Shown here in pieces: positions 1 through 64,000 of a stretch of DNA of 64,000 nucleotides. Every line of letters begins with the position of its first letter. The first letter of the stretch is position 1. The notes below the pieces were generated by a model. That model did not search any database. It was not told the origin of the DNA and saw nothing but the letters and a program-made list of their open reading frames with translations. The translations under genes and the position numbers were made by a program. The stretch is from positions 2,208,001 to 2,272,000 of the forward strand of contig OZ245046.1 of the NCBI GenBank assembly GCA_965224245.1, written 5' to 3'. The stretch comes from Candidatus Eiseniibacteriota bacterium. Its GTDB lineage: Bacteria > Eisenbacteria > RBG-16-71-46 > CAZAMP01.

Positions 1-134
1 ACGGTTTCGATCATGGGACGTATTCTGACCGATGGAGAAGCCCGGTCAACCGGAATGCGACGGCGCCGGGCCGGACGCACCCGGGACGCGGGATCCGTCG
101 ACGCGCGGCACCCTCACCGTGGCCGCGCCTCGTC

Positions 135-752
135 TCACCGCTCCCGGACGAGCGCACGCAGCCGCGTGATCGGAAGCCCCATGACGTTGTAGTAGCACCC
201 GCGGACCTCGGCCACGAACGCCCGGCCGAGCGCCTGCACGCCGTAGCCGCCGGCCTTGTCGTAGGGCTCGTCGGTCGCCACGTAGGCGGCGATCTCACCG
301 TCGTCGAGCGGCCGGAAGCGAACCTCCGTGATCTCGTCCCCCACCCGGATCACGCCCCCCACCGCCACCGCGACCCCGGTCACCACCCGATGCACGGCAC
401 CCGAGAGCACCCGGAGCATGCGTGCGGCATCCTCGCGCGAGACCGGCTTGCTCAGGGGCCCCTCGTGGGTCAGCACGACGGTGTCGGCGGCCACGACGAG
501 TCGATCGGGATGGGACCGGGCGACCACCTCCGCCTTCTCGCGCGCGAAACGAGCCGCCTGAGCGCGCCCGGGCTCACCGGGCTCCGGCTCCTCGTCCACG
601 TGCGCCGGCACCACGTCGAGCGCGACCCCCAGCATCTCGAGGATCTCCCGCCGCCTGGGGGATGCCGACGCCAGCACGATGGGCTCCGGCCCCAGGCCGA
701 GCGCACGCTGGGCGAACACCGACGTCTCCCGCGCCCCACCGAGCGGCGTCAC
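135..752 (-). CDS. maf: Maf family nucleoside triphosphate pyrophosphatase
   Basis: Motifs [45 protein letters not shown]. Confidence 0.95.
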
Positions 753-1243
753 GACGACCGGCCCTCTTCGGTGCGGGACGCGGCCGGCGGCGCGGTCGCG
801 TGTCGCTCGGGCGAGTCGACGATCAGCGTCACCGGACCGTCGTTCACGAGCTCGACCGCCATCATGGCGCCGAACTCACCGGTTCCCACGGTGAGCCCCG
901 CCGCGCGGACGTGCCCGACGAACGCCTCGTAGAGCGGGATCGCCCCGGCCGGCGGCATCGCGCGGTCGAACGACGGCCGCCGTCCCTTCCGGCAGTCGCC
1001 GTGGAGCGTGAACTGGCTGACCACGAGAACGTCGCCCCCGAGATCCACCACCGACCGGTTCATCTTCCCTGCGTCGTCCTCGAAGATCCGCAGCGACGTG
1101 CACTTCGCGGCCAGCCACTCGGCGTCGCCCGCCGTGTCGCCCTTGCCCACGCCGAGCAGGATCAACAGCCCGCGCGCGATGGCCGACGTGCCGCCGGACC
1201 ACGTGACCGACGCGCGGGACACACGCTGAATGACGGCGCGCAC
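749..1243 (-). CDS. dtd: D-aminoacyl-tRNA deacylase
   Basis: GTG start gives (M)[19 protein letters not shown] and NDGPVT motifs; directly follows rel. Confidence 0.96.
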
Positions 1244-1247
1244 GCGC

Positions 1248-3449
1248 TCAGCCCGCCCACTTCGCGTCGTTGGGATCGGCGTCGGTGGGCATGAGCTCGC
1301 GCACGACCTCGGTGACGCCACGCACCTTCTTCACCGCGCGCATGACCCGCTGGAGGTGCTTGACGTTCTGGACCTCGACCAGGAACACGCCCCGCGCGTC
1401 GGAGCCGTACGACTCGATGTCCGCGCGCCGGATGTTGGTCTTGGTGCTGGAGATCGCATTGGCCAGATCGGCCAGGAGGCTCTGCCGCTCGCTCCCGTAG
1501 ATGACCAGACGCGCCAGGAACGACGGAAACCCGTCCACGTCCCATTCGATCTCGACGCGACGGTCGGGCCCCACCCGCTCCTCGAACGCGTTCGGACAGT
1601 CGGCGCGGTGCACGCTGATGCCCCGCCCGCGGGTGATGACGCCCACCACGGGCTCGCCGGGAATGGGGCTGCAGCATCGGGCGACCCGGAACATCAGGTT
1701 GTCCATGGACTCGAACCGGATGCCGTGGCCGGGTCGGAACGGCCGGCTGTCGCGGATCTTCTGAAGACCCTCCTTGAACCGGCCCGTCTTCTCCTCCGGC
1801 GGATACAGCTTGTTGGCGACCTGCTGGGCGGAGACGTCTCCGGTGCCGAGCGCCGCCAGGAGGTTCTCCCTCGAGGGATACCCCAGCGCCTGCGCCACGT
1901 CGTCGAGCTCGCGGTCGCGCGGGAGCTTCTTCCGTTCCTTTCGAAGGTGCTTGTCGATGAGCTCGCGCCCCAGCTCGATCGACTCGTCCCGGAGCCGCGC
2001 GCGCACGGCCTGTCGGATCTTCGTGCGAGCCTTCGGGCTCTTGACGACGTTCAGCCAGTCGCGGGACGGCTGTGACGCCTTCGACGTGATCACGGCGACG
2101 GTCTCCCCGTTCCGGAGCTCGTAGCGCAGCGGCACGAACCGGCCGTTCACCTTCGCGCCGACCACGTGATCGCCGAGGTCGGTGTGGACCGCGTAGGCGA
2201 AGTCGATCGGGGTCGAGCCGGCCGGGAGCTTCATCAGATCGCCCTTGGGCGTGAACACGAACACCTCGTCTTGATAGAACGACGTGCGCAGCGAGTCCAT
2301 CACCTCCTCGGGATCGCTGGTCTCCTCGATCGCCTCGCTCGCCGCCTTCACGATGCCGGCCAGCTGCTCGGTGATGCCCGGGTCCGCGTCTCCGCCTTCC
2401 TTGTACGAGTAGTGTGCGGCCACGCCGAACTCGGCCACGTGATGCATGCGCCAGGTCCGGATCTGGACCTCCACCATCCGGTGCTGCGGCCCGTACACCG
2501 TCGTGTGGAGCGACTGGTACAGGTTGCTCTTCGGCGTCGCGATGTAGTCGTCGAACCGGTCGCCGACCGGCGTGAAGAGCCCGTGGATGATGCCGAGAAT
2601 CCGGTAGCAGTCGGCCGTCTCGGTGGTGATGATGCGGACGCCCAGGAGGTCGTGCAGCTCGTCGTAGGGGATACCCGTGCGCTTCGACTTGTTGTAGATC
2701 GAGTAGAAGTGCTTGGGACGACCATAGACGTCGGCCTCGATCGACGCCTTCCCGAGCTCGGCCTCGATGACGCCGCGGAACTCGGCGATCAGCTCCTCGC
2801 GGACCGCGCGCTTGGCGTCGACCTTGGACGCGATCTCCTTGTATGCGATCGGATCCAGGTACTTGAGGGCCAGATCCTCGAGCTCCCACTTGATCTTCCC
2901 GATGCCCAGGCGATGGGCCAGCGGCGCGTAGATCTCGCGCGTCTCGCGCGCGATGACCCGCTGCTTCTCGGGAGACATGTACTGGAGCGTGCGCATGTTG
3001 TGGAGCCGGTCGCAGAGCTTCACCAGGATCACACGCAAGTCGGCCGACATGGCCAGGATGAGCTTGCGGAAGTTCTCGGCCTGCTGCGCCTCGGGGTTCG
3101 TGAACGACAGGCCGCTGAGCTTCGTGACCCCGTTCACCAGGGACGCGACCTCGGGGCCGAACTCCTTCTCGAGGTCCCGCACCGTGACGCCGGTATCCTC
3201 GATCGTGTCGTGGAGAAGCGCGACGCACACCGCGACCGTGTCGGTCCGCTGCTCCATCAGCTCGATCACGCCGAGCGCGACCTCGAAGACGTGAATGACG
3301 AACGGTTGTCCCGACCGACGGGTCTGGCCGTGGTGGGCGTCGATCACGAACGTGCACGCCTTGCGGACGACGTCCATGTCGACGGCGGCGCCCTGCTCGG
3401 CGAGGGCGGCGAGGAACTCGTCGCGCTTGGTCAGTACGGTTGGATCCAC
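1248..3449 (-). CDS. rel: Bifunctional (p)ppGpp synthetase/hydrolase (long RSH: HD, SYNTH, TGS, ACT)
   Basis: [62 protein letters not shown]. Confidence 0.97.
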
Positions 3450-3453
3450 GTCG

Positions 3454-5163
3454 TCAGTCCGTCTTCAGATCCTTCACCTTCAGCTGTACCGATTCGCGAC
3501 CGCGATAGCGGTTGATCGTCGGTACGAAGACCAGCGAGAAGTGCTGCCCGGGCTGCGAGATCGACTCGGCGCGGTCGCCGAGTCCGAACGCGATGCACTC
3601 GCGCGTGTGCCCCTCCTGATAGGCGGTCAGGCGCAGGTGCTGACCCTGGTCTCCCGTTCGGCGCGGCGGCTCGAGCAGCTGCAGCTCGTGGCACACGAAC
3701 ATCGGCTCGGGATTCTCGTAGCCGAACGGTGCCAGACGTTCGCACAGGAGCGCCAGCTTGCGATCGCTGTCCTTGAGGCGGACGGCCTCCTCGATGTGCA
3801 GCCGCGGCCGGCGGTCCAGCTCCGAGAGGGGGCCGCGCGCGTTCGCGATGAACCGCTCCCGGAACGTCTCGAGGTGGGTGGTGCGGATGGTCAGACCGGC
3901 CGCGTACTTGTGTCCCCCCCACTCCTCGAGGAGATCGTTGCAGCCCGAGAGCGCCCCCACGAGATCGAAGCCGGAGATCGATCGGCCCGAGCCGCGTCCC
4001 TCGCCGTCGTCGACGGCCATCAGCACCGCCGGCACCCGGTAGCGCTCGACGAGGCGCGACGCCACGATCCCCAGCACGCCCGAGTGCCAGTCCGAGGACC
4101 ACAGGACCAGGGGCTCGGCGCGGTCGCTGCGGCCCAGCGCCTCGACCATCCCGATCGCCTCCTCGAGCATCGCCTCGTCGATCTTGCGCCGGTTCACGTT
4201 GTTGCGCTCGAGCGTCGCGGCCAGCGTCTTGGACTCCTCGGCGTCCTCGGAGAGCAGGAGCCGGATGCCGGTCTCGGAGTCCCCGAGACGCCCGGCCGCG
4301 TTGATGCGGGGCGCGATCACGAACGCGACGTGCCCCGAGTCCACGCGCCGGCCGCCGAGCCCGACGGCGTCGAGCAACGCGCGCACGCCCACCTTGTCCG
4401 AGCTCGACAGCCGCTCGAGCCCGATCTGCGCGAGCACGCGGTTCTCGCCCTGAAGCGGTACGACGTCGGCGATGGTCCCCAGCGCGACCAGGTCGAGATT
4501 GTCGTGCAGCGTGCGGGTGGCCGACTCGTTTCCGGTCACCAGCGCCTCCAGGAGCTTGAAGGCCACGCCGACCCCGGCGAAGTCCTTGAACGGGTACTCG
4601 CAGTCCGGCCGTTTCGGATTGACCACCGCGATCGCGTCGGGCATCGAGGCGCCCACCTCGTGGTGATCGGTGACGACGGTGTCGATTCCGTGCGTGTTCG
4701 CGTAGGCCACCGGCTCGAGCGCGCCGATGCCGCAGTCCGCGGTGATGATCAGCGAGACCCCCTTCGAGCGGGCGTAGTCGATCGCGCGGTTCGACAGCCC
4801 GTAGCCGTCGCGGATGCGATGGGGGATGAAGTGCTCGACGCCGGCTCCGAAGCTCCGGAGCACCCGGACGAGCAACGCGGTCGCCGTCGTACCGTCCACG
4901 TCGTAGTCGCCGTGCACGAGCAGACGCTCGCCCGATTCGAGCGCGCGCCGGACGCGGTCCACGGCACGGTCGAGGTCCTTGAGTCCGCTCGGGTCGGCGA
5001 GGTTGGCCAGATCGGGGTACAGGAACGAGGTCGCGGACGCGGGCGTGTCGAAGCCTCGCCGCACGAGCAGCCGGGCAAACTCGGCGGGGACCTCCAGCGC
5101 CCCGGCGACCGTCGCCGTCGCCGCGGGATCCGGGGGGTCGGCTACCGTCCACGCGGTCTCCAT
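3454..5163 (-). CDS. recJ: Single-stranded-DNA exonuclease RecJ
   Basis: HGDYDVDG, TADCG, TDHH, LGTIADVVPL, PRINAAGR, GGHKYAAG; ATG at 5163 with GAAGGGA RBS. Confidence 0.96.
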   Translation of the reverse strand: METAWTVADPPDPAATATVAGALEVPAEFARLLVRRGFDTPASATSFLYPDLANLADPSGLKDLDRAVDRVRRALESGERLLVHGDYDVDGTTATALLVRVLRSFGAGVEHFIPHRIRDGYGLSNRAIDYARSKGVSLIITADCGIGALEPVAYANTHGIDTVVTDHHEVGASMPDAIAVVNPKRPDCEYPFKDFAGVGVAFKLLEALVTGNESATRTLHDNLDLVALGTIADVVPLQGENRVLAQIGLERLSSSDKVGVRALLDAVGLGGRRVDSGHVAFVIAPRINAAGRLGDSETGIRLLLSEDAEESKTLAATLERNNVNRRKIDEAMLEEAIGMVEALGRSDRAEPLVLWSSDWHSGVLGIVASRLVERYRVPAVLMAVDDGEGRGSGRSISGFDLVGALSGCNDLLEEWGGHKYAAGLTIRTTHLETFRERFIANARGPLSELDRRPRLHIEEAVRLKDSDRKLALLCERLAPFGYENPEPMFVCHELQLLEPPRRTGDQGQHLRLTAYQEGHTRECIAFGLGDRAESISQPGQHFSLVFVPTINRYRGRESVQLKVKDLKTD

Positions 5164-5268
5164 CGTCGATCCCTTCGGTGGCGAATCCGATGCGGGGCCA
5201 CCCATGGAAGGACGTCGGCGGCAGCCCCTCCTTTTCTGGAAAAGGCCTCGAACTCTTTGTGTGACAGG

Positions 5269-5298
5269 ACGCTATCAGGGAGCGAGGAAACGTGTCAA
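5269..5298 (-). promoter_or_regulatory. Putative sigma70 promoter for recJ-rel-dtd-maf
   Basis: TTGACA (5298-5293), 18-nt spacer, TG-n-TAGCGT (5274-5269). Confidence 0.5.
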
Positions 5299-6632
5299 CG
5301 CCGCTCGTCTGGCGTCCCGGCCGCCGCGTTGCCACCCGGCGCCGGCGTCCGAGGTGGAACGCGCGCCGGCGAGCCCCCGACGACCACGCGAAACGGCTCG
5401 GCGAGCGAGACTTTCCGCTGATCGCCGCTCGCCGGGTCGAGCCGATAGAGTCGCCCGGCCTCGGGCACGGCGACGAAGAGCGCTCCGGTCGACCGGTCCA
5501 CCGCGATCGAGGTCGCCGCACCGACGCCGGACACGGTGTCGGTGATCGACAGATCCGTCGCGCGACGGCGGATCGTCTCGCGCCCCTCGACGACCCAGGC
5601 GCCGTCACCGTCGGCGCACATCGCCAGTGGGCCGTCGATCACGCTGCGCCGCGCGGTGATGGTCGACGTGGCGAGATCGACGGCAATCAGCTCGTGGTCG
5701 ACCGAATCGCCCACGATCAGGGTCTCGCCGACCCGCGCCAGCATCATGCCGCTGAACGAGGCGTCGAGGACGGTGACGCTGTCGGCGTCGACGTCGGCGA
5801 CGCCGACTCCGTGATTCACGCCCAGAGCCACCAGGACGCGGTCGCGGACCGGATCGGCGACCAGGTCCCGCACCTCGGGAGACGCCTCGAGGGTGAGCTC
5901 GATCCCGCCGGCATCGGTCGCGATCAGGTCGGGCGTGCGACCCGGATACCAGCTCCCGACCCAGACGACGTCGTTCGAGGTGGGCGCGATCCGGTACGGC
6001 AGATCCACGCGGCGTCGCTCCATGATCTCGCCGTCGCGGTCGAGCCGGAGGATCTCGTCTCCGTAGAAGTCGGCCACCCAGACCGCGTCTCCGTGGGTGA
6101 CCTCGACGTCGAAGTACGGGCTCGGGGCCCCGGTCCGGAACCGGAGGGCACGGCCGTCGGGCGTGGTTCGGACCAGCCCGAACGGTGCGTTCTCCAGCAC
6201 CCAGGGTACCGCAGGCCCCGGCGTGGCCGGCTTCTCGGGCAGCGCGATCACGTCCCCCCCGTCCAGCCGGAGACGGAGCTCGTAGCGAACCGTGAGTCCG
6301 TTCACGAGATCCGTGTCGCGAGCCGCGGTCACCGACGTCTCGAGCTCCGACAGAAGCGCGAAGTCCGCCTCGTCGACCGCGCGCCAGAGCTCGAAGCGCG
6401 TGAGCCCCTCGGTCGGGAGCGCCGCCCAGCTCACGTCGACCGCCGCGTCGTCGGCCCGCGCGCGCAGCACGTCGGGCCGACCGGACGTGTCGGGGTTGCC
6501 GGGGTCGAGCGGGTTGGTCCGCTCGCGGTCGTCGCACCCCGCGATCGAGATCGCGAGCGCCAGCGCCAGCGCGGGGCAGAGTGCCCGGCCGCGACGGGAC
6601 GACCGGCCGTCATCCGGTGTCAGTAGCGCCAT
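5295..6632 (-). CDS. Lipoprotein with FN3-like domain and beta-propeller (NHL/YncE-like)
   Basis: Lipobox IAGC followed by RERTNPLDP; VSW..FELWR..YEL FN3-like segment; blade-like repeats (VWVADF, VWVGSW, AWVVEG, LFVAVP). Confidence 0.7.
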   Translation of the reverse strand: MALLTPDDGRSSRRGRALCPALALALAISIAGCDDRERTNPLDPGNPDTSGRPDVLRARADDAAVDVSWAALPTEGLTRFELWRAVDEADFALLSELETSVTAARDTDLVNGLTVRYELRLRLDGGDVIALPEKPATPGPAVPWVLENAPFGLVRTTPDGRALRFRTGAPSPYFDVEVTHGDAVWVADFYGDEILRLDRDGEIMERRRVDLPYRIAPTSNDVVWVGSWYPGRTPDLIATDAGGIELTLEASPEVRDLVADPVRDRVLVALGVNHGVGVADVDADSVTVLDASFSGMMLARVGETLIVGDSVDHELIAVDLATSTITARRSVIDGPLAMCADGDGAWVVEGRETIRRRATDLSITDTVSGVGAATSIAVDRSTGALFVAVPEAGRLYRLDPASGDQRKVSLAEPFRVVVGGSPARVPPRTPAPGGNAAAGTPDERR

Positions 6633-7561
6633 TGGAGCCCGATCCCGGTCCGATCGCGCGAGCGATCGAGAACCGGCGTGACGTCGTCCCGGAGGAAATG
6701 CCGGGTCAAGAGCCAGGCGCTGACGACCAGCCCCGTCTCGGCGGCGGCCCAGGCGATCGCCGCGTATCCGTCGTATCGATCGGCGCGGTCCAGGAGCCTC
6801 GACATGTCGGCCGGGATCGCCGACCGCTCGTACCCGGCATACGCGTCGTCCGCGACGTCCTTGTAGTAGATGGCGAGCCCGACACTGGCCGCGCTCGCGC
6901 CCAGTATCATCCAGTTCGTCAGCGACAGGCGGGCGCTCCCCACCGACGTGACGGGACCCGCGGGCTGAGCGGCGTCCACCGGACGCAGCGTGAACACGAC
7001 GTCTCCACCGCCCCGGAGCCGCTCGGCCGTGGCCGACTCGGCGTGGTATCCGTCCTTGCGGATGCGAACCCCTTCGCGGTCGCGCTCGCGCCAGCGCGTG
7101 ATGAGCGGCGTGTGCCCGATCACCCGCCCGTTCTTGACGATCTCGGCGTCCTGGGGGTCGGAGTCGAGTCGCACGAGGGTGCCCAGACGCTCCTCGACGA
7201 GCAGGGTATCGCCCGCCGCGACGTCGATCGTCCGCTCGGGCACCGGCTCGGGCTCGAACGCCATCGGCGGCATCGACCGGAACCAGACCCGATGCGGCCC
7301 CACCTCCAGCGGGCCCGACGTGATCGGCGTCAGGCCGAGGAAGCTCCCGTCCACGTAGACGTATGCACCCGAGGGCACGCTACGGAGGACGAGCACGCCC
7401 GATCCGTCGGCCGTCCCCTCGACCGCTCCACCCTGGTCCGGATCGGCGGCACTCGACGCACACGCCGGCGCCGCGAGCGCGCCCATGGCCAGCGCACACG
7501 CGATCACCGGCGTCCAGGCTCGGACGCGAGCGCGATCAGGAGTTCGACGATTCGTACGCAT
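6620..7561 (-). CDS. PEGA-domain membrane/outer-membrane protein
   Basis: Two PEGA-like repeats (SVPSGAYVYVDGSFLGLTP; SDPQDAEIVKNGRVIGHTP), hydrophobic helices, C-terminal GIGLQWRY. Confidence 0.8.
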   Translation of the reverse strand: MRTNRRTPDRARVRAWTPVIACALAMGALAAPACASSAADPDQGGAVEGTADGSGVLVLRSVPSGAYVYVDGSFLGLTPITSGPLEVGPHRVWFRSMPPMAFEPEPVPERTIDVAAGDTLLVEERLGTLVRLDSDPQDAEIVKNGRVIGHTPLITRWRERDREGVRIRKDGYHAESATAERLRGGGDVVFTLRPVDAAQPAGPVTSVGSARLSLTNWMILGASAASVGLAIYYKDVADDAYAGYERSAIPADMSRLLDRADRYDGYAAIAWAAAETGLVVSAWLLTRHFLRDDVTPVLDRSRDRTGIGLQWRY

Positions 7562-8702
7562 AGACGTGTCCCGCGTCGTCGACGGCGATCAGCACGTGTC
7601 CGGACACGAGCGCCGCCGTCCGAACCGGACGCTTCAGATCGACCGTGTGAATCACCCGGCGCGCCGACCGCGACACGATCTGGCACGTGGCCGTCATCGT
7701 GGTCACGATCACCGCATCGCCGGCCACCGCAGGCTTCGACCGGGAGACTCCGCGCAGCTGAACGCTCCAGGACAGCTCCCCGGTGTGCCGGTCCAGCACG
7801 TGGAGCCATCCGGCGGATCCGGTCACGAACACCTCGTCTCCGTCGATCACGACCGGCGCCCACACGTGCGTGTCGAGCTCCCGCCGCCAGTCGGCTGCGC
7901 CGGTGGCCACGTCGAGGGAGACGATCGTGCCGTCCAGCGACGGCGCGATGACCCGATCGCCGGCGAGCGTCGCCCCACCCCGGCTGCCGGATTCGAGAGG
8001 GACCTGCCACACGAGCGCGCCGTCCGCCGTGGCGTACGCGGCCACCGTGCTCGATTCGCCGGTCACGACGACCACGTCGTCGTTCGCGGCGAGCGGCGCG
8101 CCCCACCGGTCCTCGAGCTCCACCGACCACCGGGTCTCGCCGGTGTCCACGTCGAGCGCCATCAGGCCGTCGGTGCGATCGGTGACGTACAGCACCCCGC
8201 CGCGCACCACCGGTCCGCCGTACGGCACGAGGTCACGGCGCCACCAGGACTCGGCGCCGTCCTCGATCCCGAGCGCGAGCAGCCCGGGGTCGGGCAACGC
8301 GTGTCCCACGATCACCCGATCGTCGGCGACGATCGGCGCGGTCGAGGGCGCGCCCTTCAGCTTCTTCTTCCAGAACCCGCCCCCGTTGGCGAGATCGAGG
8401 TAGTGCACGCTCAGATCCGTCGAGGCGACGAGCACGCCGTCGCCGGCCAGACAGGCGTCGAAGTCGGGGCCGCGACCCGCTCGACGCTCCCACAGGAGGT
8501 ACAGCGGCGGCTCGAGGGACGTCGACCCGACGGCCCCCGTTCGCCTCGCGTCGCCCCCGACCCCCGGCCAGTCGGGCACGGTCGAGGGGGGCGTGCGAAG
8601 CGCGTTCGTGCCGCAGGACAGCCAGAGGCACGTCGCGGCCGGCAGCAGCATCGCGATCCACCGCGGGTGCCGCACGGGCGGCCTTCGACCGGGCGCACGC
8701 AT
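7536..8702 (-). CDS. PQQ-like beta-propeller lipoprotein (BamB-like)
   Basis: ATG overlaps the TGA of the upstream gene; lipobox-like WLSC; repeated ALDxxTGxxxW motifs. Confidence 0.85.
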   Translation of the reverse strand: MRAPGRRPPVRHPRWIAMLLPAATCLWLSCGTNALRTPPSTVPDWPGVGGDARRTGAVGSTSLEPPLYLLWERRAGRGPDFDACLAGDGVLVASTDLSVHYLDLANGGGFWKKKLKGAPSTAPIVADDRVIVGHALPDPGLLALGIEDGAESWWRRDLVPYGGPVVRGGVLYVTDRTDGLMALDVDTGETRWSVELEDRWGAPLAANDDVVVVTGESSTVAAYATADGALVWQVPLESGSRGGATLAGDRVIAPSLDGTIVSLDVATGAADWRRELDTHVWAPVVIDGDEVFVTGSAGWLHVLDRHTGELSWSVQLRGVSRSKPAVAGDAVIVTTMTATCQIVSRSARRVIHTVDLKRPVRTAALVSGHVLIAVDDAGHVYAYESSNS

Positions 8703-11530
8703 CAGTAGTTCCATCCGATGAAGAAGTCGCTCCGCGTCTTGGTCTCGAGCGACGTGAAGTCCGTGCGCCGGGCGAAGTCGAGCCGGAACACCAGGTAGCC
8801 CCCGAAGCTCATCCGGAGCGACGTTCCCACGCTGCCGAGCGGCGGCCAGGGCACGTCCTCGCCCGCGTTGAACAGCCAGCCCGCGTCGACGAAGAACGCG
8901 CCCTCGACGCCCGGGAACTCGACCGCGCCGAACGGGAACCCGATTACGAAGCCGTTGATGACCGGGAAGCGATACTCGTTGTTGACCAGGAGCGCCCGCG
9001 TTCCGAACAGCGACCGCCGCGGATAGCCGCGCAGGCTGTGGCTTCCGCCGAGCGTCCAGTAGCGGGGATCCGATCCGGTCGCGTACCGGCCCTGGATGCG
9101 CGTGGCCCACGTGGAGCGCTGCCGGACGCGATGATACCGACGCCAGTCGGCCAGGAGCTGCACGCTCTCGACGTCCGCCCGCGGGATGTCCACGGTGAGC
9201 CCCACCGACGCCTTGATCCGCGTTCCGTCGATCGGTCCGGTGGGCACCCAGAGCGAGTTGTCGTGCACCCACGAGAGGTAGTTCGTGGCGACCCACGCGC
9301 GCCGATCGACGCCGGTGGACTCGTTCTGCTTGTCCGAGTAGGCCAGCCCGATCGACGACTCCAGTCGCTCGAACTTCGAGAACGGGTAGTTGGCCAGGAG
9401 GCTCGCGCCGGCGCGCCGCTCGAAGAAGATGAAGTCCCGGTCGTCCCGGAAGTCGCCCGCGATGTGGTAGACGCTGTACCCGACGTTGAGGCGCTTTCGG
9501 AGGTTGAGATAGCTGAGACCGATGTTCATGCGCTTCAGGAAGTTCGAGCCTCGTTCGGAGGTGTTCCCGATCTGCGCGTACACGGCCTCGTCTCCCAGCA
9601 TGTCGGTGAACGCGAGCTGGGCGCCCTGCGCGTCGGTCAGGAGCGGATCGAACACGACGCCGCCCGCGGCGAAGTCCAGCGAGAAGCTCCGCCGGTAGCG
9701 CGCGGCCTCGGCCTTGCCGACGATCGCCGGATCGGTCCACCACCAGCCCGGCGCGACGTCGGCGTCTTCGAGGGCGACGACGTCGGTCGCGGTGCTCGAG
9801 TCGGCCCGGGCCTCCTCGAGCTCCAGCGAGTACACGTGATAGGTGCCCTTGGAGTAGCCGGTGAACAGAAGCGACTCGCCGTCGGCGGTGGGCCAGGGAT
9901 CCATGGCGCCGGTCAGGAACCGGGTCAGTCGACGGCCGTCGCCGTCGAGGTCCACCTCGTAGAGATCGGGAGAGCCCTCGCGCGTGGAGCTGAAAAACAC
10001 GCGTTCGCCGTCGGCCGAGCAACGGGGAGCGCTGTCGGTCCACGGTCCGCGTGTGAGGTAGCGTAGCTGGTGCGTCTCGACGTCGAGCACGAAGAGGTTC
10101 TTCGCGTCGTCCTCACCGTACTCGGTGCGATCGGACGAGAACACGACCGTGCGATCGTCCGACGCGAAGTCGGGGTCGGTGTCCTGATACACGTCGTGGG
10201 TCAGCCGCGAGAGCGTCTGCGTGTCGATCGCGAAGAGATAGAGATCCGAGTACGCGTCGTCCGAGAGCCCCTCGAACACGACGAGGCGCCCGTCGCGCGA
10301 CCAGGCCGGAGAGGCCAGCCCGAGCAGGTGATCGAACTGGTAGCGTCCGACGAGCCGGTGGGTCGTCAGGTCGAACACCATCAGCGCGTCGCGTTCGTGC
10401 CACTTCGAGACGAACGCCAGGCGCCCGTCCGCCGACACGTCCACCTTGCTGACGAAGGGATGGAGCGACTCGAACTGCGCATCGCGCTCGCCCTCGACGA
10501 CGATCTCGACGTCCTTCTCGGGTGCGTCGAAGGACGCGCTGTAGATGTTCGTGTAGCCCGAGCGCGGCGACACGAACAGGAGCCGTCGCTCGTCTCCCAG
10601 GATGCCCGCGGGCACCTCGATCGGCTTGAAGTTCACGCCCTTCTTGGTGAGCGCGCGCGCGGAGAGGGGGATCGACTGGCGCTCCTGGACGCGCGGGTAG
10701 AAGCTGCGCCGCTCGTGGAGATGCCAGCGCTCGGAGATCTCGGACACCGGATCGCCGGTCACCCACGCGAGCACGTCGGTGAACTCGGCGCTGATCCAGA
10801 GGTTGTCGTAGATGCGACTGATGACGTCCTCCCCGTACGTCTCGGTGAGGTAGCCCACCAGCCGCTGCCCGAGCTTGTAGAGCGTGAACGTGCCGTTGTA
10901 ACGCCAGAGCTGCTGGATCGGCGGGAGCCGGCCGTCGATCACGAAGTCGGCCAGGATCATCTCGCCCACGCCCGACCAGCGCTCGGACAGGTAGTCGGCC
11001 ATGCCCTCGGAGAACCACAGGGGGACGTGCGCGATGTTGTACCGGAAGTACTTCGTGTAGACGTTGCCGGTGAGCGCGAGCTGGAACACGTGGACGAGCT
11101 CGTGGTGGAGCGTGGTGCGGAACTGCGAGTACGAGCCGTTGAAGGGCATCAGCACCCGACCCTTCATGAACTCGGTGAGACCGGCCACGCCCTCGGGCAG
11201 GAAGAACGGCGTGACGTTGGTTTGCTGGAAGTCCTGGTGACTCGAGTACACGATCAGCGGAATGCGCCGCACGACCTCGGTGCCGAGCTGGTCGGCGAGG
11301 GCGGCATAGCTCTCCTCTGCCCACGCGAGCGTCCGGCGCGCGAGTTCCTCCTCGGCGGGGTAGAAGTAGAGATCGAAGTGGTCGGACTCGAGGACGTGCC
11401 ACTCGAAGTCGGTGTACTGGACCTTGTTCTTCCCGAACGCCGTGAACTGCGCGCCGGCGGTGGACACCAGCGCGCAGGCCGCGACACCCGTCGCGAGCAC
11501 GATCCAGCCGAGAGAACGGAAGGAGGCCAT
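8702..11530 (-). CDS. Omp85/BamA-family outer-membrane protein with N-terminal peptidase MA-like (HExxH) domain and PD40/TolB-like WD40 propeller
   Basis: Signal peptide then FGKNKVQY; HHELVH and PLWFSEG; PD40 repeats (SPAWSRDG, DPDFASDD, VFSSDR); SLRGYP Omp85 motif; ends FFIGWNY. Confidence 0.85.
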   Translation of the reverse strand: MASFRSLGWIVLATGVAACALVSTAGAQFTAFGKNKVQYTDFEWHVLESDHFDLYFYPAEEELARRTLAWAEESYAALADQLGTEVVRRIPLIVYSSHQDFQQTNVTPFFLPEGVAGLTEFMKGRVLMPFNGSYSQFRTTLHHELVHVFQLALTGNVYTKYFRYNIAHVPLWFSEGMADYLSERWSGVGEMILADFVIDGRLPPIQQLWRYNGTFTLYKLGQRLVGYLTETYGEDVISRIYDNLWISAEFTDVLAWVTGDPVSEISERWHLHERRSFYPRVQERQSIPLSARALTKKGVNFKPIEVPAGILGDERRLLFVSPRSGYTNIYSASFDAPEKDVEIVVEGERDAQFESLHPFVSKVDVSADGRLAFVSKWHERDALMVFDLTTHRLVGRYQFDHLLGLASPAWSRDGRLVVFEGLSDDAYSDLYLFAIDTQTLSRLTHDVYQDTDPDFASDDRTVVFSSDRTEYGEDDAKNLFVLDVETHQLRYLTRGPWTDSAPRCSADGERVFFSSTREGSPDLYEVDLDGDGRRLTRFLTGAMDPWPTADGESLLFTGYSKGTYHVYSLELEEARADSSTATDVVALEDADVAPGWWWTDPAIVGKAEAARYRRSFSLDFAAGGVVFDPLLTDAQGAQLAFTDMLGDEAVYAQIGNTSERGSNFLKRMNIGLSYLNLRKRLNVGYSVYHIAGDFRDDRDFIFFERRAGASLLANYPFSKFERLESSIGLAYSDKQNESTGVDRRAWVATNYLSWVHDNSLWVPTGPIDGTRIKASVGLTVDIPRADVESVQLLADWRRYHRVRQRSTWATRIQGRYATGSDPRYWTLGGSHSLRGYPRRSLFGTRALLVNNEYRFPVINGFVIGFPFGAVEFPGVEGAFFVDAGWLFNAGEDVPWPPLGSVGTSLRMSFGGYLVFRLDFARRTDFTSLETKTRSDFFIGWNY

Positions 11531-12015
11531 AAGCCGAGTTCTGTTAGGGTTTTTCATGACCCCGGCGATCATTTGTCTCGAAGCGCCGTTACCGACGCCC
11601 TCGTCGGACCCCGCGCGAGCGCACGAGATCCACTAGCGACCTACCCGAGGGTCCAGCGAGACGGGCCGCCTCTTCCCTCCTATTTGGTCTTGCTCCGGAT
11701 GGGGTTTGCCGAGCCGCCGAGGTCGCCCCCGACGCTGGTGAGCTCTTACCTCACCGTTTCACCCTCACCGGCCGACGGACCCCTCACGGAGCTCACGCCC
11801 CGAGCGGGCCCGGAGGGCCTCCTCGCACGAAGCTGGAGACACTCGACGCAACCTAGAATTACGTCACGGCTTAGGCGGTCTACTCTCTGTTGCACTTTCC
11901 GTGGGATCGCTCCCCCTGGCCGTTAGCCAGCATCCTGCCCTGTGGAGCTCGGACTTTCCTCACCGGCGTTCGGGCGCGAACGCCCGCCACCGGCGCGATC
12001 ACCCGGCCTCCTTCC
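11518..12015 (-). ncRNA. rnpB: RNase P RNA (type A, enlarged)
   Basis: GAGGAAAGTCCGAGCTC, GGAAAGTGCAACAGA, GGGTGAAACGGTGAGGTAAGAGC, GGCAAACCCC, GAGCAAG, ACAGAACTCGGCTTA; P1 formed by 12015-12005 and 11528-11518. Confidence 0.97.
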
Positions 12016-12028
12016 GAAACCAGTCGCG

Positions 12029-12057
12029 AGCATAGCGACGATGGGGCCCCTTCGCAA
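12029..12057 (-). promoter_or_regulatory. Putative sigma70 promoter of rnpB
   Basis: TTGCGA (12057-12052), 17-nt spacer, TATGCT (12034-12029), just upstream of the P1 5' strand. Confidence 0.6.
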
Positions 12058-12311
12058 AGCGAAGCCGGGAGTCCCCGCCGCTGCACGCATGGTTGTGGTA
12101 ACCGACGGCCGAGCCTGGAGTTCCGCAGAGTCCCGTCCGGTCGGTCCGACCTCACCTCATTGTCGGGCGCTCGCGGGGCGATCTCGACCTCGCAGCGCCC
12201 CGGGGCGCGACGTGCGGTCCGGGGCGATGCCCCCGTTCCCCTGATGACGGCTCGACTCCCATCCGGTCCGCGGAGAGCGCCGTACACGACCCGAAAACGA
12301 AGGAGTTCGAC

Positions 12312-14132
12312 GTGACGTCAGGGACATCGATTGCTCGTCTCGCGCCGGCCCTCGGCCTTTTCGCCGGCACCGCCGCCGCCGCCGCGCCGATCTCACCGAT
12401 CGTCGAGTTCCTCGGCCAGCGGTTCTACCTCTCCGATGCCGGCATCCCCGCCTCGCAGGACATCGCGTTTCGCCGATCCGACCAGACGATCCTGACCGGC
12501 GCGGGCCACGTGATGGTCTGCGGTGGCGCCGCGTCCGCGGCCCAGGGGGACCAGGGCATCGCGGTGGATCCCGTCACCGACGAGTTCTGGTTCGTCACCA
12601 ACACCGGGGACGTCCGGCGCATCACCGACGAAGGGGGCATGTCATTCGCGAGCGAGCGCGTGTTCCTGATCCCCGACGAGTTCACGGTTCCCGGCGTCGG
12701 CGTGCAGACCGTGCACTCCCCTCGCGGGCTGGCGCTGGACGACACACACGTGTACGTCGTGGACGCGGGACCCGACCTCGGCGAGCCGACCTCGAACGCG
12801 TGGTTCAAGTTCGAGCGGGACGGAACGCCGGTCAGCTCCAGCGCGCTCACCGACTTCACCGACCATCTCGACTTCGGCTTCGACTCGGTCGTCGACGGAA
12901 TCGCCTGGCTGCCGCCGGACGCGCCGTACGCCGCCGGGCTCTTTCTCGTCGCCGTCGAGCACAGCGGGATCGTCGTGATCGACGCGGACGGGTTCTTCGT
13001 CACCCGCATCGACTGGGACGAGGTCGGACTGCCGGCCGGCGTGATCCCGTTCGCGTTCTCGGGCGTGGCGATGGATCCGGACACGGGCGATCTGTACCTG
13101 GTCGAGAACGCAGGCAGCCTGTGTCAGGTCTGGAACCGCCTGCCGTCCGAGCCTGTCCCGGTGCTGTACGCCGCCGGCGGCGGACGCCTCCAGGTGTTCG
13201 GCCCGGACGCTCGTTGCCGCCGGAGCCTCAGCTACCCGGTTCCCGAGGACCCGGTGTTCGGCCTCGCGTATCAGCCCGAGAGCGGCCTCCTCTTCGCGGC
13301 CGCGTACAACACCGGCGAGATGTTCGCGGTCGATCCGCGCGCCGGGATCTCCACGAGCGTCGGCACGAGCATGATCAACGTCTGGGGACTCGACTGGGAT
13401 CCCTCGCGCGAGGTGTTCTTCGCCGCCCGCTCGGGTCAGCTGTACACGATCGATCCCGTCACCTACGTGGCCGACCCCCTCCCGTCACCGATCGGGTACT
13501 TCACGACCGACATCGCGTACAACCCCGACACCGATCGGCTGAACGCGATCGTGTTCATCCCGGCCCGCGACGACGCGCGCGGCGGCGACACCTGGCTGAT
13601 CGAGATCGACCCGGTGACCGGCGCCGGAGCGCCGGTCGTGACCACCGTGTCCGGTGATGGGATCGCCTACGATCCGGACTCGGGCAGCCTGATCACGATC
13701 GTCAGGGGATCCTCACACCAGTTCCACGCCGTGGATCCGTCGTCGGGTGTCGCGATGCCGCTCCCGCAGTACGGGACGCCGACGTACTGGGAAGCGCTGG
13801 CCATCGTGCCCGGCGAGAGCACGCTCCTGGGGACGCCCTCCGTGACGCCGCCGACGTCGCGCGTGACCGCCGTGCGCGCGATCCCGAACCCGACCCGCGC
13901 CGCCACGTCGTTCCTGATGCCGCCGTCGCTTCGCGGGCCCGTGCGGATGACGATCGTGGACGCCGCCGGCCGGCGTGTCGACGCCGTCGGGGTCTCACGG
14001 GTCGATGGACGCGGCTCGGTGACGTGGGACGCGCGTGACGCGGGCGGCCGGCCGATCCCGTCGGGCATCTACTACGTCGACGTCGCGACGCCGGGGGGCC
14101 GGGCCCGGGGACGCGTCATGGTGCTGCGATAG
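12312..14132 (+). CDS. Secreted two-propeller protein with C-terminal FlgD-Ig/T9SS-like sorting domain
   Basis: Signal peptide; GIAVDP/GLAYQP/GLDWDP/DIAYNP/GIAYDP repeats; C-terminal PNP..IVDAAGRRV..WDARD..G..SGIYYV. Confidence 0.75.
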   Translation: MTSGTSIARLAPALGLFAGTAAAAAPISPIVEFLGQRFYLSDAGIPASQDIAFRRSDQTILTGAGHVMVCGGAASAAQGDQGIAVDPVTDEFWFVTNTGDVRRITDEGGMSFASERVFLIPDEFTVPGVGVQTVHSPRGLALDDTHVYVVDAGPDLGEPTSNAWFKFERDGTPVSSSALTDFTDHLDFGFDSVVDGIAWLPPDAPYAAGLFLVAVEHSGIVVIDADGFFVTRIDWDEVGLPAGVIPFAFSGVAMDPDTGDLYLVENAGSLCQVWNRLPSEPVPVLYAAGGGRLQVFGPDARCRRSLSYPVPEDPVFGLAYQPESGLLFAAAYNTGEMFAVDPRAGISTSVGTSMINVWGLDWDPSREVFFAARSGQLYTIDPVTYVADPLPSPIGYFTTDIAYNPDTDRLNAIVFIPARDDARGGDTWLIEIDPVTGAGAPVVTTVSGDGIAYDPDSGSLITIVRGSSHQFHAVDPSSGVAMPLPQYGTPTYWEALAIVPGESTLLGTPSVTPPTSRVTAVRAIPNPTRAATSFLMPPSLRGPVRMTIVDAAGRRVDAVGVSRVDGRGSVTWDARDAGGRPIPSGIYYVDVATPGGRARGRVMVLR

Positions 14133-14180
14133 CCCGGCGCCCGGCGAAGCCCACGACTCGGCGCGCGGTCGATCGTCGCA

Positions 14181-14663
14181 TCAGGCCGCGCGCCCCCGGG
14201 ACGATCGGTCGCGAGCCACCGCCGACAGCAGTCCCTCGACCCGTCGTCCGATCTCGTCGCGCATCTCGCGAGCCAGGATCCAGCGTTCGTCGGGCGTCCC
14301 GGTCAGCGACGCGAAGTCGCGAACCGCCCACGCGTGACGGACGGCCCACGACCGGTACAGAGCACCCACGTGGGCCCGGAACAGCGGGCAGATCACGTGG
14401 ATGGACGCGCTGCACATCGTGACCACGTGATCGAAGCACTCACCGCGGCGGAAGCGCTCGAACACCTGAGGAGGAGGCTCGGTGTCGACCTCCTGGCCGA
14501 TCTCTCGCATCAGGCGTGACGGCAGATCCCCGATGGGTCCCGGCTCGAACGATGCGCTCTGGGCGCGGATCGCCTCTCCGCCCAGTGCCTCGGCGAAGCT
14601 CTGCGCGATCATGGCCCGTGCGCCCCGACGCGAGCAGACGAAGAGGATTCGCGACGGTGTCAT
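14181..14663 (-). CDS. ArsC (thioredoxin-type)/LMW-PTP family protein, divergent
   Basis: ILFVCSRRGAR P-loop, FDHVVTMC..ICP, MRDEI. Confidence 0.75.
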   Translation of the reverse strand: MTPSRILFVCSRRGARAMIAQSFAEALGGEAIRAQSASFEPGPIGDLPSRLMREIGQEVDTEPPPQVFERFRRGECFDHVVTMCSASIHVICPLFRAHVGALYRSWAVRHAWAVRDFASLTGTPDERWILAREMRDEIGRRVEGLLSAVARDRSSRGRAA

Positions 14664-14864
14664 GACGGCGCCCTCCCGGCTCTGAGGACTCGGATTGGGC
14701 ACACGTGTCTCAATAGCTCGGCCGGCGGAGGCAGCCGACCCAGACCGATCCCCGGGACCGGCCGAGGCCGACCGCCCGAGAGGCCGTACCGGCCGTCGCC
14801 ACCCGTTCGTGCACCGAGGGCGCGGCGGTGACGCACCGGAGCGGGTGTCGATCGGGCTGGAGGG

Positions 14865-15554
14865 CTACCGATAGAGCCCCTTCACGAACGCCCAGCTCCC
14901 GTGGTGGATCGGCACCACGCTGTCCTCGTACAGCAGAAACGCCGACTCGTACGGGACGCCGAAGACCTCGTCGTTCGGAACGAAGTCGGGCCAGCCGAAG
15001 AACTCCGACTTGAAGAGACCCTGCATGCCGTTTCCGTCACCGGTCGACTCACCCCACTGCGGCGGGAAGCAGAAGATCGCCTGGAACCCGACGAAGTACC
15101 TCTGACCGTCCGCGATCGTGAAGGGGTCGAAGTTCGCGCAGTACCCGTTGGGATCACCGAGCGTCTCGTTGTAGTCGGTCGTCGTCACCTCGTACACGAG
15201 CTCGCCGGGCACGCCACCGGTCACGCTCTCCGGGTAGATCTTGATCCGGAACGCGTCGGGTGGCAGTGGGCTCCCGCCCCAGTACACACCCCACCAGCCC
15301 GTGCCGACGAGGTCGGACCCGGCGCCGAGGAAGTCGTCGACGACCTCCGAGACGAACGGGTAGCAGACGTCGTCCTGGGACGACAGCCCGCTGAGACCGT
15401 TCGGAGGCTGCTCGTAGTAGATCTCTCCGAAGCAATCGAACGCGTCGAGTCCGTCCGACGTGACCGTGTATGGCCCCGATGCCACGCCCGGCGTCTCCGC
15501 CGCCGCAGGAAGCACGATCACGATGCACGCCACGATGCCGATCAGCTGCCTCAC
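14865..15554 (-). CDS. Secreted beta-sandwich protein with C-terminal SWxxxKxLYR tag
   Basis: GAAGGAGG RBS and GTG start; signal peptide; ends VVPIHHGSWAFVKGLYR. Confidence 0.75.
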   Translation of the reverse strand: MRQLIGIVACIVIVLPAAAETPGVASGPYTVTSDGLDAFDCFGEIYYEQPPNGLSGLSSQDDVCYPFVSEVVDDFLGAGSDLVGTGWWGVYWGGSPLPPDAFRIKIYPESVTGGVPGELVYEVTTTDYNETLGDPNGYCANFDPFTIADGQRYFVGFQAIFCFPPQWGESTGDGNGMQGLFKSEFFGWPDFVPNDEVFGVPYESAFLLYEDSVVPIHHGSWAFVKGLYR

Positions 15555-15900
15555 CGGTGCACCTCCTTCGAGTTGTCGGACCTCGGGCGGAGGCGCACGC
15601 GGCCGCCGCCGCGACGCTTCCGGTCGGGGTCGATGTCGAACCGAAAGGCGGGCCCTCTGCCGGAGTGCCCGTCGAATGGGAGATTCAAGCATCTCGGCGG
15701 GTCTCCGGCGATGATGCATCGGCATCATGAGGGACCGTGCCCACCGGTCGTGGGATCAAGCGCCCGCCGGGGTCCATCGGGGCGGTCACCGCTTCCGGGG
15801 CTGCGACGGTCGTGCGTCCGGGGTAGACTCGCGCGGTCGTGCCACTGCTTCCCGCCGCTCGGCGCGATGCCGACGGCGCCGCTCGAGAGGACGATTTCGG

Positions 15901-17016
15901 GTGATTGCGTCACGTCTTGGGCCGCGCCTCGGCCCGCTGGTCGCCGGTGTGGCCGTCCTCACCTGCTCCTGCTCCCACGCCCCGCCGGCGACATCGGACG
16001 TCGAGCCCGGCGCCATCGAGGGCGAAGCCGCCGCACGCCTCACGGACGCGCACTCCACCGGCGAGCACGGCCCCGCCCCTCGCGATACGACCGCGTCCGG
16101 CACGTTCGTGTTCGCGGCGTTCGAGGACATGGCGTGGTCACTCCGCGTGGCCGATCGCCACGGCGAGGAGGTCACGCGGATTCCCTTCGGCGGCGACGAG
16201 ATCCTCCTGGTCGGCGTGAGCGACGACGGTCACATCCTCTACTCCGACACCGCGCGATCGAACCTCGTGGCGATCGACGACTCCGGTCGCGTTCACTCGG
16301 AGTGGACCGCCGACGAGCTCGCCCGTCGGCTCGGATACCGCTGGGGCTACTCCGGCGACCCGGGGGCCGATCGCGCGGATCGGCTGACGCCGATGCGCGC
16401 ATTCCTGCACCGGGACGGCCGGCTCGAGCTGCTCGTGAAGTGCCGGATCCCCGAGCGCGCCACGACCCGTGACGGGGCGGAGTCGGAGACGTACCGCTAC
16501 GACACGATCCTCGTCCACTGGGACGCCGGCGGGCGCGAGCGGTGGCGATCGCCCGGCGGACGGATCGTGGACTTCGCGCCGTCGCCCGGCGGCGGCACGA
16601 TCCTCGCCTTCGACGTCGGTGTCCTCGAGCTCGACGACGACTCCCGACTCGTGCGCCAGGTGTCTCATCCCGCCGGCATCCGGACCATCTCGGTGTCGGT
16701 CGACGACGACGGTCGGCTCCTGGCCTGCCTCGCGATCCCCGACGGGGCTCCCGGCTTCGACGAGGCCCACGTGAGCCCGGGCAAGCCCGGCCGGATCGCC
16801 CGCGTGGGCGAGCTCGACTGGAACGGGCGATGGACGTGGTCCTTCCCGCATCCGTGCCCCGAGAGCATCCAGTCGATCCCGGGGGATCGGCTCCTGGTGG
16901 GCGGGGGCTGAAGCGAGACCGCGGCCGAGTTCGGTCGCGACGGGACGCGGGTCCGGGACTTCGACGACGCCACCGGCGGCATCGTGTTCCGGGCGCCAGT
17001 CCCGCCGGTGCGGTGA
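15901..17016 (+). CDS. Beta-propeller lipoprotein, candidate selenoprotein (TGA 16909-16911 read as Sec; otherwise ends at 16911)
   Basis: GTG start, lipobox-like VLTCSC; blade repeats continue in frame after the TGA (SETAAEFGRDGTRVRDF) to a second TGA at 17014-17016; SECIS-like hairpin. Confidence 0.65.
16921..16938 (+). promoter_or_regulatory. Putative bacterial SECIS hairpin
   Basis: GCGGCCG-AGTT-CGGTCGC: 7-bp stem, 4-nt loop with G at position 2 followed by U, 16 nt between the UGA and the loop. Confidence 0.55.
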
Positions 17017-17170
17017 GGCCGTTGCGGTCGGTCCGTTCGGGACGGGCGCCGACCGGTCCGACGGCCAGCCGCGTCTCCGGAACGAAGCCCGAGGGGTGAC
17101 GCTCGAGCCTCCTCCAGGTCGTGTCCCACGAAACCTGACGGTGCGACCTCCCCCTGATAAGATCCCCGGC

Positions 17171-17767
17171 ATGGACGATCAACGCCCACGGTCCGACGAT
17201 CCCGCGCTCGACGCCACGCAGCTCCTCGTGCGCATCGGAGACGGAGACACGGCTGCGATCGACGATCTCCTGCCTCTCGTCTACGATCAGCTCCGCGCGA
17301 TCGCGGCCCGCTCGTTTCGCGGTCAGCCGGCCGAGCACACGCTCCAGCCAACCGCGCTCGTCCACGAGGCGTTCCTGAAGATGATCCGGAACCCCGACGC
17401 GCAGTGGAAGAACAGCGGTCACTTCTTCGCGGTGGCGGCCACCGCCATGCGGCAGATCCTGACCGACCATGCGCGCGGCAAAGCCCGCGCCAAGCGCGGC
17501 GGTGACGCGGAGCACGTCTCGCTGGGTCAGGTCGAGTCGCCGTCGGGCAACGAGCGCCTCGACATCCTGGACCTCGAGCGGGCACTGACCCGACTGGCCT
17601 CGTTCGACCCCCGACAGGCCCGGATCATCGAGCTCTGGTTCTTCGCCGGGCAGACCGTCGAGGAGATCGCCGGCATCCTCCAGGTGTCGAGCCGCACGAT
17701 CCGCCGCGACTGGATGCACGCCCGTGCGTGGCTGAACCGCGAGCTCGCTGGAACCGGACCTGCATGA
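17171..17767 (+). CDS. ECF sigma factor, TIGR02999/ECF43-like (kinase-associated)
   Basis: LLPLVYDQLRAIA, HTLQPTALVHEAFLK, AMRQILTDHAR..KRGG, RDWMHARAWL. Confidence 0.92.
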   Translation: MDDQRPRSDDPALDATQLLVRIGDGDTAAIDDLLPLVYDQLRAIAARSFRGQPAEHTLQPTALVHEAFLKMIRNPDAQWKNSGHFFAVAATAMRQILTDHARGKARAKRGGDAEHVSLGQVESPSGNERLDILDLERALTRLASFDPRQARIIELWFFAGQTVEEIAGILQVSSRTIRRDWMHARAWLNRELAGTGPA

Positions 17768-20376
17768 GCGCCGACGAACGCTTCGCCGAGGTCAAGGCGA
17801 TCTTCGATGCCGCGCTCGATCTTCCGGCCTCCGAGCGCACGGCGTTCCTGCGTGAGCGGTGCGGAGCCGACGACGCGCTCCGCCGCGACGTCGAGTCGCT
17901 GCTCGCGTTCGAGGAATCGGGCGACGGGTTCCTCAAGGACGCGCACCGCGGCGCGGGCCCCGCGATGCTGGCCGATGAGATGGCCATCGCATCCGATGCC
18001 AGCATCCCCGATCGGATCGCCCAGTACCGGATCCTGCGCAAGATCGGCGAGGGCGGGATGGGCGTGGTCTACGAGGCCGAGCAGGAGAGCCCGCGACGGC
18101 GCGTCGCGCTCAAGGTGATCCGCTCGGCGTTCCTCACCGACGAGGTCGTCAAGCGCTTTCGCCACGAGGTGCAGCTGCTCGGACAGCTCGACCACGCCGG
18201 CGTGGCCCACATCTACGAGGCGGGCACGGCCACCATTCGGGACAGCTCGTGGCCGTTCTTCGCGATGGAGCTCGTGGACGGTCGCCCCCTCGACCACCAC
18301 GCGACCTCGGTCGGTCTCTCGGTCGAGGAGCGGCTGGAGCTCCTGGCCCGCGTGGCCGATGCCGTCCACCACGCTCACGCGAAGGGCATCGTGCACCGCG
18401 ATCTGAAGCCCGCCAACGTGCTCGTGAAGTCGGTGCGAAGCGACGAGACCACCTCGCCCACCGGAGAGCCGGATCGGATCGGTCAGCCCAAGGTCCTCGA
18501 CTTCGGCGTGGCCAGGGCCACCGACGCCGACATCCAGATCACCACCGTGCAGACACACGCCGGGCAGATCGTGGGGACCCTCGCCTACATGAGCCCCGAG
18601 CAGGTCGAGGGCCGGCGGGACATCGACCGGCGATGCGACGTGTACTCCCTCGGCGTGATCCTGTACGAGCTGCTGGCGGGTCGACGGCCGTTCGACCTGA
18701 CGGGGCGGCCGGTGGCCGAGGCGGCCCGGATGATCGTCGACGACGATCCGACCTCGCTCGGCGACGACGTGCCATCGCTTCGCGGAGACGTGGCCACCAT
18801 CGTGGCCAAGGCGATGGAGAAGGACCGCGCGCGCCGCTACGACTCGACGGCCGAACTCGCCGAGGACATCCGCCGCTTCCTGCGCTCCGAGCCGATCAGC
18901 GCCCGCCCCGCGAGCCGCTCGTATCGCGTACGGCGCTTCGTCCGGCGGAACCGTCCGCTGGTGGCCGGACTCGCTGCCGCGTTCGTGGCGCTCGCCGCGG
19001 GGCTCGTGGCCACGACGGTACTCCTGTTGAAGACGCGCGAGGAGCGGGACGCGAAGGTCGCGGCGCTCGAACGCTCGGACGCGGTGACCGAGTTCCTGTC
19101 GGACATGCTGCTCGCGGCGGACCCCGGCCTCGAGGGCCGTGACGTGACCGTCCTCGAAGTGCTCGACCAGGCGAGCGCGGACGTCGGCGTGCAGTTCGCG
19201 GACCGGCCCGTTCTGGAGTCGGATCTCCGCGGCGTGATCGGCAACACCTACAACTCCCTCGGCGAGTACGCCCGGGCCGACTCGCACCTGACGGTCGCGC
19301 TCGCGCTCGCCACCGAGCACATGAGCCCCGACGACCCGCGCATCTACGAGATCAGCTCGATCCTGGGGGCGGTACGGTACTTCCAAGGGGATTACGAGTC
19401 GGCCCTCGAGTACTTCAACCACCATCTGGACGGATACGAGCGGGGCGCCCTGGAGAGGGACGGGTCCTACTCGGTCACCGTGCAGAACGTCGCGTTCCTG
19501 ACCATGAGCCTCGGGCACCTGGACGACGCGCGCGAGCTGTTTCAGACGGCTCTCGACTACTCCACCGAGCACGACGGTCCGGACGCCGAGGCGACCATCA
19601 CCATCGGCGCGAATCTCGCGATGCTCGAGCATCGCGCGCGGCGCTACGACGAGGCCGAGCGAATCTATCTCGACGCCATCGAGCGCTCGCGCCGGGTGCG
19701 CGGAAACGACCACCCCGAGACGCTTCTGCTGGTGGCCAACCTCGCGTCGCTGTACGGGCGCGTCGGACGGGAGGCCGAGGCGCTCCCGCTGCTCCAGGAG
19801 ACGTTGACCCAGCAGGAGTCGGTGTTCGGCCCCTCGCATTCGAAGACCCTGATCACGCTCGGCAACCTGGCCCAGTCGCTGGCCCGGGTCGGACGGACCG
19901 ACGAGGCGCGCACGCTCGTCGACGACGGGCTCGCGCGCTCGATCGAGGCCTATGGCGAGGGTGAACGCAGCACGCTCTTGATGACGGCCGCCAAGGCCGG
20001 CGTGCTGGATGCGTCGGGCGACCACGAGGGGGCGATCGCGCTCCTCGTCCCGAACCTCGCCGCGGTGCGAGCAACGATGGGCGACGGGTCGGACGCCGCC
20101 CGCCGCGACTGGTTCTCGATCCTGGCCGCCTATCGCGCGCTGGGCCGCGCCGACGACATCATCCGGGTGAGCCGGGAGTACGCCGACGCGATGGCGGCCG
20201 AGTTCGGCGAGGCGCACCCTCGAACGGTGGAGGCCCGGGTCACGCTCGCCCGCGCCTACCGCGACGACGATCGGCCCGAGCTCGCCGAGCGTGAGCTCGC
20301 CACGGCCCGGGCACAGGTCGGTGAGGCCACCGTCGACTCGGTGAACCGAGCGCTCGACGAGCGCCGCCACCGCTGA
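17764..20376 (+). CDS. Membrane Ser/Thr protein kinase with C-terminal TPR repeats
   Basis: IGEGGMGVVY, VALKVI, HRDLKPANV, DFGVA, GTLAYMSPEQ; TM helix; GxDHPxTL-type TPRs; ATGA overlap with the ECF gene. Confidence 0.95.
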   Translation: MSADERFAEVKAIFDAALDLPASERTAFLRERCGADDALRRDVESLLAFEESGDGFLKDAHRGAGPAMLADEMAIASDASIPDRIAQYRILRKIGEGGMGVVYEAEQESPRRRVALKVIRSAFLTDEVVKRFRHEVQLLGQLDHAGVAHIYEAGTATIRDSSWPFFAMELVDGRPLDHHATSVGLSVEERLELLARVADAVHHAHAKGIVHRDLKPANVLVKSVRSDETTSPTGEPDRIGQPKVLDFGVARATDADIQITTVQTHAGQIVGTLAYMSPEQVEGRRDIDRRCDVYSLGVILYELLAGRRPFDLTGRPVAEAARMIVDDDPTSLGDDVPSLRGDVATIVAKAMEKDRARRYDSTAELAEDIRRFLRSEPISARPASRSYRVRRFVRRNRPLVAGLAAAFVALAAGLVATTVLLLKTREERDAKVAALERSDAVTEFLSDMLLAADPGLEGRDVTVLEVLDQASADVGVQFADRPVLESDLRGVIGNTYNSLGEYARADSHLTVALALATEHMSPDDPRIYEISSILGAVRYFQGDYESALEYFNHHLDGYERGALERDGSYSVTVQNVAFLTMSLGHLDDARELFQTALDYSTEHDGPDAEATITIGANLAMLEHRARRYDEAERIYLDAIERSRRVRGNDHPETLLLVANLASLYGRVGREAEALPLLQETLTQQESVFGPSHSKTLITLGNLAQSLARVGRTDEARTLVDDGLARSIEAYGEGERSTLLMTAAKAGVLDASGDHEGAIALLVPNLAAVRATMGDGSDAARRDWFSILAAYRALGRADDIIRVSREYADAMAAEFGEAHPRTVEARVTLARAYRDDDRPELAERELATARAQVGEATVDSVNRALDERRHR

Positions 20377-20629
20377 CGTCCAACGCCACTCGCCGGTCGC
20401 CCCACACAACCGAATTCTCCAAAACACCTTACGCGATTCGAAGCCCACCGCGGTCGAGCCTGATCGATCGTCGATCGACTTTTTTGGCCACTCGCTCCGG
20501 GAAACGTCGTGAACCGGGAGACGACCCGGGCCAGCCCGCCCGGATTCTCCCACGGCAGCGACACCGGCCCCGCCCGACGCGACCTCGAGGCCGCGAACCC
20601 CGGACGGGACCGGACCAGGAGGGAACACG

Positions 20630-23600
20630 ATGTTGGTACCGCACCGGATCCGGACCGGGCCCGCGCTCATCGCCGGCCTCGCCGGGCTCCTGATCGCGGC
20701 CGCCGCAGAGGCGGCCCCACGCTCGATGGCCGAGGTCCCCGAGGAGCTCCGGCCCTACTTCGAGGAGGTGGAGACGCCCGAAGGCACGTCCGCCGAGTTC
20801 CGCAGCGCGGCGGCGTTCGCGGTCAGCGCGACGTCGGGGGTCTACGAGGATCGCGTCGAGGTCACGTGGACCGCCGCGCCCGATCTCGACGTGTACTTCG
20901 TGGTCTCGCGCGACGGTGAGGATCTCACCTGGCTGTCCTCTCAGGATTCCGTGTACGCCGATACCGACACCGAGCCACTGCGCTCACACGACTACGCCGT
21001 GGTCATGGTCCACCTCGACTTCGGTCCCATCGAGGTGGGTCGCGACACCGGGTACATCGGCTTCTTCGCCCCCGCCAATCTCGTGGCCACCGACTATACC
21101 GACCTGACCGGAGTGTCCCTCACCTGGGAGGACCGCTCCTCCATCGAGCACGGCTATCTCGTACGCCGGGACGGCGTGATCATCGATTCGCTCGCCGCCG
21201 ACACCGGCATGTATCACGATGCGACCGCCGACCCCCTGGCCACCGCGGAGTGGTGCGTGACCGCGTATCGCACCGACGGCACCGAGACCGCCCAGCTCGG
21301 CTCGGTGAGCACGGGCTCGTCGCCATACCGCGTGGCGGTCGAGGACTGGCCGGCATCGTTCGGTGAGGGGAGCCCCGGCGTCTACGCGTTCACGGTGGAT
21401 AGCGCCGGGTTCAACGTGTTCGACGTCGTCGATCCCACGAACCCCGTCCACATGGGCTCGGCCGCCGTCCCCGGCGTGGACGTGGCCCAGGGCGCCGACG
21501 ACTTCGGCTACGTCGTCGACGGCGCCGGCATGCTGACCGTACTCCACGTCTACGACCCGATGGCACCGGCCGTGTTCGCCACCGAGATGACGCCGGGCGA
21601 TGCCCTGGGCGTCGTGGCCATCGCACCCCCGGGGGAGGTCGGAACGGAGTACGTCGCGGTTGCCGACGGCAGCGCCGGCGTGAGCTTCTTCTATGTGGGC
21701 AAGGGATCCTCGTTCCTGACCCAGACCGTGCCGACGTTCGGCAGCGCAAACGCGGTCTACCAGCACCACGGTCTTCTGTACGTGGCCGACGGCATGGGCG
21801 GCGTCACCATCATCGACGTCAGCGATCTCAACTTCGCGGGACCGTCGATCGTGGGCAACCTCGGACTCTTCGACATCGTCGACGTCGCCGTCTACGGCGA
21901 GCGCGGCGTGGCCATCGACGGCGGCGGCGCGGTGACCGTCATCGACGTCTCCGATCCGACCAGCCCATCTGTCGTCATTACCACCGTCGGGCCGGCGGAC
22001 GACGTCGAGATGTACGGTACGCGCGCCTTCGTCAAGGGGGCGGGCACGGGGCTGCGGATCATCGAGACCGCGGGCGGCGTCGAGGTCAGCACGCTGCCCA
22101 CGGCGTACGAGGTGCAGGGCTTCTCGCGTCTGGGCGACCTCCTGTACGTCGCAACCGGAGACGGCCTGTCCGGTGAGCTCCTGGTGTTCGACCTGCCGTT
22201 CGCGGTGACCTCGGGGTCGACGTGCGACCTCGGCGTCGCGGGCACGATCGAGCCTCCCTCTGACATCTCGGCCACCTACGGCCGCCATCTCGACCGCACC
22301 GTCATCAGCTGGACCGACAACTCCGAGATCGAGCTGGGCTTCAGGGTCCAGAGCGCCGACCTGGTCGTCGACGTGGACCTGCCGCCCGACACCGAGAGCT
22401 ACGAGGACTTCGCCCCCAGCGGTGGTGCGGAGCGTGAGTACGCCGTGTACGCGCTCGATCCCGACGGGAACCCGGTCCTGGGCGGCACGGCCACCGGAAT
22501 CTTCGGAGGCGGCTTCCTGCCCGCCCCCACCGGCGTCCTGGCCTCCGACCTCGAGGACTCCGACGAGTACGTCCGCGTGACCTGGAACGACACCGACGAC
22601 GAGGATTCCTACGTCATCTACCGCAAGCTCATCGACTTCCCCGGCGATCCGGACAGCGTGGGCGTGGTGAGCGCCGGCGTCACGACGTTCGACGACACCA
22701 CGGTTCCGGCGGAGATGCAGTACGACTACACCGTCGTGGCCCGTACCGACGACGGCGGTTACTCCGTGCACAGCGACGCCGATGCCGGCGAGCGCGAGGA
22801 CATTCTGCCTCCGGCCAACGTCAGCGCCACCGACGGCGACCACGAGACCCACACCACGATCACCTGGGAGAACCGCTCGGCGAAGACGGTGCTCTTTCGG
22901 ATCCTCCGAGATGGCGCGCCCATCCAGACCGTGACCGGCACCGCGACCTCGACCGAGGATCCCCTCGGCGTCCCGGGCCAGGAGTACATCTACCGCGTCG
23001 AAGCGGTCTCCGCGACCGGCATCGCGTCGGGTCACGAGGACCTCGGCTCGCGCGTGCTGATCGCGCCCACGAACGTCTCGGCCGAGGACGGCGTGGCCGA
23101 GAACCGGATCCGGATCGACTGGCAGGACCACTCGAGTGCGGAGTCGGGATACCGGATCTACCGGGACGCCGTGCCGATCGCCACCGTGGGCGAGAATCGC
23201 ACGACGTACACCGACCTGACGGCCGTCCCCGGCACGTCGCACACGTACGACGTGGCGGCCTACGACGCGCTCGGAGAGTCGGAGTACGGCACCGACACCG
23301 GATTCCGGAACCTCGTCCCACCGGCCAACCTCTCGGCCTCGGACGGCACGTCGGAGACCGAGGTCATTCTGACCTGGGACGACGTGTCGGGGGCCGAGAC
23401 CGGCTACCAGATCCGGCGCGACGGCGTGCTGATCGGGAGCACCAGCGCCTCCACCTTCATCGACCTCGGAGGGAGCCTCGGGACGACGTACTCGTATGCG
23501 GTGGTCGCGTTCGACGCGTACGGAAGCTCCGACGAAGCGACGGACGACGGCTACACGGCCATCCTCGCGCCCGGATCGCTGTCGGCGAGTACGACCTACT

Positions 23601-26600
23601 CCGACCGCATCGTCCTCAGCTGGACCGACGAGTCCGATCTCGCCGACGAGTACCGGATCTACCGGGACGGCTTGCTGCTCGCCACCCTCGGCGGCAACTC
23701 CATCTACTACGAGGACACTGGCCCGCCGTCGTCGGACGTCACGTACACCTACTGCGTGACCTCCCACGACAACCCGACCGGCGCCGAGGCCACGGCGTGT
23801 GCGGACGGCATCATGCCGTCGACCGCGCTCACCTTCGGCACGATGGCCGTCGCCGCATCGAGCGGCGACTACGACAACCGCGTCCGGGTCGAGTGGACGA
23901 GCGGCGACCCCGGTGGCCTCGACGAGTTCGAGATCTACCGGGACGGCCAGAAGATCGAGACCGTCGGCGCCACGGCGTCGTCCTACAACGACTTCGACGC
24001 AGTGCCGGGCGCCGCGCACCGCTATGGCGTGGCCGGCGTGAACTCGTCGGGCACGTTCCTCGAGTCGGGTGAGGATCCGGGCTGGATCCCCGCCGACGGC
24101 GCGATCAACGGACGCATCACCACGCGGGCCGGCTCGCCGGTCGACGGCGTGGACGTGTGCCTGACCCCGTCGCTCGGACAGGCCATCTCGCTCGACGGTC
24201 GCGAGGGCCACGCAGAGATGCCGTCGCGGTCCGACCTGATCGAGGCCTTCACGGTCGAGTACTGGATGAAGAGCAGCGAGACGAGCCTCGGCGGCTCGGT
24301 CTTCTCGTACGCGACCTCGGCCTACGCCGACCAGGTGGTCATCCGCCGGCAGACGAGCGGTAACCCGTTCGCCGTCACCATCCGCGGCATCACCGCGAGC
24401 TACGACGTGGATCCGTATGACGGGGACTGGCACCACGTCGCGGTGGCCTGGGACGGCACGGCCAATGGCGCGGGCCCGAACCTCTGGGTCTACATCGACG
24501 GCGTGCTGGAGGGCCAGGGCTCGTTCCACGACGGTGCGGTCCTGAACTCCCCCGGCACCACGATGTTGGGACAGAACCACAACTTCGACGGCTCGCTGGT
24601 GGCGGGAACCGCCTATCGCGGCCTCCTCGACGAGGTCCGGGTGTGGAACGTCGCGCGGCCCCAGGACGACGTCGTCGCCGACATGGACCGGTCGCTCACG
24701 GGTACCGAGGACGGTCTCGTCTACTTCTGGCCGATGAGCGAGGGTGGCGGCACGGCCATCGCCGACCTGACCGGCAACGGCGTCGACGGTGCGCTCGAAG
24801 GCGACGTCGACTGGACGACGGCGGCCGCCCCGCTGACCGTCTGCGCCGCTTCGGATCTCGACGGCAACTACGCCCTGACCGGGATCCGCTACGGCGCGGC
24901 CACCGACTTCCGGGTCACGCCGTCGGGTGACGGTCGTGCGTTCGACCCGGCGTTCACGAACATCACGCTCGACACGCAGAGCCCGGTCGCGAACGAGATC
25001 AACTTCAACGACGTCTCGGCGTTCACGCTGAGCGGACTCATCTCCTACGACCTGGCCTCCTCGTGCGGGCAGCCGGACGTGCCGCTGTACGTGGACGACG
25101 TGCTCGTGGGGACCTCGCGCGCCGACGGGACGTTCGCGGTGACGGTGCAGCCAGGCGACCACGTCCTGGAGCCACGACTGGACGGACACACGTTCGACCC
25201 CGCCACCTACGAGGTGAGCGTCAGCGCAGGCCTGGCCGGTCTCGACTTCTCGAACACGACCACGCGTACGCTCACCGGGCGAATTGGTGGCGGCTGCGAC
25301 GCCTCCATCGGCGAGTGGCGCTTCGATCTCGCGACCGAGAACGGGTGCTTCGCCACCACGATCCAGGCCGACGGCGCGTTCGAGCTCCAGCTTCCGCCGT
25401 TGCCGCTGGTGGCCACGGTGGATCAACTGACCGGCGTGGTACCGCCGCCCCTCGACGAGGCGGACGTCCTCCAGTTCTTCCAGAACGTGGGCTCGTACGA
25501 CGTCGACCTGACGTCGGGTGACCAGGATCTCGAGCTCGTCTACAAGGCGCCGCTCACGATGCAGGTGACGGGCTTCCCCGCGGCGTGCGGCGAGTTCTAC
25601 GACCCCGAGAGCGGCGTGACCGCGACCGCGGCACCCGTCATCGCACAGCTCACCTCGGTGCCGCTGACCATCAACGTGTTCGAGGACTACGGCACCGTGC
25701 AGTGCCCGGTGGACTCGGGAACGGTGACCATCTACGACGAGATCAAGGACGTGGCGGACACGCCGGTCGTGCTCGCCATCGTCGACGGCGTGGCCAGCTA
25801 CACCACGATCGGCAACAAGCCCAACGTGAGCCCCGGCCGGCGGGACGCACAGGGCAACGACCGCTCGTTCCAGAAGGCGATCACGTTCGCCGCCGAGGTC
25901 ACGGGACAGCCCGCGCTCGTGCAGACGAAGTGGGCGCTCGTCACCGGTGACCGGCCGCGGACGGGGACGTTCGTGACCGCCACCAGCGAGGAGATCCCGC
26001 TCTTGATCCTGCGTGACCCGCCCGGGGACGGCTCGGTGTCGACGCTCGAGCAGGAGACCACCTACAGCTACAACCTGGGCGGCATGATCCTCCGCTCGAT
26101 CACGGGCTCGATCGAGACCGCGATCAAGGCCGGGTTCGAGTTCGAGGCGGGGACGCTGTTCTTCTCCACCGAGAACGAGGTCGAGGTCGAGACCAGCCGC
26201 GGCTTCGAGATCGGCGCCTCGGCCAGCGCCTCGGGCGACCTGGAGTTCACGGTGACCACCACCGAGGAGTTCTCGACCTCCGACGAGCAGGTGTTCGTGG
26301 GACCCGACGCCGATCTGATCCTCGGCGTGGCCATGAACCTCCTGTTCGCCAAGACCGACGTGCTCGAAGTGGATCCGGCCACCTGCCAGATCCAGCGCTC
26401 GCAGACGGTGCGCTTCGGTGCGGACGCCGACAAGCCGTTCGAGACCGTGTACCTGTACACGACGTCCCACATCGCGAACGTGGTCATGCCGCAGCTCGAG
26501 GATCTGGCCGAGCTGGAGCCGGATCGCGCGTTCGAGTTCCTGAGCTACCGGGACAACTGGCAGGATCACCTGGATCTGAACGACGCGCTCCGTACCGAGG

Positions 26601-29600
26601 CGCTGGAGAACCCGACCGCGAACCGCACGTTCAGCGCGGGCGCCGAGTACGCGTACAGCCACACCACCACCAACACCCAGTCGTACGCGTGGGAGGTGAA
26701 CGTCTACACCGAGGACACGTTCTCGACCCAGATCGGGTTCGAGATCGCGGGCAGCGGCGCCACGACGACGCTGACGGCGGCGTTCCGATCGGAGCTCTCG
26801 CTGGGTGGCGGCGGCTCGACCGAGGAGTCGATCACGGTGGGCTACTCGCTCGCCGACGACGACCCGGGCGACTCGTTCACGTTCGACGTGGCCAACGATC
26901 CCCTGTACGGAACGCCGGTGTTCGGCGTCCGGAGCGGGCGGAGCTCGTGTCCCCTCGAGGCCGGCACGCAGGAGCGTGACGCGGTGTCGATGAACATCGA
27001 GCCTCCGTTCGTGGAGGCGCCCGACGGCGGCGTGGCCGAGTACGTGCTCTCGATCACGAACGACAGCCCGTCCGACGACGCGCGCGAGTACCAGCTCCGC
27101 GCCATCCAGACCTCCAACCCGGGCGGCGCGGTGATCCGCGTCAACGGCTCGCCGCTCGACAACTCGGTGTCGTTCTTCATCGATCCGGGCCAGACCCACA
27201 ACGCGACCCTCACCGTGGAGCGCGGCCCGTCGCAGTACTTCTACGAGGACCTCCAGGTGCAGGTCGTGGCTCCGTGCGAGTACGAGCTCTGGGAGGCCGG
27301 CGGCACGCTGGCCGTGGCGGACACGGTCAAGTTCAGCGTGGCCTTCGACTCCCCATGCTCGAACATCTCGCTGATCTCGCCGTCGTCGGGCTGGTCGTTC
27401 GACCTGGCCGAGTCCGCGGCCACGAGCGACACGCTGAGCCTCCTCCTCGACAACTTCGAGCTCGCGATCTCCGAGACCGACTCGATCCAGTCGGTGGGCG
27501 CGGAGTACCGGCGGGTCGACACCGACACCTGGTTCATCATCGACGAGGTGGCCGCGGCCGACGTTCCGGTGTACCCGGGCGGTCACGCGCTCGAGGGCGA
27601 GCCCAAGAGCGTGTCGATCCCCTGGGACGTCTCGGGCGTCGTGGACGGCCAGTACGAGGTGCGCGCGTTCACGCGCTGTGAGGGCGGACGCGTGTCGAGC
27701 TTCGCGGCCACCGGCCGCATCGACCGGGCGGCGCCGCAGCTCTTCGGCGATCCGTACCCGGCCGACCTCGTGTTCTCGCTGGGTGATCGGATGGGCTTTC
27801 GGTTCGACGAGGCCATCGACTGCGAGACCGTGAACGCGACCTCGATGACGCTGGAGGTGGTCGAGGCCGGCGGCGACACGCCGGTCGCCGTCCAGACCAC
27901 GTGTAGCGGCAAGACGATCCTGATCACGCCGACGAACCCGACCATCGGCGAGCTCGAGGGCAAGACGCTGCGGGCCACCGCCCGCGCCACGCTGGCCGAC
28001 CTCGCGGGCAACCCGCTGGGGACCGACCAGACGTGGACGTTCACGGTCGCGCAGAGCGCGTTCGCGTGGCGCGACGCCTCGGTGTTCGAGGCCGTCCCCT
28101 ACCGCGCCGGCGGCACCGTCGACGCGTCGCTCGTGAACGGCCTCGAGGACGACCGACCGTACGAGCTCCGGAACGTGGCCGAGTGGCTGACCCCGGATGC
28201 GCCGGCGGGAACCGTGGTCGCGGGTCAGGAGTCGCTGGTCAGCTTCTCGATCGCCGACTCGCTCCAGGTGAGCACGACCTACACGGACACGCTGGAGGCG
28301 GTCTCGCCGAGCATCGCCGATCCCCAGATCGTGACCCAGCTCATCGTCCGCGTGGACGTGGGCTGCGTGACGCCCCAGTGGGAGATGACGGCCAGCGGCT
28401 TCGAGTACTCGATGACCGCCGTCGTGGAGCTCGTGATCGACTCGCAGATCTCCGACGACGGGAACGATCTCGTGGCCGCGTTCGTGGGCGGCGAGCTCCG
28501 GGGACTCGGAAGCCCCGTGTACGTGCCCGGCCTGGATCGACACCTCGTGTTCATGAACGTCTTCTCGAACCGCGCCGCGGGCGAGAACGTGAGGTTCCGG
28601 ATCTACGACGACTCGGACTGCCGGCTCTACCCGTCGGCGGACAACTTCCTCCGCTTCGAGTCCGATCGCCGTCACGGCACGCCGGAGACGCCGATCGTGC
28701 TCGCGGCGGTCGAGTCGCTTCCGTCCGACATCCAGGCCATCCCCGTGGGACCGGGCTGGACCTGGTTCTCGCTGAACCTGTTCGACGACCTCGACATGAC
28801 GGTGGTGTCGATCCTGGGCGACCTCAACGCCACCGACGGCGACGTCATCAAGTCGCAGGCCGGCTTCGCGCAGTACGACGACGGTCTCGGCTGGACGGGC
28901 TCGCTCACCGAGCTCGACGTGATGCGGAGCTTCGCGATCGACGTGGCCGAGTCGGGCACGATCCTCCACGTGGGCGATCCGGCCCAGGCCGACATCCCGA
29001 TCGCGATCGTGGACGGCTGGAACTGGGTGGGCTACCCCGCCGCGACCGGCCAGGACGTGGACACCGCGCTCTCGAACCTCGTGGCCACCGACGGCGACGT
29101 GATCAAGAGCCAGTACGGGTTCGCGGAGTACGTGGCCAGCCTCGGCAGCTGGGTGGGCACGCTGACCACGATGGAACCCGGCCTCGGCTACAAGCTCCAC
29201 GTGGACGACGCGCTCCTGTCCGGCGGGTGGCTCATCTACCCGATCCCGACCGCGCCGGTGGCGCGTCCGTTCGCGGCGGTGCCGACGGTGTCGATCTCCT
29301 CGAACGGCGCGACGGCGTCCAAGGAATCGAAGGGATCGACGGCATCCGCAGCGTCCGCGGCGTCCACCGCTTCGACCGGGATCACCGTTCGTCCGGCCGG
29401 CGGCGACGTCGCGAAGGCCGGGGCGCATCTCGACACCGGAAGCCGTCCCGACTGGCGACTCACCGAGGGACGCCAGTTCAACATGACGATCGTGGCCCGG
29501 GTCTCGATCGACGACGCCGTGGTCGACACCGAGGGCGGCGTCGTCGGCGCGTTCGTCGGCGACGAGCTCCGCGGCGTGGGCGAGGTCCAGTACGTGTACG

Positions 29601-30076
29601 GGCTCGGCGAGCACGTCGCGTTCGTGATGGTGCACAGCAACAGCGTGGCCGGTGAGGAGGTCACCTTCCGCTACTACGACGCCGGGACCGACGCGGTGCT
29701 CGACGTGCTCGAGACGCTCAGCTTCGAGGCCGACCTCTCGCTCGGCAGCCTCCACGAGCCGATGGCGCTCCGGGCCGTCGGCGAGGAGGATGCGGCCCCG
29801 GTGGGGCCGGCGGCGTTCGTGCTGTCGCCCCTGGCACCGAACCCCGCGCGCGGGGGCCTCGTGCAGATCCGCTGGGCGATGCCCTCGGAGTCGCGCGTCG
29901 TCGTCCGCATGTACGACGTGAACGGACGCGACGTGGGCACCGTGGTCGACGAGGTGCTGCCCGCCGGGTGGTACTCGCGCGAGGTCGACACGTCGCGGAT
30001 GGCCAGCGGCGTCTACTTCACGCGGATGCAATCGACCGGCTTCTCGCAGATGCGAAAGCTCCTGTTGATCAAGTAA
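20630..30076 (+). CDS. Giant secreted multidomain surface protein (3148 aa): FN3 repeats, LVIVD repeats, LamG, Ig-like domains, C-terminal T9SS-like sorting domain
   Basis: AGGAGGG RBS; signal peptide; many WxDxSxxExGYxIxRDG FN3 units; IIDVSDP repeats; WHHVAVAWDG..LDEVRVWN LamG; ends PNP..YDVNGR..SGVYF..KLLLIK. Confidence 0.9.
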   Translation: MLVPHRIRTGPALIAGLAGLLIAAAAEAAPRSMAEVPEELRPYFEEVETPEGTSAEFRSAAAFAVSATSGVYEDRVEVTWTAAPDLDVYFVVSRDGEDLTWLSSQDSVYADTDTEPLRSHDYAVVMVHLDFGPIEVGRDTGYIGFFAPANLVATDYTDLTGVSLTWEDRSSIEHGYLVRRDGVIIDSLAADTGMYHDATADPLATAEWCVTAYRTDGTETAQLGSVSTGSSPYRVAVEDWPASFGEGSPGVYAFTVDSAGFNVFDVVDPTNPVHMGSAAVPGVDVAQGADDFGYVVDGAGMLTVLHVYDPMAPAVFATEMTPGDALGVVAIAPPGEVGTEYVAVADGSAGVSFFYVGKGSSFLTQTVPTFGSANAVYQHHGLLYVADGMGGVTIIDVSDLNFAGPSIVGNLGLFDIVDVAVYGERGVAIDGGGAVTVIDVSDPTSPSVVITTVGPADDVEMYGTRAFVKGAGTGLRIIETAGGVEVSTLPTAYEVQGFSRLGDLLYVATGDGLSGELLVFDLPFAVTSGSTCDLGVAGTIEPPSDISATYGRHLDRTVISWTDNSEIELGFRVQSADLVVDVDLPPDTESYEDFAPSGGAEREYAVYALDPDGNPVLGGTATGIFGGGFLPAPTGVLASDLEDSDEYVRVTWNDTDDEDSYVIYRKLIDFPGDPDSVGVVSAGVTTFDDTTVPAEMQYDYTVVARTDDGGYSVHSDADAGEREDILPPANVSATDGDHETHTTITWENRSAKTVLFRILRDGAPIQTVTGTATSTEDPLGVPGQEYIYRVEAVSATGIASGHEDLGSRVLIAPTNVSAEDGVAENRIRIDWQDHSSAESGYRIYRDAVPIATVGENRTTYTDLTAVPGTSHTYDVAAYDALGESEYGTDTGFRNLVPPANLSASDGTSETEVILTWDDVSGAETGYQIRRDGVLIGSTSASTFIDLGGSLGTTYSYAVVAFDAYGSSDEATDDGYTAILAPGSLSASTTYSDRIVLSWTDESDLADEYRIYRDGLLLATLGGNSIYYEDTGPPSSDVTYTYCVTSHDNPTGAEATACADGIMPSTALTFGTMAVAASSGDYDNRVRVEWTSGDPGGLDEFEIYRDGQKIETVGATASSYNDFDAVPGAAHRYGVAGVNSSGTFLESGEDPGWIPADGAINGRITTRAGSPVDGVDVCLTPSLGQAISLDGREGHAEMPSRSDLIEAFTVEYWMKSSETSLGGSVFSYATSAYADQVVIRRQTSGNPFAVTIRGITASYDVDPYDGDWHHVAVAWDGTANGAGPNLWVYIDGVLEGQGSFHDGAVLNSPGTTMLGQNHNFDGSLVAGTAYRGLLDEVRVWNVARPQDDVVADMDRSLTGTEDGLVYFWPMSEGGGTAIADLTGNGVDGALEGDVDWTTAAAPLTVCAASDLDGNYALTGIRYGAATDFRVTPSGDGRAFDPAFTNITLDTQSPVANEINFNDVSAFTLSGLISYDLASSCGQPDVPLYVDDVLVGTSRADGTFAVTVQPGDHVLEPRLDGHTFDPATYEVSVSAGLAGLDFSNTTTRTLTGRIGGGCDASIGEWRFDLATENGCFATTIQADGAFELQLPPLPLVATVDQLTGVVPPPLDEADVLQFFQNVGSYDVDLTSGDQDLELVYKAPLTMQVTGFPAACGEFYDPESGVTATAAPVIAQLTSVPLTINVFEDYGTVQCPVDSGTVTIYDEIKDVADTPVVLAIVDGVASYTTIGNKPNVSPGRRDAQGNDRSFQKAITFAAEVTGQPALVQTKWALVTGDRPRTGTFVTATSEEIPLLILRDPPGDGSVSTLEQETTYSYNLGGMILRSITGSIETAIKAGFEFEAGTLFFSTENEVEVETSRGFEIGASASASGDLEFTVTTTEEFSTSDEQVFVGPDADLILGVAMNLLFAKTDVLEVDPATCQIQRSQTVRFGADADKPFETVYLYTTSHIANVVMPQLEDLAELEPDRAFEFLSYRDNWQDHLDLNDALRTEALENPTANRTFSAGAEYAYSHTTTNTQSYAWEVNVYTEDTFSTQIGFEIAGSGATTTLTAAFRSELSLGGGGSTEESITVGYSLADDDPGDSFTFDVANDPLYGTPVFGVRSGRSSCPLEAGTQERDAVSMNIEPPFVEAPDGGVAEYVLSITNDSPSDDAREYQLRAIQTSNPGGAVIRVNGSPLDNSVSFFIDPGQTHNATLTVERGPSQYFYEDLQVQVVAPCEYELWEAGGTLAVADTVKFSVAFDSPCSNISLISPSSGWSFDLAESAATSDTLSLLLDNFELAISETDSIQSVGAEYRRVDTDTWFIIDEVAAADVPVYPGGHALEGEPKSVSIPWDVSGVVDGQYEVRAFTRCEGGRVSSFAATGRIDRAAPQLFGDPYPADLVFSLGDRMGFRFDEAIDCETVNATSMTLEVVEAGGDTPVAVQTTCSGKTILITPTNPTIGELEGKTLRATARATLADLAGNPLGTDQTWTFTVAQSAFAWRDASVFEAVPYRAGGTVDASLVNGLEDDRPYELRNVAEWLTPDAPAGTVVAGQESLVSFSIADSLQVSTTYTDTLEAVSPSIADPQIVTQLIVRVDVGCVTPQWEMTASGFEYSMTAVVELVIDSQISDDGNDLVAAFVGGELRGLGSPVYVPGLDRHLVFMNVFSNRAAGENVRFRIYDDSDCRLYPSADNFLRFESDRRHGTPETPIVLAAVESLPSDIQAIPVGPGWTWFSLNLFDDLDMTVVSILGDLNATDGDVIKSQAGFAQYDDGLGWTGSLTELDVMRSFAIDVAESGTILHVGDPAQADIPIAIVDGWNWVGYPAATGQDVDTALSNLVATDGDVIKSQYGFAEYVASLGSWVGTLTTMEPGLGYKLHVDDALLSGGWLIYPIPTAPVARPFAAVPTVSISSNGATASKESKGSTASAASAASTASTGITVRPAGGDVAKAGAHLDTGSRPDWRLTEGRQFNMTIVARVSIDDAVVDTEGGVVGAFVGDELRGVGEVQYVYGLGEHVAFVMVHSNSVAGEEVTFRYYDAGTDAVLDVLETLSFEADLSLGSLHEPMALRAVGEEDAAPVGPAAFVLSPLAPNPARGGLVQIRWAMPSESRVVVRMYDVNGRDVGTVVDEVLPAGWYSREVDTSRMASGVYFTRMQSTGFSQMRKLLLIK

Positions 30077-30141
30077 GCCCCAACCGGCGAGCCGGGCGCC
30101 CCGCGCGTCCGGCTCACCGCGCTCGAACACGGAGAGACGTC

Positions 30142-31158
30142 ATGCTGAAGACACGACGACACCGAGCGGGACGCCGGCGGGGGCTCCCCTTCGCGATCGC
30201 CGCCACGGCGATGTGGCTGGCCTCGGGATCGACCGTGGCCGCGGGATCGGCCCTGGCCGCGGACGGGCCCGCGGTGACGCCGACGGAGAAGGGCATCGGC
30301 ACCGCCGATCAGTCCCAGCGCGGCGAGACCTGCACGACGACGATGCAGAACCACGACGACACGTTCGAGAACGCCTACGCGTGGGTCTACGGCGGTGTGG
30401 CCGCCCCCACCTGGGGCGCCTTCGCCGAGCCCTTCGAGGGCTCGTTCGAGATCTGCGAGGTGCAGCTCTTCCTGACCCAGATCGGCAATCAGGCCGGACA
30501 GACGATGGACGTGTTCGTGTGGCGCGACGATCGCACCGGCAACCCGGGCGCGGTGGTCGCGCAGGTCCTCGACGTGGATCCGGGTCCGATCACGACGTGG
30601 CCCGAGGTCACGCGCGTGGACGTGCCGGTGTCGGCCATCGTCGACGACAACTGGTGGGTCGGCTGGTGGGGCAACTGGCCCGGCGCCCAGGCGGGCTGGC
30701 TCGCCGCGGCGGACGAGGACGGCGTGGACGTCGGTCCGCGGACACGCATCAACTCGGGGCTCGGCTATCCGGCGGGATGGGATCATCCCAACGTGGTCCT
30801 GTCCTGGGCGAATGCGAAGAGCCTCGGGATCCAGGTGGCCGGAGCGGAGATTCTCGGGGCGGGCGATGCGTCGGTGACGCCGCCCGTGGTGCTCGGGGCG
30901 CCGAGGCCGAATCCGTTCGGGGCGTCGACGTCGATCGGGTTCTCACTGGAGGCCGAATCGACGGTGCGGCTGGCGGTCTACGACGGGGCCGGTCGGCTCG
31001 TGCGGACGCTCGCGGATGGGTCATTCCCGAGCGGCGGGCACCGCGCGTCCTGGGACGGGGTGACCGAGGCGGGTCGCCATGCGGCGCCGGGGGTGTACTT
31101 CGTCCGGCTGGAGGCCGGAACGACGCGGTCGGTGCAGAGGCTGGTGCTGGCCTGGTGA
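30142..31158 (+). CDS. Secreted protein with C-terminal FlgD-Ig sorting domain
   Basis: GGAGAG RBS; signal peptide; PNPF..VYDGAGRLVRTL..WDG..G..PGVYFVRL. Confidence 0.8.
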   Translation: MLKTRRHRAGRRRGLPFAIAATAMWLASGSTVAAGSALAADGPAVTPTEKGIGTADQSQRGETCTTTMQNHDDTFENAYAWVYGGVAAPTWGAFAEPFEGSFEICEVQLFLTQIGNQAGQTMDVFVWRDDRTGNPGAVVAQVLDVDPGPITTWPEVTRVDVPVSAIVDDNWWVGWWGNWPGAQAGWLAAADEDGVDVGPRTRINSGLGYPAGWDHPNVVLSWANAKSLGIQVAGAEILGAGDASVTPPVVLGAPRPNPFGASTSIGFSLEAESTVRLAVYDGAGRLVRTLADGSFPSGGHRASWDGVTEAGRHAAPGVYFVRLEAGTTRSVQRLVLAW

Positions 31159-31244
31159 CGATCCGGCAGATCGTGGCCCGGTTCCTCCCGTTCGGGGAGT
31201 GACCGGGCCTTCGTCGGTGAGGCGTGCCGACCGGCGAGTGCAGG

Positions 31245-31321
31245 TGGTGGGCGATACTGGACTCGAACCAGTGACCCCTGGCTTGTGATGCCAGTGCTCT
31301 AACCAACTGAGCTAATCGCCC
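31245..31321 (-). tRNA. tRNA-Val(CAC)
   Basis: Cloverleaf GGGCGATTAGCTCAG..CTGGC-ATCACAA-GCCAG..GGTTCGAGTCC..CCCACCA. Confidence 0.93.
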
Positions 31322-31471
31322 ACGAGGCGGAAGGTTGTACCATGCGGCGGGCCGCCCGTGCAACTGTCCCCCGCCGGGCCGTCAATCGGCCGTCTCGCAA
31401 TGGATTGAGACGCGCCGGACGGGCTATCATCGCCCGCGATCATCACCTCCACCACCCCAGCCGGAGCGCCC

Positions 31472-32230
31472 ATGCCCCGACAGGCCGTCCTCGTGGATCT
31501 CGACGACACGCTCTTCGACCACACCGAGACGACCCGGGCCGCGCTGGAAGCGCTGGGCCGGACCGAGGCCTCGCTCCGGCACGTCCCCGGCGACGAGCTT
31601 CACGCCGAGCACGCGCGGATCCTCGAGGAGATCCATCACACCCGGGTACTGTCGGGGCACGCGACGATCGACGAGGCGCGGATCGAGCGGTTCGCGCGCC
31701 TCCTCGAGTTCGCGGGATCGCCGCGTGCCGATCGCGACGAGGCGGCTCGACTCGCGGCGTCGTACCGGCAGGCCTATCTCGACAACGAGCGGGTCGTGCC
31801 CGGCGCGATCGAGCTGCTCTCGGCGCTCCGGGGCCGCGCGACGGTGGCCGTGGTCACGAACAACCTGCACGACGAGCAGGTGCAGAAGCTGCGCCGCCTG
31901 GAGCTCACACCGCTCGTGGGCGCATTGATCACGTCCGAGGCGGTCGGGGTGGCCAAACCCGAGCCCGAGATATTCCGGCGGGCGCTGGACGCGGTGGACA
32001 CGACCGCGGACGCGGCGGTGATGCTGGGGGACTCGTGGGCGTCGGACGTCGTCGGCGCGTCGCGGGCCGGGATCGCGGCGGTGTGGCTGAACCGGTATCG
32101 CGTCCCGTGTCCGGATCCGGCGATGGCGATCGAGGTGACGTCGTTGACTCCGACCGAGCGGGTGCTGGAGGCGCTCGAGGAGGCTCGGGTGGCGACGCGC
32201 GCAGGTGCGTCGGGGCGGGGATCTCGTTGA
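31472..32230 (+). CDS. HAD-superfamily hydrolase (YjjG-like)
   Basis: DLDDTLFD, VVTN, KPEPEIF, MLGDSWASDVVGA. Confidence 0.92.
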   Translation: MPRQAVLVDLDDTLFDHTETTRAALEALGRTEASLRHVPGDELHAEHARILEEIHHTRVLSGHATIDEARIERFARLLEFAGSPRADRDEAARLAASYRQAYLDNERVVPGAIELLSALRGRATVAVVTNNLHDEQVQKLRRLELTPLVGALITSEAVGVAKPEPEIFRRALDAVDTTADAAVMLGDSWASDVVGASRAGIAAVWLNRYRVPCPDPAMAIEVTSLTPTERVLEALEEARVATRAGASGRGSR

Positions 32231-32330
32231 GTCGACCGCCGCGGGGCTCGGTGCGTCGGAGGTCGCCGGGCCGCCGGCGAGGCCCGCCTTGACCCTCCGG
32301 TGGCGCCGTGTTCTCTTCATCGGTCCAGAC

Positions 32331-32403
32331 GGGCCCATAGCTCAGTGGTTAGAGCCGCCGGCTCATAACCGGTAGGTCCCAGGTTCGAGTCCTGGTGGGC
32401 CCA
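32331..32403 (+). tRNA. tRNA with CAT anticodon, most likely tRNA-Ile2 (lysidine); CCA not encoded
   Basis: GGGCCCATAGCTCAG..CCGG-CTCATAA-CCGG..GGTTCGAGTCC..GGGCCCA; paired G1-C72 and no GGG/CCC anticodon stem argue against initiator tRNA. Confidence 0.88.
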
Positions 32404-32443
32404 CATTCGAGGATCGGCGGAGCCTCGTGCCGGTTGTCGATGC

Positions 32444-32647
32444 TCACCCCCGCGTTGCGCGCCACATCACCCTGCCCGACTCCCGTGCGTCGGTCAGTAC
32501 GATACCGACGTCATGGCTGATCAGGATCCAATCCCTTTCCGCGACATCTGTCGGTCGATCGTCGACGGGCCCAGCGAGCAGGGCCATGCCGACAGCCCCG
32601 GACATGAACAGCGCAAGCCCGATGAGGATGATGTGACGGAGACTCAA
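32444..32647 (-). CDS. Small putative exported protein (67 aa)
   Basis: AGGGAG RBS and TTG start; hydrophobic N-terminus LRHIILIGLALFMSGAVGMALLA; overlaps the tail of the upstream ORF. Confidence 0.4.
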   Translation of the reverse strand: MSLRHIILIGLALFMSGAVGMALLAGPVDDRPTDVAERDWILISHDVGIVLTDARESGRVMWRATRG

Positions 32648-33728
32648 GGGACTGCTCCCTGGTCGATTGCGGATGCCGGCGGATCGGCACTCGCGGTGGG
32701 AGCTGCCCCACGAAGACGCGGGGTTCACGCACCATGTCGGCCGCGAAGACCTGTCCCTGAGGGCCGAGCGCAACGAGGTCGACCGTGGCTCGTTCGCCGC
32801 CGAACATGAGGCGCCACATCCCGAGCACCTCGCCGCCCACGGAGAACTCGTAGAGCGCGGCCCCCGGTAGCAAGAGAAAGATGCTCCCGTCGAGGCACGC
32901 GACGTCGAGCAGGTATGCTGCTCCGTGTGGATGACCGTCACCGTTGGACAACGCTTCCGTCTGCCGTTCGAGCTCGTCCAACGAGAGGGCCTCTCGCACG
33001 TCGTAGCCGGCCGACCTCAGGTGCCGCTCCTGAGCGCCAAGCCAGCACCGGTGCCATTCCCACACCTCGTCGACGAGCACCGGGAAGTCGCCACGGGACC
33101 TCCCGTCGAGCGAGTACAGGTGCACCTCCGGGACACTCATCTTCGCCACGACCAGAACGCTGTCCGAGCAGAACGAGAGCCGGATGCGATTCAGAGCATC
33201 AATCGCCGCGGGTGTCCCGGTCGCCCCACGCCGCAGCCCACCAAACGCATGTCTTGCGCCACTCGACGTCACGCGTGCGACCAGCCGGTCTTCACCGGGC
33301 TTCGCCCTGACCACGACACTTCGGTCGTTGCCCAGGCCAACCTCCCGTGGGGGATAGCCGAGCTCGAGCACCCGTATCGTTTCGTCGTGAGCTCCGAACA
33401 CCCGGATGCCCCCGTGTGCATACTCCGCGATCGCGAGCTCCTCGCGGTCGTTGATCGAGACATCCACCGGCAACGCGTCGCCATCCAGAAGCCACTCACG
33501 ACTCGTCGTCCCATCCCCGTCGTACCCGGCAACCCGACCCGCGTCCGTGTCCACCACGATGACGTGCCCCTCGGGCGTGGATGCCAGCGCACTGATCGAA
33601 TCGAAAGGTGGTGTCGGTTCCAGCTGGTACAGATCCAGCGTCTCCTCGGCGCTGCCACTCCTGAGGATCGTGGCGGCACCGAGAAGCAGTGCATACACGC
33701 CACATCTGGCCGCATGATGCCGTATCAT
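32511..33728 (-). CDS. Secreted 6-bladed (NHL-like) beta-propeller protein
   Basis: GGAGG RBS and ATG; signal peptide; VIVVDTDAGRVAGYDGDG, VHLYSLDG, LYEFSVGG repeats. Confidence 0.65.
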   Translation of the reverse strand: MIRHHAARCGVYALLLGAATILRSGSAEETLDLYQLEPTPPFDSISALASTPEGHVIVVDTDAGRVAGYDGDGTTSREWLLDGDALPVDVSINDREELAIAEYAHGGIRVFGAHDETIRVLELGYPPREVGLGNDRSVVVRAKPGEDRLVARVTSSGARHAFGGLRRGATGTPAAIDALNRIRLSFCSDSVLVVAKMSVPEVHLYSLDGRSRGDFPVLVDEVWEWHRCWLGAQERHLRSAGYDVREALSLDELERQTEALSNGDGHPHGAAYLLDVACLDGSIFLLLPGAALYEFSVGGEVLGMWRLMFGGERATVDLVALGPQGQVFAADMVREPRVFVGQLPPRVPIRRHPQSTREQSLESPSHHPHRACAVHVRGCRHGPARWARRRSTDRCRGKGLDPDQP

Positions 33729-33780
33729 GGCGATATCCTCCGGGCTTCGAAGAGACACCACCCCACGAAGGATCACCGGG

Positions 33781-34932
33781 CTACTCCTGCTCCCGGCGTT
33801 CGAGAGCGAAGCACGACAGAGTAAGTGGCGGCCTCACTCCATCGTCCGACCTGTGGAACACATAGATCCGCTCACCCCGGACGAACACACGATCTCGTCC
33901 AAGCGCAACAGGAGCCCCCTCGAACCTCACGACGACCGAGCGGGTCCGATCCGCGCCCGACGCGACGGCGCGGAATCGAAGCTCCTGCACGTCGTCTGCA
34001 AGCGGAGCACCGGAACGAACCCAGATCATCCCGCCCGAACGCAGCAGAACCTCGCCGATTCGCCGGTGGTGATCCCGCGGCTCTGCCCTCCGCGTGTACG
34101 CCCCGGTTTTGATCTGGTAGGTCCGAACTCGGTCCTTTTCGTCACCAGAGCGGCGCACCAGGGGGAGATCGCATTCAGCATCTGCTGCGAGCGACTGGCC
34201 CAAATCGTAGTGACGCAAGGTGCAGTCATCATGTTCGCGGCTGACCACGACCTCGTCGCCAGCGGCATCCCAGACCAGGGCTCCGGTGAAGAACCGCTCG
34301 TCGATGACCTCCGGGCTCGAGGGAGAGAGATCGACCTGGGAGAGCACGTGACTCGAATCGCCGGAGAACGAGTACCAGAAGAGCATGTTGGCGGCGTACG
34401 GCTCGGTACTCATCAGCGAGCTTTGACCGACCTCGACCACGACCCCGTCGTCGACGGCTTCGACACGTACGGGCGGCTGCCCGGGTCCCCCGTGAACGCT
34501 CGGTATCGTGATGCTGTGCAGATACTGCCGGGTCAGGTCGTACAGATGAAGTCGCGATGGATAGTCCCCGATCCCGATGGTCGAGTCCCAGACACATATC
34601 GCGTAGACGTCCCCGTGCTCGCCGGGCCCCTCGCCTGACGACCCGAGCTGGCCGTGAAACCGGCCTCGATCGTCCAGCACAAACACGGCGCGCTGGCCGC
34701 TGTCCACCACGTATGTCGAGTCACCGCATGTGGCGACATCCACCACGTTGCCGAAGACCTGTTCATCGGTGTCGGCGCCGACGTTCCAGAGCTCCTGGGC
34801 GACGTATGCGTCCCGAGTATGGGCCTGCGCCCACGTGACCCCGAGAATCAGGAGCACGACCGCCATCGTCGATCGAGGCCTGGGCCACCGGAGTCGAGGA
34901 CACGAAGGTGATGCCGAGAACCTGGCTGACAC
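33781..34932 (-). CDS. Secreted 6-bladed beta-propeller protein
   Basis: GGGAGG RBS; signal peptide; YVVDSGQRAVFVLDDRGRFHGQLGSSGEGPGE signature. Confidence 0.75.
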   Translation of the reverse strand: MSARFSASPSCPRLRWPRPRSTMAVVLLILGVTWAQAHTRDAYVAQELWNVGADTDEQVFGNVVDVATCGDSTYVVDSGQRAVFVLDDRGRFHGQLGSSGEGPGEHGDVYAICVWDSTIGIGDYPSRLHLYDLTRQYLHSITIPSVHGGPGQPPVRVEAVDDGVVVEVGQSSLMSTEPYAANMLFWYSFSGDSSHVLSQVDLSPSSPEVIDERFFTGALVWDAAGDEVVVSREHDDCTLRHYDLGQSLAADAECDLPLVRRSGDEKDRVRTYQIKTGAYTRRAEPRDHHRRIGEVLLRSGGMIWVRSGAPLADDVQELRFRAVASGADRTRSVVVRFEGAPVALGRDRVFVRGERIYVFHRSDDGVRPPLTLSCFALERREQE

Positions 34933-34953
34933 GTCGTGGGCCTCCCTTCTCGA

Positions 34954-35220
34954 CTAGAAGAAGTACCCACCGCCTCCTCGGGCACACTGCGTGCACGTGC
35001 ATCTCGGTACGGGACTGCACTGGCAGGTGCACGCGCAGTCCCAGGGTGCCCAGCACGTAGTGGATGCGCTCTCGCCATCGGGGCAAATGACCGCGCAACT
35101 GAAGGACTCGCCGACCGGTGGTGTTACGGCCAGGGATCGATGTCCGGTCATGACGGACCCGAGGGCGATCGCGAGCACGAGGAGCGCGATCAACCTCGTG
35201 CCAGTTCGCTTCATTTGCAT
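34954..35220 (-). CDS. Small secreted cysteine-rich peptide (88 aa, 10 Cys)
   Basis: GGAGG RBS; MQMKRTGTRLIALLVLAIALG signal peptide; mature part contains CAVIC..CWAPWDCACTCQC..CTCTQC. Confidence 0.75.
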   Translation of the reverse strand: MQMKRTGTRLIALLVLAIALGSVMTGHRSLAVTPPVGESFSCAVICPDGESASTTCWAPWDCACTCQCSPVPRCTCTQCARGGGGYFF

Positions 35221-35783
35221 CACGAATACCTCCGGACGATTGATGTCGCACTGCATTGCTGATCGCTGAATGCCGCGCGCATGAGCGCAGCGTTTCGCAT
35301 CGAGCGCGGCCCAGCGAAGCGAAACGAGGTGCTGAACGCGACGCATCGTGTCGCTCGTCGCTTCGATCGCCGGCCCCGCAGGCGAAGCCATACATGATCT
35401 GCATGTGGCGGGTCGGTGGGCGGCTTCTCCTCACCGGGCACGTCAGCAGGCGTGTGAGCTCACGAGCGGAGGGCGTAGCTCATGAGGCACGAAACTCGAT
35501 CGTGGGCAGGACGCGGTGACATCGAGCGAGCTGACAGCGTCATCGTTGGAGCTGTCACGAGCGTCGACTTGCATCGTACATGGTGACGAGCTGGAGTCAA
35601 TCGCATTCTCGAGACCGACACCGCCGCGTTTTCCCCTTGGCTCCCGCATGCTCCTTTGCACCCGGGTACACGCCCACACTCGACACAGGCTCACACCCAC
35701 GGGACGACCTGCGTGCAGCGCCTCGGAGCCACCCGTCGACATGCGACTCGTCACGCCACGCTCCGCCCGGTCATCGCCATCGC

Positions 35784-36326
35784 CTGGCTCACAAGCTCGA
35801 AACCATGATGTTACGTCGGCGAGACCGCTGGCACGGTCTCGGCGTCGAGGTCACCGAGGCCCCCACCTCGAGCTCGCGCTCGCGATGTCCCACTGCGACT
35901 GGACCGTCGAGATAGCGGATCCTCCGCACGATGACGACCGACGGCGCCGCGATCGCCATCCCCAACGCGCTCGTCCGCACTTCGGATGACCCCGTGCTCG
36001 ACGTGGTCAACACACGCGTGCCCGTTCAGAACGGGGAGGCCTTCGAGGTCCCCCGCGAGTACGTCGCGGCCGGCGACGCCACGATCGAGACGATGGGCTT
36101 GCTCGACGGGGCCGCTACGTCTGGGCGCTGGCCAAGCTCGGCGTGGGCGTCGAGTTGTCCGACACCGACCGTATCGAGAGCTACCTCCTGGTCGCGAGCC
36201 CCAACCGCCAGGGCAGGTCGCTCATCATGCCGACGTCGACCCGCGTCGTCTTGCAGCAACCCCCTGAGCGCGACGCTCGGTCCGAGCGGCAACCGGTTCC
36301 GCCACACGCGCACGAGCCAGCTCACC
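35784..36326 (+). pseudogene. Frameshifted DUF932 (phage/plasmid-associated) gene remnant
   Basis: Family motifs spread over three frames: AHKLETM, WHGLG, DWTV, ALVRT, PVQNGEAF, IETMGLLDG, VWALAKL, YLLVAS, RVV, FRHT. Confidence 0.75.
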
Positions 36327-36545
36327 GAGGCGCTCGACAACCTCACGCCGGCCGACGTGTACGAGGGTCGGGTTCGTGAGATCCGTTCAGCCGGGGTACT
36401 CGTGAAGCGAGAGACCCTGCGGCGCAGAAGGCGCTACAATCTGGGCGTGTCGGTCACGAGAAAGGACGTCATCCGCCCGGCCGACGTGAGGGAAGTGTCC
36501 ATGGCGATGAGCCGTGAAGTGTCCCCGAGGCTCTGACGACGAACT
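36327..36545 (+). mobile_element. Right-end remnant of an IS (IS3/IS481-like DDE transposase C-terminus plus degenerate terminal repeat)
   Basis: EALDNLTPADVYEGR..VKRETLRRRRRYN resembles transposase C-termini; ends in TGTCCC..TCTGACGACGAAC, resembling an IS terminal inverted repeat. Confidence 0.6.
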
Positions 36546-36785
36546 CGGACGGCCCCGAGGGGTCCTTCCCGGGTCGTGATCTCAGGTCCGGCGGGGGGAG
36601 TTCCTGGCACGCGGCGTGAACGATCTTACGGCTGCCGCGTGCGGTCTCCCCACCCGGCGGTGTTCTCCACTCGACGGTGTCCGTGCGCCCAGCAGGGACG
36701 CCCCAGATCGATCCCGTGGCCGGCGCCTCTCCTCGAGCCCCGCGCCGCGCCGACAGCCCAAGCATCTCGACGGAGAGGGACGCCG

Positions 36786-39110
36786 ATGATCCACGCCGAT
36801 TACCCGGGTACACGCGCGTACGACCCGATCACCGCCCACGCCATCCACGACGACGGCATGCGCGGGAACGCCGCGAGCCCCGTCGGTCCGGGCGCGGCCC
36901 GTCATGCATGGTCGCTCCTCGCCATCCTCATCGTCACCGCGGCCCTTCTCCCCTCGGCCGCCTCCGCCCAGGTCGAGACCACCTTCGACACCGACCTCGA
37001 AGGCTGGGCCGTCTACGGCGACAACGTCTTCTACTGGGTCGCCGGCGAGGGCAACCCCGGCGGCTGCCTCCGCGTGGACGACGACGCCATCGGCCTCTAC
37101 AGCGTGGCCACGGCCCCGCCCGCCTACCTCGGAGACTGGTCCACGCTGAGTCCCGCCGACTCCCTCGCCTACGACGCGATCTACGAGGCCGCGAGCAGCA
37201 CCACGCCCTCCCCACCCGCCATCTTCCGGATCGAGGGCCCCGGCGGCGCCGCGTCGTACACCACGACCAGCTTCGGGCGTGACGTCTGGAATCACTTCTC
37301 GATCCCGATCGATCCCGCCGCGTGGACGATGGAGACCGGCACCTGGGCGTCGCTGATCACCGACGTGACCGCGTGCGAGCTCGCGGCCGAGATGATCTTC
37401 GGAGACGAGGTCGTGCGTCTCGACAACGTGCGGCTCGGGGGCACGCCGGGCGTCCCGGCCCAGCTCGCCGAGGTGGAGGACTTCGAGGACGGCATCATCG
37501 GCTGGACCGAGATCGGCACGACCATCTCGCCGGACCCCATGGACGGGAGCCCCGGCGCGTGCATCGTCGTCGACGAGCAGCGGAACGGCGGCGCGGTCGT
37601 CCTGCCCTCCTGGTTCGGCGGACCCTGGGATGCGTACGTGGACGACGGCGTGATCTCGTTCTCCTGGTTTCCGCCCGACCCCATCCACCCGGGAGGTGAG
37701 ATCCGGCTCGAGGTGCTGGGCCCCGGCGGCACCGCCCGGCATACGATCTCGACCGACCCGTACGTCGGCGCGAATCACCTCTGGCACCCGATCGTGATCC
37801 CGATCACCGAGTCGGCCTTCGACGTGACCGCCGGGACGTGGGAGGGCGTGGTGGCGCACGTGCAGAAGGTCCGGATCTCCTGCGACGTCACCGCCGGCAA
37901 CGACACATTCCGCCTCGACACCGTCTATCGCGGCGGGGCGGCCGGCGCGCCGGCCACCGAGCTGCCCATCGTCATCCAGGAGCCCGACGACTACGCGCTC
38001 TGTGACTACTGGACGTTCCGGAACGCGTCCGCCCTCGCGCGGAACCCCGCAGACGGCGTCCTCTACACGCTCGTGAACGAGCCTCCGGCCGACGGCGGTG
38101 GGGTGTACGCCGTGAACGGTCCCGCCGCCGGGTTCCGGCTGCACGCGTACGATCGGCCCGCCGGGCTCGTGTTCACCGACGACGGCGACGGCTTCGTCAG
38201 CGAGAACTACGCCGGACGCGTGTTCCGGTTCGTCGGCGCCGATTCGTCGATGACGTGGATCTCGTCCTTTCTGTCGGGCGACGACGATCCGGCCGGGCTC
38301 ACGATCGCCCCGACCGGGTTCGACGGCGGCGCGGTCTCGGCCGGCGATCTGATCGTGGTCGATCACGGGAACGGCGGCACCGACGCGTTCTGGGCCGCGT
38401 CCCCGGACGTTCCCGATCAGGCGCAGCAGCTCGTGGCCGATCCGGGCGCCGCGGACTGGTACGACGTGACCACCGACGGCGCGTCGCTGTGGGCCTGCGA
38501 TTCGTACAACGACGGCGTGCTCACGATCGCGGCGCCCGACGGCTCCACGACGTCGCTCGTCCTGTCCCAGACGCTGAGCGATCCGCGGGCCATCGCCTAC
38601 GACACCGGCGAGGACGTCCTCTACCTGACCACGAACTCCCCGCCGATCGGCCTCTACCGCGTGGATCCGGTGACCGGCGACGTCACGCTGGTGGCGAACG
38701 GCTTCGGTGCGTCCGGATACGGTAACCTCGAGATCGATCCCGTGGGACGTCGGCTCTGGGTCACCGATTCCGACAACAGCCGCGTGTACGAGATCTGCCT
38801 GCCCGCGGCGGCGGCGGTTCCCGACGCGGCGCGTCCGGGCTTCGGGCTCGCGATCGGTCCGTCACCGGTGAGGGCGTCCACCGTGGTCAAGCTGGAGCTC
38901 GATACACGGTCCGTCGTGCGGCTGCACGTGTTCGACGCATCCGGGCGGCGTGTGCGCCGCCTCGCCGACGGTGTCCGTGACGCGGGCACGCTGCGCATCG
39001 CCTGGGATGCACGCGACGATCGCGGGCACCGCGTCGAGCCGGGGATCTTCTTCGTGCGAGCGGAGTCGGACGGCGCGACCCGATCGGCCAAGCTCACCGT
39101 ACTCCGGTAG
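36786..39110 (+). CDS. Secreted protein: two laminin-B-like domains, beta-propeller, FlgD-Ig sorting domain
   Basis: GGAGAGGG RBS; tandem TFDTDLEGW..GNPGG..APPAYLGDWS and DFEDGIIGW..GSPGA..LPSWFGGPWD units; C-terminal VFDASGRRVRRL..WDARD..PGIFF. Confidence 0.75.
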   Translation: MIHADYPGTRAYDPITAHAIHDDGMRGNAASPVGPGAARHAWSLLAILIVTAALLPSAASAQVETTFDTDLEGWAVYGDNVFYWVAGEGNPGGCLRVDDDAIGLYSVATAPPAYLGDWSTLSPADSLAYDAIYEAASSTTPSPPAIFRIEGPGGAASYTTTSFGRDVWNHFSIPIDPAAWTMETGTWASLITDVTACELAAEMIFGDEVVRLDNVRLGGTPGVPAQLAEVEDFEDGIIGWTEIGTTISPDPMDGSPGACIVVDEQRNGGAVVLPSWFGGPWDAYVDDGVISFSWFPPDPIHPGGEIRLEVLGPGGTARHTISTDPYVGANHLWHPIVIPITESAFDVTAGTWEGVVAHVQKVRISCDVTAGNDTFRLDTVYRGGAAGAPATELPIVIQEPDDYALCDYWTFRNASALARNPADGVLYTLVNEPPADGGGVYAVNGPAAGFRLHAYDRPAGLVFTDDGDGFVSENYAGRVFRFVGADSSMTWISSFLSGDDDPAGLTIAPTGFDGGAVSAGDLIVVDHGNGGTDAFWAASPDVPDQAQQLVADPGAADWYDVTTDGASLWACDSYNDGVLTIAAPDGSTTSLVLSQTLSDPRAIAYDTGEDVLYLTTNSPPIGLYRVDPVTGDVTLVANGFGASGYGNLEIDPVGRRLWVTDSDNSRVYEICLPAAAAVPDAARPGFGLAIGPSPVRASTVVKLELDTRSVVRLHVFDASGRRVRRLADGVRDAGTLRIAWDARDDRGHRVEPGIFFVRAESDGATRSAKLTVLR

Positions 39111-39253
39111 ATCCCGACGATCCGAGCGATCGCGAGCGGAGATGACGAATGGTGCGTTCGATCGCACCATTCGTCTTGTGCCCGGCGATCGATTGACCGT
39201 ATGGTTGCCCGTCGACTCGCCCGCGCCAGCCAGTTCCAGGACGGGAGCGCCAC

Positions 39254-40039
39254 ATGACGCCGCGACCCGCGGTATCCGTCGATCATCTGGCAGCCTTCGC
39301 GGTCGCCGCGCTCGCAGGGGCCGCCGGGCTGTGGATCCTGCGTCGCCGCGCGGTGGCGATTCCCACGAGCATCGTGATCCTGACCGCCGGCATCGGGCTC
39401 GCCGGCCTCGGCGTGGTGGCCTTCGCCCGGCCGATCGTGCGCATGACGCTGGCGCCGCCCGAGGCGCGCGCGTTTCCCCTCCCCGCGATCATGCGGGCGG
39501 CCTGGTTCTGCCTGGGGCTCGGCACGGGCGTGGTGGCCACGTGGGCGCTGGGGTCGGGCAAGACGCGACGAACCGACCGCGTCTTCGTGTGCTACCGGCG
39601 AGCCGACAGCGCCGACGCCGTCGGGCGGGTCGTCGATCGACTCGCCGCTCGCTTCGGCGTCGATCGCGTCGTCCGGGACGTCCACAGCGTCGGGGGTGGC
39701 GGCAACGTGCGCGAGCTGATCCGGCGGTACCTCGCGGAGTCGAGCGCGTTGATCGCCGTCATCGGTCCCCGCTGGCTCGATGCCGCCGGTGAGGACGGAT
39801 CACGTCGTCTGGACGATCCGTCGGACTTCGTGACGCTCGAGATCGAGACCGCGCTGGCCTTCGGCCTCCACGTGATCCCGGTCCTCGTGGGAGGCGCCCG
39901 CTTGCCCCCTCGCGACGCGCTGCCCCCACGCATCGCCGCGCTCGCCGACCGCAACGCGATGTCGGTTCGGCCCGATCCCGACTTCGAGACCGACGTCCTG
40001 CGCCTGATCGAGACCATCGAGCGCGCCGGCACGGCATAG
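39254..40039 (+). CDS. Membrane protein with three N-terminal TM helices and C-terminal TIR (TIR_2) domain
   Basis: VFVCYRRADS, IAVIGPRWL, RRLDDPSDFVTLEIETAL, VIPVLV. Confidence 0.88.
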   Translation: MTPRPAVSVDHLAAFAVAALAGAAGLWILRRRAVAIPTSIVILTAGIGLAGLGVVAFARPIVRMTLAPPEARAFPLPAIMRAAWFCLGLGTGVVATWALGSGKTRRTDRVFVCYRRADSADAVGRVVDRLAARFGVDRVVRDVHSVGGGGNVRELIRRYLAESSALIAVIGPRWLDAAGEDGSRRLDDPSDFVTLEIETALAFGLHVIPVLVGGARLPPRDALPPRIAALADRNAMSVRPDPDFETDVLRLIETIERAGTA

Positions 40040-40484
40040 ACGTCCTTGCCGGACCTCGGGTCACCGAGCCCCATCCCGATCCACGACGCGATCGAGGGCC
40101 ACGACGCGCCCCGCGACACCGACGGCATCTCCGGTTGGAGACCGGCGTCCTCCCCCGCGGCGGTGCCCGGGGCTCGCGCGGCATGGCGACGATCGTCCCC
40201 GGCACCGGTCGTCTCGAGGCCCGAGGACCGGGCGGTCCGCATGAGAGCCGCCGCCCCGGTGGGCACGGCCGACCCCTGAGCGGCCGCCCGCTCGACGCTC
40301 GGTGCCACGCCGCCCTGGCCGAGACACCCCGCCAGCTTCGTCCCCGGGCTCCGTCGATCCCCGACGTAGCGAGTCGGGATGGGGGCATGGACCCCGGCGA
40401 GTTCCGGAGGGAATCAGACCGCGCGTCGAGCGCGCGGCCGCCCGAGGACTGTTTGAGCAGAGGGGTTCATGCCCCCATCCCGGC

Positions 40485-40530
40485 TCGCGGAACGCGAGGT
40501 CGTCGCGGAACGCGAGGTCGTCGCGAAACG
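40485..40530. repeat. 18-bp tandem repeat (two copies plus a partial third)
   Basis: TCGCGGAACGCGAGGTCG at 40485 and 40503, partial at 40521. Confidence 0.85.
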
Positions 40531-40546
40531 GCGGCACACGCTCCGA

Positions 40547-42469
<1,923 letters not shown>

Positions 42470-44260
42470 CTAGCGATCACCCCTTTCAGCCGACGCCGGT
42501 TCACCCGCTCGACCGATCTCTTCGAGTCTCTTCTTCACATCCAGAAACCGAGCGGCCAGCCGATCCGCTTCCTCCTGGTCGCCGCGTCGCGACGACTCTC
42601 CGATCGCGCGCCGGAGACGATCCGCCTCCCGCTCCAGCGCCATGCGCGGCAGGCTCGTGGCGAGATCTCGCTGGAGCTGTCGCAGCACCGCCGTGCTCGG
42701 CGGCGGCTCCGCGGCCACCGCCATCACGAACGCCCGCACCGCGTCGTCGTGCACCTGGTCGCGCAGGCTCGCCGGGGCCACGGGGGCCTCGGACGCACCG
42801 ATCCGGTCCAGCAGCTCGAAGACGCAAGGACGTACGCGGCGCGACAGGGTCTGGCGGATCCCCTCGTGGGCCAGGAGCTCGGCCAGCTCGCCCCAGAACG
42901 ACGGATCGGCCAGCACCGCGCGCAGGAGATCGGCCTCGACCCCGGTCACCTCGCGTCCTCCGGGACGTCGGACCGCCACCGGCACCGGGCCTCCGCGGCC
43001 GGCCGTCCTCGCCTCGACCGCATCCACGAACGTCGTCTCGTCGAACTTGAACCAGTCGGCGGCGCGCGCAGAGAGCTCACGCCGCGGGATGCGCTCGGGC
43101 ACGCGCGCCACGAGCGACGCCAGGCGATCCACGGCGGCGGGCTTGGGATCGCCCCGCGACTGGCGGTAGAAGAACCCGACGACGTCCTGGCGGGCCTCGA
43201 CCCGCGCTCCGAATGCCTCGGCGCCCCCCTCGCGCACGATGTCGTCCGGGTCCTGTCCCTTCGACAGCTCGACCGCCGACACGGTCACACCGGTGGGCAG
43301 GAGCGTCTCGAACCCGCGAAGCGCCGCGCGGAGACCGGCCTCGTCTCCGTCGAACACGAACACGATCTCGGGCGCGAACCGCGACAGCACCCGGGCGTGG
43401 TCCGCGGTGACCGCGGTCCCGCAGGTGGCCACCGCGTTGGTGACCCCGGCCTGGTGCAGCGCGAGCACGTCCATGTAGCCTTCGACGATGATCACGCGCT
43501 TCTCCTGCCGGGCCAGCGTTCGCGCCTCGCGGATGCCGTACAGCACCGAGCTCTTGTGATAGACCGGCGTCTCGGGCGAGTTCAGGTACTTGGGCTCCTC
43601 GTCGCCCAGGACGCGACCGCCGAAGCCGACCACCCGCCCCGACGGACCGGTGATCGGGAAGACGATCCGATCGCGGAACCGGTCGTAGTGCCGGCCCGAC
43701 TTCTTGCCCGGAATGGCCAGCCCCGCCCGCTCCAGCGCCGCCGGGTCCCGGTGGCGGGCCAGCGCCCGGATGAGGTTGTCCCACCCCGCCGGAGCCAGCC
43801 CCAGCCGATAGCGCGCGATCGTCTCGTCGGTGAGCCCGCGCCCGGCCAGGTACGTCCGCGCCGGTCCGCCTCGGGGGCCGCCGAGCTCGGAGACGAAGAA
43901 GCGCGCGGCCAGCTCCAGCGTCTCGGAGATCTCGGCCCGGACGTCGTCCGCCTCGTCGTGGACGTCGCGGTCGGGGACCTCGACCCCCACCTCGGCGCCG
44001 AGCTGTCGCACGGCCTCGGGGAAGCTGAGGCCGTCGGTCTTCATGACGAAATCGAACACCGAGCCTCCTTCCCCGCATCCGAAGCAATGAAAGTTCTGAC
44101 TGTCCGGAAACACCTTGAACGACGGCGTCTTCTCGCGATGAAACGGGCACAGGCCCGAGAAGTGATTACCCGTCTGCTTGAGGGTGACGCTCTGACCCAC
44201 GATGGCCACGATGTCCGCCGCCTGGCGAATGCGATCGATGACGTCTTTCGGTATGGTCAC
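42470..44260 (-). CDS. dnaG: DNA primase
   Basis: CPFHREKTPSF, HCFGC, FRDRIVFPI, KYLNSPET, VEGYMDV, FDGDEAG. Confidence 0.97.
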   Translation of the reverse strand: MTIPKDVIDRIRQAADIVAIVGQSVTLKQTGNHFSGLCPFHREKTPSFKVFPDSQNFHCFGCGEGGSVFDFVMKTDGLSFPEAVRQLGAEVGVEVPDRDVHDEADDVRAEISETLELAARFFVSELGGPRGGPARTYLAGRGLTDETIARYRLGLAPAGWDNLIRALARHRDPAALERAGLAIPGKKSGRHYDRFRDRIVFPITGPSGRVVGFGGRVLGDEEPKYLNSPETPVYHKSSVLYGIREARTLARQEKRVIIVEGYMDVLALHQAGVTNAVATCGTAVTADHARVLSRFAPEIVFVFDGDEAGLRAALRGFETLLPTGVTVSAVELSKGQDPDDIVREGGAEAFGARVEARQDVVGFFYRQSRGDPKPAAVDRLASLVARVPERIPRRELSARAADWFKFDETTFVDAVEARTAGRGGPVPVAVRRPGGREVTGVEADLLRAVLADPSFWGELAELLAHEGIRQTLSRRVRPCVFELLDRIGASEAPVAPASLRDQVHDDAVRAFVMAVAAEPPPSTAVLRQLQRDLATSLPRMALEREADRLRRAIGESSRRGDQEEADRLAARFLDVKKRLEEIGRAGEPASAERGDR

Positions 44261-44297
44261 GCGCTCTCCGTCCCCGACCGCGCACACGCGCGCGGAC

Positions 44298-46709
44298 TCA
44301 GCGATCCCCCAGCTGAACGATGGTCACTCCCTCTCCGCCCTCGCCGGGCTCTCCCAGCCGCATCGAGATCACGCCGAAGTGCCCCGACAAAACCTGGTTG
44401 ACACGCTTGCGGAGAACTCCGGTTCCCTTCCCGTGGATGATCCGAACGACACCGACGCCGGCCAGGAGCGCCTTGTCGAGGTACTGATCGAGCACCGGCC
44501 CCACGTCGCCGCCGGCCATGCCGCGCAGGTCGAGCTCGGTCGGGACGTGGCTGTCGGTCGACACGTGCGTCGTCACGCGCCCCTTGCCCGGCGCCGGTGC
44601 CGGGCGCTTGCCCGCCGCGCGGCCCGTGGGCACCTTGCGGAGCCGATCCACCTTCACGTCGATCCGGAACGACCCCTTGGAGATGTGCACCATCCCACGG
44701 TCGCTGGGCCGCTCGTCACACGTGGCGATGGCGCCCAGGTCGAGGCTCCAGACCGGAACGCCGGCCGCGATCTCGGCCACGTCGATCCGCTCGTAGTCGT
44801 CGCCGACGGGCGGGGTGTGGTCCTGCGGCCGATTGGCCTCGGCCGCACGTCGCTGCTCGCGCACCGCCCGTCCCGTGGCCTCGACCTCTCGCGCCGCCGG
44901 GTGCGGGCTGTCGACCAGCTTTCGCCGCGTCTCCTTGACGACCTTCTCGGCGTCCTGGAGCATGCGATCGACCTCGACCGCCGCCTCGGACCGGGCCTTC
45001 TCGAGGATGTCGCGTGCCCGCGCCTCGCGCGCCTCGACCTCGCGCAGGCGCTCGGTGGCGTCGGCGAGCGTGCGATCGGCCTCCTGGCGCTCGTGCCGGA
45101 GCCGCTCGCGCTCGGCCTCGACGTCGGCGAGCAGCTGATCCATGCGCCGCTCCTCGTCCGACAGGAGCGTTCGCGCCCGCGCCAGGACCGCGGCCGGGAA
45201 CGCCAGACGCGTGGCCACTTCGAACGCGCGACTGCGCCCCGGTGTTCCCAGATCCAGCGTGAATCTCGAGCTCAGCGTCGACTCGTCGAACGTCATCGAT
45301 CCGTTCACGGCGTTCGAATGCTCGGCCGCGAAGTCCTTCAGCGGCCCGAGGTGGGTCGTGGCCACGATGTGGGTCTCCGGGCCGTCGAGCGCCTCGAGGT
45401 AGGCCCGCGCCAGGGCCCCACCCTCGGCCGGATCGGTGCCCGTGCCCAGCTCGTCCAGGAGGATCAGCGCCGGCGCCCCCGACGACTCGAGGAACTCCCC
45501 GAGATGCTTGAGATGCGAGGCGAACGTGCTGAGGTTCTCGGAGATCGACTGCTCGTCACCGATGTCCGCGCACACGCGGCGGAAGAGCGGGAGTCCGGTG
45601 CCCGGCTGGGCCAGCACCGGCAGCGCACAGGCCGCCATCGTGCACACGAGACCGAGCGTCTTCAGGGCCACCGTCTTGCCGCCCATGTTGGGACCGGTCA
45701 GGATCAGGATCCGCTGCTCGGGGCCGAGCTCGAGGTCGAGGCCCACGATGTCGTCCGGCGAGCCCGCCTCGTCCACCATCACCGGGTGCTTCGCACCGAC
45801 GATGCGGACGTGGCCGGCCCGCTCGGTCACGTCGGGGACGATCATGCCCATCTCGGCCGCCGTCTGCGCGATGGCGCGGAGGACGTCGAGGCGCGCGAGC
45901 ACGTCCAGGTTCGTCTTCAGACCGTCGGCGAAGTCAGCGACCCGGGCCGTCAGATCGGCCAGGATCCGGCGACACTCGATCTGCGCCTCGGCCTCGCACC
46001 GGGACAGCGCGTTGTTCTCCTCCACGACCACGAACGGCTCGACGAACAGCGTCTGGCCGCTCGCCGACTGATCGTGCACGATCCCGCGCGCCTTCCCCCG
46101 ATCGCGCGAGGGCACCGGGATCACGTAGCGCCCTCCCCGGAACGTCACGTACTGCTCGCGGTCCTCGCTCAGCCCCAGCGTCCCGAAGAGCCCCTCAAGC
46201 CGCTGGCGGAGGGACTCGCGCAGCGACACGGACTGCCGCCGGAGCTTGGCCAGCTTCGGCGATGCATTGTCGAGGATCTCACCGTTGGGACCGATGGCGT
46301 GCGTGATGCGGGTCTCGAGATCGCGGGAGGGGTAGAGCGCCTCGGCCAGATCGGAGAGCCCCGGCCCTGCGTGCTCGGCGCGCTCGAGGCCCGTCTTGAC
46401 GTCGCGCACCACGCGCAGGAAGCGGGCGACCTGGAGGAGCTCGTCGGCCTCGATGACCGCGCCCTCGGCGCCCAGTCGCGCCACGAGCGGGCGGACGTCG
46501 TCGTGAGAGGTGCTCGCGAAGCCGTTCGTGGAGAGCTGGAGATCGATGGCCTCGCGCGTGAGCTGACGCTGGCGCTCGAAGCTGGCCCAGTCGTCGAACG
46601 GCGTGCGCGCCAGTAGGGCCTCGCGCCCGGCCGCCGACTGTGCGCGCGCCGCGAACAGCGCGAGCACGCGATCGAACTCGAGCACCGCCAGCGTGTGCGT
46701 CGTGATCAA
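44298..46709 (-). CDS. mutS2: MutS2 family ATPase with Smr domain
   Basis: HDQSASGQTLFVEP, TGPNMGGKT, DIGDEQSI..LSTF, DELGTGTDP, LDLRG..IIHGKGTGVLR. Confidence 0.95.
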   Translation of the reverse strand: MITTHTLAVLEFDRVLALFAARAQSAAGREALLARTPFDDWASFERQRQLTREAIDLQLSTNGFASTSHDDVRPLVARLGAEGAVIEADELLQVARFLRVVRDVKTGLERAEHAGPGLSDLAEALYPSRDLETRITHAIGPNGEILDNASPKLAKLRRQSVSLRESLRQRLEGLFGTLGLSEDREQYVTFRGGRYVIPVPSRDRGKARGIVHDQSASGQTLFVEPFVVVEENNALSRCEAEAQIECRRILADLTARVADFADGLKTNLDVLARLDVLRAIAQTAAEMGMIVPDVTERAGHVRIVGAKHPVMVDEAGSPDDIVGLDLELGPEQRILILTGPNMGGKTVALKTLGLVCTMAACALPVLAQPGTGLPLFRRVCADIGDEQSISENLSTFASHLKHLGEFLESSGAPALILLDELGTGTDPAEGGALARAYLEALDGPETHIVATTHLGPLKDFAAEHSNAVNGSMTFDESTLSSRFTLDLGTPGRSRAFEVATRLAFPAAVLARARTLLSDEERRMDQLLADVEAERERLRHERQEADRTLADATERLREVEAREARARDILEKARSEAAVEVDRMLQDAEKVVKETRRKLVDSPHPAAREVEATGRAVREQRRAAEANRPQDHTPPVGDDYERIDVAEIAAGVPVWSLDLGAIATCDERPSDRGMVHISKGSFRIDVKVDRLRKVPTGRAAGKRPAPAPGKGRVTTHVSTDSHVPTELDLRGMAGGDVGPVLDQYLDKALLAGVGVVRIIHGKGTGVLRKRVNQVLSGHFGVISMRLGEPGEGGEGVTIVQLGDR

Positions 46710-47108
46710 GTCGCACTCCAGCAACCGAGGTCCGGCCCGTGGCCGCGACCCCAGAAAGCCTGGCCTCGGGGAGCGTCCGCCCGGTGGACGAGCCGTCGCA
46801 CGGCCCGACGCCGAGACCGACGTGATCCCCGGTGCGTTCCCTGCGGGCAGTCGTCGGGCACACCGCGACGCCGTCGCGTCGCGGGCGCCACCTCGTCACG
46901 GACGAGGCGGACGACCGCTCATCGGGTACGCGCCTCCAGGCGACACGTCCACTGGGCACTGCGCCCGGACCGAGCCGTCGAGCCCGAACCGGCGTCAGTG
47001 CCGAGAGAATGCCGGCGCGGCGCATCACGCGTCCGCGTCAGCGAGAGTCGGCTTAAACAGATTGGGTCCTGGGAGCCGGCCGCGCGTGCGCCGCGCGCCC
47101 ACGGCGTC

Positions 47109-47336
47109 CTAGGAACGGCGGCGACGCGGCCCGCGCGCCTTGGCCTCCGCCTTGCGCTGGCGGAGCAACGCCTTGCGTCGAGCTGTCGCGATCTTACGTT
47201 TGCGGCGCTCCGAAGGTTTCTCGTAGCGCTGGTGCTTGCGTACGTCGGCCATGATCCCGGCCTTCTCGCACTGACGCTTGAAACGCTTCAGAGCCCGCTC
47301 GAAGGGCTCATTGTCCTTGACGCGAACGATTGGCAT
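47109..47336 (-). CDS. rpsU: 30S ribosomal protein bS21
   Basis: [32 protein letters not shown]. Confidence 0.97.
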
Positions 47337-47526
47337 CGAGCCTCATCCCTTCCGGTTTCGACGGGCGACCCCGCTCCCGGCGAGGTCCGTTTGGGTCGTG
47401 GTCGGTGATCTCGCGGCCGCCGAGCCCGGGGGGCGACGGACGGCGGACCCGGGCCCTGAACGGCCGGATCCGCCGGAGAGTCGCCTGGAAACGTGCTCGC
47501 GGGCAGAATGCTGACCGAGCAGGCTA

Positions 47527-48291
47527 TCAGCCTCCGGGGACCATCGTCAAGCCGAGAGCCGCCACCAGCGCGATCGCGGCGGTCTCGGCCCGAAGACGGG
47601 TCGGCCCGAGCGAGACGGCCTCGAAGCCCGCGTCCTCGAGGAGCGACCACTCCTCGCCGGTGAAGTCGCCCTCGGGCCCCACGACGAGCGCCGCCGGATC
47701 GGCCCACGGGGACGGCTCGGCCCCCGCGGCCGCCACGGCGTCCGGGGGCCGGCCCCCCGGACGGGCCATCCACCGGAGGCCGGTCTCGCCCAGCCCGGCC
47801 ACCCAGTCGCCCAGGCTCGCCGGCGCGTCCAGCTCCGGCGGGCGCGATCGCAGCGACTGCATCGCCGCGCTCCGGATCACGCGGGCCCACCGATCGGGTC
47901 GCTCCGGCCGATGCTGTGTCCGCGCGGAGAGGATCGGCGTGAAGCGGCCGACGCCGAGCTCCACGCACTTCTCGAGCAGCGTCTCGGTGCGGCCGGACCG
48001 GAGGATCGGAAAGCCCAGATGGACGGCCCGCCGGGGCTCGGTGGGCGCCGGCATCACGCGCTCCACGGCGACCTCGATGGCCTGCCGGTCGCTGGAGGCG
48101 ATGCGTCCGACGATCCAGCCGCCGGCGCCGTCGGCCAGGTAGACCTCGGCGTCTCGGCGCTTCCGGACGACCGAGGCCAGGTGATGCGACGTCTCCGCGT
48201 CGAGCGTGACGCGCTCGCCGGCGCTCGCCGCGCGTCCGTACCAGAACAGGAGCCCCGGCCACCCGGGATCGGGTGAGGCCCGCTCGCTCAT
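47527..48291 (-). CDS. rsmE: 16S rRNA m3U1498 methyltransferase
   Basis: HHLASVVR, EKCVELGV, VGPEGDF, LGPTRLRAETAA. Confidence 0.93.
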   Translation of the reverse strand: MSERASPDPGWPGLLFWYGRAASAGERVTLDAETSHHLASVVRKRRDAEVYLADGAGGWIVGRIASSDRQAIEVAVERVMPAPTEPRRAVHLGFPILRSGRTETLLEKCVELGVGRFTPILSARTQHRPERPDRWARVIRSAAMQSLRSRPPELDAPASLGDWVAGLGETGLRWMARPGGRPPDAVAAAGAEPSPWADPAALVVGPEGDFTGEEWSLLEDAGFEAVSLGPTRLRAETAAIALVAALGLTMVPGG

Positions 48292-49424
48292 CCGGCGTGG
48301 ACGTGGAGATCGTCGGACGGGGGCCCGAACACCGGCGCCCGGTCGCCGCGCAGCTTGCCCAGCTCGGTCAGGAGCTCACGCTCCCGCCGCGACAGGTTCG
48401 TCGGCGTCTCCACGATCACGCGCACGAGGAGGCTGCCCCGGCCACCGCCGCGGAGCGCCGGAAGTCCCTTGCCCCGGAGCCGGAGCACCTTCCCGCTCTG
48501 GATGCCCTCGGGGATGCTCACCCGGGCCTTGCCGGTGAGCGTCGGCACGTCCACCTTCATCCCGGTCGCGGCCTGGGAAACCGAGAGTCGCGTCTCGCAC
48601 ACGAGGTCGACGTCGCCGTCGCGGACGAAGATCTCGTGCTCGATCTCCTCGAACACGACGATCAGGTCGCCCGCGTCGGCCCCCCTCGGCCCGGCGTCGC
48701 CCTTGCCCTCGAGCCGCATGAAGTTGCCGCCCATGACCCCCGCGGGCACCCGCACCTCGACGGTCTCCTCGCCCTCGCGGCGACCGTCCCCACGGCACGA
48801 CGGGCACGGGTTCACGACCATCTGGCCGGTCCCCCGGCACCGTGCGCACACGACCACGTTGATGGACTGTCCGAACAGCGATCGCACGACCTGCTTGATC
48901 TGACCGGTGCCCTGGCACTCGGCGCAGGTCTGGACGTCGCTTCGATCGCGCGCGCCGCGGCCGTCGCATGCGTCGCAGACCACGTGCTTCTTGACCCGGA
49001 TCTTCTTCTTGACCCCCGACGCGATCTCCTCGAGCGTCAGGGCGATGCGCACCTGACGGTCCCGGCCCCGCTGGCGTCTGCTCCCTCCTCCTCCGCCGCC
49101 GCCGAACAGGTCCTCGAAGCCTCCCCCGCCGAACGCGCTCATGAACGAGCGAAGCGCCTCGTTGATGTCGACGTGGTGCCACTCGGCGCCGCCCTGCCCG
49201 AACGCGTCGTGCCCGTACTGATCGAAGCGAGCGCGCTTCTGCGGGTCCTTCAGGATCTCGTAGGCCTCGGTCGCCTCCTTGAACTTCTCCTCGGCGGCGG
49301 TGTCGCCCGGATTGCGGTCGGGATGGAACTCGAGGGCCTTCTGCCGATAGGCCTTCTTGACGTCGGCGTCGCTCGCATCACGACCGATGCCGAGCACCTC
49401 GTACGGATCGCGCGGACTGGTCAT
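48288..49424 (-). CDS. dnaJ: Chaperone DnaJ
   Basis: J-domain HPD, G/F region, four CxxCxGxG motifs. Confidence 0.97.
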   Translation of the reverse strand: MTSPRDPYEVLGIGRDASDADVKKAYRQKALEFHPDRNPGDTAAEEKFKEATEAYEILKDPQKRARFDQYGHDAFGQGGAEWHHVDINEALRSFMSAFGGGGFEDLFGGGGGGGSRRQRGRDRQVRIALTLEEIASGVKKKIRVKKHVVCDACDGRGARDRSDVQTCAECQGTGQIKQVVRSLFGQSINVVVCARCRGTGQMVVNPCPSCRGDGRREGEETVEVRVPAGVMGGNFMRLEGKGDAGPRGADAGDLIVVFEEIEHEIFVRDGDVDLVCETRLSVSQAATGMKVDVPTLTGKARVSIPEGIQSGKVLRLRGKGLPALRGGGRGSLLVRVIVETPTNLSRRERELLTELGKLRGDRAPVFGPPSDDLHVHAG

Positions 49425-50323
49425 GATCGCCCTTCTTCAGCGTCGCCGGTGTCACCGGTACCGCCGGCGGCGTCCGACTCGTCCCCGGTCGCCGGCGGCG
49501 TCCCGTTCGAGACGAGCACCTGCGCCGGCTTGATCAGCCGATCGCCGATGCGCCATCCGCACTGCACGACCTGGCTCACGTGTCCCTCGGGCAGCTCGGA
49601 CGGGAACTGCCCGAGCGCGTCCATCGTCTCGGCCTCGAACGCCTCGCCGAGCGGGTCGACGCGCTGGATGTCCATCTCGGCCAGCGCGTCGTGAACGCTC
49701 TTGCGCACCAGCTCCACGCCTCCCGCGATCGATTCCACGGTGGCGGAATCGGCGCGGGTGGACGCGATCGCCAGATCCAGCGTGTGGAGCGCGGGCGTCA
49801 GGGCCGCGACCAGATCCGCCATGCCGTCCCGCTTGGCAGCCAGCGTGTCCTTGGCGGCGCGACGCCGGTAGTTCTGGAACTCGGCCAGCAAGCGGAGCTT
49901 CTCCTGCTGCGCGTCCTCGAGCGCGGCCCGGAGCGACTCGGCCGCGTCGGGCGCGGCGTCGGCGTCCGCCTCCGCGGCCGGCTCGTCCGCGTCGTTCGCG
50001 CCGGCGCCGTCGTCGGGGCCGGCTTCGCCGGCACCGGTCGCCGCGCGCGCGCCGTCGTGGGTCTCATCGGCGGACGCGTTCGCGTCGGAGGACGCCCCTG
50101 CGTCGGCGGACGCGTTCGCGTCGTGGGCGCGGTCGGGCGCATCGTCGCGGGCGATCTCGTCGTGGTCGCGGCCGTGGCGTGCGTGGGTACCGGTCATGTC
50201 AGTCTCCGGGGCATCGTGTCGGTTCGTGGTCATGGTTCTCGCGTCCCGATCGGACGACGGATCGGCATCCTGATCCACATCGGTCGGGGCCGCGGCGGTC
50301 TTTCGGGTTCGGTTCGCTGCCAT
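49421..50323 (-). CDS. grpE: Nucleotide exchange factor GrpE with long acidic N-terminal extension
   Basis: LRLLAEFQNYRRR, GEAF, QCGWRIGDRLIKPAQVLV; GAGG RBS before ATG 50323 (start uncertain). Confidence 0.9.
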   Translation of the reverse strand: MAANRTRKTAAAPTDVDQDADPSSDRDARTMTTNRHDAPETDMTGTHARHGRDHDEIARDDAPDRAHDANASADAGASSDANASADETHDGARAATGAGEAGPDDGAGANDADEPAAEADADAAPDAAESLRAALEDAQQEKLRLLAEFQNYRRRAAKDTLAAKRDGMADLVAALTPALHTLDLAIASTRADSATVESIAGGVELVRKSVHDALAEMDIQRVDPLGEAFEAETMDALGQFPSELPEGHVSQVVQCGWRIGDRLIKPAQVLVSNGTPPATGDESDAAGGTGDTGDAEEGRS

Positions 50324-50358
50324 CGTATCCTCGGTGACGCGCGCGGGCGCGTGATCGT

Positions 50359-51138
50359 TCATCCAATGCGGGTGCCCTGCCGGGCGTCCCAGAGCTCGCC
50401 GAGCGCGTCGAGCCGCGCGACGATCGCACCGTAGTCCATCCGGGCCGGGCCGAGCACGGCCAGCGCGTCCGGGCCCGGTCCGCGAAGTCCGATCGAGACC
50501 AGCGCACAGCCGTCGAGGGCCCCGGCATCCGACCACGGGGCGGCCCCACGCCCGAACGCGCCCTCCGGCCTGCGGGCGATCTCGGACCCGAGGGCGACGC
50601 CGGCCCGACCGTGCACCGCCAGCGCGGCGATCCGATCGCCGAGCGCCGTGCGGTCGTCGAGGAGCCGGCACAGCCGCGCGAGCCGCGCCCCCTCACGAAA
50701 CTCGGGCTCGGACACGACGTGCTCGAGCCCGCCGTAGACGGCTCGCCGCCGACCCCCGGAGTGCTCGACCACGAGCGTCAGATGTCGCAGCTCGGCCGCC
50801 AGCGCGTCGGCCAGCCGCTGCGCATCGCACGGCTCGACCTCGAGCTGACGGGCCAGGCGCGCGCGCTCGGCCGGGCTCGGCTCTCGGCGCGCCATCAGAC
50901 GCTCGACGTAGACGCGGTACCCCAGATCGGTGGGCACGCGACCGGCCGATGCGTGCGGCCGCCCGATCACGCCGATCCGCTCCAGCGACGCCATGGTCGC
51001 ACGGATGCTGGCCGACGAGAGTCCGCGTCCGCGCTCGAGCGCGAGCGTGCGCGATCCCACGGGCGCCGCCAGGCGCACGTGGTGCTCGATGACCGCGATC
51101 AGGTACTCCGCCTGTCGCGGCGAAAGCTCAGGCAACAT
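50359..51138 (-). CDS. hrcA: Heat-inducible repressor HrcA (short form)
   Basis: PVGSRTL, SSASIRATMASLE, PHASAGRVPTDLGYRVYV, VLGPARMDY; CIRCE upstream. Confidence 0.9.
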   Translation of the reverse strand: MLPELSPRQAEYLIAVIEHHVRLAAPVGSRTLALERGRGLSSASIRATMASLERIGVIGRPHASAGRVPTDLGYRVYVERLMARREPSPAERARLARQLEVEPCDAQRLADALAAELRHLTLVVEHSGGRRRAVYGGLEHVVSEPEFREGARLARLCRLLDDRTALGDRIAALAVHGRAGVALGSEIARRPEGAFGRGAAPWSDAGALDGCALVSIGLRGPGPDALAVLGPARMDYGAIVARLDALGELWDARQGTRIG

Positions 51139-51174
51139 CGATCGATCTCACCCAACTCGAATTAATCCAATGAC

Positions 51175-51201
51175 TTGGCACTCTAGGCGCAAAAGTGCCA
51201 G
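51175..51201. promoter_or_regulatory. CIRCE operator
   Basis: TTGGCACTC-N9-AAGTGCCAG versus consensus TTAGCACTC-N9-GAGTGCTAA, upstream of hrcA. Confidence 0.88.
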
Positions 51202-51207
51202 CGAGGG

Positions 51208-51236
51208 ATGCTACCAGCGCGGGACGATGAGGTCAA
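51208..51236 (-). promoter_or_regulatory. sigma70 promoter of the hrcA operon
   Basis: TTGACC, 17-nt spacer, TG-n-TAGCAT immediately upstream of CIRCE. Confidence 0.7.
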
Positions 51237-51285
51237 GCACCGCCCGAGGGCGGCGGGAGCCGGGACCGCGGGGGGCCGAGCGCGG

Positions 51286-52827
51286 TCAGTACGCCTGGTC
51301 GCGCCTCAGCACGACCAGCAGTGTCCGGACGAGGATCTTCAGGTCGAGCATCAGGGACCAGTTCTCGACGTAGTGGAGGTCGAACCGGGTTCGCTCGGCG
51401 ATCGACGTGTCGCCCCTGAGCCCGTTCACCTGGGCCCAGCCGGTGATCCCGCTCTTGACCCGGTGCCGATCCACGTAGTCGGGCATCTCGCCGGAGAAGC
51501 GATCCACGAAGTGCGGCCGCTCGGGTCGCGGTCCGACGAGGCTCATCTCGCCCCGGACGACGTTCACGAGCTGAGGCAGCTCGTCGAGGCTCCACTTGCG
51601 CAGAAAAGCTCCCACGCGGGTGGGCCGTCCGTCGTCGCGGCGCGCCCAGACCGGGCCGGTCGCCGCCTCGGCATTCACGGGCATGGACCGGAACTTGAGG
51701 ATCGCGAAGCGGCGTCCGTCCCGGCCGATCCGCTCCTGCCGATACAGCACGGGGCCCGGGGAGCTCCGCTTGACCGCCACCGCGATCATCGCCAGGAGCG
51801 GCGACAGCAGAGCCAGCGCCAGGCCCGACGCGACGAGATCGAACGACCGCTTCTGCACCCACGCCCAGCCGGTGAGCGGGATCTCGCGCAACGACAGGAT
51901 CGGCAGCCCGTCGAGCTCTCTCACGCGCGCGCGCCGGCTCAGGAGCTGAAGGGTGTCCGGCACCAGCTCGATGTCCACCGGGAGGCCGCGACACGAGCGC
52001 ACGATGTCCACCGCCGCGCGCTGCTCGGCGAGCGGCAGCGCCAGCACGAGCACGTCGACGCCCCGGGACGCGACGATCGAGGCCGCGTCGGCGTAGCGGC
52101 CCAGCACCTCGAGCGCCTCGTCCCCGATCGGCTCGCTCGCCCCGGCCACCGCGGTGGCGACGGCGATCGCCGGCTCCTGTGCCGGGTCGAAGAGGCTCGG
52201 GCCCCGGGCCGGCTCGGGGGCCGGCCCCGATCCGCCCGCGCGGCCGCCGCCCGCGGGCGCGACGCCCCCGGCGTTCAGGCAGCCCACGAGGCGGAACCCC
52301 GTGGGATCGACGTCCAGCAGCCGGCGGACGACCTCGTGCCCGATGGGTGTGTCTCCGGCCAGGAGAACCCGGAGCGGATGACGCCGTCGCCAGCGACGCG
52401 AGAGCGCGCCGATCGCCGCGCGCTCGAGCACCAGGAGCCCGACCAGCATCACGTACAGCACCGGAAAGTACGAACGCGAGAACGTGAACTCGCGATAGAA
52501 GAAGCTGAACGCGGCACCCACGAGCACCGCGCCGAGCGCCGCCCGGGCCAGCCGCAGCGCCTTCTGCGTGCGCGAGCCGATCTGCTCCAGCCGGTACATC
52601 CCCGCCGCGGCCAGGAACGGGAGCGTCACCGCGGTCAGGATGGCGCCCGCCGTCACGTAGGGCCCGATCGGGGGAACGCTCTTCGTCAGGGGCAGGACGT
52701 CGGTCACCGGTGAGTGAAACCGGAGCGCGTGCGCCAGCGGAAACGCGGCGAACACGGCCAGCGCATCGCCCAGCACCCACAGGAACTGGAGCCACGTCTC
52801 GCGCTTTCGCCGTTCAACGCGTCCCAT
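51286..52827 (-). CDS. Undecaprenyl-phosphate sugar phosphotransferase (WcaJ-like)
   Basis: N-terminal TMs; KRSFDL, KFRSM, SLDELPQLVNV, GEMSLVGPRPE, GITGWAQVNG. Confidence 0.93.
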   Translation of the reverse strand: MGRVERRKRETWLQFLWVLGDALAVFAAFPLAHALRFHSPVTDVLPLTKSVPPIGPYVTAGAILTAVTLPFLAAAGMYRLEQIGSRTQKALRLARAALGAVLVGAAFSFFYREFTFSRSYFPVLYVMLVGLLVLERAAIGALSRRWRRRHPLRVLLAGDTPIGHEVVRRLLDVDPTGFRLVGCLNAGGVAPAGGGRAGGSGPAPEPARGPSLFDPAQEPAIAVATAVAGASEPIGDEALEVLGRYADAASIVASRGVDVLVLALPLAEQRAAVDIVRSCRGLPVDIELVPDTLQLLSRRARVRELDGLPILSLREIPLTGWAWVQKRSFDLVASGLALALLSPLLAMIAVAVKRSSPGPVLYRQERIGRDGRRFAILKFRSMPVNAEAATGPVWARRDDGRPTRVGAFLRKWSLDELPQLVNVVRGEMSLVGPRPERPHFVDRFSGEMPDYVDRHRVKSGITGWAQVNGLRGDTSIAERTRFDLHYVENWSLMLDLKILVRTLLVVLRRDQAY

Positions 52828-53947
52828 GGGCGACCTCCACCGTGCGGCGCGGCGCGCCGTCGCTGGTCAGCGTGTCGACGATGTCCCGGAACCGCCCCAG
52901 GAAGCGCTCGCGGTCGAACCGGAGCGCGTGGCGGCGAATCGCGTCGGGATCCCACGCGTCGGCGTCGAAGGTCTCGACCGCGGCGCGGAGCGAGGCGGCG
53001 GTGGGCTCACGGAAGAATGTGCCCGTGACCCCGTCCACGACGGTCTCCAGCGCTCCCCCCTCGGCGAAGGCGATCACCGGTCGACCGCAGGCCATCGCCT
53101 CGAGCGGAACGATACCGAAGTCCTCGGGACCCGGGAACACGAGAGCCCGGCATCTCCGGTAGAGCGTGCGGAGCTCGGTGTCCGACACCCGCCCCTGGAA
53201 GGTGACGTTGGGTGGCGCGAGACGCCGCAGCCGGGCCAGCTCGGGACCGCCGCCGGCGACCACGAGCCGGGAGTCGAGACCGCGGAACGCCTCGATGGCC
53301 AGCTCCACGCGCTTGTACGGGACGAGCGCGCTCACGACCAGGAAGTCGTCGGACGGGGAATCGGGGCCCGGCGTGAACGTGGCGTGGTCGACCCAGGGAT
53401 GGACGACCTCCGCGGTGCGACCGTACGTGCGGCGGATCCGGTAAGCGACGTTGTGCGAGTTCGCGACGAACGCGCTCACGCGGCGACTCGACGTGACGTC
53501 CCAGCGCCGGAGCGGCGCCACGGCGAGGGCCATCGCCGCCCGGACGTGCGCGGGAGCCCGTCCCGGACCGAAGTAGTCCTCGTACGCGTCCCAGATGTAA
53601 CGCATCGGCGTGTGACAGTAGCAGACGTGCACGGCGCGCTCACCGGGCCGGACGCCCTTCGCCACGCAGTGGCTGGACGAGATGACGAGGTCGTAGCCGG
53701 ACAGGTCGAACTGCTCGATCGCGCGCGGGAAGAACGGCAGGTACTTTCGATAGTGCGCGGCGATGCCGGGCAGACGCTGCACGAACGACGTGTGAATCGG
53801 ATGCGACTCGATCTGGCGGGACACCGACCCCGGCAAGTGCACCAGCGTGTAGATCGGGGCGTTCGGATAGCACGAGAGAATCCCCTCGAGCACCTTCTCA
53901 CCCCCGCGCATGCCGGTGAGCCAGTCGTGCACCAGGGCGACCCTCAT
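52814..53947 (-). CDS. Glycosyltransferase family 4
   Basis: MRVALVHDWLTGMRGGEKVL, EDFGIVPLEAMACG. Confidence 0.93.
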   Translation of the reverse strand: MRVALVHDWLTGMRGGEKVLEGILSCYPNAPIYTLVHLPGSVSRQIESHPIHTSFVQRLPGIAAHYRKYLPFFPRAIEQFDLSGYDLVISSSHCVAKGVRPGERAVHVCYCHTPMRYIWDAYEDYFGPGRAPAHVRAAMALAVAPLRRWDVTSSRRVSAFVANSHNVAYRIRRTYGRTAEVVHPWVDHATFTPGPDSPSDDFLVVSALVPYKRVELAIEAFRGLDSRLVVAGGGPELARLRRLAPPNVTFQGRVSDTELRTLYRRCRALVFPGPEDFGIVPLEAMACGRPVIAFAEGGALETVVDGVTGTFFREPTAASLRAAVETFDADAWDPDAIRRHALRFDRERFLGRFRDIVDTLTSDGAPRRTVEVAHGTR

Positions 53948-55197
53948 CGCGCGTCCTCCCCGAGGGCGCGTGACGCCACCGGAGACGGCGCCGATCCGGT
54001 CGCGCCCGCGCCATCCCAGGCCGCCCAGAGCTCGGCCACGAGGCCGTCGCTGACGAAGAAGGCGTCGGTCGACAGGCGCAGCCGGTCGGGATCCGGCTCG
54101 AGGAGACCGGCCTCGACGAGTCGATCGACCTCCCGCCAGAACGCCGGCGGCGCGCCCGCGAACCGCTCTCGCGAGGCTCCCTCGACCATCCGGAGACGCA
54201 TCAGCTCCTCCCCGACGACGGCGGCGTCGTCGAGCACCTCGTATCCCGCGACCGGCTCGCGACGCCCGGACAGCGCCTCCTGCCAGCGCACGCGCGTGGG
54301 ATGATTCCAGAAGCGGCGCCCCGCGAGGAAGCTGTGGGCCGATGGTCCGATCCCGAGCATCTCCTCGCGCCGCCAGTAGCCCAGATTGTGACGCGAGCGT
54401 GTGATCTCGGTGCCGAAGTTCGACACCTCGTAGCGCGGCAGTCCGGCCGCCGAGGCGCTCGCGACGAGCACGTCGTACATCGCCCGCTGGACGTCGTCCG
54501 GCAGTCCGGTCAGCTCGCCTCGCCCGCGACGCCGGCCGAGCGCGGTACCCTCCTCGTAGCCGAGACAGTAGGCCGACAGGTGCGCCGGGGCAAGGCGCAG
54601 CGCCGCCTCCAGGGATGCGCGCCACTCGTCGAGCGTCTGACCCGGAATCGCGTAGATGAGATCCAGCGAGACGGCCGGGGCGGACGCGATGCTCCTCGCC
54701 GCATCCACCGCGCGGGCCACGGCCGTCCAGTCGTGCGTCCGGTCCAGGACCGCCAGGAGGCGCGCGGTGTGCGACTGGGCCCCGATGGACACCCGGGTGA
54801 GCCCGAGCGCCGCGTAGGCGGTCAGGCGCTCGGGTGTGGTCGACTCGGGATTGCTCTCGACCGTGACCTCGACCAGCCGGTCGGGGCGCACGAGTCGCGC
54901 CAGCATCGAGACCAGGCGCGCGATCTCGTCCGGGGTCAGGAACGTCGGCGTGCCGCCGCCGACGTAGAGCGTCTGCGGCCGGAGCGGCCCGCCGAACCGC
55001 TCGCGCCAGACGTCGATCTCGGCCGAGAGGGCGTCCAGATACGCGGAGACGGCGTGTCGATCCGGGGGCACCTCGCGCGAGAACGCGCAGTACGCGCAGT
55101 CGGACGCACAGAACGGAACGTGGACGTAGACCCCGTGCACGTGATCGGCGTGATCGGCGGCGCGGAGCTGTTCCACGTCGAGTCCGGCGAACGACAT
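53944..55197 (-). CDS. hemW: Radical SAM heme chaperone HemW
   Basis: YVHVPFCASDCAYCAF, GGGTPT, YEVSNF, HNLGYW; lepA-lepB neighbourhood. Confidence 0.88.
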   Translation of the reverse strand: MSFAGLDVEQLRAADHADHVHGVYVHVPFCASDCAYCAFSREVPPDRHAVSAYLDALSAEIDVWRERFGGPLRPQTLYVGGGTPTFLTPDEIARLVSMLARLVRPDRLVEVTVESNPESTTPERLTAYAALGLTRVSIGAQSHTARLLAVLDRTHDWTAVARAVDAARSIASAPAVSLDLIYAIPGQTLDEWRASLEAALRLAPAHLSAYCLGYEEGTALGRRRGRGELTGLPDDVQRAMYDVLVASASAAGLPRYEVSNFGTEITRSRHNLGYWRREEMLGIGPSAHSFLAGRRFWNHPTRVRWQEALSGRREPVAGYEVLDDAAVVGEELMRLRMVEGASRERFAGAPPAFWREVDRLVEAGLLEPDPDRLRLSTDAFFVSDGLVAELWAAWDGAGATGSAPSPVASRALGEDAR

Positions 55198-55220
55198 GTC
55201 GCCTCCGGGGCCGAGCGCGC

Positions 55221-55901
55221 TCACTTCACCGGTCGGAACATGCGCCCGAGACGCGGAAGGAAGTACTTGTCGCCGTCGAAGGATGCATAGATGAACAGGG
55301 CCTTGCCCACGACGTTCTCGAACGGGACCGCGGACTCTCTCAGATGCCGGTATCGCTGCCGGAAGAACCGCGAGTCCGAGGAGTTGTGCCGGTTGTCGCC
55401 CATCGCGAAGAACGAGTCCTCGGGCACGACGTAGTAGTGCCCTCCGCCCGGCCAGTTGACGGCTGCCGGCTGCCCGACGCCGTCGAGCTTCACGTAGGGC
55501 TCGTCCTGGGGGACGTTGTTGATGTAGAGCACGTCGTCGATGACCTGGACCGTGTCGCCCGCGATCGCCACGCAGCGCTTGATGTAGTCGGTCCTGTCGT
55601 CGCCGGGGTTCTTGAACACCACGACGTCGCCGCGCTCCATGTCCCGGAGCCCGGGCAGCCGGTAGCTCGTGAACGGGAGCGTCGCGCCGTACGTGAACTT
55701 GCTGACGAACAGGAAGTCGTGCTTGAGGAGCGTGTCCTCCATCGACTCGGATGGAATCCGGAATGCCTGGAGCACGAACGTGCGGAAGATCAGGAACAGA
55801 ACCACCGCCCACGCCAGCGACTCGACGTTCTCCCGGAGCTTGCTCTTGGGCGGGCGTGCGGGCTCGGCCGTGGCCTTGGGCTCTGTGCTGGATGCCGACA
55901 C
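55221..55901 (-). CDS. lepB: Signal peptidase I
   Basis: IPSESMEDTL, DYIKRC, MGDNRHNSSDSR; GAGGAGG RBS before GTG 55901. Confidence 0.95.
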   Translation of the reverse strand: MSASSTEPKATAEPARPPKSKLRENVESLAWAVVLFLIFRTFVLQAFRIPSESMEDTLLKHDFLFVSKFTYGATLPFTSYRLPGLRDMERGDVVVFKNPGDDRTDYIKRCVAIAGDTVQVIDDVLYINNVPQDEPYVKLDGVGQPAAVNWPGGGHYYVVPEDSFFAMGDNRHNSSDSRFFRQRYRHLRESAVPFENVVGKALFIYASFDGDKYFLPRLGRMFRPVK

Positions 55902-55912
55902 GAGGCTCCTCC

Positions 55913-57721
55913 TCAATCACCGCGCCTGAGGACCGCGAGAAACGCCTCCTGCGGGACGTGGACCTTGCCCACGACCTTCATGCGGCGCTTGCCTTCCTTC
56001 TGGCGCTCGATCAGTTTGCGTTTGCGAGTGATGTCGCCGCCGTAGCACTTGGCGGTCACGTTCTTTCTCAAGGCGCTCACCGTCGTGCGGGCCACCACCC
56101 GGCTGCCGATCGTGGCCTGAATCGAGATCGCGAACATCTGCTTCGGAATCAGCTCGCGCAGGCGCTCGGTCATCGAGCGTCCCGATTCGTACGCGCGGTC
56201 CCGGTGCACGATCGCACAGAACGCGTCCACCGGCTCGCCGTTCAAGAGAATGTCCAGGCGCACGAGCTGCGAGTCGCGATACCCGGAGAACTCGTAGTCC
56301 AGCGACGCGTAGCCCCGGCTGGCCGACTTCAGTCGATCGTAGAAGTCCACGATGATCTCGGCCAGCGGCAGCTCGTACTTCAGGACGACGCGACGCGACT
56401 CCAGGTACTCGAGCCCCTGATGAATGCCCCGGCAGTCCTGGCAGAGCTTGGTCACGGGGCCGATCGCGTCGGGCGGCATCACGAGCTGAGTGGCGACGTA
56501 CGGCTCCTCCACCGTGGACTGGCGGTCGAGCGCGGGCATGTCGCTGGGATTGTGCACCTCGATCGTCTCGCCGGCGGCGTTCTCCACGCGATACGACACG
56601 TTGGGAACGGTGGCGATCAGTTCCAGATCGTACTCGCGCTGGAGGCGTTCGAGCACGATCTCGGCGTGGAGCGGCCCCAGGAACCCGCACCGGAACCCCG
56701 AGCCGAGCGCGACCGAGCTCTCGGGCTCGAACAGCAGCGACGCATCGTTCAGCGTGAGCTTCGAGAGCGCGTCGCGCAGGTTCTCGAAGTCGTCGGAGTC
56801 GATCGGGAAGATGCCGCTCCAGACCATCGGCTTGAGCTTGCGGTACCCCGGCAGCGCGACCGAGGCGACGTCGTCCGCGTCCGCGACCGTGTCGCCGACC
56901 TGCACGTCGTGGACGTCCTTGATCCCCGCGATGAGGTAGCCGACCTCTCCGCGTCCCAGCGCGTCGCAGGGGACGCGCTGCAGCTTGATCTGCCCGACCT
57001 CGAGCACCTCGTAGCTGCGCCGCGTGGCCAGGAGCTTCACCCGATCACCCACCCGGACCTCGCCGTCCACCACCCGCAGCATCGCGACCACGCCGCGGTA
57101 GCGGTCGTACACCGAATCGAAGATCAGCGCGCGGAGCGGGGCGTCCGCGTCGCCGCCGGGCGCGGGAATGCGCGCGTGAATGGCCTCCAGGATCTCGTCC
57201 ACACCGGTGCCGTCGCGCGCGCTGGCGCGGATGACGTCGGCCGGGTCGCACCCGATGAGCTCGGCCAGCTCGGCCGCGACCTCGTCGGGCCGCGCCGCCG
57301 GCAGGTCGATCTTGTTGATGACCGGGATGATCTCGAGGCCGCCGTCGATCGCCATCAGGAGGTTCGAGACGGTCTGCGCCTCGATCCCCTGGGCGGCGTC
57401 CACCAGCACCAGCGCGCCCTCGCAGGCCGCGAGGCTGCGCGAGACCTCGTAGGAGAAGTCGACGTGTCCGGGGGTGTCGATCAGGTTGTACAGGTATCGC
57501 TGACCGTCGGCGGCCTCGTAGGTCATGGCGACCGCATGTGCCTTGATCGTGATCCCGCGCTCACGCTCCAGATCCATCGAGTCGAGCACCTGCGCCTTCA
57601 TGTCGCGGGCCGAGAACGTCCGGGTTCGCTCGAGAAGCCGATCGGCCAGCGTCGACTTTCCGTGATCGATGTGCGCGACGATGCAGAAATTGCGGATGCG
57701 CTCGGGTGTCGTCTTGACCAT
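55913..57721 (-). CDS. lepA: Translation elongation factor 4
   Basis: AHIDHGKSTLADR, DTPGHVDF, KNVTAKCYGGDITRKRKL. Confidence 0.98.
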   Translation of the reverse strand: MVKTTPERIRNFCIVAHIDHGKSTLADRLLERTRTFSARDMKAQVLDSMDLERERGITIKAHAVAMTYEAADGQRYLYNLIDTPGHVDFSYEVSRSLAACEGALVLVDAAQGIEAQTVSNLLMAIDGGLEIIPVINKIDLPAARPDEVAAELAELIGCDPADVIRASARDGTGVDEILEAIHARIPAPGGDADAPLRALIFDSVYDRYRGVVAMLRVVDGEVRVGDRVKLLATRRSYEVLEVGQIKLQRVPCDALGRGEVGYLIAGIKDVHDVQVGDTVADADDVASVALPGYRKLKPMVWSGIFPIDSDDFENLRDALSKLTLNDASLLFEPESSVALGSGFRCGFLGPLHAEIVLERLQREYDLELIATVPNVSYRVENAAGETIEVHNPSDMPALDRQSTVEEPYVATQLVMPPDAIGPVTKLCQDCRGIHQGLEYLESRRVVLKYELPLAEIIVDFYDRLKSASRGYASLDYEFSGYRDSQLVRLDILLNGEPVDAFCAIVHRDRAYESGRSMTERLRELIPKQMFAISIQATIGSRVVARTTVSALRKNVTAKCYGGDITRKRKLIERQKEGKRRMKVVGKVHVPQEAFLAVLRRGD

Positions 57722-57743
57722 GGATGTCCCGCGAAGCCTCTCT

Positions 57744-58352
57744 CTACTGGAACGTCAGTCGGAGCCCGAGCCGGACCACCGGCTCGGGCTTGGGTACGAT
57801 GCGCTCGTCGTCGAACTGGTCGTCGAAGTCCATCAAAGCCGCGTCGACGTACGCCTCGGTCATCGTGAACAGCCACGCCAGACCGGACCACCAGATGAAA
57901 TCGTCGCGCCGATCCAGCGCGCGGTTGCGCGCGCGCCAGGTCGCGTTCTTCTCCGCACCGTCGGGCAGCGACTTCGCCTGCGTCTCCAGATCGTTGGCCT
58001 CTCCACCTTCCTCGAAGATCCGGTATCCGAGATACGCCCGCCCCGCGATGAACAGGATCGCCCGCACGTAGCGCCGGTTGTAGAGCTGTCCCCAGGCCGG
58101 CAGCGCGGTCGAGCGCCAGAACGCTCCTCCCGGCGACGGCCGGAAGGGCTCCTTCGCCGGCGCCTCGGGGCCGGCGACGCTCGCCGCGTCGCGGGGGCCC
58201 GAGTCCCCGATCCGGGCCGCCCGGAGCGGGATGCCCGCCCCCTGATCCGTTGCCGTCGCCCGGAGCGAGTCCGCCCGCCACGGCCACTGGACATCCGCGG
58301 TCGCGCCCCGGGTCCCCGAGACGGCGCACGCGATCAGGCAGAGGGTCAGCAC
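57744..58352 (-). CDS. DUF5683-like membrane protein (start uncertain, just downstream of selC)
   Basis: SPGGAFWRSTALPAWGQLYN, RRDDFIWW, EAYVDAALMDFD. Confidence 0.7.
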   Translation of the reverse strand: MLTLCLIACAVSGTRGATADVQWPWRADSLRATATDQGAGIPLRAARIGDSGPRDAASVAGPEAPAKEPFRPSPGGAFWRSTALPAWGQLYNRRYVRAILFIAGRAYLGYRIFEEGGEANDLETQAKSLPDGAEKNATWRARNRALDRRDDFIWWSGLAWLFTMTEAYVDAALMDFDDQFDDERIVPKPEPVVRLGLRLTFQ

Positions 58353-58364
58353 CAGCGCCGTTAC

Positions 58365-58462
58365 TGGCGGGAACGTGTGGGAATCGAACCCACCTCGGAC
58401 GGGATTAGCGCCCGACAGAAGGATTTGAAGTCCTCGGAGTTCACCAGAACTCGCCCGCTCCC
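58365..58462 (-). tRNA. selC: tRNA-Sec (UCA)
   Basis: 98 nt; extended acceptor stem, 6-bp D stem with 4-nt loop (GAGTTC-TGGT-GAACTC), anticodon loop CTTCAAA, long variable arm, G discriminator plus CCA. Confidence 0.95.
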
Positions 58463-58552
58463 CCAAGATCGTCCTCACGTGTGGTTGCGGGGGCCAGAGA
58501 AAGCACCCTCGATACGGCGGACGAGCGATGATCGGGCACCGTCCCGGCGAGA

Positions 58553-58942
58553 TCAACCCCGGACACGCGCAAGTGCTTCGATTTCAATGCGTGCCCCCTT
58601 CGGGAGCGCCTTCGCCTCGACGGCCGACCGGGCCGGATACGGCTCGCCGAAGTACTCCGCGTAGCGCTCGTTCACGGCCGCGAAGTCGCCGAGATCGGCG
58701 AAGAAGACGGTCGTCTTGACCACCTCGTCGAGCGAGCTGCCCGCGGCGCCGAGGATCGCCCGGAGGTTCGCCATCGCGCGCTCGAACTCGGCCAGAACGC
58801 CACCCTCGACGAGCTGACCGGTCCCGGGATCGATCCCGATCTGTCCGGCGGTCATCACGAGCGCCGAACCGTCGAACACGATCGCCTGGCTATAGGGTCC
58901 GACCGCCCCCGCGGCGTCGGACGTCTGGACCGCTCTCTTCAC
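58553..58942 (-). CDS. ridA: RidA family enamine/imine deaminase
   Basis: GPYSQAI, AGQIGIDP, VVKTTVF, PARSAV..LPKGARIEIE. Confidence 0.93.
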   Translation of the reverse strand: MKRAVQTSDAAGAVGPYSQAIVFDGSALVMTAGQIGIDPGTGQLVEGGVLAEFERAMANLRAILGAAGSSLDEVVKTTVFFADLGDFAAVNERYAEYFGEPYPARSAVEAKALPKGARIEIEALARVRG

Positions 58943-59118
58943 GACTCCCCCCGCGATGGACGCCTCGACGGCTCGTTCCGCCGTCGCTTTCGTGGGCAGG
59001 GAGTCTAGCACGGCGGGCCCGCGAACGCGGGCCGATGGCGCCGGGCGAGGGCGCGGGCGAGGGCCGCCACCGCCCGCGCGGACCCGTGGCGGTGACGCGG
59101 CGCCGGATGGCGAGGTGA

Positions 59119-60948
59119 CTACTCGACCGTGACGCTCTTGGCCAGGTTTCGCGGCTGGTCCACGTTGCATCCACGCAGGACGGCCATGTGGTACGAGAGC
59201 ATCTGCAAGGGCACGATGGAGACGAGCGGGGTGAACGGCTCGAGCGTGTGCGGCACGTAGATGACGTGGTCGGCCATCGTCTTCACGTCCCGGTCGCCCT
59301 CGGACGCCACGGCGATGATGCGCCCCTTGCGCGCGCGCACCTCCTGCATGTTGCTGCGGATCTTGTCGTACGCGGAGTCCTTGGTGCAGATGAACACGAC
59401 GGGCATGTTCTCGTCGATGAGCGCGATCGGACCGTGCTTCATCTCGGCCGCGGGATACCCCTCGGCGTGGATGTAGGAGATCTCCTTGAGCTTCAGCGCG
59501 CCCTCCAGGGCGGCCGGGAAGTTGTACCCGCGGCCCAGGTAGAGCGCGTTGTTGTGGTGGTGGTAGGCCCTGGCGATCTCGATGATGGCCGCCTCGTCGT
59601 CGAGCACGCGCTGGATCTTGTCGGGGATGGCCCAGAGCTCCTCGACCATCTCGCGTCCGGTGGCCAGACTCATCTCGCGGTGGCGGCCCACCCACAGCGT
59701 GAACAGGGCCAGCGCGGTGACCTGGCACGTGAACGCCTTCGTCGACGCGACGCCGATCTCCGGGCCGGCGTGGATGTAGATGCCGCCGTCCGATTCCCGC
59801 GCGATGGTGGAACCGACCTGGTTGACGATCCCGAGCACGGTGGCGCCCTTGCGCTTGGCCTCGCGAAGCGCCGCCAGCGTGTCGGCCGTCTCGCCCGACT
59901 GGCTGATCACGATGACGAGCGTGCCGTCCTGGATGATCGGATTGCGGTAGCGGAACTCCGACGCGTACTCCACCTCCACCGGGATGCCGCAGAACTCCTC
60001 GATCAGGTACTCCCCGATCATGGCCGCGTGCCAGGACGTGCCGCACGCGGTGATGATGATGCGGCGAATCTGTCGCATGACCTGGGGTGACAGGTTCGGT
60101 CCCCCGAGCCGGGCGATGCCCTCGTCCAGGAGCAGTCGCCCACGCATCGTGTTGCGCATCGCGCTGGGCTGCTCGAAGATCTCCTTCTGCATGAAGTGCT
60201 CGAAGCCGGACTTCTCGATCTCCTCGAGCGACCACGAGATCTCCTCGACGGACTTGGTGACCGGGGCCTCCTCGATCGTCATCGTGTGGTACGACTCCGG
60301 CGTGACCACGACCATCTCGCCGTCGTCGAGGTAGATGACGTCGCGCGTGTGCGAGAGGATCGCGGCCACGTCCGACGCCACGATGTGCTCGCCGTCGCCG
60401 ATCCCGACCACCAGCGGTGAGCCGTTCCGCGCGCCCACGATCTTGCCCGCCTCCTTGGACGAGACCACCGCAATGCCGTACGTGCCCTCGACGTGCCGGA
60501 GCGCCGACGCAACCGCCCGCTCCAGCGACACGTCGCGGTAGAACTCCTCGATCAGGTGCGCGAGCACCTCGGTGTCGGTGTCGGACGTGAACACGTGCCC
60601 CTTCTCGATCAACGAGGTCTTGATCGAGGCGTAGTTCTCGATGATGCCGTTGTGGACCACGGCCACCGACACGTCGGAGTCGGTGTGCGGATGCGCGTTG
60701 ATCTCGTTGGGCTCACCGTGGGTGGCCCACCGCGTGTGGGCGATGCCGAAGTACGCGTCGATCGGATTCGCACGCAGCGCCTCGTCCAGCGCCCGCAGCT
60801 TGCCCGGCTTCTTCAGGATTTGCAGGCCCTGGCCGTTCACCACCGCCACGCCGGCGGAGTCGTAGCCGCGGTACTCCAGTCGGCGAAGCCCATCCATCAG
60901 GATCGGAATGCAGCGCTTCGGTCCGGTGTATCCCACAATCCCACACAT
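59119..60948 (-). CDS. glmS: Glutamine-fructose-6-phosphate aminotransferase
   Basis: MCGIVG, EYRGYDSAG, HTRWATHG, SQSGETADT, PRNLAKSVTVE. Confidence 0.98.
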   Translation of the reverse strand: MCGIVGYTGPKRCIPILMDGLRRLEYRGYDSAGVAVVNGQGLQILKKPGKLRALDEALRANPIDAYFGIAHTRWATHGEPNEINAHPHTDSDVSVAVVHNGIIENYASIKTSLIEKGHVFTSDTDTEVLAHLIEEFYRDVSLERAVASALRHVEGTYGIAVVSSKEAGKIVGARNGSPLVVGIGDGEHIVASDVAAILSHTRDVIYLDDGEMVVVTPESYHTMTIEEAPVTKSVEEISWSLEEIEKSGFEHFMQKEIFEQPSAMRNTMRGRLLLDEGIARLGGPNLSPQVMRQIRRIIITACGTSWHAAMIGEYLIEEFCGIPVEVEYASEFRYRNPIIQDGTLVIVISQSGETADTLAALREAKRKGATVLGIVNQVGSTIARESDGGIYIHAGPEIGVASTKAFTCQVTALALFTLWVGRHREMSLATGREMVEELWAIPDKIQRVLDDEAAIIEIARAYHHHNNALYLGRGYNFPAALEGALKLKEISYIHAEGYPAAEMKHGPIALIDENMPVVFICTKDSAYDKIRSNMQEVRARKGRIIAVASEGDRDVKTMADHVIYVPHTLEPFTPLVSIVPLQMLSYHMAVLRGCNVDQPRNLAKSVTVE

Positions 60949-60968
60949 GGCTCGTCCTCGTCTGTCGC

Positions 60969-62321
60969 TCAGCGACCGATCCCGATGAGGTCCCGGACCT
61001 CGTCGATCCGCTTGCCGAGAGTGGCGGCGTCGCGGGCTTCGGCGATGATCCGGACGATGGGCTCGGTCCCGGATTTGCGTACGTGAAGGAAACCGTCCGG
61101 CCAGCGGAGGTAGACTCCGTCGGTCCGATCGACCTCGGCATCTGAAAAAACATCGGCCACCCGGTCGAGCTCCTCCAAGCTCTGGTCGGGCGTGATGTCG
61201 AACTTGTCCTTGCGCATGCGGTAGCGGGGCAGCCCGGCCACGAGCTCGGTGAGCGGCCGGCCCTCCTCGGCCAGCAGCGAGAGCACCAGCGCCATCGCCA
61301 CCGGCGCGTCTCGACCGAGGTGGATGTCGGGGAAGATCACGCCGCCGTTTCCCTCGCCCCCGATGACGGCGTCCACCTGCCGCATCTTGGCCACCACGTT
61401 GGCCTCACCGACCGCCGCCCGGTGCACGGGCGCGCCGTGGCGCGAGGCGACGGCGTCGAGCATCAGGGACGTCGAGTAATTCGCCACCACCGGCCCCCGC
61501 CGGTGACGGAGCACGTACTCCATCGCCAGCGGCAGCGTGGCGTCCTCGCCGATGGGCGTGCCGGTCTCGTCGACGATGGCCAGCCGATCGCCGTCGGGGT
61601 CCAGCGCGAAGCCGACGTCGGCCTTCTCGCGGACCACGGCCTCGCCGAGCTCGCCGATGTTCTCGGGCAGGGGCTCGGGCACACGCGGAAACCGACCGGT
61701 GGGTGCCTCGTACAGGACGACGTGCTCGACCCCCAGCGCGTGCATGAGGCGGGTCGAGATCGGACCGCCGGCGCCGTGCAGGGCGTCCACGACGACCTTC
61801 AGCGAGCGGCGCGCGATCTTCTCGCGGTCGACCAGCGGCAGGCTCAGGATCTTCTCGACATGCGTATCGATCGCACCCCGGAAGCTGGAGTCGGCGCCGA
61901 GCGCGTCGAACGACGACCACGCGATGCGGTTCTCGCGCTCGATCGCGAACAGCTCCTCGGCCTCGGCCTTCTGGAGAAACGTCCCGTGATGCGAGATGAA
62001 CTTCAGGGCGTTCCACTGGGGCGGATTGTGGCTGGCGGTGACGGCGATGCCGCCCTGAGCACCGAGCTCTTCCACCAGGAGCTGGACCGTGGGCGTGGGC
62101 ACGATGCCGAGACGCACGACGTCACACCCCGACGCCGTCAGTCCGGCGACGGTCGCGGACGTGATCATCTCGCCCGAGAGGCGCGAATCGCGCCCCACGA
62201 CGACCTTGCCGCCGCCCACGAGGGTCCCGAACGCGGCGGCCAGCCGCGTCACCAGGTCGGCGTGCAATCCGGAACCCACGACGCCTCGGACGCCCGAGAC
62301 GCTCATCATCAGATGGCCCAC
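60969..62321 (-). CDS. glmM: Phosphoglucosamine mutase (alpha-D-phosphohexomutase family)
   Basis: SVSGVRG, TASHNP, DPDGDR, GGEGNGG, RKSGTEP; adjacent to glmS. Confidence 0.85.
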   Translation of the reverse strand: MGHLMMSVSGVRGVVGSGLHADLVTRLAAAFGTLVGGGKVVVGRDSRLSGEMITSATVAGLTASGCDVVRLGIVPTPTVQLLVEELGAQGGIAVTASHNPPQWNALKFISHHGTFLQKAEAEELFAIERENRIAWSSFDALGADSSFRGAIDTHVEKILSLPLVDREKIARRSLKVVVDALHGAGGPISTRLMHALGVEHVVLYEAPTGRFPRVPEPLPENIGELGEAVVREKADVGFALDPDGDRLAIVDETGTPIGEDATLPLAMEYVLRHRRGPVVANYSTSLMLDAVASRHGAPVHRAAVGEANVVAKMRQVDAVIGGEGNGGVIFPDIHLGRDAPVAMALVLSLLAEEGRPLTELVAGLPRYRMRKDKFDITPDQSLEELDRVADVFSDAEVDRTDGVYLRWPDGFLHVRKSGTEPIVRIIAEARDAATLGKRIDEVRDLIGIGR

Positions 62322-62523
62322 GTTGTCGACTCCAGTGGCCGATGCCGCGCCGTGGCGGCCCGAGTCGGCCGGTTTCGCGCCGCCGGGCGGAACGCGAGTG
62401 GCGATAGCGTAACGCCGCGAGGCTCATCTCGCCAAGCGGGTGGAGGAACCTCGCACGTCTCTCATCGACACGCGCCCGACCCGACCGGTCACCCCGCGCG
62501 GAGCCCGCGTCCCCGGACGAAAC

Positions 62524-62559
62524 GAAAAACGGGGAGTGCCGCCGCGGCGACCTCCCCGT
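62524..62559 (-). terminator. Intrinsic terminator after the tRNA pair
   Basis: ACGGGGAG..CTCCCCGT inverted repeat followed by a T run on the minus strand. Confidence 0.75.
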
Positions 62560-62564
62560 ACGCA

Positions 62565-62640
62565 TGGAGCTGGTGAGCGGAATCGAACCGCTGACCTACG
62601 CATTACGAGTGCGTTGCTCTACCTGCTGAGCTACACCAGC
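62565..62640 (-). tRNA. tRNA-Thr(CGT)
   Basis: GCTGGTGTAGCTCAG..ACGCA-CTCGTAA-TGCGT..GGTTCGATTCC..CCA. Confidence 0.95.
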
Positions 62641-62645
62641 AAACG

Positions 62646-62721
<76 letters not shown>

Positions 62722-62748
62722 TCCCAACCTCGAAATCACGAGGCGGGA

Positions 62749-62778
62749 ACGGTAAGAGACCGAGTAAACCCTTGTCAA
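62749..62778 (-). promoter_or_regulatory. Putative sigma70 promoter for tRNA-Phe/tRNA-Thr
   Basis: TTGACA, 18-nt spacer, TACCGT. Confidence 0.55.
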
Positions 62779-62877
62779 GCCGCTCGATCACCCTGCTCGG
62801 CAGGTCGAGCCGCCCCGTGCGGGTCGGCTGACGCGCACCGCGCCGGGACGCCGCTCCGCCGTGTGGGTGCGGATCTC

Positions 62878-64000
62878 CTAGTCGCCGCCGCCGTTCCGTC
62901 GCTCGCGGCCTCGCCGATCGGTGCGTCGCGCCCGGCGCTCCGGGTTCTCGGCGATCGGAAGGCTCAGCCAGTACAGGAGCCCATCGCCGGACTCGCTGCG
63001 CGCACGGAGCTGCCCTCCGTGTTCGTTCACGATCTGATCGGCCAGGGACAGGCCGTGATCGGCCGAGCCCGGCTCGCCCGGCCCGAACGGCCGAAACAGG
63101 CTCTCGAGGATCCCGCCCGCCACGCGCCGGCCGGGGATGCGAAGCTCCACCACGACCTCCTTGCTCTGCAGCCGGGTGGTCACGATGGCCTCACCGTCGT
63201 CGACACCGGAGAGCCCGTGCCGGAGCAGCGTCACGAGGACGGTCCGGATCCTGGCCACGTCCAGGAGCAGGGGGGGAAGATCGCCCTGCAGGCGTAGCGA
63301 CACGTCTGCGGCGGGCCGCCCCGGCTCGGCGTCCCGTAGCGTCTCGGTGGCCTCGTAGACGACGTCGTTGATGTCGGAGAGCCGGAGCCGCGCCGGCTCG
63401 GAACGCGTCAGCGCGGCGAACTCCTCGAGCAGCTCGATGGCGCGATCCATCCGTCGGCGCACGGCCGACGATCGCGCATCGGCCTCGGTGTCCGACGTCG
63501 CGGCCGTCACGCCCGGCAGCTCCTCGTCTAGCGGCGTCAGGCACTCCTCGAGCGCGCTCGCGGCCGCCTTGCAGAGATCGAACCGCGCGCCATCGCGTTC
63601 GAGCCGCTCGACCCGGCGGCGATGGTCGTGGAGGTCGCGCTCCAGTCCCGCGACGCGATCCTGCAGGCGCACCTGATGAAGCGCCGTCGCCGCCACGTTC
63701 GCGGCCGTGGTCAGCGCCTCGCGAACGCCCGGCACCGGCTCGGCACCGAGAAACGGCATGCCGGCCGCGTAGTCGATCACGACGATGCAGCCGTGTACGG
63801 CGTCGTACGCCGAGAACGGCTCCACCAGCACGCGAGAGATGCCCGCGTCGTCACAGTACCCGAAGTGCGTGCTCGTGTCGGTGCGCGACACGCTGATGCT
63901 GGCCGGCGTCGCCTGCACGTCGGCCACCAGCCGCTCCAGCGTGCGCTGCCACCCGGCGTCGACGCTCCCCTGGGTCACCTGTGCGATGCACTCCGGCGCG
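62878..64000 (-). CDS. Degenerate histidine-kinase-like protein (GAF-like, coiled coil, HATPase_c-like); 5' end outside window
   Basis: DINDVV, LPPLLLDVARIRTVL, LFRPF, GLSLADQIVNEHGGQL, WLSLP; frame open to the window edge. Confidence 0.75.
   Translation of the reverse strand, partial: APECIAQVTQGSVDAGWQRTLERLVADVQATPASISVSRTDTSTHFGYCDDAGISRVLVEPFSAYDAVHGCIVVIDYAAGMPFLGAEPVPGVREALTTAANVAATALHQVRLQDRVAGLERDLHDHRRRVERLERDGARFDLCKAAASALEECLTPLDEELPGVTAATSDTEADARSSAVRRRMDRAIELLEEFAALTRSEPARLRLSDINDVVYEATETLRDAEPGRPAADVSLRLQGDLPPLLLDVARIRTVLVTLLRHGLSGVDDGEAIVTTRLQSKEVVVELRIPGRRVAGGILESLFRPFGPGEPGSADHGLSLADQIVNEHGGQLRARSESGDGLLYWLSLPIAENPERRARRTDRRGRERRNGGGD

Follow-up and report, generated by a model that had tools for sequence, protein, structure and literature searches.

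The window analysed here, a stretch of 64,000 nucleotides from a Candidatus Eiseniibacteriota bacterium, very probably carries at 15901-17016 on the forward strand a true selenoprotein gene whose family is uncatalogued, a judgement that is drawn from the sequence and refers to the gene, not to the function of its product. The comparative evidence, which comprises a homologue with cysteine at the critical position, 15 further gene copies with TGA, a conserved tail and hairpin, and a structural model, leads us to read the in-frame UGA at 16909 as a codon at which selenocysteine (Sec) would be inserted.

Gene structure, hairpin and selenocysteine machinery

The candidate gene comprises 371 codons plus a terminal TGA. 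It starts with GTG at 15901, which is located 9 nt downstream of a sequence that reads as Shine-Dalgarno-like (GAGAGGA, 15885-15891, +), and proceeds to ...LLVGGG, where an in-frame TGA at 16909-16911 (+) occupies codon 337, the predicted Sec337. The frame then continues for 34 further codons, SETAAEFGRDGTRVRDFDDATGGIVFRAPVPPVR (16912-17013, +), up to the TGA at 17014-17016 (+). The latter, the presumed true stop, aligns with the TAG stop of a Cys homologue in genome G001 (...PAGPSR-stop vs ...PVPPVR-stop), and the C-terminus of the read-through protein likewise aligns with that of this homologue. In public annotation the gene is called as P0002, a protein of 336 aa that has the identical start and ends at the Sec codon.

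The machinery for Sec insertion is encoded in the same genome. A tRNA-Sec gene with the anticodon TCA is located at 58365-58462 on the reverse strand (Rfam RF01852, 71.9 bits vs a gathering score of 47), in agreement with ARAGORN, and matches to SelA (427.6 bits), to the SelB wing-3 domain (59.5 bits, within an open frame of 671 aa) and to SelD (378.4 bits) were obtained, selD itself containing one in-frame TGA. Thus, all three genes whose presence the original prediction had left to be checked were found, and its tRNA-Sec gene was recovered by both methods. SelA and a tRNA-Sec match of at least 66 bits were also identified in five of five further genomes (G001, G206, G266, G436 and G525).

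The paradigm of a SECIS element within an open reading frame is that of E. coli fdhF, for which a consensus bSECIS model has been described (PMC13188914, section 5, Fig. 2 legend). The criteria are an apical loop of 3-9 nt with a G within its first two positions, an upper stem of 4-16 bp, a distance of 16-37 nt from the UGA and a minimum free energy (MFE) of -7.5 kcal/mol or lower (PMC13188914, Fig. 2 legend). The putative SECIS hairpin of the window gene (16920-16939, +) is in line with every one of these constraints (PMC13188914), as had been predicted from the sequence: CGCGGCCG at 16920-16927 pairs with CGGUCGCG at 16932-16939 to form a stem of 8 bp including one G-U pair, the loop AGUU (16928-16931) has G at position 2 followed by U, the spacing between UGA and loop is 16 nt, and the 37 nt after the UGA fold with -16.1 kcal/mol. 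The arrangement resembles that of bacterial genes with an in-ORF SECIS such as E. coli fdhF in that an in-frame UGA is directly followed by a stem-loop within the coding region, that tRNA-Sec, SelA, SelB and SelD occur in the genome, and that a Cys homologue exists. A search of 16880-17020 against Rfam returned zero families at E <= 10, and the stability of the 76-nt fold was not distinguishable from that of shuffled sequences (z = -0.04; equal or better folding was obtained with 86 of 200 shuffles).

Although the sequence statements of the original prediction (TGA at 16909-16911, 34-codon extension, hairpin and tRNA-Sec gene) all hold on re-reading, the extension and hairpin in the window sequence alone are within chance for this genome. 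This G+C-rich genome contains 8095 stop-to-stop frames that end in TGA and are 250 codons or longer; of these, 5628 extend for at least 30 codons beyond the TGA, 824 are followed by a SECIS-like hairpin as defined by a loose rule, and 572 (7%) have both. Thus, comparative evidence is needed to lift the gene above chance.

Homologues and the reading of the UGA codon

Such evidence is provided by G001, which belongs to the same phylum and family, is assigned to another genus and is the sole close relative found within the phylum. It harbors an uninterrupted ORF of 347 aa in which the codon at the UGA position is TGC (LVGGG-C-GEILTEY...) and which shares the C-terminus of the window's read-through protein; the two proteins are 32% identical in pairwise alignment and 36% identical over the part matched in the genome search. 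In addition, 15 further gene copies with TGA at the aligned codon were identified, of which four Planctomycetota genomes contribute 12 and metagenome contigs three. The frames of 13 of these are intact, the two exceptions being frameshifted Planctomycetota copies, and all TGA copies retain a conserved in-frame tail, G-x-x-A-V-E-F-D-R-x-G.... In the alignments, conservation in the tail equals that in the body of the protein, also past the hairpin (x-G-x-x-V-R-[ED]-[FY] ... G-x-[IV]-V). The original prediction had named homologues with TGA or Cys at this position and conserved downstream sequence as the support to be sought, and both were obtained.

These copies were collected by different searches. 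The window protein used as query for protein homologues matched solely its own 336-aa call, P0002, while a 21-sequence profile returned at least three proteins. A degenerate DNA motif pattern, in which the third base of the site codon was free and C-P was demanded after His-x, so that forms such as the H-G-C-A of G001 lay outside its reach, matched one locus in the genome contigs and three in the metagenome contigs; in all four the site codon is TGA, and the frame runs on through a tail of 33-39 codons that reads U-G-x-x-A-V-E-F-D-R-x-G.... Profile searches over 401 Planctomycetota genomes, together with the orders to which the scoring genomes belong, yielded close copies in four genomes, with TGA at the site in 12 of 12. 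Another 40 weaker Planctomycetota matches without stops (E 1e-19 to 1e-10), judged as a group and not one by one, mostly end before the Sec site or lack the motif. The matches in G083, G035 and G628 were rejected as generic propellers that do not belong to the family. In more distant propeller relatives (P0162, P0163 and G628), the Sec position is taken by Tyr or Ser, and the H-x-C-P motif is missing. At the protein level, 12 public gene calls stop exactly one residue before the site (9 of 16 fetched proteins as well as P0159, P0160 and P0161), and in the three of them for which DNA was seen the stop is TGA.

All other TGA copies possess the same hairpin in the same register, with a stem of 6-8 bp and the loop AGUU or AGAU 16 nt past the UGA, and over 12 copies its folding energy ranges from -9.9 to -20.9 kcal/mol; in the Cys gene of G001, a SECIS-type hairpin was looked for by folding and is absent. 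In an alignment of 12 hairpin sequences, 86.5% of the cells are paired, compared to 21-57% when the partner strand is slid. Between the window gene and the other copies there is a double change from U-A to C-G in one pair and from G-C to G-U in the next. Covariation is nevertheless thin, since double changes occur in just two pairs and the score is matched by 28 of 500 shuffles, and we therefore rejected it as proof of the hairpin. Support for the hairpin comes mainly from sequence conservation, which overlaps with conservation of the encoded A-V-E-F-D-R.

If the UGA were a real stop, the gene would yield a truncated functional form of 336 residues or would be a pseudogene created by a nonsense mutation, with non-coding sequence beyond. 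Public gene calling treats the codon in this way (P0002), and an extension plus hairpin is as common after TGA in this genome as described above. We nevertheless regard this as extremely unlikely, as in five other sources the 15 further copies share the TGA at precisely this codon and a tail conserved at the protein level, and the Cys homologue reads through to the same C-terminus. Furthermore, the 336-residue product would, according to the model, be deprived of two strands of the last blade and of the closing strand, and no terminator-like site was found within 15600-17300. Even less credible, to the point of being negligible, is the idea that faulty sequencing or assembly turned a TGC or TGG codon into TGA: TGA is one base away from both, but 15 further copies that stem from different assemblies have it at this codon too, and four sequencing runs gave one contig each with zero differences over 15901-17100, although these runs represent one sample, probably the source, and are not independent of each other.

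Alternatively, translation might pass the UGA with no Sec and insert Trp, Gly or Cys, whether through near-cognate decoding or because the code is reassigned. This would be in keeping with the residues at the Sec site of two Logan-derived proteins, Trp in P0013 and Gly in P0027; each of these is derived from a single short Logan contig, however, and TGA is read as Trp under NCBI table 4 and as Gly under table 25, so that the residues may be readings of TGA by the gene caller. The window gene and most of its relatives themselves end with an ordinary TGA stop, indicating that TGA is not reassigned in these genomes. Sec machinery is present in all genomes with the TGA form, and wherever a copy has TGA a SECIS-type hairpin goes with it, whereas the Cys copy has none. 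A reading without Sec is, therefore, very improbable. For Sec itself, recoding would follow the classical bacterial route: SelB loaded with Sec-tRNA(Sec) would bind the hairpin at 16920-16939 inside the coding sequence (codons A-A-E-F-G-R) and bring Sec to the ribosome while it pauses on the UGA, after which translation would continue to the stop at 17014.

Predicted fold and export, and surroundings of the proposed Sec residue

A six-bladed beta-propeller is the best explanation for the fold of the 371-residue protein. Structural modeling with AlphaFold from 21 sequences resulted in a mean pLDDT of 82.4 and a pTM of 0.76. In this model the last 34 residues complete the propeller as three confident strands (341-345, 350-354 and 361-364; pLDDT 88-94), which supply the final blade with its last two strands and also include the closing strand; the 10-residue blocks over 331-370 have pLDDT values of 93, 94, 93 and 88. 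The original prediction had asked whether the tail is needed to close the propeller, and the model supports this. Residues 11-23 are modeled as a helix and 24-59 as disordered. The protein is probably exported and possibly lipid-anchored, as the N-terminus (15901-15972, +) looks on inspection like a signal peptide in which ..AGVAVLTCSC, with Cys22 and Cys24, could be a lipobox, and signal-peptide-like N-termini also occur in relatives. L-T-C-S-C would fit the lipobox pattern if Cys24 is the lipidated residue.

As judged from the order of strands rather than from coordinates, the final blade would hold Sec337 in the G-G-G-U turn that joins its strands 2 and 3, and the face on which this turn lies would also bear the H-x-C-P motif that comes before it and, on the innermost strand, a conserved Gln. 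The Cys of this motif, Cys319 (16855-16857, +), is positioned 18 residues before Sec. It had been put forward as a possible partner of Sec, and H-x-C-P Cys does occur in 17 of 21 aligned family members, with a conserved His two residues N-terminal to it; however, among the 14 DNA-verified intact genes the Cys at -18 is present in only eight, and four have no nearby Cys at all, so that it is not an obligatory partner. In two of the six copies without it, a Cys directly precedes Sec (F-C-U and C-G-A-C-U). In the window's clade the selenol could form a selenenylsulfide with Cys319.

Comparison with known proteins placed the family among small propellers. The window protein had no Pfam match at E <= 1 beyond two chance-level DUFs, and PF05935 was not among them. 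Eight of 13 members gave weak PF05935 matches (best E 1.1e-9), and the gathering score was not reached (P0134, 14.2 bits vs a cut-off of 24.2). The top Foldseek matches included Cpz4 (9kf6; E 1.3e-10, TM 0.51) and E. coli ASST (about 4e-8), a likeness at the level of the fold with a TM of about 0.5. E. coli ASST employs a catalytic histidine nucleophile together with sulfate-binding residues. The family profile matched 3no2 with an E value of 7.9e-20; this is BACCAC_01654 of Bacteroides caccae, a solved single-domain propeller of undescribed function, and the match ends before the last blade with the Sec site. For P0004, the natural Cys homologue, a language model gave ASST/PQQ-like clusters as neighbours. 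With the small ASST-like, PQQ_2 and Mala_s_1-like propellers (PF05935, PF13360 and PF22701) the family shares the blade repeat L-x-N-G-N-x-L-V ... V-x-E-x-D-x-x-G-K-x-V-W, a length of about 250-350 residues and a signal peptide.

Bacterial selenoprotein catalogues are dominated by thioredoxin-fold and metal-cofactor enzymes. In contrast to the known bacterial selenoproteins with an in-ORF SECIS, the window protein is a predicted beta-propeller with Sec close to the C-terminus in a G-G-G-U turn, and its Sec site has no UxxC or CxxU motif. A match to a catalogued selenoprotein family by Pfam, NCBIfam or TIGR model or by named domain was not found, and a comparison of 13 members with NCBIfam release 20 (E <= 0.1) gave zero relevant families. 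The catalogue table of 119 prokaryotic selenoprotein families (2026, PMC13188914) has no propeller, ASST or PQQ entry, although the BSepDB/deep-Sep supplements might hold further families; the families of Haft were compared solely via this table and NCBIfam. Supplementary tables aside, the word 'propeller' does not occur in PMC13188914, PMC13326102 or PMC12013277.

Possible function and significance

The selenol probably serves as a catalytic or ligand center. The function may be that of an extracytoplasmic redox enzyme, a tentative assignment which we hold with somewhat less than even confidence. Selenoproteins still awaiting characterisation are believed to be redox proteins for the most part (PMC13188914), and the Cys directly before Sec in the two copies mentioned above resembles a movable resolving cysteine, which likewise speaks against the other function to be considered. 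Here, the protein would be a genuine selenoprotein as well, with Sec acting not as a redox selenenylsulfide center but as a ligand for a metal or metalloid (His-Cys-Sec; Cu, Hg, As or similar) or as a nucleophile for ASST-like group transfer. We consider this quite possible, while inclining against it: the upstream Cys is not universal, a conserved His precedes it by two residues, propellers of the arylsulfate sulfotransferase type (Cpz4 9kf6, E. coli ASST, PF05935) provide both the closest folds and the weak family matches, and metal-binding selenoproteins are present in the catalogue (PMC13188914). A site for a metal or metalloid formed by His, Cys and Sec would be our next guess after a redox enzyme.

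The absence of the -18 Cys from 6 of 14 DNA-verified intact genes and of a conserved redox partner gene nearby counts against a redox function. In the neighborhoods examined, no partner gene common to all loci, including a redox partner, was found. Directly downstream of the window gene, and on the same strand as originally described, are an ECF sigma gene (17171-17767, +; Pfam PF07638, 1.4e-56) and a gene for a Ser/Thr kinase with TPR repeats (17728-20376, +; Pkinase 6.5e-42 and TPR families), whose reading frames overlap by 40 nt within 17171-20376. The link to this pair suggested at the outset is specific to this window, as the arrangement was seen in no other homologous locus examined. A far-reaching proposal, which we consider rather unlikely as a whole, would be a new class of extracytoplasmic selenoenzymes outside the thioredoxin fold, consisting of Sec-dominated, exported six-bladed propellers whose face would offer no invariant reactive group other than the selenol, and acting here as a redox or ligand sensor for the adjacent ECF sigma/Ser-Thr kinase pair.

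The family is dominated by Sec: among the DNA seen, a single Cys-form gene stands against 15 other TGA copies, and such a solitary Cys form is unusual for selenoprotein families. The near-universal use of Sec over Cys among the members seen suggests a chemistry in which selenium is hard to replace, and the propeller would provide a new scaffold for asking why selenium is used. The 12 truncated public calls also mean that the recorded proteins lack the closing strand, two strands from the last blade and the probable active residue. TGA-aware re-annotation would repair these calls and probably enlarge the family.

The in-frame UGA and the Sec machinery of the genome

The gene starts with a GTG codon at 15901 on the forward strand, 9 nt downstream of the end of a GAGAGGA sequence, and its first part ends with ...IPGDRLLVGGG at an in-frame TGA (16909-16911), beyond which 34 codons remain open up to a terminal TGA at 17014-17016. 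Eight nucleotides past the first TGA follows the hairpin CGCGGCCG-AGUU-CGGUCGCG (16920-16939), with an 8-bp stem, a 4-nt loop and 16 nt between UGA and loop. Reading and folding the sequence returned the frame, both stop codons and the SECIS-like hairpin as they had been described in the original prediction, and the tRNA-Sec gene proposed at 58365-58462 was recovered on the minus strand by ARAGORN and Rfam (RF01852, 71.9 bits). The original prediction also hinged on selA, selB and selD, all of which were found in the genome: SelA (427.6 bits), a SelB-type protein (wing-3 domain, 59.5 bits, within a 671-aa open frame) and SelD (378.4 bits). The selD gene contains one in-frame TGA of its own (..SGAG-U-ASKLG..; locus L008, 1529-1531, at about position 4218212 of contig C1), followed after 12 nt by the hairpin GGGCCAGG-GGU-CCUGGCCC, and SelD is accordingly a selenoprotein in this organism. 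As SelA, a SelB-type protein and this SelD are encoded, the organism decodes UGA as Sec.

By themselves, the signals of this sequence are no more than chance. The 76-nt fold yielded z = -0.04 against dinucleotide shuffles, and a scan of the organism's own genome (6.9 Mb, 27 contigs) counted 8095 TGA-terminated stop-to-stop frames with a length of 250 codons or more; 5628 of these have an extension of at least 30 codons, 824 a SECIS-like hairpin under a loose rule, and 572 both. Thus, the case depends on the comparison with other sequences.

The proposed Sec site in homologous genes

The read-through protein was compared with 61 related genomes, and a profile thereafter with 206 genomes from the phylum; a single close relative emerged, located in G001, a genome of the same family and another genus. 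The gene is an uninterrupted ORF of 347 codons. Aligned pairwise, its product shows 32% identity to the window protein (the genome search gave 36% for the stretch that it matched), and it reads ...HGCAHSVHVLPDGNTLVGGG-C-GEILTEYTPDGEIVREHDGISGVVFYRPAGPSR*. The UGA position is occupied by TGC, the C-terminus aligns with the second TGA of the window, and no hairpin is present at the corresponding place of the G001 DNA.

Searched with a profile, a set of 1.84 billion representative proteins yielded 161 matches at E <= 0.001, only two of which, the truncated call of the window itself and the G001 protein, were below 1e-10. Several short proteins match up to profile position 344-345 and then end. 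Among the 150 matches listed, 16 proteins, chosen partly for ending at this position, were examined; nine end exactly one residue before the Sec site, all with the H-x-C-P cysteine 18 residues earlier and eight with the histidine. A later search revealed three more gene calls ending at the same residue (P0159, P0160 and P0161), and the DNA of locus L012, to which P0159 belongs, has TGA at the site. At the DNA level, the motif was back-translated into a degenerate pattern that leaves position 3 of the site codon unconstrained. It matched one locus in genome_contigs, from a Planctomycetales MAG, and three metagenome contigs; in all four the site codon is TGA, followed by an in-frame tail of 33-39 codons (G-[LS]-x-A-V-E-F-D-R-x-G-x-x-x-R...). 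Profile searches of 401 Planctomycetota genomes and of the orders to which the positive genomes belong (3, 42 and 20 genomes) identified close copies in four genomes only, G206 (two), G266 (seven), G436 and G525 (one each), and every copy, mapped onto the profile, has TGA at the site. SelA and tRNA-Sec are present in these four Planctomycetota genomes and in G001. Including the window, the tally at the DNA level stands at 16 copies with TGA, of which 14 have intact frames, versus one with TGC, and no second Cys form was found among these 17. The expectation that homologues would carry TGA or Cys at this position, with conserved sequence downstream, was borne out at the DNA level.

The seven copies in G266, a 2.3-Mb Planctomycetota MAG, form two tandem arrays and one single copy (L048, G266:C198:2500-8500; L055, G266:C3:6064-9858; L047, G266:C83). 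Two of the tandem copies, both in the four-gene array, carry frameshifts as well, which could be decay (pseudogenes) or assembly error. The only members without Cys whose sequence passes through the site are two Logan-derived proteins from short contigs, P0013 with Trp and P0027 with Gly. TGA encodes Trp under NCBI genetic code 4 and Gly under code 25; thus, judged from the protein sequences, both residues may be gene-caller artefacts.

The same element folds in the same register in every TGA copy. The stem of 6-8 bp, (G)CGGUCG/CGACCG(C), begins 9-10 nt past the UGA (8 nt in the window gene), the loop is AGUU, or AGAU in two copies, and the energies computed for 12 copies range from -9.9 to -20.9 kcal/mol. 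The part of PMC13188914 setting out the bacterial SECIS consensus gives a loop of 3-9 nt, a stem of 4-16 bp, G in the first two loop positions, a spacing of 16-37 nt and an MFE <= -7.5 kcal/mol; the hairpin lies within each of these constraints, in agreement with the predicted fit. In a 12-sequence DNA alignment 86.5% of cells pair, compared to 21-57% when the partner is slid by 1-3 columns. Two consecutive pairs set the window hairpin apart from the other copies: C-G replaces U-A in the one, and G-U replaces G-C in the one after it, with accompanying Val-to-Ala and Asp-to-Gly changes in the encoded protein. Overall, covariation is thin, with double changes in two pairs and an observed score reached by 28 of 500 shuffles, and the stem overlaps the conserved peptide A-V-E-F-D-R; we therefore regard the hairpin as conserved and correctly placed and do not claim covariation proof. 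More telling is that the Cys gene lacks it.

Predicted fold of the read-through protein

AlphaFold modeling reached a pLDDT of 67 with a two-sequence alignment, and of 82.4 (pTM 0.76) with 21 sequences. The model comprises three N-terminal strands (68-75, 78-84, 90-95), five four-stranded blades and a final strand (361-364), an order of strands, rather than coordinates, that would suit a six-bladed propeller with C-terminal 'velcro' closure. The 34-residue tail, which had been expected to close the propeller, forms strands 341-345, 350-354 and the closing 361-364, with block pLDDT values of 88-94, and a product stopping at GGG would, on this model, be left with half a last blade and no closure. 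Sec337 is placed where the chain turns from strand 330-335 into strand 341-345. Foldseek returned propellers in general, the best being the arylsulfate-sulfotransferase-type enzyme Cpz4 (9kf6; E 1.3e-10, TM 0.51), with E. coli ASST near 4e-8, and the family profile matches 3no2 (E 7.9e-20), an uncharacterized Bacteroides protein. Among 13 members, weak Pfam matches were to ASST (8/13), Mala_s_1-like (6/13) and PQQ_2 (4/13); Pfam gave nothing for the window protein itself, and NCBIfam no relevant family. The N-terminal segment resembles a signal peptide and includes a possible lipobox (L-T-C-S-C), and the N-termini of the relatives are also signal-like.

Gene neighbourhoods and possible function

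The neighbourhoods are of no help with function. As originally noted, genes for an ECF sigma factor and a kinase follow downstream. The PF07638-type sigma gene shares 40 nt (17728-17767) with the Ser/Thr kinase-TPR gene, suggesting that this pair is translationally coupled. A class A (bacterial) RNase P RNA is located at 11515-12014 on the minus strand (RF00010, 245.6 bits). The G001 gene is flanked by genes for an outer-membrane-type protein and an M50-like peptidase, named by sequence inspection. At the Planctomycetales locus L011, the Sec-propeller gene is followed by a gene for a secreted HEAT-repeat protein (6995-7957), whose start overlaps the Sec-propeller stop (ATGA), and in two relatives of about 550 aa, P0158 (precomputed Pfam) and P0008 (sequence inspection), HEAT repeats are apparently fused to a propeller with the same type of repeat, which hints that both parts may work together. 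In G206 and G266 the Sec-propeller genes reside between carboxyltransferase and enoyl-CoA hydratase genes, followed in G206 by biotin carboxylase (L052, G206:C9, 3-3872; L048, 350-5999), in what looks like a leucine/isovalerate catabolism cluster; as both share one order, they are not independent observations. An HMGL-like gene adjoins the copy in G436 (L058, G436:C16, 58-2346).

Sec, or Cys in G001, is the sole reactive residue retained in every DNA-verified member. Of the 21 aligned sequences, 17 have the nearby H-x-C-P cysteine (Cys319), proposed as its possible partner, yet among the 14 DNA-verified intact genes only eight have it; in the other six, Cys immediately precedes Sec in two (F-C-U, C-G-A-C-U) and four have neither, so that this cysteine is not an obligatory partner. 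A selenol whose resolving thiol is movable or external would fit such a pattern, and we tentatively consider an exported redox selenoenzyme, at somewhat less than an even chance. The main alternative is a metal or transfer role; a metal site or a nucleophile would be just as compatible with the pattern.

Neither a propeller nor an ASST or PQQ family is among the 119 prokaryotic selenoprotein families in Table 1 of a 2026 review (PMC13188914), the word 'propeller' is absent from this review and from the BSepDB and deep-Sep papers (PMC13326102 and PMC12013277), and full-text literature searches pairing selenoprotein with beta-propeller or Planctomycetota returned nothing relevant. The recoding mechanism is textbook, while the protein family is not.
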